Source of the DNA: an uncultured cyanobacterium
GTDB taxonomy: Bacteria; Cyanobacteriota; Cyanobacteriia; Leptolyngbyales; Leptolyngbyaceae
Direction of reading: 5' to 3'
Assembly (NCBI GenBank): GCA_963766075.1
Contig: CAVYAN010000059.1
Location: 1 to 25,854, forward strand
DNA: 25,854 nucleotides
A program made the position numbers and the translations under genes. A model generated the notes under the pieces. That model saw nothing but the letters and a program-made list of their open reading frames with translations, was not told where the DNA came from and did not search any database. Positions 1-25,854 of the stretch are shown here, piece after piece (position 1 is the stretch's first letter; each line of letters opens with the position of its first letter).

Positions 1-306
1 AGCATAATTCTAAATACGGGCTGATTTGCTTGCCTGCAGCCACACCTAAGGCTTGACCTTGTTTCTCGCTCAAGGGGAGGCGACCTAAAATACTTTTTAG
101 GGTGCGGATGTATCCGGCGTTTGTACCTGTAATTGCTGTGATAAAAAAACACCGACTTGGGGACCCACATGTTCCTGAAGTTGCGCGCGAATCCCGGCCT
201 CAATCTGTCCCAGATTTGTCATCTGACTTTTATCTGCGTCGGCATACAAAATCTTGGCAATGGCTTGCACGTGCTCATCGATCTGAGCTTTTTCGGCTGG
301 GGTCAT
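1..306 (-). CDS. ISKra4-family transposase, 5' part, with probable -1 frameshift at a T7 run
   Basis: ORF MTPAEKAQIDEHVQAIAKILY...QEHVGPQVGVF. A -1 shift at GTTTTTTTA (A7 at 143-149 on +) continues ITAITGTNAGYIRTLKSILGRLPLSEKQGQALGVAAGKQISPYLELC, open to the window edge. Resembles cyanobacterial ISKra4 transposases. Confidence 0.75.
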
Positions 307-385
307 GGATATACACTCCCTAAGTCAGGCTCAAACCCTGATTATACAAGACTTATTTTTCTACCCAAAAGGGTGACATGCTCCC
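1..385 (-). mobile_element. ISKra4-like insertion sequence, left end (continues beyond window start)
   Basis: The minus strand begins GGGAGCATGTCACCC at 385, then a transposase N-terminus. The interrupted host reading frame resumes on + just after 385. The other IS end is outside the window. Confidence 0.75.
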
Positions 386-870
386 GATTTCGATTGGCTA
401 AAAGCTTTAAGGCAATGGACTTAGGCGATGCTTATTCTGGTTCAGATACACCACAACTGTATTCAGCAATTACCAGAATTTTTCTTGTTTACTCAGCATT
501 TGAGACGTACTGCCACATTTTCGGAATGAATCCAAGTCGCGAGTCGGAGGTAAAATTGCTTCAAGATTCTCAGTCACAGGATCAAGTAATCAAAACTATT
601 CGTGATTTAGATCCTGAAAATGCTCTATCAAAGTATCTTTCACAACATTTAACTGGCAAGCATCTAAGGCAAATGATGTGTGATTTTCCGGCTAGTAAAG
701 AATTTAATGTCAGTTGCTTTGCGAGAAGCATTCGCCATGTTTTTGCTCATGGTATTTTAGCTGCCAACTCCACGGGGCTATCACCTAAGCGGTTTGATCA
801 GGTATCTCAAATTATTTCTGATTTCTTGTTAAGTTGTATGGATGAAGACTTTGATAAGCGCGTACCATGA
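386..870 (+). pseudogene. 3' part of an IS-interrupted cassette gene, HEPN-like (RxxxxH) protein
   Basis: Frame ...FRLAKSF...FLVYSAFETY...RSIRHVFAHG...DKRVP*. RHVFAH is an Rx4H motif with an upstream helical Glu. The 5' part of ORF 157-870 is IS sequence. Confidence 0.55.
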
Positions 871-871
871 G

Positions 872-962
872 ACCCAACACTTCGTTGGAGCGGAACGGAG
901 ATTTACGCGATCAGTTATAATTGAAAGCGCAAGTCCGTGCGCTCAACGCAAGGCCGTTGGGC
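872..962 (+). other. attC integron cassette recombination site (well formed)
   Basis: R'' ACCCAAC (872-878), 5-nt spacer, L'' GTTG[G]AGC pairing with L' GCTCAAC with one extrahelical base, inner arms ACGGA/TCCGT and TCAGTTA/TAATTGA, R' GTTGGGC (956-962). Starts 1 nt after a stop codon. Confidence 0.8.
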
Positions 963-982
963 TAACGTGAGGTATGTAACAA

Positions 983-1369
983 ATGACGGATAAACTTGAG
1001 CAGAATAAACAAACGGTTACAGCATTTTATGATCTGATGTTCAATCAGTGTAAGCCCGCAGAAGCCATAGAGAAATACGTCGGCGATATGTACATTCAAC
1101 ATAACCCGGCGGTAGCCGATGGTAAGCAGGCTTTCATCGAGTATTTTGAGAAGATGGCGAAAGAATATCCGGGCAAGCGCGTCCATTTTAAGCGTGTCAT
1201 CGCGGAGGGCGATTACGTCGTCTTGCACTGCTATCAGCAATGGCCAGGTGACAGCGATTGGGCTGGCATCGATATCTTTCGCCTTGATGTTAACGGCAAG
1301 ATAGTTGAGCATTGGGACGTACTTCAGACCATCCCAGAAAAATCGGCTAACAGTAATACGATGTTTTGA
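983..1369 (+). CDS. SnoaL-like / NTF2-fold protein (cassette gene)
   Basis: [15 protein letters not shown]...YIQHNP...DIFRLD...[16 protein letters not shown] upstream. Starts 20 nt after the attC R'. Confidence 0.85.
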
Positions 1370-1378
1370 ATAGTAGTA

Positions 1379-1451
1379 GCATCGCCCACCAAAATCATCC
1401 AACTCATGCGCTTTACGGATGGTGGGCATCGCCCACCCTACCAAAATTTTA
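1379..1451. repeat. GTAG-type REP doublet, copy 1 (5'-truncated)
   Basis: GCATCGCCCACC-spacer-GGTGGGCATCGCCCACCCTAC-CAAAATTTT; near-identical to 2338-2419. Confidence 0.8.
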
Positions 1452-1474
1452 GTTACGACCAATCGCTTAATCGG

Positions 1475-1537
1475 TATAATTGAGGTGTTCATTGTAAAGT
1501 GTGAAATCCTAGATTCAACTTTGCGATGGGGTATAAT
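1475..1537 (+). promoter_or_regulatory. Putative promoter of the TA operon (two TATAAT boxes)
   Basis: TATAAT at 1475-1480 and 1532-1537 upstream of ATG 1564. Confidence 0.35.
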
Positions 1538-1563
1538 AGGATAGTTTCTAAGAGGCTACGAGC

Positions 1564-1941
1564 ATGCCTTCAGCGTCAAATACCCAATCAGTTATTATCC
1601 GAACAGAGCGGGGTCTAACGATCGCTGGTACTCGTCTGAGTTTGTACGACATCATGGATCTTCTGAAAGTCCAGTATCCACCAAAGTTGATCCGCGACAA
1701 GTTCAATCTCACGGATGACCAGATTAATGCTGCTTTGTCCTATATAGAGGCAAATCATGCTCAGATTGAAGCTGAATATCAAGAAGTGCTTAGAACCAGA
1801 GAAGAAATTCGTCAGTATTGGGAAGATCGCAACCGTGGGCATTTTTCTAAACTTGCGGAGATGCCACATAAGCCTGGACAAGAATCTCTTTGGGCAAAGC
1901 TAGAGGAGCAGAAAGCTAAACGCGCTTCCGAGGCGGTATGA
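1564..1941 (+). CDS. DUF433 antitoxin (VapB45-like)
   Basis: IIRTERGLTIAGTRLSLYDIMDLL...FNLTDDQINAALSYIEAN; overlaps the next gene (ATGA). Confidence 0.85.
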   Translation: MPSASNTQSVIIRTERGLTIAGTRLSLYDIMDLLKVQYPPKLIRDKFNLTDDQINAALSYIEANHAQIEAEYQEVLRTREEIRQYWEDRNRGHFSKLAEMPHKPGQESLWAKLEEQKAKRASEAV

Positions 1942-2330
1942 CTTTTCTGGTTGATTACAATCTTGATGGTTATGCTTTTGTTTTCCTCGGGATCTTGACA
2001 AAACTTGGCTGGCTTGAGTTTTTGCCTCTTCGGTTTGTTACATTTAGAGAGGCTGGGCTGTCGATGAATAGTAGCGATCGTATTGTCTGGTGCTACGCTC
2101 AAGCAAATCAAATGATGATACTCACAGCAAACCGGAACATGAAGGGTGAGGATTCACTAGAGCAAGTTATGCGCGAAGAAAATACAGCCGCTTCATTTCC
2201 TGTGATTACTATCGGAGATCTTGATCGCTTGGATGAATTTAGCTATCGTGAGCGATGCATTGATCGCCTTCTTGAGATTACGTTGGATATAGAAAGATAT
2301 ATGGGCGTTGGGCGACTCTTTATTCCATAG
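1938..2330 (+). CDS. DUF5615 PIN-like toxin (VapC45-like)
   Basis: N-terminal FLVDYNL, SDRIVW.YAQ..MMILTANR motifs; translationally coupled to the DUF433 gene. Confidence 0.8.
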   Translation: MTFLVDYNLDGYAFVFLGILTKLGWLEFLPLRFVTFREAGLSMNSSDRIVWCYAQANQMMILTANRNMKGEDSLEQVMREENTAASFPVITIGDLDRLDEFSYRERCIDRLLEITLDIERYMGVGRLFIP

Positions 2331-2337
2331 AGGAGGA

Positions 2338-2419
2338 GTAGGGTGGGCGATGCTCACCAAAACCATCCAACTCATGTGCTTTACGGATGGTGGGCGATGC
2401 CCACCCCACCAAAATTTTA
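2338..2419. repeat. GTAG-type REP doublet, copy 2
   Basis: GTAGGGTGGGCGATGCTCACC-spacer-GGTGGGCGATGCCCACCCCAC-CAAAATTTTA. Confidence 0.8.
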
Positions 2420-2523
2420 CTGTAAGTTTGGCGAGCTGGCGTGAACGCAAATGAATATGACCGTTCTACGGCTTGGGGTGAAGTTGTGGCAATTCTTCAA
2501 TATGGCTGGTTTGCGGTGTAGGT

Positions 2524-2646
2524 GAACCCATACGCCTTCAAAGTAACAGAGGGTTTAGTCGCACAGAGATTAACCGCATTCAAAAACTTGTTGAAGAACA
2601 TAAAGAGCAATTGCTAGTAGGCTGAAATGAATTCTTTAACGATTGA
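2524..2646 (+). pseudogene. DUF4160 remnant (5' end lost, internal TGA)
   Basis: EPIRLQSNRGFSRTEINRIQKLVEEHKEQLLVG*NEFFND*. TGA at 2623-2625 sits where the family has Trp (WNEFF). Overlaps the DUF2442 start. Confidence 0.7.
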
Positions 2647-2935
2647 ACTGCTTGAAATGCCCACAATTCAGCAAGTGACAGTCACAGACGACACGCTTTC
2701 CGTGGATTTATCTGATGGGCGCACCCTATCTGTTCCAATAGCATGGTACCCTCGCCTCTTGCAGGTCTCAATTGAAGAACGCAACGATTGTCGCTTCATT
2801 ACGAATGGTAACGGAATTCATTGGAATCAGCTAGACGAAGACATCAGCATCAAGAATCAGATTCTTGGGCAACCATCTGGCGAAAGTCAAAAATCGTTTC
2901 AGCGGTGGTTAAGTAGTCGAGTGGTGACGGTCTAA
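2627..2935 (+). CDS. DUF2442 protein (antitoxin-like partner of DUF4160)
   Basis: VTVTDDTLSVDLSDGRTLSVPIAWYPRL...GIHWNQLDEDISI. Confidence 0.85.
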   Translation: MNSLTIELLEMPTIQQVTVTDDTLSVDLSDGRTLSVPIAWYPRLLQVSIEERNDCRFITNGNGIHWNQLDEDISIKNQILGQPSGESQKSFQRWLSSRVVTV

Positions 2936-2936
2936 C
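2930..2936 (+). other. Isolated attC R'' half site overlapping the DUF2442 stop codon
   Basis: GTCTAAC (RYYYAAC) contains the TAA stop; no matching L/R' boxes follow. Confidence 0.4.
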
Positions 2937-2973
2937 ATATGCCCTGAGCCGAATGAGTTGCCTAAACTTCAGC

Positions 2974-3102
2974 ATGTCAAGATTTTTGTCTAGGGCATTC
3001 CTCGCAGACAAGCTAGTCGAAAGCCTAGAGTTTGACACCGATCCAACCGTTCAGGCAACTTGGGTTACTGAAGCAAAGAAACGACGAGCTTCAGATTCGT
3101 AA
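2974..3102 (+). pseudogene. Addiction-module antitoxin remnant (ParE-associated)
   Basis: SRAFLADKLVESLEFDTDPTVQATWVTEAKKRR; N- and C-termini look deleted. Confidence 0.65.
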
Positions 3103-3678
3103 GCGCAGGCATTCATCAATGCTATTGAGGATGCAGTCTACTGGATTAAAGAATCGCCTACTCGTTATATTGTGATTGACGAGGATGTTCGACGATGGAT
3201 GACACGCAAATTTCCCTATGGAATTCTCAATACAATTGAGTAAGGGACTTCCCCATAAATAATCATGCCATCAGAGCGTTACACCCGCCCCGCAAATGAA
3301 GAATACCGGTGGCGAATTGGAACCAGAAAATGGACGCGCGATTTGAGCGTGATCGGCGATCGCATCCTCCGCGCCGGAATGAAATTCGGCGCTCTCAGGG
3401 CGAAGTCAGTTAGAAACTGACTGGAACGGCTATGATCGCTGACTCCGTCCAGTGGATCGGATGGAACGCAAAGCCCCGGATCTTACAGTCCACTTCTAGT
3501 GGACTTCGCTCTAAGAGCGCCGACTTCTAGTCCGGCGCGGGTCCGAGCGATCGCCGATGAATGTCCAAAGGTATTTTTCTCTTGAATTCGCCACGGGTAT
3601 CCTGAATGGCGGGGTTGGGATGATGATTTATTTGGAAGTCCCTAAGACTATATGATCTTGGCAGTGACGCCCTGTTTA
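3103..3678 (+). pseudogene. RelE/ParE-family toxin remnant split by a MITE
   Basis: AQAFINAIEDAVYWIKESPTRY...VRRWMTRKFPYGILNTIE* (to 3243), continuing DYMILAV after the insertion (3646 onward); start lost. Confidence 0.7.
3244..3642. mobile_element. MITE (399 bp, non-coding) with 26-bp TIR and TAA target duplication
   Basis: Left GGGACTTCCCCATAAATAATCATGCC vs right reverse complement GGGACTTCCAAATAAATCATCATCCC (22/26); TAA at 3241-3243 and 3643-3645. Confidence 0.8.
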
Positions 3679-3717
3679 GGAGTCCTCGGCTCTCGCGTTC
3701 AGCCCGGCGAGAGTGCA

Positions 3718-3781
3718 GGCTAACTATTTACTGCTAGCACCACAGCCCTGACGGGCCGCAGCCTGAACTCAAACCTTAGAC
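3718..3781 (+). other. Degenerate short attC site
   Basis: GGCTAAC at 3718, GCCC-TGAC-GGGC apical hairpin, CTGAACTCAAAC, then CTTAGAC (3775-3781; G>C relative to GTTAGAC). Confidence 0.5.
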
Positions 3782-3836
3782 GGCTCTCGGGCAACATGCG
3801 AAACTGGCGGTAATTCCATTAATTGAGGAATGAATG

Positions 3837-4295
3837 ATGTCAGATGAAAAAGGAACCGTTCGCCTTCACCGGGTGCTGAAAGCACCACCGGAAAGAGTCT
3901 ACAAGGCTTTTCTCGATCCAAGTGCACTAGAGAGGTGGCTACCCCCGTACGGATTCACTGGAAAAATTCACGATATGGATGCACACGTTGGCGGTGGCTA
4001 TCGTATGTCATTCACCAACTTCAGCACGGGAAGCAGTCATTCATTTACCGCCAAGTACACCGAGCTTGTTGCTAGTCAGCGCATTCGACATACCGATAAA
4101 TTTGACGACCCAAACCTACCTGGTGAAATGCGGGTATCCATTGACCTGAAGTCCGTCGTGTGCGGAACTGAACTCACTATCCTTCAGGAGGGAATTCCAT
4201 CAGCTATTCCTGTCGAATTATGCTACTTGGGCTGGCAGGAATCTCTTAACATGTTGGCGCGAGTCGTCGAACCGGATATCCCTGATGGTGCGTAA
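3837..4295 (+). CDS. SRPBCC / AHSA1-like protein (cassette gene)
   Basis: VRLHRVLKAPPERVYKAFLDP..LERWLPP...GGGYRMSF...GWQESL; GAGGA RBS at 3825-3829; alternative ATG at 3834. Confidence 0.88.
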   Translation: MSDEKGTVRLHRVLKAPPERVYKAFLDPSALERWLPPYGFTGKIHDMDAHVGGGYRMSFTNFSTGSSHSFTAKYTELVASQRIRHTDKFDDPNLPGEMRVSIDLKSVVCGTELTILQEGIPSAIPVELCYLGWQESLNMLARVVEPDIPDGA

Positions 4296-4322
4296 TGACC
4301 ATTTGAAACGGTGCGAACCACC

Positions 4323-4408
4323 ACCCAATACGCTGCTACAGCGGACGGTATTAAAATCTTGGTAGTGATGTAAAAGTGCTCTGCCGCCGCTAACCCAGAA
4401 CGTGACTA
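4323..4408 (+). other. Degenerate terminal attC site
   Basis: ACCCAAT (R''-like), CAGCGG[A]CGGTA pairing with TGCCGCCGCT with an extrahelical A, ending CAGAACGTGA (R' mutated); abuts the ATPase stop. Confidence 0.6.
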
Positions 4409-7153
4409 GCGGCGTATGAACCACTTCTCGGTTTCGATCGCCCAAAAGACAACAGTGCTCAACCCAATACTAATGGTGAGATCGATCGCCGATAGGGAGA
4501 CAGTGTGAAAAACGACTTGCAACACCGGAATATAAATTACGGCCATTTGCAAGCCCACCGTCAGCAGCATAGCGGCCAATAGCGGTCGATTGGAAAATAG
4601 CCCCAACCGAAAGAGAGAATCCCGCTGCGAACGCATGGCAGCAGCCAAGCTGACCCGCGATAAGGTCAGGGTCGTGAACACCATGGTTTGCCAATTGGCC
4701 GCTCCTGCAAACCAATAGTGATTCGCAATAGCGAGCAAAATCAGCCCCAACAATAGCCCCACCCAAATAATCTCGCGACCCACCCCCCGACTAAAAATGC
4801 TGTCACTCGGGCGATGCGGCGGACGGCGCATAATGTTGCGCTCGGCAGGTTCCACACTCAAGGCCAAGGCCAGTAGACCATCCGCCAACAGATTAACCCA
4901 AAGAATTTGCAGCGGAATCAGGGGCAGCGGCATCCCTAAAAACGGAGCCAGCAGAATCACCCAAAGTTCACCCGCATTCCCCGTTAAGGTGTACTTGATG
5001 AACTTCCGAATATTGTCATAGATGACGCGTCCCGCCTGAACCGCCGTCACAATGCTGGCGAAGTTATCATCCAGCAGCACCATGTCGGCGGCTTCCTTCG
5101 TGACATCGGTCCCCGTAATGCCCATAGAAATGCCAATATCGGCTTGCCTCAGGGCGGGTGCATCATTCACGCCATCCCCCGTCATGGCAACAATGTGACC
5201 GCAGTCCTGAAAGGCTTTCACAATATCTAATTTGTTCTGGGGTGAAACCCTGGCATAGATTGAAAAAGTTGCCACTTGAGTTTTCAGGTCTTCTTTAGAT
5301 AATTGCGATATGGCCTGTCCTGTGAGGATGCGATCGTCGGGAACGATCCCCAACGCGCGGGCGATCGCCTGTGCCGTCAGGGGGTGATCCCCCGTGATCA
5401 TGACGGGTTGAATCCCCGCTTCTTGACATTTCAGCACGGCCTGTTTTGCTTCAGGTCGCACCGGATCAATCATCCCAATCATCCCGATAAAAATCAGATC
5501 CTGTTCCAGCGGCTCTCGGTCCCAATCCACGGTGGGGGCCGTAAACGTGTGAAAGGCAATTCCTAAAACGCGCAGGCCGTTCCGGGCTAATCGGTCGTTA
5601 TCTGCCAGAATTTCTTGACGCCGCTGCGCATCCAGGGGTTGGGGTTGCCCCTTCACCAAAATTCGATCGCTCACCGTCAATAAGCTGCCCACGCTCCCTT
5701 TGGTGAAGGCAATATAATTCACCTGGCCCAGTCCCAACAGTTCAGCTTTGATCAGCGCCAAGGCGACGGGAAACGGATCGGTGGCGGAGGGAAGGTGATG
5801 CACCGTTGTCATTCGCTTGCGGACGGCATCAAAGGGTTGCTCCGCAATGCGGGGCAAGGATTGCTCTAGCGTGGTCTTCGCCAAGCCCAACTGTGCCGCT
5901 GTCATCACTAAGGCCCCCTCCGTTGGATCGCCCACCGCATGCAACGGGTGAGGACTATCCGGATGGGGTTCTAGCAAGGCGTCATTGCACAGCGCCGCCC
6001 CGCACAGCAGCCAAGCTAAGGCGGGCTGGGCTGCCAGCAAACCCGACAAATCGTCATCCGTATGCAGTTCCGCAGTACGCAGTTCCGCCAAACGCGAGGT
6101 CAAATCAATTTGATAGCCCTCGACTGCCAAAAATGTCGCCGTCATCTGATTTTCCGTGAGCGTCCCGGTTTTATCCGAGCAAATGACGGTGACGGAGCCG
6201 AGGGTTTCCACGGCGGGGAGCTTGCGAATCAAGGCGTGCTGTTTCAGCATGCGCTGTGCTCCCAGCGCCAAAGCAATGGTGACAACGGCGGGCAAGCCTT
6301 CGGGGATGGCGGCAACAGCGAGACTGACTGCGGTCAGGAACATCAGCGATAATTCTTCACCCCGCCAGAGGCCCAACCCAAAGATCACGGCCACCAGCAG
6401 CAGCGTAATCAAGGCTAGCTTCGTGCCGAGCTGGTCAAGCCGATGTTGGAGTGGCGTTGGCTTAGGTTTTACGGTTTGGATGGCGGTGGCAATGCGGCCT
6501 AACTCTGTAGCAGCCCCGGTGGCGGTAACAACACCGAGTCCACGACCATAGGTAATCACAGTGCCCATATAGGCCATATTGCAGCGATCGCCGATGGGCA
6601 GATCCGCCGATGCCAACCGTTGAGTATTTTTGTCCGATGGCTCCGATTCTCCCGTGAGCGAGGCTTCCTGAATGCGAAGATTGGCACTTTCGAGCAACCG
6701 ATAGTCCGCTGCTACCCGGTTTCCCGTTTCAAGGAGAATGATATCGCCCGGAACTAACAGATGGGATGAGATCTCCTCCACGCGCTGTGCCCGACGCACT
6801 TTAACCGTGGACACGGCGAGTTTTTTGAGGGCGGCGATCGCTTGCCTTGCCTGATACTCTTGGCGAACACCTAAAATGGCATTAAATGCCACGATGACCA
6901 AAATTGCTACCGCATTGGTGTAGTCGCGTAATGCCGTGGAAATCAACGCCGCTACAATTAACACCACAACCATCGTCGCCGTCAATTGCGTCCAAAGAAT
7001 TTGCCAGAGGGTCTCTCCGGGAGGCTCCGTCAATTCGTTATGGCCGTATTGCGTCAATCGGCGAGTCACTTCCGCAGGGTCTAACCCATCAGTGGCCGAT
7101 GTGTTGAGTTGCTGCAATACGGCGGTGGAGTCCAACATATACCAAGGACTCAT
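4406..7153 (-). CDS. Cation-translocating P-type ATPase (type II, Ca2+/PacL-like)
   Basis: [23 protein letters not shown] and [12 protein letters not shown] motifs; ATG 7153 preceded by AAGGAG. Confidence 0.93.
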
Positions 7154-7253
7154 ATTCCACTCCTTCAATAGAGACTATCAGCCCGCCTAATCCAAGAGTG
7201 TTCATGCCCTCTGTCGTCATCACCATGCCCGCATTACTTTCATACAGGTCTCA

Positions 7254-8169
7254 GAGGATGTCTGAGAAGTTAACAGCTACGCTAGCCGTCTGAGCATGAG
7301 TCGAATCATGGCAACATAGATGAAGGTTTCGGAGGTTTCCGGCAAAACTTCGTAGTCTTTCGATAAGCGGCGTGACCAATTGAGCCATCCCCAAGTGCGT
7401 TCGACTACCCACCGTTTCGGCAATAAGACGAAGCCCTTGGCCGCCTCTGAACGTTTAATGGTTTCGAGAATCCAGCGGTAGGTATCCATCGTCCACCGCA
7501 TAAAATCCACGCCTTCATAGGTTCCATCAACCCAAATGCGCACCAACCGCGTTATCCGCTCCGGCACCGCCGCAAGGCGATTAAAGAGGAGACGCGCCCC
7601 CGCTTGGTCACTGACATTGGCCGCCGTGACCACAACCATCATGACCAACCCCAAGGTGTCCACCATGAGGTGACGTTTGCGTCCTTTCGTTTTTTTGCCG
7701 CCATCAAAACCGATGGTGATCGCCGTGGGAAGGCCGGTTTTTACCGATTGGGAATCCATACTGGCAGCACTCGGCACGGCCTCATGCCCTTGAATCGTCC
7801 GCTCCCACTCGACACATTGGGTATGAATCTTCTCCCAGGTACCCTCTAAGCGCCATGCCCTGAAGTAGTGATAGACCGTTTGCCACTTGGGAAAGTCGTG
7901 TGGCAACATGCGCCATGCACCACCCGCAACAACTATATAAAAGATGGCATTGATAACGGCTCTGAGATCGACACTGCGGGGGCGTCCACCCGCTTTAGCA
8001 GCAGGGAGCAACGGTAACAAAAGTTCCCATTGTGCATCACTCATGTCAGTCGGATAGGATAGGTTCATGGCTCTCATTCTTCTGTCAAGGTTTCTTTCTT
8101 CTGACAGTTTACGGAATGAGGGCTTCTTTTTCCCTTCCTACGCTATGTCTGGGCTTTTCAGACATCCTC
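7254..8169 (-). mobile_element. IS5-family (IS1031-like) insertion sequence, 916 bp
   Basis: TIRs GAGGATGTCTGAGAAG / GAGGATGTCTGAAAAG (15/16); TCA target duplication at 7251-7253 and 8170-8172. Confidence 0.92.
7277..8077 (-). CDS. IS5-family transposase
   Basis: YPTDMSDAQW...GGRPR...DSQSVKT...GRKRHLMVDT...RWVVERTWGWL..SRRLSKDYE. Confidence 0.93.
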   Translation of the reverse strand: MRAMNLSYPTDMSDAQWELLLPLLPAAKAGGRPRSVDLRAVINAIFYIVVAGGAWRMLPHDFPKWQTVYHYFRAWRLEGTWEKIHTQCVEWERTIQGHEAVPSAASMDSQSVKTGLPTAITIGFDGGKKTKGRKRHLMVDTLGLVMMVVVTAANVSDQAGARLLFNRLAAVPERITRLVRIWVDGTYEGVDFMRWTMDTYRWILETIKRSEAAKGFVLLPKRWVVERTWGWLNWSRRLSKDYEVLPETSETFIYVAMIRLMLRRLA

Positions 8170-8185
8170 TCAACTAGGGTTGCTA

Positions 8186-8308
8186 TAAGTAGAAAGGTGC
8201 AATTATTTATAAAACCGGACTTCAACTCCGCTCTCAACGCCTGGACTCGCGGGGTGAGCGGAGCCGAACCCCAAACTAATCGTTAGTTTCATTCCGCCCA
8301 CCCACTTA
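8186..8308. repeat. Degenerate MITE-like element containing a REP-like hairpin
   Basis: Ends TAAGT.../...ACTTA with weak TIRs; inner TTCAACTCCGCTC...GAGCGGAGCCGAA inverted repeat. Confidence 0.4.
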
Positions 8309-8309
8309 G

Positions 8310-8609
8310 CTAGTCAAAGAGTCCTTCTACTTTTTGCCGAAACACAATCAAAGCATGGGTAGACTGTAACGGCTTTAAATATTCTAGTAATTGATCAGAA
8401 ATTTCGGAGGTCACAATCGTTTTGACTTCAATGTTGGTGTTATAGCCGGCAATGTCTCCCATTCGTCTCCCATGACTGCCTGCGCCTTGAGTTGGAACTA
8501 TTGAATATCCGGATACATTTAGCTTAATTAACAATTGGATTAAACGATCTTGCAAAACGGCTTCACTAATAATTGTGACAAGAGTACCCGTAACTAAAGA
8601 CAAGGACAT
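8310..8609 (-). CDS. PII-like signalling protein (SbtB-like)
   Basis: LVTIISEAVLQDRL...VSGYSI...GAGSHGRR...NIEVKTIV; 99 aa; GGAG RBS. Confidence 0.75.
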   Translation of the reverse strand: MSLSLVTGTLVTIISEAVLQDRLIQLLIKLNVSGYSIVPTQGAGSHGRRMGDIAGYNTNIEVKTIVTSEISDQLLEYLKPLQSTHALIVFRQKVEGLFD

Positions 8610-9106
8610 AAAAACTCCAAGAACGATTTCATAGCAGAATGAATCAAGGTTTTTACCGCAGTGATACCCAGCTAATCACCGGATAGGTAAAACACTATAA
8701 TGCTGATATAAATACATCATAACGGAACTACAACCGCTCGGTATTAGTAAAGTCTATTTTTAATTTTCTAATCCTTCTAAGACATAACGATTGATTTTAT
8801 AGCGTTTTTCCGGTATGTTTTGGTCCAGTCGAGAGCTGCTGGAACACCGATTCTATGAGCGATCGCGTCTTGACTTTTACCTCCAGGCTTCTTTGTCATG
8901 GCCTCATGTCATGGCCTCAATTTATTCATTGTAGAAACTTGAGTTTGTGATGGCCTAATTTCTGTTTTGGGTGAATTTACGGCCCGAATATTTGTGACTC
9001 CCAACAGAGAAATGATGCCGACTGAAAGCATCATAGCCAGACTTGCAGTCATCAAAAATCCAGAAATCTGTTGACGTGAAATCATGTTTTTAACTCTGTG
9101 AAATAA

Positions 9107-9406
9107 TCAATTTAAACGGGCCTCTAGTGTAAATTCAGTGTCCATGCGCAGAATTTCTTCGTAGCAAAAATACAATGAAACGGTCCTTACTCCCAAAATC
9201 AGCCAAGCATAATTGCACAAATCTTCCAAGTCGTCTACTAACTCATCGACAATTTCTGGATCAGGACAATAGACATTCAGCGTATTGGTTACATCGAGCC
9301 GAATCAAGCAGCGTGGCAAACTAGAACCAAAAAAATGTAGCAGCCGCTTGATGCGACATTCTTCCAGTCTGATGAGATCTTCAGCGGTGATTTGAGTTAG
9401 TAACAT
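9107..9406 (-). CDS. Hypothetical protein (cyanobacterial-type)
   Basis: 99-aa ATG ORF with protein-like composition (VYCPDPEIVDEL...AWLILGV..VSLYF). Confidence 0.65.
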   Translation of the reverse strand: MLLTQITAEDLIRLEECRIKRLLHFFGSSLPRCLIRLDVTNTLNVYCPDPEIVDELVDDLEDLCNYAWLILGVRTVSLYFCYEEILRMDTEFTLEARLN

Positions 9407-9503
9407 CGATTAAATGCCTGATCACAGTGAGCAGGCGCTAGGGTGATTGATGACCGTGGATCGCACTTTACAGGTTGGCGGTCTACGAGTGCCCGATGCA
9501 TTT

Positions 9504-9519
9504 TGTATAAAGAATTACA
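9504..9519. promoter_or_regulatory. NtcA-type binding site
   Basis: TGTA-TAAAGAAT-TACA matches TGTA-N8-TACA; about 100 bp upstream of the 9406 start. Confidence 0.45.
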
Positions 9520-10332
9520 GATATTGTCATTAGCCATGTATTGAGGAGAAGTCCCTAAAAGGGTAAGGATGCTGATAGTGTTATCCTATTCCTGTGCTCA
9601 GGGTTCGCCTGCTGGGGTGTCTACGGCTAATTGAACGGCTCCATCCCAGCGTCAGCGGTAGTTTTAGAGCGGTGGCTTTAGATAGATTGTATAAACTCAT
9701 GATGTCCTCCTCAAAGGATGTGAGAATACCTACTTCCAGAATAATTTTCGGGAGAAAATAACATTTCTAAGTCTTTGTTCGACTTTGACAGATGATTGTT
9801 TTACTTCTCGAATAAGTTGATTGAATACGATACAAAATTTAACTAAAATAAAACGGAATTTCGGTCTGTGGAATTTTGAAATCGAACGTTCTGTATATTC
9901 ATGAGAGTAGGGTATTTTAGATTCCCGGAACTCTATCCTTTGGCATATATAGCCTTGATCAGACCGCTGAATATAGGGAGCCAACCCATCCGTACCGAAT
10001 TTGGGTAAAGGGTCTACGGGCTCCGGTTCGACTCAGTCTGGCGGCTCGATCGCATAGCTGTGCTGCCACTAGCCCTAAAGCCGGTCCGGGTTTTACCCCG
10101 CCGGGGGCAGTCTGCTTCCCAATTCTGGCAGTGCCAGCCATGCTATTAGCAAATCTCAGAATTTCTGCCTAGAATTTCTGCCTCTTTAGTCGCGCAACGA
10201 ATCTTATTTTTTATTTCCAGTAACTGTAACGGATAGGGTGTATAGATTTGAACGATTGATGGTCTATTGTGGCAATACAGTCATTTTTTGAATCAACTAT
10301 GATGGAATGACAAAGCCTATACGAGGTCACCT

Positions 10333-10644
10333 ATGAACACCATTAAGACCCAGGGCACCCCCCCCGATCTCAATGAAAAACATCAGAGCGACGGTACCGA
10401 GCTGATTCCGGCTGAAGTTCAAGCCACCATGCGCCACAACGAGGTTCCTGAACCGATTGATGATCCTGCTGCTGCTAGCTATACCGTGAATGATGAAGGA
10501 CTCATTGATAATTACGCCATTGAACCCGATGTCTATCCAGCCGCCTATCCTTCTCCACGACAGCAGCGAAACTATGCCGTGATGGCAGCCGGAGCAGCAC
10601 TATTTGTGGTTACTCTAGTCCTGATTTCATTTGCTGTTAGCTAG
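10333..10644 (+). CDS. psb34: Psb34 (Ssl1498-family) photosystem II assembly-like protein with N-terminal extension
   Basis: YTVNDEGLIDNYAIEPDVYPAAYPSPRQQRNY plus a C-terminal TM helix ending FAVS; GAGG RBS. Confidence 0.75.
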   Translation: MNTIKTQGTPPDLNEKHQSDGTELIPAEVQATMRHNEVPEPIDDPAAASYTVNDEGLIDNYAIEPDVYPAAYPSPRQQRNYAVMAAGAALFVVTLVLISFAVS

Positions 10645-11095
10645 TACACAAAGGCCGAAGTCAGAAGACAAAAATCAACAGACAAAGAACGGATGATGGA
10701 AATCTTAGGCGATGGAAATCTTTGTGGAGAAGATAATTTGATTGTTAATGGCGGGATATTTGCTTCCATGGCGCTGTACTAGGGATTTTTGATTCATGCG
10801 ATCGCACAACGTTGTATCCCTGAATTTGGCGCAACGAAGCACACATCATTTGCGATCGCAGCAATCTAGTGCTTGAAGATAGCAGTAAAAGGTAGGGAGT
10901 TAAAATGTCCAGATTATCTGAATATTAGTCATCCATTTTTGACTATTTTTGATCTTTCAAGTTTTCACGAATAAGGCTGTACCTGATGCTCAGAAGCAGC
11001 CACACTCGCCTATTTTTCTGAATCAGTTTGTTGTTTCTGATTGATTTTAACAACCTAAATTCCTATTTTTATCTACAAAAGAGAGGATAATAACG

Positions 11096-11335
11096 ATGCC
11101 TCCATGCTACAACCCATCTCTTAGCGAAGAACCTCGAAGCCATGCAATGAAAGTTGTTCCGCCGATTGCGCGCGAAACTCTTCTCAATTGGCTAGAAAGC
11201 AGTGGCAGATTGAGATCTCAAGAACTTGATGAATTTCAGGATCATAAAGTTCCTGAGGATTTAGATGATTTTCTTGATGTAGAAAATCAAATTCCAGACG
11301 ATGAAGAAGACTCTGAAGATTCAGAGGAAGATTAA
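11096..11335 (+). CDS. DUF3134 protein
   Basis: YNPSLSEEPR...LLNWLESSGRL plus an acidic tail. Confidence 0.75.
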   Translation: MPPCYNPSLSEEPRSHAMKVVPPIARETLLNWLESSGRLRSQELDEFQDHKVPEDLDDFLDVENQIPDDEEDSEDSEED

Positions 11336-11461
11336 ATTTTTGTGGCGCGGTTTTGACCGTAAAGAGACTCTGAGTAGTCTTGGACGGGGTAGATATTGAT
11401 CGTCTGTCGATTTTCTGCCCCTTGACCAGATCTTGAATTAACCATTAACTGGAGAACCACC

Positions 11462-11593
11462 ATGTCAAAAGAAAAAAAGGGAAATAAAGAATCCAAAAAA
11501 CCGAAAGCTGCCTCTAATGGCACTAAGAAACAAAGGAAAGCCCTAAAAGGAAATGATGGAAATATATCAGGACTTCTAGGCAATTCAAATTAG
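11462..11593 (+). CDS. Small Lys-rich protein (43 aa), absent from the ORF track
   Basis: GGAGA RBS, then MSKEKKGNKESKKPKAASNGTKKQRKALKGNDGNISGLLGNSN*; terminator downstream. Confidence 0.6.
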   Translation: MSKEKKGNKESKKPKAASNGTKKQRKALKGNDGNISGLLGNSN

Positions 11594-11677
11594 GTTTTGC
11601 TTAATCTTGATTCTCTAATTTCCGTTTGATTTTATTGTTTGATCCTGAATCGCGATCGCTAAATCGCTTTAGAATCC

Positions 11678-11709
11678 CACTGCTCATCTCCTCTGAGCAG
11701 TGTTTTTTT
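11678..11709 (+). terminator. Rho-independent terminator
   Basis: CACTGCTCA-TCTCCTC-TGAGCAGTG followed by T7. Confidence 0.8.
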
Positions 11710-11913
11710 ATCAATCAAATGACCCTAGAAATGAAACGGTGCTTTGTCATAGTGTAAAAGTGACTTGTCAAATAAAATTTAAATCTGATAAATCATAATA
11801 ATTTAGATCTTTCGACTTTCGGTGTTAATTCAAAAGTCGAATATTGCGGGTGACCTTTGATCTCATGCTTATGCCCCTAAAATTTAAGGAGAACATATTA
11901 AGGAGAACATACA

Positions 11914-12099
11914 ATGCTACCCGGACTTAACGCCCAAGATTTTGAATTAACACTGGAACAACAGTTTGCGATGACCCGCTACAGCCATCTCGTGCATGAA
12001 GTTTCTGCTGAGGAGTTACGCATCACTCTGTTAGAGATTGCCCGTCAACTCATGGTGAAGGACAATCTCATTAAATCGCTCATAAAGGTGGGAATGTAA
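11914..12099 (+). CDS. nblA: Phycobilisome degradation protein NblA
   Basis: ELTLEQQF...VSAEELRITLLEIARQLMVKDNLIKSL; 61 aa. Confidence 0.85.
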   Translation: MLPGLNAQDFELTLEQQFAMTRYSHLVHEVSAEELRITLLEIARQLMVKDNLIKSLIKVGM

Positions 12100-12302
12100 T
12101 GCGCTATCGCACCGATAGCATTGACTGCCAGCAGTGAGAGATGCCTACGCTAACGAGTGAACTTCTGGTTATGCTATTTCTCCAGCAGTGAGTGAAACTA
12201 TTTATCTTGGCGAAAGCGATCTAAAGATCGCAGCGCCCGCATCAATCCTGAGACTGGGACAGCAATCCCGGACTGTGACATCTAGGCGCGCCTAGGAGAA
12301 CG

Positions 12303-13109
12303 CTAGGAAGGCGACGTAACGGGCAAGAGGGTCAGGATGCAGAGCAGCAGCGCTTCGGTCCATTCCACAATTGCTCCATAGGTATCGCCCGTCTGCCCTC
12401 CGAGTTTGCGGTTAAAGTAGGCTCCGGTCAGCAAGGCAATCCCCCCTCCCATCAGTCCGGCGATCCCTCCCCCCAGTGCCATCGCCGTGCCATCGCCGTA
12501 GTTGATATAGCCGTAGCTGATGCTGAAGACGAACAGGAGCAGACCACTCGGTACAGCCGCCCAGACCGAGTGAATCGCCTGCTTGTGCAACATGCCTTTG
12601 CCTGCGGTTTTTAGGTAAGGGTAGCGGGCGATCGCCACCAGTTGTCCCCAACGGCCCCACCCAGCTACCAGCATCAGGGCCAGTTCCCGATGGGTAGAAA
12701 TGTCGGCTAGGGCCAGGGTTTTTAGGAGTAAAAGGGCGATCGCTACAATCACCCCAAACGCACCACTGTGGCTATCGGCCATCACCTGCAACCGCCGCTG
12801 GGGATCCATGACGCCCAAGCCGTCGGCGGTATCCATGGCTCCATCCAGGTGCAATCCCCCCGTGATGCCGACCCAGGCGATGACGACAATGCCACTGCGC
12901 AGCAGGATAGACATCCCCAACCTGGCGAGTCCGTAGTCGCACAATCCCAATAGTCCGCCAATCAGCAGTCCTACTCCAGGCACCCAGTGGGCAATACCAT
13001 GGAAGTTCAGCCGCCAGCGATCGGGAATGGGAATGACCGTATAGAAGGCGATCGCTCCCAATAGTGTGGCTACTAGTGTGGCTACGGTCCGAGTCATCCT
13101 GTCTTTCAT
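12303..13109 (-). CDS. cobS: Adenosylcobinamide-GDP ribazoletransferase
   Basis: TGGLHLDGAMDTADG, GAFGV and GGQTGDTYGAIVE motifs; start uncertain (13097-13115). Confidence 0.93.
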   Translation of the reverse strand: MKDRMTRTVATLVATLLGAIAFYTVIPIPDRWRLNFHGIAHWVPGVGLLIGGLLGLCDYGLARLGMSILLRSGIVVIAWVGITGGLHLDGAMDTADGLGVMDPQRRLQVMADSHSGAFGVIVAIALLLLKTLALADISTHRELALMLVAGWGRWGQLVAIARYPYLKTAGKGMLHKQAIHSVWAAVPSGLLLFVFSISYGYINYGDGTAMALGGGIAGLMGGGIALLTGAYFNRKLGGQTGDTYGAIVEWTEALLLCILTLLPVTSPS

Positions 13110-13120
13110 GTGCAATAGCT

Positions 13121-13181
13121 CTAATCCGCATAGCCCTAAATCTGCATAGCCCTAATCTGCATGGCCCTAATCTGCATGGCC
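13121..13181. repeat. Tandem repeat, 4 x ~15 bp (CTAATCTGCATRGCC)
   Basis: Read directly from the sequence, just upstream of cobS. Confidence 0.85.
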
Positions 13182-13317
13182 TAGAATGGCAGAGCGCGAG
13201 AACCGGGTGCAACAATTCTAGTTCACGCGTCTAGTTCACGCGATCGCCCGCTTAAAAATGCCTAACCGCCCCCCGAATCCTGTATTCTGCTAGTGAATTA
13301 TTTCTCTGTGCCTCCCT

Positions 13318-14778
13318 ATGCCCTGGCTTAACGTTCTCTCTGGCTTCGGACTGCTTGCCCTTTGTGGTATTGCTTGGCTAGGATCAGAAAATCGCCGAAT
13401 TATTCCCTGGAAAGTAATAGCGTGGGGCATTGGGCTACAACTGATGTTGGGGGCGCTGGTATTCCTTGTGCCCGCCACGCGGGGCCTCATGTTGATCCTG
13501 AATGATGCCGTCAATGCTGTGCTGGATGCCACGGAAGCCGGGGGCCGGTTTGTGTTTGGGGCTACTCTGGTGCCAGACAATGCCCTAGTGCCCGGTCCAC
13601 TGCTGGCGGGACGATGGATTGCGCGGGCCGTAACGCCCCCCTATGTGCCCGTTCCGGGCGATCGCCTCAGTCCCGACAATTTCAATCTGGGCTACATCTT
13701 TGCCTTTCGCGGTTTGCCCTTGGTGATCTTTTTCTCCGCGCTGATGTCTCTGCTCTATCGCCTGGGATTGATTCAGCCGATTGTGAACGGTTTTGCCCAC
13801 CTCTTTCGTCGCACCATGAATTTGAGCGGGGCCGAGTCTCTCAGTGGCGCGGCCAACATTTTTGTGGGGATCGAGGCGGCCTTGGTCGTCCGTCCCTATT
13901 TGGCAGACATGACTCGGAGCGAACTCTGTGCCATTCTGGCGTCCTGCTTTGGCAGTACGGCTTCAACGGTATTGGCTCTATATTCGCAATTGCTACGTCC
14001 GGTGTTTCCTAATATCACGGGCCATTTGATTTCGGCTTCGATGATGGCGATTCCCGCCTGCTTCGTGATGGCCAAAATTTTAGTACCCGAAACAGAAGTA
14101 CCCAAAACCCTGGGACAAACTGTGGTGGAGTCCAGTCTAGACACGCCTGCATCGGACGATCCAAATGCCGCTGAAGCAGACTCACTGCCCAGTCCGGTGG
14201 AAAGCCTGATTCAAGGGGCAATGGATGGAGCCCGACTGGCGGTGGCAATTGCGGCGCTGCTGATTGCGATTTTGGGATTGGTGGCGATCGCAAACCTGTT
14301 TTTTGGTAACCTCGGCTCCCTTGCCATTAGCCAGAATCCGGTTCTGCGGGGCATTGGCATCATCTTTCAGTGGATTAGTCTACAAAACTTGGCGGGTATG
14401 GCTTTCTTGCCCCTGACGTTTTTGACGGGCGTCTCCTTCAATTGGTCAGAACTGTGGCAGGCGTCCTCCCTAATTGGACAACGGCTGCTCTCTACGGAAA
14501 TTCCGTCCTATATTCAACTGGCCAATCTGTCGCGTCAAGGGCTGATTAGCGATCGCGCCCTGCTGGTCGTTAGCTATGCCCTCTGTGGGTTTGCCCATTT
14601 GCCTTCCTATGGGATTTGTGTGGGCGGGTTGATCAGCCTTGTGCCCTCCCGTCGCAAGGACATTGCCGAATTAGGCTGGAAGGCCCTATGGGCAGCCACC
14701 TTGGCCACCCTCATGATTGGCTGCATCGCGGGGCTGTTTGATTTTGGCAATGCCGAACTTTTGGGCAAAGGTGGATGA
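13318..14778 (+). CDS. Concentrative nucleoside transporter (NupC/CNT family)
   Basis: FAFRGLPLVIFFSALMSLLY, GAESLSGAANIFVG.EA and YALCGFA motifs. Confidence 0.9.
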   Translation: MPWLNVLSGFGLLALCGIAWLGSENRRIIPWKVIAWGIGLQLMLGALVFLVPATRGLMLILNDAVNAVLDATEAGGRFVFGATLVPDNALVPGPLLAGRWIARAVTPPYVPVPGDRLSPDNFNLGYIFAFRGLPLVIFFSALMSLLYRLGLIQPIVNGFAHLFRRTMNLSGAESLSGAANIFVGIEAALVVRPYLADMTRSELCAILASCFGSTASTVLALYSQLLRPVFPNITGHLISASMMAIPACFVMAKILVPETEVPKTLGQTVVESSLDTPASDDPNAAEADSLPSPVESLIQGAMDGARLAVAIAALLIAILGLVAIANLFFGNLGSLAISQNPVLRGIGIIFQWISLQNLAGMAFLPLTFLTGVSFNWSELWQASSLIGQRLLSTEIPSYIQLANLSRQGLISDRALLVVSYALCGFAHLPSYGICVGGLISLVPSRRKDIAELGWKALWAATLATLMIGCIAGLFDFGNAELLGKGG

Positions 14779-15068
14779 GGAAATCCAATAATAATTGGGA
14801 TAGCGCGTTAGAGACTATTTGAACGTTTCTAGAACGGGCACTAGCCTAAGATGAGCACTAGCACGGTCCGGAAACATCGTTAGGTCACTCCGAGACTAGT
14901 AGAATGATCAAATTTGATAATCGACTTTGATAATCGACACCGTTGACAATCCACCACGCATCACAGGATCAATTTTGGCTAGACGGTATTTGGGGTGAGG
15001 CGTGTGTTGGGTGAATGAGTACGTTGGGCGAATTGGTGTGTTGGAAAACTTTTAGGGAGGTAACTGGA

Positions 15069-15872
15069 ATGGCTCAGTGGTTTCGACCGATCAGCAGAGG
15101 AATGAAGCGGGCGGTAAAATGGGTGTCGTTAGGCATGCTGGGTACGATCGCGATTCTGATTCTGGGGCAATTGCATCCGCCGGATTTTGCCATGCCCGCG
15201 ATCGCCCAGGCCCCAGCGGCACCCTCTGGGGTAACTCCAACTCCCGGGGCATCTCCCGCTGCGCCTCCCAGCCTCACTCTCCCTTCCAGTGCTCCTACCC
15301 CAACCGCGGCCCCCAACCCAGCGCCATCCCCGGCTCTAAGTCCACAACCCGTGCCTACTTTTGTGCCGCCGCCAGTGCAATTTCCTCCCGCTGCCACCGC
15401 GCCCGCTTTGCCCATCGAATCGCAGCCCTATAGCGATCCCGCTGGCCGCTTTCGCGTCGGTATTCGGCAAGGCTTTCAAACCAGTCCCCTGGCAGGGACG
15501 ATCCTGGTTGAATCTCCCAATGGCAACCTAGCCTACACCGTAGTCGCTCAGTCCCAGCCCAGCGATGCTCCCATTGCCCTCAGTCCCAGTTTTGCCAACA
15601 TTGAAGCCCTGGGCAAAATCGCCACCACCGTTTTTCAGCGCGGCGAAGGCTTTCAAACGGGACCGCCCCAACCCGAGTCCGGCGGGGGCATTATTATGAA
15701 CTGGTCCGGTAGCCTCACCATCGGTGGCAAAACCCAGCCCACGGGCGGTGTCATCCTGGTGCGCCCAACGGCCAAACACATTTTGCTGGCAATCGTTGCC
15801 GCTACGGAGGCAGGGGCTGATCAGGTGCAAGGAACCGTGGCCGCAATCGCAGAGAGTTTGAAAGGACCCTAG
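15069..15872 (+). CDS. Exported or membrane-anchored Pro/Ala-rich hypothetical protein
   Basis: AGGGAGG RBS before ATG 15069; hydrophobic N-terminal segment, Pro-rich linker, globular C-terminal domain (YSDPAGRFRVGI...). Confidence 0.7.
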   Translation: MAQWFRPISRGMKRAVKWVSLGMLGTIAILILGQLHPPDFAMPAIAQAPAAPSGVTPTPGASPAAPPSLTLPSSAPTPTAAPNPAPSPALSPQPVPTFVPPPVQFPPAATAPALPIESQPYSDPAGRFRVGIRQGFQTSPLAGTILVESPNGNLAYTVVAQSQPSDAPIALSPSFANIEALGKIATTVFQRGEGFQTGPPQPESGGGIIMNWSGSLTIGGKTQPTGGVILVRPTAKHILLAIVAATEAGADQVQGTVAAIAESLKGP

Positions 15873-15939
15873 TAAGCTCCCCAGCCATCGCCCATAGACC
15901 CACCAGGCATCTATGGCTCGGCAAACAAAGATCTGACAT

Positions 15940-16029
15940 GGGTACCCTGTCGTGGGCTACGACTACGCTCAGCCCACTGGGACAATCAGAGTTGAGCGTG
16001 GTCGTAGCTTGCTTCCCGCAGGGTAACCC
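15940..16029. repeat. REP/SDR-like palindromic element between convergent genes
   Basis: GCTACGACTACGCTCAGC...GTTGAGCGTGGTCGTAGC, enclosed by TACCCTG...CAGGGTA. Confidence 0.7.
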
Positions 16030-16053
16030 GATGCATAAACAACTATTGCCAAG

Positions 16054-17547
16054 TCAATCGGGAACAGCACCGCTGATCTGGCTAGCCCGAGCCGGAGAAA
16101 CTGTGATCCGTGAGAGGGGCAACTCAATCACAAACGTGGTTCCCTGCCCTGGAATTGAGTCGCACGAGAGCTTGCCGCCATGCTTTTCAGTGATGATTTG
16201 ATAGCTAATGGATAGCCCCAGTCCAGTACCCTGCCCTACGGCTTTGGTGGTAAAGAAGGGATCGAATAAGCGCGATCGAATAGTTTCGGGAATGCCGGTT
16301 CCGTTGTCGGTGATTTTTACCGTTATCCAGTTGGGACTGGTTTGCTCCGTCATAATCGAGATCTGATTGGGATGGCTGGCAATATCCCGAAAACTCTGAC
16401 CCTGATTGCTCTCCTCTAGAGCATCGATCGCATTCACAAACAGATTCATAAACACTTGATTCAGGGGTCCGGCACAGCATTCCACCAGTGGTAATTCACC
16501 GTAGTGTTTTACCACTTGAATCTCTGGACGTTCGGCATTGGCTTTGAGGCGATGTTGCAAAATCATCAGGGTATTATCAATCCCTTCATGCAAATCCACG
16601 GCCTTCAACTCTGATTCATCTAAACGGGAAAAGTTACGCAATGAAAGCACAATTTTGGTAATGCGATCGGAGCCGACTTGCATAGACTGGAGAATTTTTT
16701 GCAAATCCTGACGCAGAAAATCAAGATCCATAGCTTTTAGTTCTACTTGCAGTGCCTCTGGTGGCTCCGGATAATGCTCTTGGTATATGTGTATTAATTG
16801 CAACAGTTGTTGACTGTATTGCCCCAGATAGTCTAGGTTGCCGTGGATAAAGCCGATGGGGTTGTTGAGTTCGTGCGCTACTCCGGCCACCATCTGGCCC
16901 AGGGCCGACATTTTTTCGCTCTGCACCATTTGGCACTGGGTGCGATGTAACTCTGCTAGGGCTGCTCGCAGTTGTTGGGTTTGTTGTTGGAGTTGGGCTT
17001 CTGATTGTTTGAGGGCCGATTCAGCCCGTTTGCGATCGCTGACCTCTTCAATATAGCCATTCCACAGAATGGCACCATCGGGCTGAAGGCTGGGACGGGA
17101 AAATCCTCTCACCCACTTTTCTTGGTCTCCCACCACCAGCCGATATTCATGATTCCATAGCTCTAGTGTGGCGGCTGATTGGGCGAGCGTTGCTTTGACC
17201 TCGGCCAAATCCTCAGGATGGATCAGCGCAAAAATTAACGCGGCATCGGTTTCAACCTGCTGCGATTCTAGTCCAAAAATTTCGCGACAGGCGGAAGAAG
17301 TCCAGGGCAAAGAGGTTTGACCATCGGCTGCTAAGCGAAATTGATAAATCATGCCGGGAACATTGGCTGACAGCGTCTGCAAGCGTTGCTGGCTTGCGGT
17401 GAGTTCTTGAATCACTCGCTTTAGCAAAGTTTCCTTGGCTTCAATACCGCCTTCGAGAATGGCGCGATCGCGTTCCGATTGTTCCAGTTGCTTACGCAGA
17501 AGTCGATTGGCTTTTTCTAGTGCTTTAATCTGTTCAGAGGAGTCCAT
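16054..17547 (-). CDS. PAS-domain sensor histidine kinase
   Basis: PAS (NVPGMIYQF...IHPED), H-box AGVAHELNNP, N-box NAIDA, DNGTG, FFTTK and GTGLGL motifs. Confidence 0.92.
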   Translation of the reverse strand: MDSSEQIKALEKANRLLRKQLEQSERDRAILEGGIEAKETLLKRVIQELTASQQRLQTLSANVPGMIYQFRLAADGQTSLPWTSSACREIFGLESQQVETDAALIFALIHPEDLAEVKATLAQSAATLELWNHEYRLVVGDQEKWVRGFSRPSLQPDGAILWNGYIEEVSDRKRAESALKQSEAQLQQQTQQLRAALAELHRTQCQMVQSEKMSALGQMVAGVAHELNNPIGFIHGNLDYLGQYSQQLLQLIHIYQEHYPEPPEALQVELKAMDLDFLRQDLQKILQSMQVGSDRITKIVLSLRNFSRLDESELKAVDLHEGIDNTLMILQHRLKANAERPEIQVVKHYGELPLVECCAGPLNQVFMNLFVNAIDALEESNQGQSFRDIASHPNQISIMTEQTSPNWITVKITDNGTGIPETIRSRLFDPFFTTKAVGQGTGLGLSISYQIITEKHGGKLSCDSIPGQGTTFVIELPLSRITVSPARASQISGAVPD

Positions 17548-17589
17548 TACTCGCCTTTTATTGCTACTGATACTCTAGATTGAGCCATA

Positions 17590-18748
17590 TCATGATTCGC
17601 TCCCTAGCAGCACGGTCACAAAGGTCTCATTATGAAACCGGGGTGTAGCCTCCAGGGTAAAGGGAGAAATCTCTCCATAAGTATAAAAGCCGCAGGCGGA
17701 AATGGACTCCGAAAGATACGATTGCAGCAGTTCGTATTCTTGACTGACGCGAGTTCCCAGGATTTGCCGCCGCCCAGCGCAGGAAAAGAAGAGGGCGATC
17801 GGTGGGCGTTTGTCCCGGATAGGTGTCGAGGGCGTGCTGGATGGATATTTTGCAGGAATGGAGAATATCCTCTCGACTGCCTTCTGTCATTTGGACGATC
17901 GCCTGTTCTGGGATGTCCCCAAAAAATGTGATGCTGCCTGCTGCTTCATCTAAGGCACACAGGTTGCGAATGTAGAAATTGCTGTCTTGCTTCTCAAATA
18001 CTGCCAGGGGATAGTTATAACTCGTTTGCACATCCCCAACGTAGTTTTGAAAAAACTCGAACACGGGTTTAGCATCCACTTCGTACAGAACATTCCCCTC
18101 CGATCGCGTGACTCGACCACTCTGGCCGATGGGTGATTTGCCACTGGCAACACCAATCGAAAACTGAAGATTTCCCGAAAACAACAAAATCGGCACTGCA
18201 TCCTGATAAACCTGGGTGCCAAAGAATTGGTAAGTGGCTTTGAATCCTCCTCTGTCTGCGGCTGTACCGCCAACAACGGGCACGCTGGCCTTAAGGGCTT
18301 GATGCAGGCCGGTGACGGCTGCGACGCCATTGGCCAATAACCCTTCTGGCAGCGTCAGGCAGAGTTGAGGTGGCAGGGTGCTTTGGGCCAGGGCCTGGTC
18401 TACCGCTTGCTGTGTGGCTACCGTGGGGTGCTGAGACAGATGATGCCCAACCCCTGCCGTGATTTCTACCGTGGCATCGGTACAAAACAGCATCAAAACG
18501 AGGGAGTTTTGCTGAAACCCCATCAAAGAGGAGATTTCACCATCTGTAGTAGCACCAATTAAGGCGAGGTTGGGAAAGGTTTGTGCAATCTGTTGCAGGA
18601 TCAGGGCATGATCCAAATCAATGCCCGCAAGCAGCATGCCGGCTTGGGGTTGGGTGCCGTTTAATTCCTGCACACACTGTTCCAATACTTCCGCGATCGC
18701 GAATTCTGTCTCTGGATCATTGCTATGTCCAAGGGCGGCACTCAGCAT
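17590..18748 (-). pseudogene. FIST/FIST_C sensor protein with a frameshift near 17801
   Basis: N-part IGATTDGE, VVGGTAAD. After the frameshift the frame reads IALFFSCAGRRQILG...GFYTYGEISP...FHNETFVTVLLGSES* (stop 17590-17592). Confidence 0.85.
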
Positions 18749-19182
18749 CAGAGTCTCCTGAAAAGTCTAGATTGGGGATTGATGGTAGCCTGTACGTCGT
18801 TGACCGCAGAGATCAAACAACGGTATTTACCCTGACAATTGCTCAATATTTGGGTAGAAATCAACGTTTTGGTAGAGGTCAACCGAAATAACCCGTCACT
18901 TCGGTTCATTAGGTTAATGATGGGCACGGGCGATGCCCTTTGCCTATCCTAACGTTGTCATTGCAGCGACCGACTGATTCAGTTACATGAATAAATGAAT
19001 ATCAGAATAATGGTCGATAGGTATCAGCACCCCACACTGTGATTGGCTCAGCTTACCGAGCACCCACAAAATTTATCCCACCCCTTCAGCATGCCCTCTA
19101 GGGCGCATCAGATCACATCCGGGGAACCCATTTTTGGCGATGGTGAGGCCTATGGCAATGGTGGGGCCGATGGCACACTTTC

Positions 19183-21294
19183 CTACAGGAAGTGATGGGC
19201 CTGGGTCGGCCCTGCCTTGGCGGCAAGGGGCAACTCAATCACAAATTTTGTGCCCTCTCCCCAGGTGGAATCACAGGAGAATTTGCCACTATGTTTTTCA
19301 GTAATGATTTGATAGCTAATGGACAGCCCCAATCCAGCCCCCTGGCCCACCGGTTTGGAGGTAAAGAAGGGATCAAATAAGCGCGATCGCATCCGTTCCG
19401 GAATTCCAGTCCCCGTGTCAGCGATCGTCACCGCGATCCAGTCTGCGGCGGTCTGAGTCGTAGTAATCGCAATTCGATAGGGGTGAGCCGCCATGTCTCT
19501 ACAACTCTGGCTACGACTGCGCTCTTCTAGCGCATCGATCGCATTTGTCAGTAGATTGATCATCACCTGATTGAAGTGTCTGGCATAGCATTCCACTAAG
19601 GGAAGCTCCCCATACTGCTTGACAATTTCAATATCTGGACGGGTCATATTGCCTTGAATCCGGTACTGTAAAAATACCAAGGCATTGTCAATGCCCTCAT
19701 GCAGATTCACGAATTTGCAGTCTGCCTCATCTAAACGGGAAAAATTACGCAACGACAGCACGAGGTCGCGAATCCGCTGGGAACCCAATTTCATCGACTC
19801 CAACAGCTTTGCCAGATCCTCCTGCAGAAAAGGCAGATCGGCATTGTGCAGATCGGCTCGCAGCAATTCCGGGGGATTGGGATAGTAATGCTGGTAGGCA
19901 GTTAAGAGTTGTAGCAGATCATAGCTGTATCGTTCAACATGGTTCAGATTGCCATAAATAACATTAATCGGGTTATTAATCTCATGGGCCATACCTGCAA
20001 CCAGTTGACCGAGACTGATCATCTTCTCCTGTTGAATCAGTTGCATTTCAGAGCGCTTTAGGTCTTTTAGCGTGCAATTTAACTCCACTGCTTGCGTTTG
20101 CAATTGCTGGACATACTCCGCCTGCTGAATCGCGATTCCCAGTTGTTCACTCACTTGAGCCAGGAGCTGGATTTCATCTTCCTGCCACGTTCGGGGAATA
20201 GTATTATGAAATGCCGTGAGCAATCCCCAGAGCTGATCTTCCTGAAAGATGAGCGCCGTGACATAGGCTTGGATCTGGTACTGTGCGAGCCGTTGCACAT
20301 GCTGATCTAGATGTTTAACGTGGTAAATGTTATCCACAGCAATGGTTTTATGATCGGTACCATATTCTTGCTGCATTGCCATCCAATCAATGGCTTGAAT
20401 CGGGGATGAAACATCCATTAAAGACTGCAAATCCTCTACGCACGACTCGAACAGCAGCTCGCTATCCCCGTCCGTTGTGAAGCGATGAATTGTGACGCGG
20501 TTGGCGGCCAGTAGACAGCGCACTTCAGCCACAGCCGTTTGGCAAATGACACTAAATTCGAGGGATTTCCGAATGTTATGGGTAATTTTGAACAGGGATT
20601 TCTGGCGGTTGAGGGCTTTGGTTTGCTCTGCCATACGAGCACATTGGACGGCCTGGATTTGTTCAATATAAGCCGCCTGTTGTAGCGCGACGCCAAAATG
20701 ATGGGCTATTTGCTGAACAAAGGCAATTTCGGACGGTTGCCAATGACGGGGAGCATGGCATTGGTGAATACACAGCAATCCCCACAGATGGTTTTCTGAG
20801 AGTAAGGGGACGATGAGGTTGGCACGGACATGGAAAGCGGCCAAAATATCGATGTGGCAGGGGCTGAGTCCAGCGGAGTAAATGTCTGCTACGGCTTGCA
20901 CGCGCCCCTGGGCATAATGGACCGCAAACTGGTTGCCAAAACAGTGGTCATGGACTTTGGTGGCGATCGCAGAAGGGAAGTCGTCGATCACATCTTCGGC
21001 AACAAACTCGCCATCGTCCCAATGGCGATTGGGATCAAATCGAAACACCCCGACCCGATCGGCCTTCAGTAACTGCCGGACTTCTCGACTGGTCGTGTTA
21101 AATAAGGTGGTTAGATCCAAAGAATCGCGAATTCGGATAATTGCGCTGGCCAGAATTTCTTGCTGCTGAACGCGCTCTTGAAGTTGGGCCGCCAGCACCA
21201 TGGCTGGATCGAGGGGGAGTTGGGCAGTGGCTTCACCGTCAGCGGGAGAAAATTCAACCATTTTTTTTAAGGTGCCTGAAGGGAGAACATGCAT
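19183..21294 (-). CDS. Cyanobacteriochrome (GAF-GAF) histidine kinase
   Basis: GAF1 has DHCF and SPCH; GAF2 lacks the Cys; HK motifs AGMAHEINNP, NAIDA, GAGLGL. Confidence 0.9.
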   Translation of the reverse strand: MHVLPSGTLKKMVEFSPADGEATAQLPLDPAMVLAAQLQERVQQQEILASAIIRIRDSLDLTTLFNTTSREVRQLLKADRVGVFRFDPNRHWDDGEFVAEDVIDDFPSAIATKVHDHCFGNQFAVHYAQGRVQAVADIYSAGLSPCHIDILAAFHVRANLIVPLLSENHLWGLLCIHQCHAPRHWQPSEIAFVQQIAHHFGVALQQAAYIEQIQAVQCARMAEQTKALNRQKSLFKITHNIRKSLEFSVICQTAVAEVRCLLAANRVTIHRFTTDGDSELLFESCVEDLQSLMDVSSPIQAIDWMAMQQEYGTDHKTIAVDNIYHVKHLDQHVQRLAQYQIQAYVTALIFQEDQLWGLLTAFHNTIPRTWQEDEIQLLAQVSEQLGIAIQQAEYVQQLQTQAVELNCTLKDLKRSEMQLIQQEKMISLGQLVAGMAHEINNPINVIYGNLNHVERYSYDLLQLLTAYQHYYPNPPELLRADLHNADLPFLQEDLAKLLESMKLGSQRIRDLVLSLRNFSRLDEADCKFVNLHEGIDNALVFLQYRIQGNMTRPDIEIVKQYGELPLVECYARHFNQVMINLLTNAIDALEERSRSQSCRDMAAHPYRIAITTTQTAADWIAVTIADTGTGIPERMRSRLFDPFFTSKPVGQGAGLGLSISYQIITEKHSGKFSCDSTWGEGTKFVIELPLAAKAGPTQAHHFL

Positions 21295-21456
21295 TAAAGA
21301 TTGCTTAAGTGTGCCCCACCTCGGCCCCTCCTGCCCCTAGAACCCGACCCAAAATCCAAAATCTTCTCGGGCTGCGGCATGAAGTGCCATCCAAAATCCA
21401 ATTACCCTTTAAAGTAAAAGAATGTAAACCAGTTTTCAGAAAGGGTATTGGACTTC

Positions 21457-22647
21457 ATGCGTGTAATCCTAATGACAGGCAAAGGCGGCGTAGGCAAAAC
21501 TTCGGTGGCCGCCGCGACCGGTTTGCGCTGTGCCGAACTGGGATACAAAACCCTAGTCCTCAGTACCGATCCCGCTCACTCCTTGGCCGATAGCTTTGAT
21601 CGGCCCCTGGGTCACGACCCAGAGCTGGTCCGGCCCAACCTGTGGGGCGCAGAACTGGATGCCCTCAAGGAGCTGGAAGGCAATTGGGGTGCGGTCAAGC
21701 GCTACATTACCCAGGTGTTGCAGGCCCGAGGGATGGAAGGCGTCCAAGCCGAAGAACTGGCCATTCTGCCGGGGATGGACGAAATTTTTGGTTTGGTGCG
21801 GATGAAGCGCCACTACGACGAAGGCGAATACGATGTGCTGATCATTGACTCGGCCCCGACGGGAACGGCACTGCGGCTATTGAGTCTTCCGGAAGTTGGC
21901 GGTTGGTATATGCGCAAGTTTTATAAGCCCTTCCAGGGTATTTCCGTAGCACTGCGCCCGCTGGTGGAACCGCTGTTCCGCCCGATCGCCGGGTTTTCTC
22001 TGCCGGACAAAGAGGTGATGGATGCGCCCTACGAGTTCTACGAGCAAATCGAAGCCCTGGAAAAAGTGCTAACCGACCCAACCCAAACCTCGGTGCGGTT
22101 GATCATGAACCCCGAAAAGATGGTGATTAAGGAATCCCTGCGTGCCCATGCCTACCTAAGCCTGTATAACGTGGCAACCGACATGGTGGTAGCCAATCGG
22201 ATTATTCCAGCGACGGTTTCTGATCCCTTTTTCCAGCGCTGGAAGGAATCCCAGGAGCAGCACCGCTTGGAAATTCATGAAAATTTTTCGCCACTGCCGA
22301 TTAAAGAAGTGCCCCTCTATTCCGAGGAAATGTGTGGGCTAGAGGCGCTGGATCGGTTGAAGGAAACCCTGTTTGCGGAGGGTGAAGATCCGGCCCAGGT
22401 TTACTACAAGGAAACAACGCTGCGGGTGGTGCAGGATGGGTCCAGCTATAGCCTGGAAGTTTATTTACCCGGCATTGAGAAAAAGCAGATTGAACTGAGT
22501 AAAACGGCAGATGAACTGAACATTCGGATTGGCAACCATCGGCGCAATCTGGTGCTGCCCCAGGCATTGGCGGCATTGCAACCCTCAGGGGCCAAGATGG
22601 AGGACGATTACTTAAAAATTCGGTTCTCGGATGCGGTGCGAGTATAG
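21457..22647 (+). CDS. ArsA/Get3(TRC40)-family ATPase with C-terminal HSP20-like domain
   Basis: [14 protein letters not shown] and DSAPTG motifs; C-terminal YSLEVYLPG...[16 protein letters not shown]. Confidence 0.92.
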
Positions 22648-22671
22648 GGGCGATCGCACGCCTGTCCCGTT

Positions 22672-23379
22672 CTACGCCGTTTCCAACGCGAGCAGTGTAG
22701 ACAGATAGGACTGGCGCTGCTGCAAAAATGCGCGCAGACGCTCTGGATAATCGATGGCTACGGCGTTTTTTACAGAAGACCGATTTTGTAAGGAGCGCCG
22801 CCAAAGCCTGAGATTTGGGGTATTGGAGAAGATATTGAAACCGATTGTCTGCCCCAGCTCCTGCTCTAGGACATCAAAGTAGCGAAATATTGGGCCATAG
22901 GTGGCATCAACGAGGGAAAATGACTCACCGGCAAAGTACGGTTTGCCGATGACGCTCCCTTCAATTCGAGCAAATTTATCCAGGATTTCCTGACGCTTTT
23001 GCGCAAATGCCACAGCATCAGGTGCATTGTACAATCCCGCGATCGCATTCAGAATCCCTGAACCAAATTCAATCCAAGCTCGATGTTGCGCCCGTTCTAG
23101 CGGATCAAGGGGATGTAATGACCCCGGCGTGATTTCGTCTAAATACTCGCAAATCACGGCGGATTCAAACAGCACGTCGCTACGGAAATCCTGACTCACC
23201 TTCAAAAGCGGCACTTTGCCTAAGGGGGACAGTTGCCGAAACCAGTCGGGTTTGTTGGCCAGATCAATGTAGGTGCGATCGTGCGGAATCTCTTTTTCCA
23301 GCAGTGTAATCACTGCACGTTGAACGTATGGACACAGGTGATGACTAATTAGCTCCAACTGAGGAATCGATAAGTTCAC
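22672..23379 (-). CDS. Glutathione S-transferase family protein
   Basis: LISHHLCPYVQR, SPLGKVP, FESAVICEYLDE; start is GTG 23379 or ATG 23466. Confidence 0.88.
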   Translation of the reverse strand: MNLSIPQLELISHHLCPYVQRAVITLLEKEIPHDRTYIDLANKPDWFRQLSPLGKVPLLKVSQDFRSDVLFESAVICEYLDEITPGSLHPLDPLERAQHRAWIEFGSGILNAIAGLYNAPDAVAFAQKRQEILDKFARIEGSVIGKPYFAGESFSLVDATYGPIFRYFDVLEQELGQTIGFNIFSNTPNLRLWRRSLQNRSSVKNAVAIDYPERLRAFLQQRQSYLSTLLALETA

Positions 23380-23633
23380 GGGATCTGCCTCTGATTCAGG
23401 ACTCGGCTTAAGGACTCGGTGTAAACAGGAATAGGTACAAACAGGACTCGGTGCAAACAGATGCATCCTTAAATCCTTAAGATCACAAACGCTACAATGT
23501 GGCGCTGAGAGATAGCTGTAGTCATGCGCAGCAGGAGTCAGCCAACCCTCTAGACTCGGCATTTCAGCCACTATCTCAGTCCGAAGCTGACCGGCTAATG
23601 CGATACATTTACATCCCAGCGCCAGCAGTGGCA

Positions 23634-23990
23634 TCACGCTCCGTAATAAAAGCGCTCGTGAACAACTTTGCCATCTTTCCACTTCTGCACCGACACTTGA
23701 TCGTGAGTCACGTCGCCCCAGTCCGCGTGGGTATAGTCCACAAACCATTCAGAAATAATGACATCATCGCCGTAGGCAACATTTTTCACCGTTGCTGCAC
23801 GAAATTCCACCACTTTCGAGAAAAACTCCAACTCGCGTTCACGGTTAGCGGCTTTACCAAACGTGGCAGGTGTTTCATTTTCCTGCATCACAACATCTTC
23901 ACCGTAGTATTTCTCAAATGCTTCCATGGCTTTGCCTTGCAAAACCAGTGCTGTGATGTCTTCAAATGCAGACCTTAGATCGATAGCCAT
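23634..23990 (-). CDS. SnoaL-like / NTF2-fold protein
   Basis: AFEKYYGEDVVMQEN...SEW...QKWKDGKVVHERFYY; AGGAG RBS. Confidence 0.85.
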   Translation of the reverse strand: MAIDLRSAFEDITALVLQGKAMEAFEKYYGEDVVMQENETPATFGKAANRERELEFFSKVVEFRAATVKNVAYGDDVIISEWFVDYTHADWGDVTHDQVSVQKWKDGKVVHERFYYGA

Positions 23991-24125
23991 GATTTGTTTC
24001 TCCTAAAAATAATTGAGTATTGGGGCCCCTGACATCCTTACAGGCAATCAAAGCCATGCAATCAAAGCAGCATCGTTAAATCGTTTGCTCTTTGATAGTT
24101 TGCTCTTTGACAGTCTGTCTTGAGC

Positions 24126-24180
24126 TAATTCCAGGTGCAACTAAATTCACGGTAGCACCGGATAGTTGAAATTGCAACTA
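24126..24180. promoter_or_regulatory. Putative MarR operator pair
   Basis: TAGTTGAAATTGCAACTA (24163-24180, 16/18 palindromic) and TAATTCCAGGTGCAACTA (24126-24143), between divergent genes. Confidence 0.6.
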
Positions 24181-24200
24181 CTTTCTGCCACACTGGGGGT

Positions 24201-24650
24201 ATGGAACCTCTTGATCCCTTGTGTAGCTCAACTTGGCGGCTCTTTCTCACAGCTCATGTACGCCTGCTGGAGCGCATTGAAGCGCAGCTAGCCGAGGCAG
24301 GTTTGCCGTCGTTAGAGTGGTACGATGTGCTTTTTACTCTCAAGGAAGCCCCCAATCATCGATTGCGCCTGAGTGATGTGGCCGATAAGGTGCTGTTGAG
24401 CCGCAGCAACCTGACCCGCTTGGTCGATCGCTTGGAAGCCGCTGGATTATTGCGGCGGGAACGGTGCCCGAGCGATCGCCGGGGTGCTTTTGCGGTGCTG
24501 ACGGAAGCTGGATTAGCGATGCAGCAAACCATCTGGGCTGTTTATTCGCAAGGAATTATTGACTATTTTGGAGCGCATTTAGATGCTGAAACCTGTCAGG
24601 TCATGCATCAGGCATTCGCGCGAATCCTGATCGCACTGGATGCGCCATAA
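24201..24650 (+). CDS. MarR-family transcriptional regulator
   Basis: WYDVL..L...LRLSDVA...LSRSNLTRLVDRLE..GLL.R...DRRGAFAVLTEAG. Confidence 0.92.
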   Translation: MEPLDPLCSSTWRLFLTAHVRLLERIEAQLAEAGLPSLEWYDVLFTLKEAPNHRLRLSDVADKVLLSRSNLTRLVDRLEAAGLLRRERCPSDRRGAFAVLTEAGLAMQQTIWAVYSQGIIDYFGAHLDAETCQVMHQAFARILIALDAP

Positions 24651-24761
24651 GGTCGATCCGTTCGGGGGGTAACCCCTTACGGCGCAGGGTTAAGCCCCTA
24701 GGGGTTTTCCTGTAAATGCTGCTGTCTATGGGGTGGAATTTTCGCGTTGGTGATTGATTGC

Positions 24762-25262
24762 TTAACCGCGATAGGAGTACCAGGTTAAGGATTTAGGTGA
24801 AAATCCAGTAATTCGCGTCTGTTCCATTTCGATTTTTTTCTGGGCGATCGCGTCCCAGTTAATGACCTCCGCGCAATCCTGAACCAAAGCCTCCGCCAAG
24901 GTTTGGGCCACGGGCACGGCAAAATTAGTCCGCATTTCCATGAGCGTCAGATCCGCTGTCCAGAGCACCCGGTGATTGCTCAGCCGTCGCGGCTCATAAA
25001 TGCCCAAATGGCACTCAATAATCGTGATGCGATGCGTGGCTTGGGCGGATTGCTTGGTCAAGGTCTCGCCAGGGAGCGCGGCTAGGTGGTCACAGTAAAT
25101 CCAGATTTGGGTCTGGTGCCACGGATGGGTTGGGGTGGCGAGGTAGGTGGCGATCGCCCGAGGCTCTTCGGCTCGACGAATCACGGCTACCGTGTGAACC
25201 CCTCGACCCAAAACGGTGATCACGCGGTAAACATAGGCATTAAATGTCTGGGTATCGGGCAA
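24762..25262 (-). CDS. Hypothetical protein (start uncertain)
   Basis: 166-aa ORF from TTG containing HIP1 sites; no recognised motif. Confidence 0.45.
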   Translation of the reverse strand: MPDTQTFNAYVYRVITVLGRGVHTVAVIRRAEEPRAIATYLATPTHPWHQTQIWIYCDHLAALPGETLTKQSAQATHRITIIECHLGIYEPRRLSNHRVLWTADLTLMEMRTNFAVPVAQTLAEALVQDCAEVINWDAIAQKKIEMEQTRITGFSPKSLTWYSYRG

Positions 25263-25373
25263 AAAGAGCTGGTTGATCCAGGCGCAGAAAACGACGCACT
25301 AAATCATCAGGGAACATGAGCTGTACTGTAATAAATGGGGCTAAACTGAGGCGCGATCGTGCGAATTTCAGAG

Positions 25374-25460
25374 TTTAGATTTGGGATTTTGGACCTTGGA
25401 GTTAACCGAAAGTCTTCTGGCACAGCGGCGTTGAGCGCTATCCAAAATCTAAAATTTCCA
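25374..25460. repeat. STRR-like heptamer repeats in inverted orientation
   Basis: TTTAGAT TTGGGAT TTTGGAC ... ATCCAAA ATCTAAA. Confidence 0.55.
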
Positions 25461-25720
25461 ACTCGCATGGCGGTCCTGGGGTGGCCGAATGCCAAGCCAA
25501 CACCAGTGCCAATCAATATCCAATCCGTATTAAGGATGAGCGAAAATTAAGGATGAGCGAAATGAGCGGATGTGGGGATGAGCAGATAAACTATTGCTTA
25601 TCAGTATTCATAGCCTCGGAACATTAATCCGGACGATTCGCTCCCGACCTTCCCAGTTTTTATGGAATAGGTGAACAGTATATTTGTTGATGTATCAATC
25701 CCTTTTTTCCCTGGTTGCCC

Positions 25721-25849
25721 ATGCCCTCTGGTCGTCGCCATGACAGCATTACCCTCTGGACGTTGCCCCTTGTCGTCGGAGTTGCTTTTGAGCGAACGGG
25801 CAACGGGACTCTAACCCTGCTGGTGTCTGGGGGCTATCTGTTAAGATGA
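25721..25849 (+). pseudogene. DUF2227 putative metal-binding protein, truncated after about 40 codons
   Basis: MPSGRRHDSITLWTLPLV...LTLLVSGGYL, then LR*; the family normally continues toward a PDLD motif. Confidence 0.65.
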
Positions 25850-25854
25850 CGATG

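Follow-up and report, generated by a model that had tools for sequence, protein, structure and literature searches.

A decayed integron cassette array on a contig of an uncultured Leptolyngbyaceae cyanobacterium, likely the distal end of one among several attI-headed arrays

The window, that is, the whole stretch of DNA analyzed here (25,854 nt), is an entire contig (GCA_963766075.1, CAVYAN010000059.1) of an uncultured Leptolyngbyaceae cyanobacterium, and its positions 386-4408 are a genuine but decayed integron cassette array. At least seven decayed cassettes, truncated at their left by an insertion sequence (IS), are likely the frozen distal part of one among several attI-headed arrays, with a single integrase probably acting in trans; we give this reading a probability of about two in three. 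What the window shows directly is two attC sites with the remnants of another two, along with cassette cargo, the IS, a MITE and repeats. The array head is not visible because the window is the whole contig and begins with an IS. An earlier note on this DNA had described the old end of a cassette array, and that description is supported by covariance-model matches, by cargo that ends in attC in relatives and by a gene order that is not conserved. Taken by itself, 386-4408 is unremarkable, a decayed array of a sort already on record for cyanobacteria, whose integrons and CALINs have been published.

attC sites and cassette boundaries

The attC covariance model used here comprises 28 attC sites, all from other cyanobacterial genomes. 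The site at 872-962 (+ strand), in which the R and L boxes are intact, scores 34.3 bits on the bottom strand (E 5.5e-7). Its boxes are R'' ACCCAAC (872-878), L'' GTTGGAGC (884-891, which includes an extra G), L' GCTCAAC (941-947) and R' GTTGGGC (956-962), and the predicted crossover lies between G956 and T957. The bottom strand folds into a hairpin at -20.9 kcal/mol (z -3.4), a value equaled by none of 200 shuffles. The four boxes and the extrahelical base that the earlier note had reported are thus all in place, and the site has the features of an attC. Its L'-R' spacer measures 8 nt instead of 5-6 nt, a length absent from 57 attC candidates of relatives' arrays, and only three short partial matches to 872-962 occur as close DNA copies across 400 other genomes. 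A public contig matches 881-958 and carries other letters after GTT, placing the divergence exactly at the crossover.

The terminal site (4323-4408, + strand) belongs to the cyanobacterial 85-89 nt type and, over 4323-4407 of the bottom strand, scores 36.0 bits (E 1.9e-7) despite two broken R boxes (ACCCAAT and GTGACTA), the latter at a position that overlaps the stop codon of the neighboring ATPase gene. It has no stable fold (z +0.3), and its description as a degenerate attC holds. Together, 872-962 and 4323-4408 make two attC sites on the same strand, 3.4 kb apart, which places the array within the published definition of a CALIN (two or more attC on one strand, <4 kb; PMC4889954), the latter site counting with broken R boxes.

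Two further sites survive as remnants. A short attC-like site at 3718-3781 (+ strand) ends a mostly deleted cassette, and its proposed origin from an attC draws on its layout (a stop codon in GGCTAAC and an R' reading CTT for GTT) and on one public contig that matches 3737-3784. The covariance model gives no match there and the site has no fold (z -0.6), which leaves the proposal weak; no profile match turned up in the loci compared, and independent short sites are too few for a model of their own. The lone R'' box that the earlier note had seen overlapping a stop codon is confirmed as GTCTAAC (2930-2936), at the end of the DUF2442 gene, where a deletion has fused it, within 2930-2948 (+ strand), to the leader of the cassette that follows. 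In genome G031, the DUF2442 cassette ends at the same place in a full attC starting from the R'' box, and the leader at the junction also precedes the corresponding antitoxin gene in genome G034.

Contrary to what had been proposed, decay does not increase toward the right: the right-most site scores highest, and attC sites are fully lost after the SnoaL and DUF5615 genes. Controls for the sites are clean. The best profile-HMM score in 200 shuffles of 386-4408 is 7.6, compared with 33.8 and 14.0 for the real sites, and the attC model matched none of five non-cyanobacterial genomes.

Cargo, mobile elements and repeats

The 5' edge of the contig falls inside a multi-copy IS. Positions 1-385 (- strand) are the right end of this 1,157-bp element, which bears the terminal repeat GGGAGCATGTCA, cuts off the array and is presumably ISKra4-like; 97-306 has no Pfam match. 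Copies that are 99-100% identical lie on four other contigs (C100, C13, C11 and C31). The array on C11 was considered as the other side of this IS insertion and is ruled out by an identical IS end next to a different flank. No contig-end overlap or target duplication in the assembly joins the window to any attI head. The earlier note had overlooked the IS end, two 68-nt repeats and the MITE.

Between 386 and 4295, every Pfam-supported gene and remnant is short and on the + strand, as had been observed, and the cassettes have the expected form of short same-strand genes ending at R'' with bounds at G|TT. The first gene (386-870, + strand) retains the last 161 of ~201 codons, its 5' end having been removed by the IS; the missing first 40 codons are found nowhere in the assembly. 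Its family counts 79 homologues, most of ~201 aa, and an R-x-x-F-A-H-G motif, of the R-x4-6-H form looked for in HEPN domains, is invariant in 59 sequences. Searches against Pfam, and with Foldseek at E 0.001, gave no match. HEPN structures top the VIA list for the predicted structure (Z up to 7.2, reached with a HEPN toxin over 115 aligned positions at rmsd 3.7), a weak similarity below the threshold of the tool, and a HEPN fold is predicted as likely.

The SnoaL cassette (957-1369, + strand; ORF 983-1369, Pfam) has lost its own attC, the place of which is occupied by a REP-doublet-like repeat with a cut left end (1378-1451). A public contig match to 957-1374 begins exactly at the crossover, and an orthologue in Burkholderiales (L076) is followed by an attC within a five-attC array. 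The next unit is an intact DUF433 and DUF5615 pair (1564-2330, + strand, Pfam), which we take to be of the toxin-antitoxin type. A second copy of the repeat, with GTAG-tagged palindromes (2338-2419), stands in place of the DUF5615 attC. The two copies are 90% identical over 68 nt (1384-1451 and 2352-2419); the repeat occurs twice in this genome (G000) and in none of 40 other genomes at E 1e-5. A DUF5615 paralogue on contig C41 is followed by a full attC, and none of seven DUF433/DUF5615 loci has an attC directly behind the pair.

Further to the right, 2421-2523 (+ strand) is the 3' remnant of another cargo gene plus spacer, also present in an array headed by an intI stub on C65 (81% identity over ~100 nt). 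It is followed at 2523-2935 (+ strand) by a DUF4160 remnant, which lacks its 5' part and has a premature stop, and by the DUF2442 ORF (2627-2935), both recognized through Pfam and alignment to the G031 cassette. An addiction-module pair (2989-3667, + strand) consists of an antitoxin gene (PF09720) and a presumed ParE-like gene, so labeled from likeness to relatives. The pair is broken by an internal deletion of ~150 bp, by a 3' deletion and by the MITE; its homologues in G034 and G017 end in attC. The ~400-bp MITE (3244-3642) has terminal inverted repeats GGGACTTCC, TAA on both flanks as a target duplication, nested inverted repeats and no gene. Its edges coincide with loose ends of public-contig matches at 3243 and 3645, and copies that are 85-95% identical lie on C22, C10, C79 and C13; we assign it to no named family. 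The last cassette carries an intact SRPBCC/AHSA1 ORF (3834-4295, + strand, Pfam).

HIP1 octamers are absent from the cargo ORFs, in agreement with the earlier note (0 in 2,883 bases against 3.96 expected, P 0.019), and the two within 386-4408 both lie in the MITE. Contrary to what had been claimed, HIP1 is not especially common in the neighboring ATPase gene: the 3 octamers in 2,763 bases are close to the genome rate of 1.37 per kb. An Rfam search gave a single match at chance level, and a promoter and terminator scan of 300-4500 gave counts no better than chance.

Cargo differs between related genomes in a comparison set with no genome of the same genus. Across 40 other genomes, gene order of the window ORFs is not conserved and no match is longer than one cassette unit. 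No attC lies behind DUF2442 in G026, ParE in G028 and G033, or the HEPN-like gene in G207. Model matches occur in only 3 of 80 SnoaL loci and, weakly, in 1 of 80 SRPBCC loci. An array with an IS, a MITE and REP-like repeats, and with SnoaL and SRPBCC genes of which most close relatives lie outside cassettes, could be read as a mere hot spot at which toxin-antitoxin genes, repeats and IS gather, with hairpins that are chance or terminators. However, two model matches (E ~1e-7) fall on the correct strand directly after stop codons, the shuffle and genome controls are clean, and other organisms bear out the cassette boundaries. The hot-spot explanation is thus largely refuted and scarcely credible.

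Integrase, attI-like sites and the origin of the array

The assembly, which is 85% complete and breaks at arrays, holds one intact intI, on C41. The product scores 464.6 bits against TIGR02249 (cut-off 265) and carries R138, K163, H269, R272, H295 and Y304 as well as an LPYALARKYP stretch. We take these to be the catalytic residues and the IntI-specific insertion, which together with the score identify an integron integrase. On C41, intI and attI adjoin; the window contains neither, and the C41 array runs off its contig end with no overlap with the window. Any intI to the left of the window, where the earlier note had placed it, would lie beyond the IS in which the contig begins. Because of the completeness and breakage of the assembly, further intI genes may be absent from it.

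Eight attI-like sites of three types are present (four type-1, two type-2 and two type-3), and seven of them head arrays without an intact intI. The four type-1 sites align up to AGTT and then part. Three loci (C17, C31 and C65) share an identical, precise deletion that begins at the intI start and spares only the last 38 codons. The 47-codon stub ORF is unlikely to be a working protein because the C65 copy has four residue changes. The 29 attC matches of the assembly form 23 clusters. A repeated small gene stands at the head of 9, and 10, the window included, have a contig end within ~5 kb upstream; 3 lie well inside contigs with neither small-gene head nor attI match. The small gene is rejected as a general integron partner: weak matches lie near intI in only three other genomes, on the opposite strand.

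Cassettes appear to have been gained by the stub platforms since intI was deleted. These platforms differ by 14-18% in the attI region and by <3% in their cassettes. Between C41 and C17, 36 of 200 bases differ left of the crossover and 5 of 776 right of it, and the first cassettes of this intI-bearing and this stub platform are 99.4% identical. A gene-less cassette of ~135 bp, which begins and ends at G|TT and carries a TG-n-TAAAAT motif, directly follows the crossover on C65, C37 and C11, with 1-3 differences between copies. The attI in front of it are of three types (type 2 on C37, type 3 on C11), and none of them has an intact intI next to it.

The same loci might instead be independent dead integrons that once had their own integrases, the window being an array tail among them and the first cassettes being shared through duplication or gene conversion. 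A second type of IntI, now decayed, is present on C31, platforms that have the stub in common have swapped subfamilies of the small gene, pointing to homologous recombination, and pseudo-intI genes arising by intragenomic duplication are on record (PMC2426708). In contrast, sequence identity between platforms rises abruptly right at the crossover, the gene-less cassette that they share has its bounds at G|TT next to attI of three different types, and the stub attI regions are far more divergent than the cassettes behind them. We consider independent platforms improbable. For type-2 and type-3 sites, filling by their own integrases may apply, given the second IntI type on C31 and the closed genome G017, which encodes two intact types of IntI, paired with different attI types.

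The right boundary of the array is a chromosomal P-type cation ATPase gene (4406-7168, - strand, Pfam), of which the nearest homologue is only 76% identical; none of 14 homologous ATPase loci has an attC within its 1.5-kb flanks. The last attC abuts the ATPase stop codon without a spacer, the letters of its R' are the ATPase's own, and the junction reads GTG. Such a junction could mean that a stand-alone CALIN without its own attI was seeded by a cassette at an attG at the ATPase stop, grew by attC x attC insertion and then received the IS. Insertion at attG has been demonstrated in Escherichia coli (10.1101/2022.09.11.507474), broken R' boxes terminate other clusters here as well (in one case CGATCGC), and the three contig-internal clusters without a recognizable head would suit the same origin. 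However, GTG departs from the GWT consensus given in that work, and the R'' of 4323-4408 is mutated as well, so that plain decay explains the junction. Moreover, a stack of seven or more cassettes is better explained by an array fed from an attI, and most clusters with a visible head have a platform. Seeding at attG is accordingly unlikely, if less so than independent platforms.

For the attI-fed array, established integron biology would have IntI insert each cassette at attI by recombining the folded attC bottom strand at G|TT, each insertion pushing older cassettes toward the ATPase gene. Deletions, REP-like repeats, the MITE and point changes would then have destroyed every attC but 872-962. 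As no other intact site remains to the right of it, normal excision by attC x attC recombination would no longer be possible there. The intact DUF433/DUF5615 pair may help to retain the block. Platforms would have been copied around the chromosome, most losing intI, and the stub platforms may still receive cassettes from the remaining integrase, with one intact enzyme serving its docking sites remotely.

Extended to cyanobacteria in general, this would give a distributed integron, which we put forward tentatively and at somewhat less than even odds. One integrase would serve non-autonomous platforms across the chromosome, each consisting of a small gene of no assigned function, an intI stub or nothing, and an attI of one of several types. 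They would share a cassette pool that includes a promoter cassette, and arrays would act as storage tails. Platforms might also spread by integrase-type recombination at GTT, a lead only: in one subfamily, the homology of five of the ten copies fades at a GTT, with a fuzzy edge, and the other two subfamilies show nothing.

Relation to known integron systems

All 41 cyanobacterial genomes searched have attC-model matches, and 21 of them have an intI above the cut-off. If the distributed integron holds, attC would be near-universal in this class, and integrons would weigh more in cyanobacterial genome change than surveys suggest. Among 13 partial-intI loci in relatives, L170 alone combines a 3' stub, an attI-like match and attC, and its deletion differs from that of C17, C31 and C65. 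No public sequencing run contains half of the window's words and no RNA run is listed; contigs from four public runs of other organisms show no joint of an excised cassette circle. A literature search on cyanobacterial integrons, trans-acting truncated intI and orphan attI, with most subscription papers outside its scope, returned nothing relevant.

Cyanobacteria are among the integron carriers surveyed by Cury et al. (2016; PMC4889954), who report that half of CALINs lie in IntI-encoding genomes and that 38% adjoin an IS. The window resembles such a CALIN or a split sedentary chromosomal integron: it has at least two same-strand attC, no intI within 4 kb, an adjoining IS and an IntI-encoding genome. 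Unlike a clear CALIN, its head is hidden by the contig end, and its CALIN status is valid for the present assembly only. The classes, as described in that survey, take no account of attI, but in this assembly seven attI-like sites lacking an intact intI stand at the head of arrays; if these are live, attI-blind tools would misclassify live platforms as CALINs or SALINs. The survey discusses exchange between elements as speculation, as the literature does generally, and this genome lends itself naturally to asking whether arrays that have no integrase of their own still trade cassettes. The question can be tested directly, since cloning is feasible for the integrase, for the three types of attI and for the first cassettes held in common.

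An attC model specific to the cyanobacterial taxon has been published (Ghaly et al., 2021; PMC8352920), and the 85-89 nt sites of the assembly form a family like the chromosomal attC described there; in contrast, 872-962 is a variant 91 nt long, and its spacer measures 8 nt. Many single attC are scattered over the chromosome, as in the attG insertions and SALINs described by Loot et al. (10.1101/2022.09.11.507474); however, 9 of 23 clusters lie behind a repeated platform element, which is not expected from random attG insertion. Deleted or duplicated intI and frozen arrays recall the pseudo-integrons and multi-intI genomes described by Nemergut et al. (2008; PMC2426708) and in a Xanthomonas survey (10.1101/2025.06.18.660453). 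Unlike the cases presented in these sources, three loci here have the same precise deletion, and each retains a full attI. The short gene-less cassette that stands first in three arrays is similar to the promoter cassettes of Blanco et al. (10.1101/2023.11.21.568050), its promoter role here being putative. Finally, attI-bounded units can be moved by IntI1 according to a further report (PMC12901181), and by analogy whole platforms might move as attI-type cassettes, which is only a lead.

Model-based recognition of attC sites

attC sites were modelled on cyanobacterial sequences, with lower sensitivity in other groups. The training set, chosen to avoid circularity, comprised 20 integrase neighbourhoods of other genomes; a geometric scan of these gave 57 candidate sites, and the bottom strands of 28 distinct candidates on the cassette strand formed the covariance model. 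In the training alignment, 96% of cells are paired and two-sided changes occur in 13 of 18 pairs, figures that lean high because candidates were chosen for pairing. An unfiltered scan of the whole window returned two significant matches, both on the bottom strand, at 4323-4407 (36.0 bits) and 872-962 (34.3 bits), the next-best score being 12.7 bits. A profile HMM from the same training sites gave 33.8 and 14.0, respectively, and at most 7.6 over 200 shuffles. At E 0.001, the covariance model found nothing in five of five non-cyanobacterial genomes (150 candidates scored per genome), nor anything beside 14 homologues of the P-type cation ATPase that bounds the array on the right.

The site at 872-962, which the earlier note had read as an attC, has the full set of four boxes, and its fold is strong (z -3.4). 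Its 8-nt L'-R' spacer is likely a natural variant, since 881-958 aligns without gaps, at nine changes, to a public contig that continues in different letters past GTT. The degenerate attC proposed at the right end is recovered by the model, but both of its R boxes are broken. The one proposed at 3718-3781 shows a short-attC layout, with CTT replacing GTT, and 3737-3784 has a match in one public contig, but the site has neither a model match nor a fold. The lone R'' at 2930 is real: genome G031 has a complete attC beginning there, behind the same gene (DUF2442). Decay is patchy, with no gradient, contrary to the rightward increase that had been suggested. The array observation stands in part, for its two attC matches and its cassette cargo but not for graded decay, and it is weak at 3718-3781; the interpretation as a whole is likewise supported in part.

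Anatomy and cargo of the array at 386-4408

At the left edge stands a 1,157-bp IS of which the window keeps the right end; four other contigs carry it in full. Three of its five copies lie within cassette arrays, and at C31:32621 and C8:62711 (contigs of the same assembly) this IS and a related one lie inside attC sites or at their left end. Next, a gene of 201 residues is kept in its last 161 codons; it has an invariant R-x-x-F-A-H-G and a weak fold match to HEPN, and is followed by the attC at 872-962. The SnoaL cassette starts at 957, and a contig from a different organism shares 96% with it over 957-1374. Two copies of a REP-like repeat, alike over 68 nt, stand at 1378-1451, behind SnoaL, and at 2338-2419, equivalently behind a DUF433/DUF5615 pair; both begin 8-9 nt past a stop codon, at the place expected for an attC, and the DUF433/DUF5615 pair that they enclose may have arrived as one block with its flanking repeats. 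Rightward of the second repeat follow a 100-nt remnant that recurs in the array on contig C65, a DUF4160 remnant with DUF2442 and a collapsed attC, an antitoxin/ParE-like pair that has suffered a deletion and holds a 400-bp MITE, the end of a cassette otherwise lost (3718-3781), and an SRPBCC gene whose terminal attC overlaps the ATPase stop.

The reported lack of HIP1 in the cargo holds (none seen, about four expected; P 0.019). The cyanobacterial host reading is sound because HIP1 occurs at 1.37 per kb in the assembly (5.05 Mb, 126 contigs, completeness 84.9%, contamination 1.7%) and the first gene has its named homologues in cyanobacteria. Conserved gene order in relatives, which the earlier note had held to count against an array, was not found: among 40 other genomes, 21 have matches to parts of the array, each over at most one cassette unit. 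Cassette contexts were found for DUF2442 in G031, for antitoxin/ParE in G034 and G017, for a DUF5615 paralogue of the same genome, and for a SnoaL orthologue (locus L076) within a five-attC array. attC-model matches occur in 3 of 80 SnoaL loci; the closest SnoaL relatives (at most 84% identity) are spread over many non-cyanobacterial groups. No cassette context was seen for DUF2442 in G026, ParE in G028 and G033, the HEPN-like gene in G207, seven DUF433/DUF5615 loci or 79 of 80 SRPBCC loci.

Just upstream of the ATPase, window 7250-8170 holds an intact IS5-family element with several 95-98% genomic copies. The region 8200-12300 is AT-rich (GC 0.38-0.46), with a P-II-like gene, several small genes without a Pfam family, and no attC-model match.

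Integrases and attI platforms across the genome

The assembly holds at least 29 attC matches in 23 clusters (150 of 1,356 candidates scored). Its one intact intI lies on C41, 1 kb from the contig end, divergent from attI and a first cassette; the contig end truncates the attC of this cassette. Three further platforms (C17:164563-165726, C31:99451-101047 and C65:49191-48805) retain the same attI region and have lost intI except for its last 38 codons, the deletion beginning at the start codon and leaving an identical junction. This junction creates an inverted repeat of 15 bp and an ORF of 47 codons that holds the catalytic His and Tyr region. The crossover (G|TT) can be placed because the four attI loci align as far as AGTT and then diverge. 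Two further attI types have two copies each, one on C10 and C37 with no intI alongside, the other on C31 and C11, the C31 copy adjoining a decayed second IntI type. The attI region at L001:2598-2735 consists of three or four tandem palindromic units of ~40 bp, and similar repeats occur in relatives. At C8:67600-67928, a 3' stub of intI is joined to the 3' end of a gene that looks like comM/YifB. Segments bearing attC are duplicated between contigs at 98-99% (C118:3501-5536 and C21:15493-13433; C37:8496-9422 and C82:27383-26454).

The 74-codon gene at L001:816-1040 (minus strand), which belongs to no known family, recurs in 20 further copies. Nine of these 21 have an attC at up to 8 kb, in the expected direction and on the expected strand (random mean 0.28, maximum 3 in 5,000 draws). 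Strongly tied to array heads, the gene has 20-nt tandem repeats upstream and weak cyanobacterial Atlas matches; in one subfamily, homology fades at GTT in 5 of 10 copies. attC matches occur in all 41 cyanobacterial genomes (at least 1-99 each; 108 candidates scored per genome), and intI above cut-off in 21. A TIGR02249 search at E 1e-8 found no match in four genomes with attC matches.

Shared cassettes and known integrons

A gene-less cassette lies directly past the crossover at C65:48806, C37:2701 and C11:1727, with 1-3 differences between copies, at attI of three unlike types; it carries a TG-n-TAAAAT motif. Between C41, with intact intI, and C17, with a stub, 36 of 200 bases differ left of the crossover, as against 5 of 776 to its right. 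Four array heads occur in the closed genome G017: two have intact integrases that differ in type, the other two truncated copies. A gene-less cassette family of 308 bp, itself repeated in tandem many times, comes first in all four (L033, L047, L178, L179). This shows that the arrays of G017 draw on a shared cassette pool, but with cognate integrases present it is no proof that several attI types are used by one enzyme. The window, which is the whole of contig C59, could not be joined to any array head in the assembly, and the missing DNA may hold more integrases. Beyond the window array itself, the genome-wide platform arrangement is the part worth following, and service in trans across attI types, if shown, would raise its importance.

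A literature search on orphan attI and cyanobacterial integrons found nothing relevant within a coverage that excludes most subscription papers. Published sources describe integrons in Cyanobacteria, CALINs beside IS and multi-intI genomes (PMC4889954, PMC8352920, PMC2426708, PMC9176274). Exchange between CALINs and integrons appears there as speculation (PMC4889954) and elsewhere in a passing statement (10.1101/2025.06.18.660453), and attG insertion is an alternative origin of scattered attC sites (10.1101/2022.09.11.507474). The window stretch belongs to an already known kind of array.
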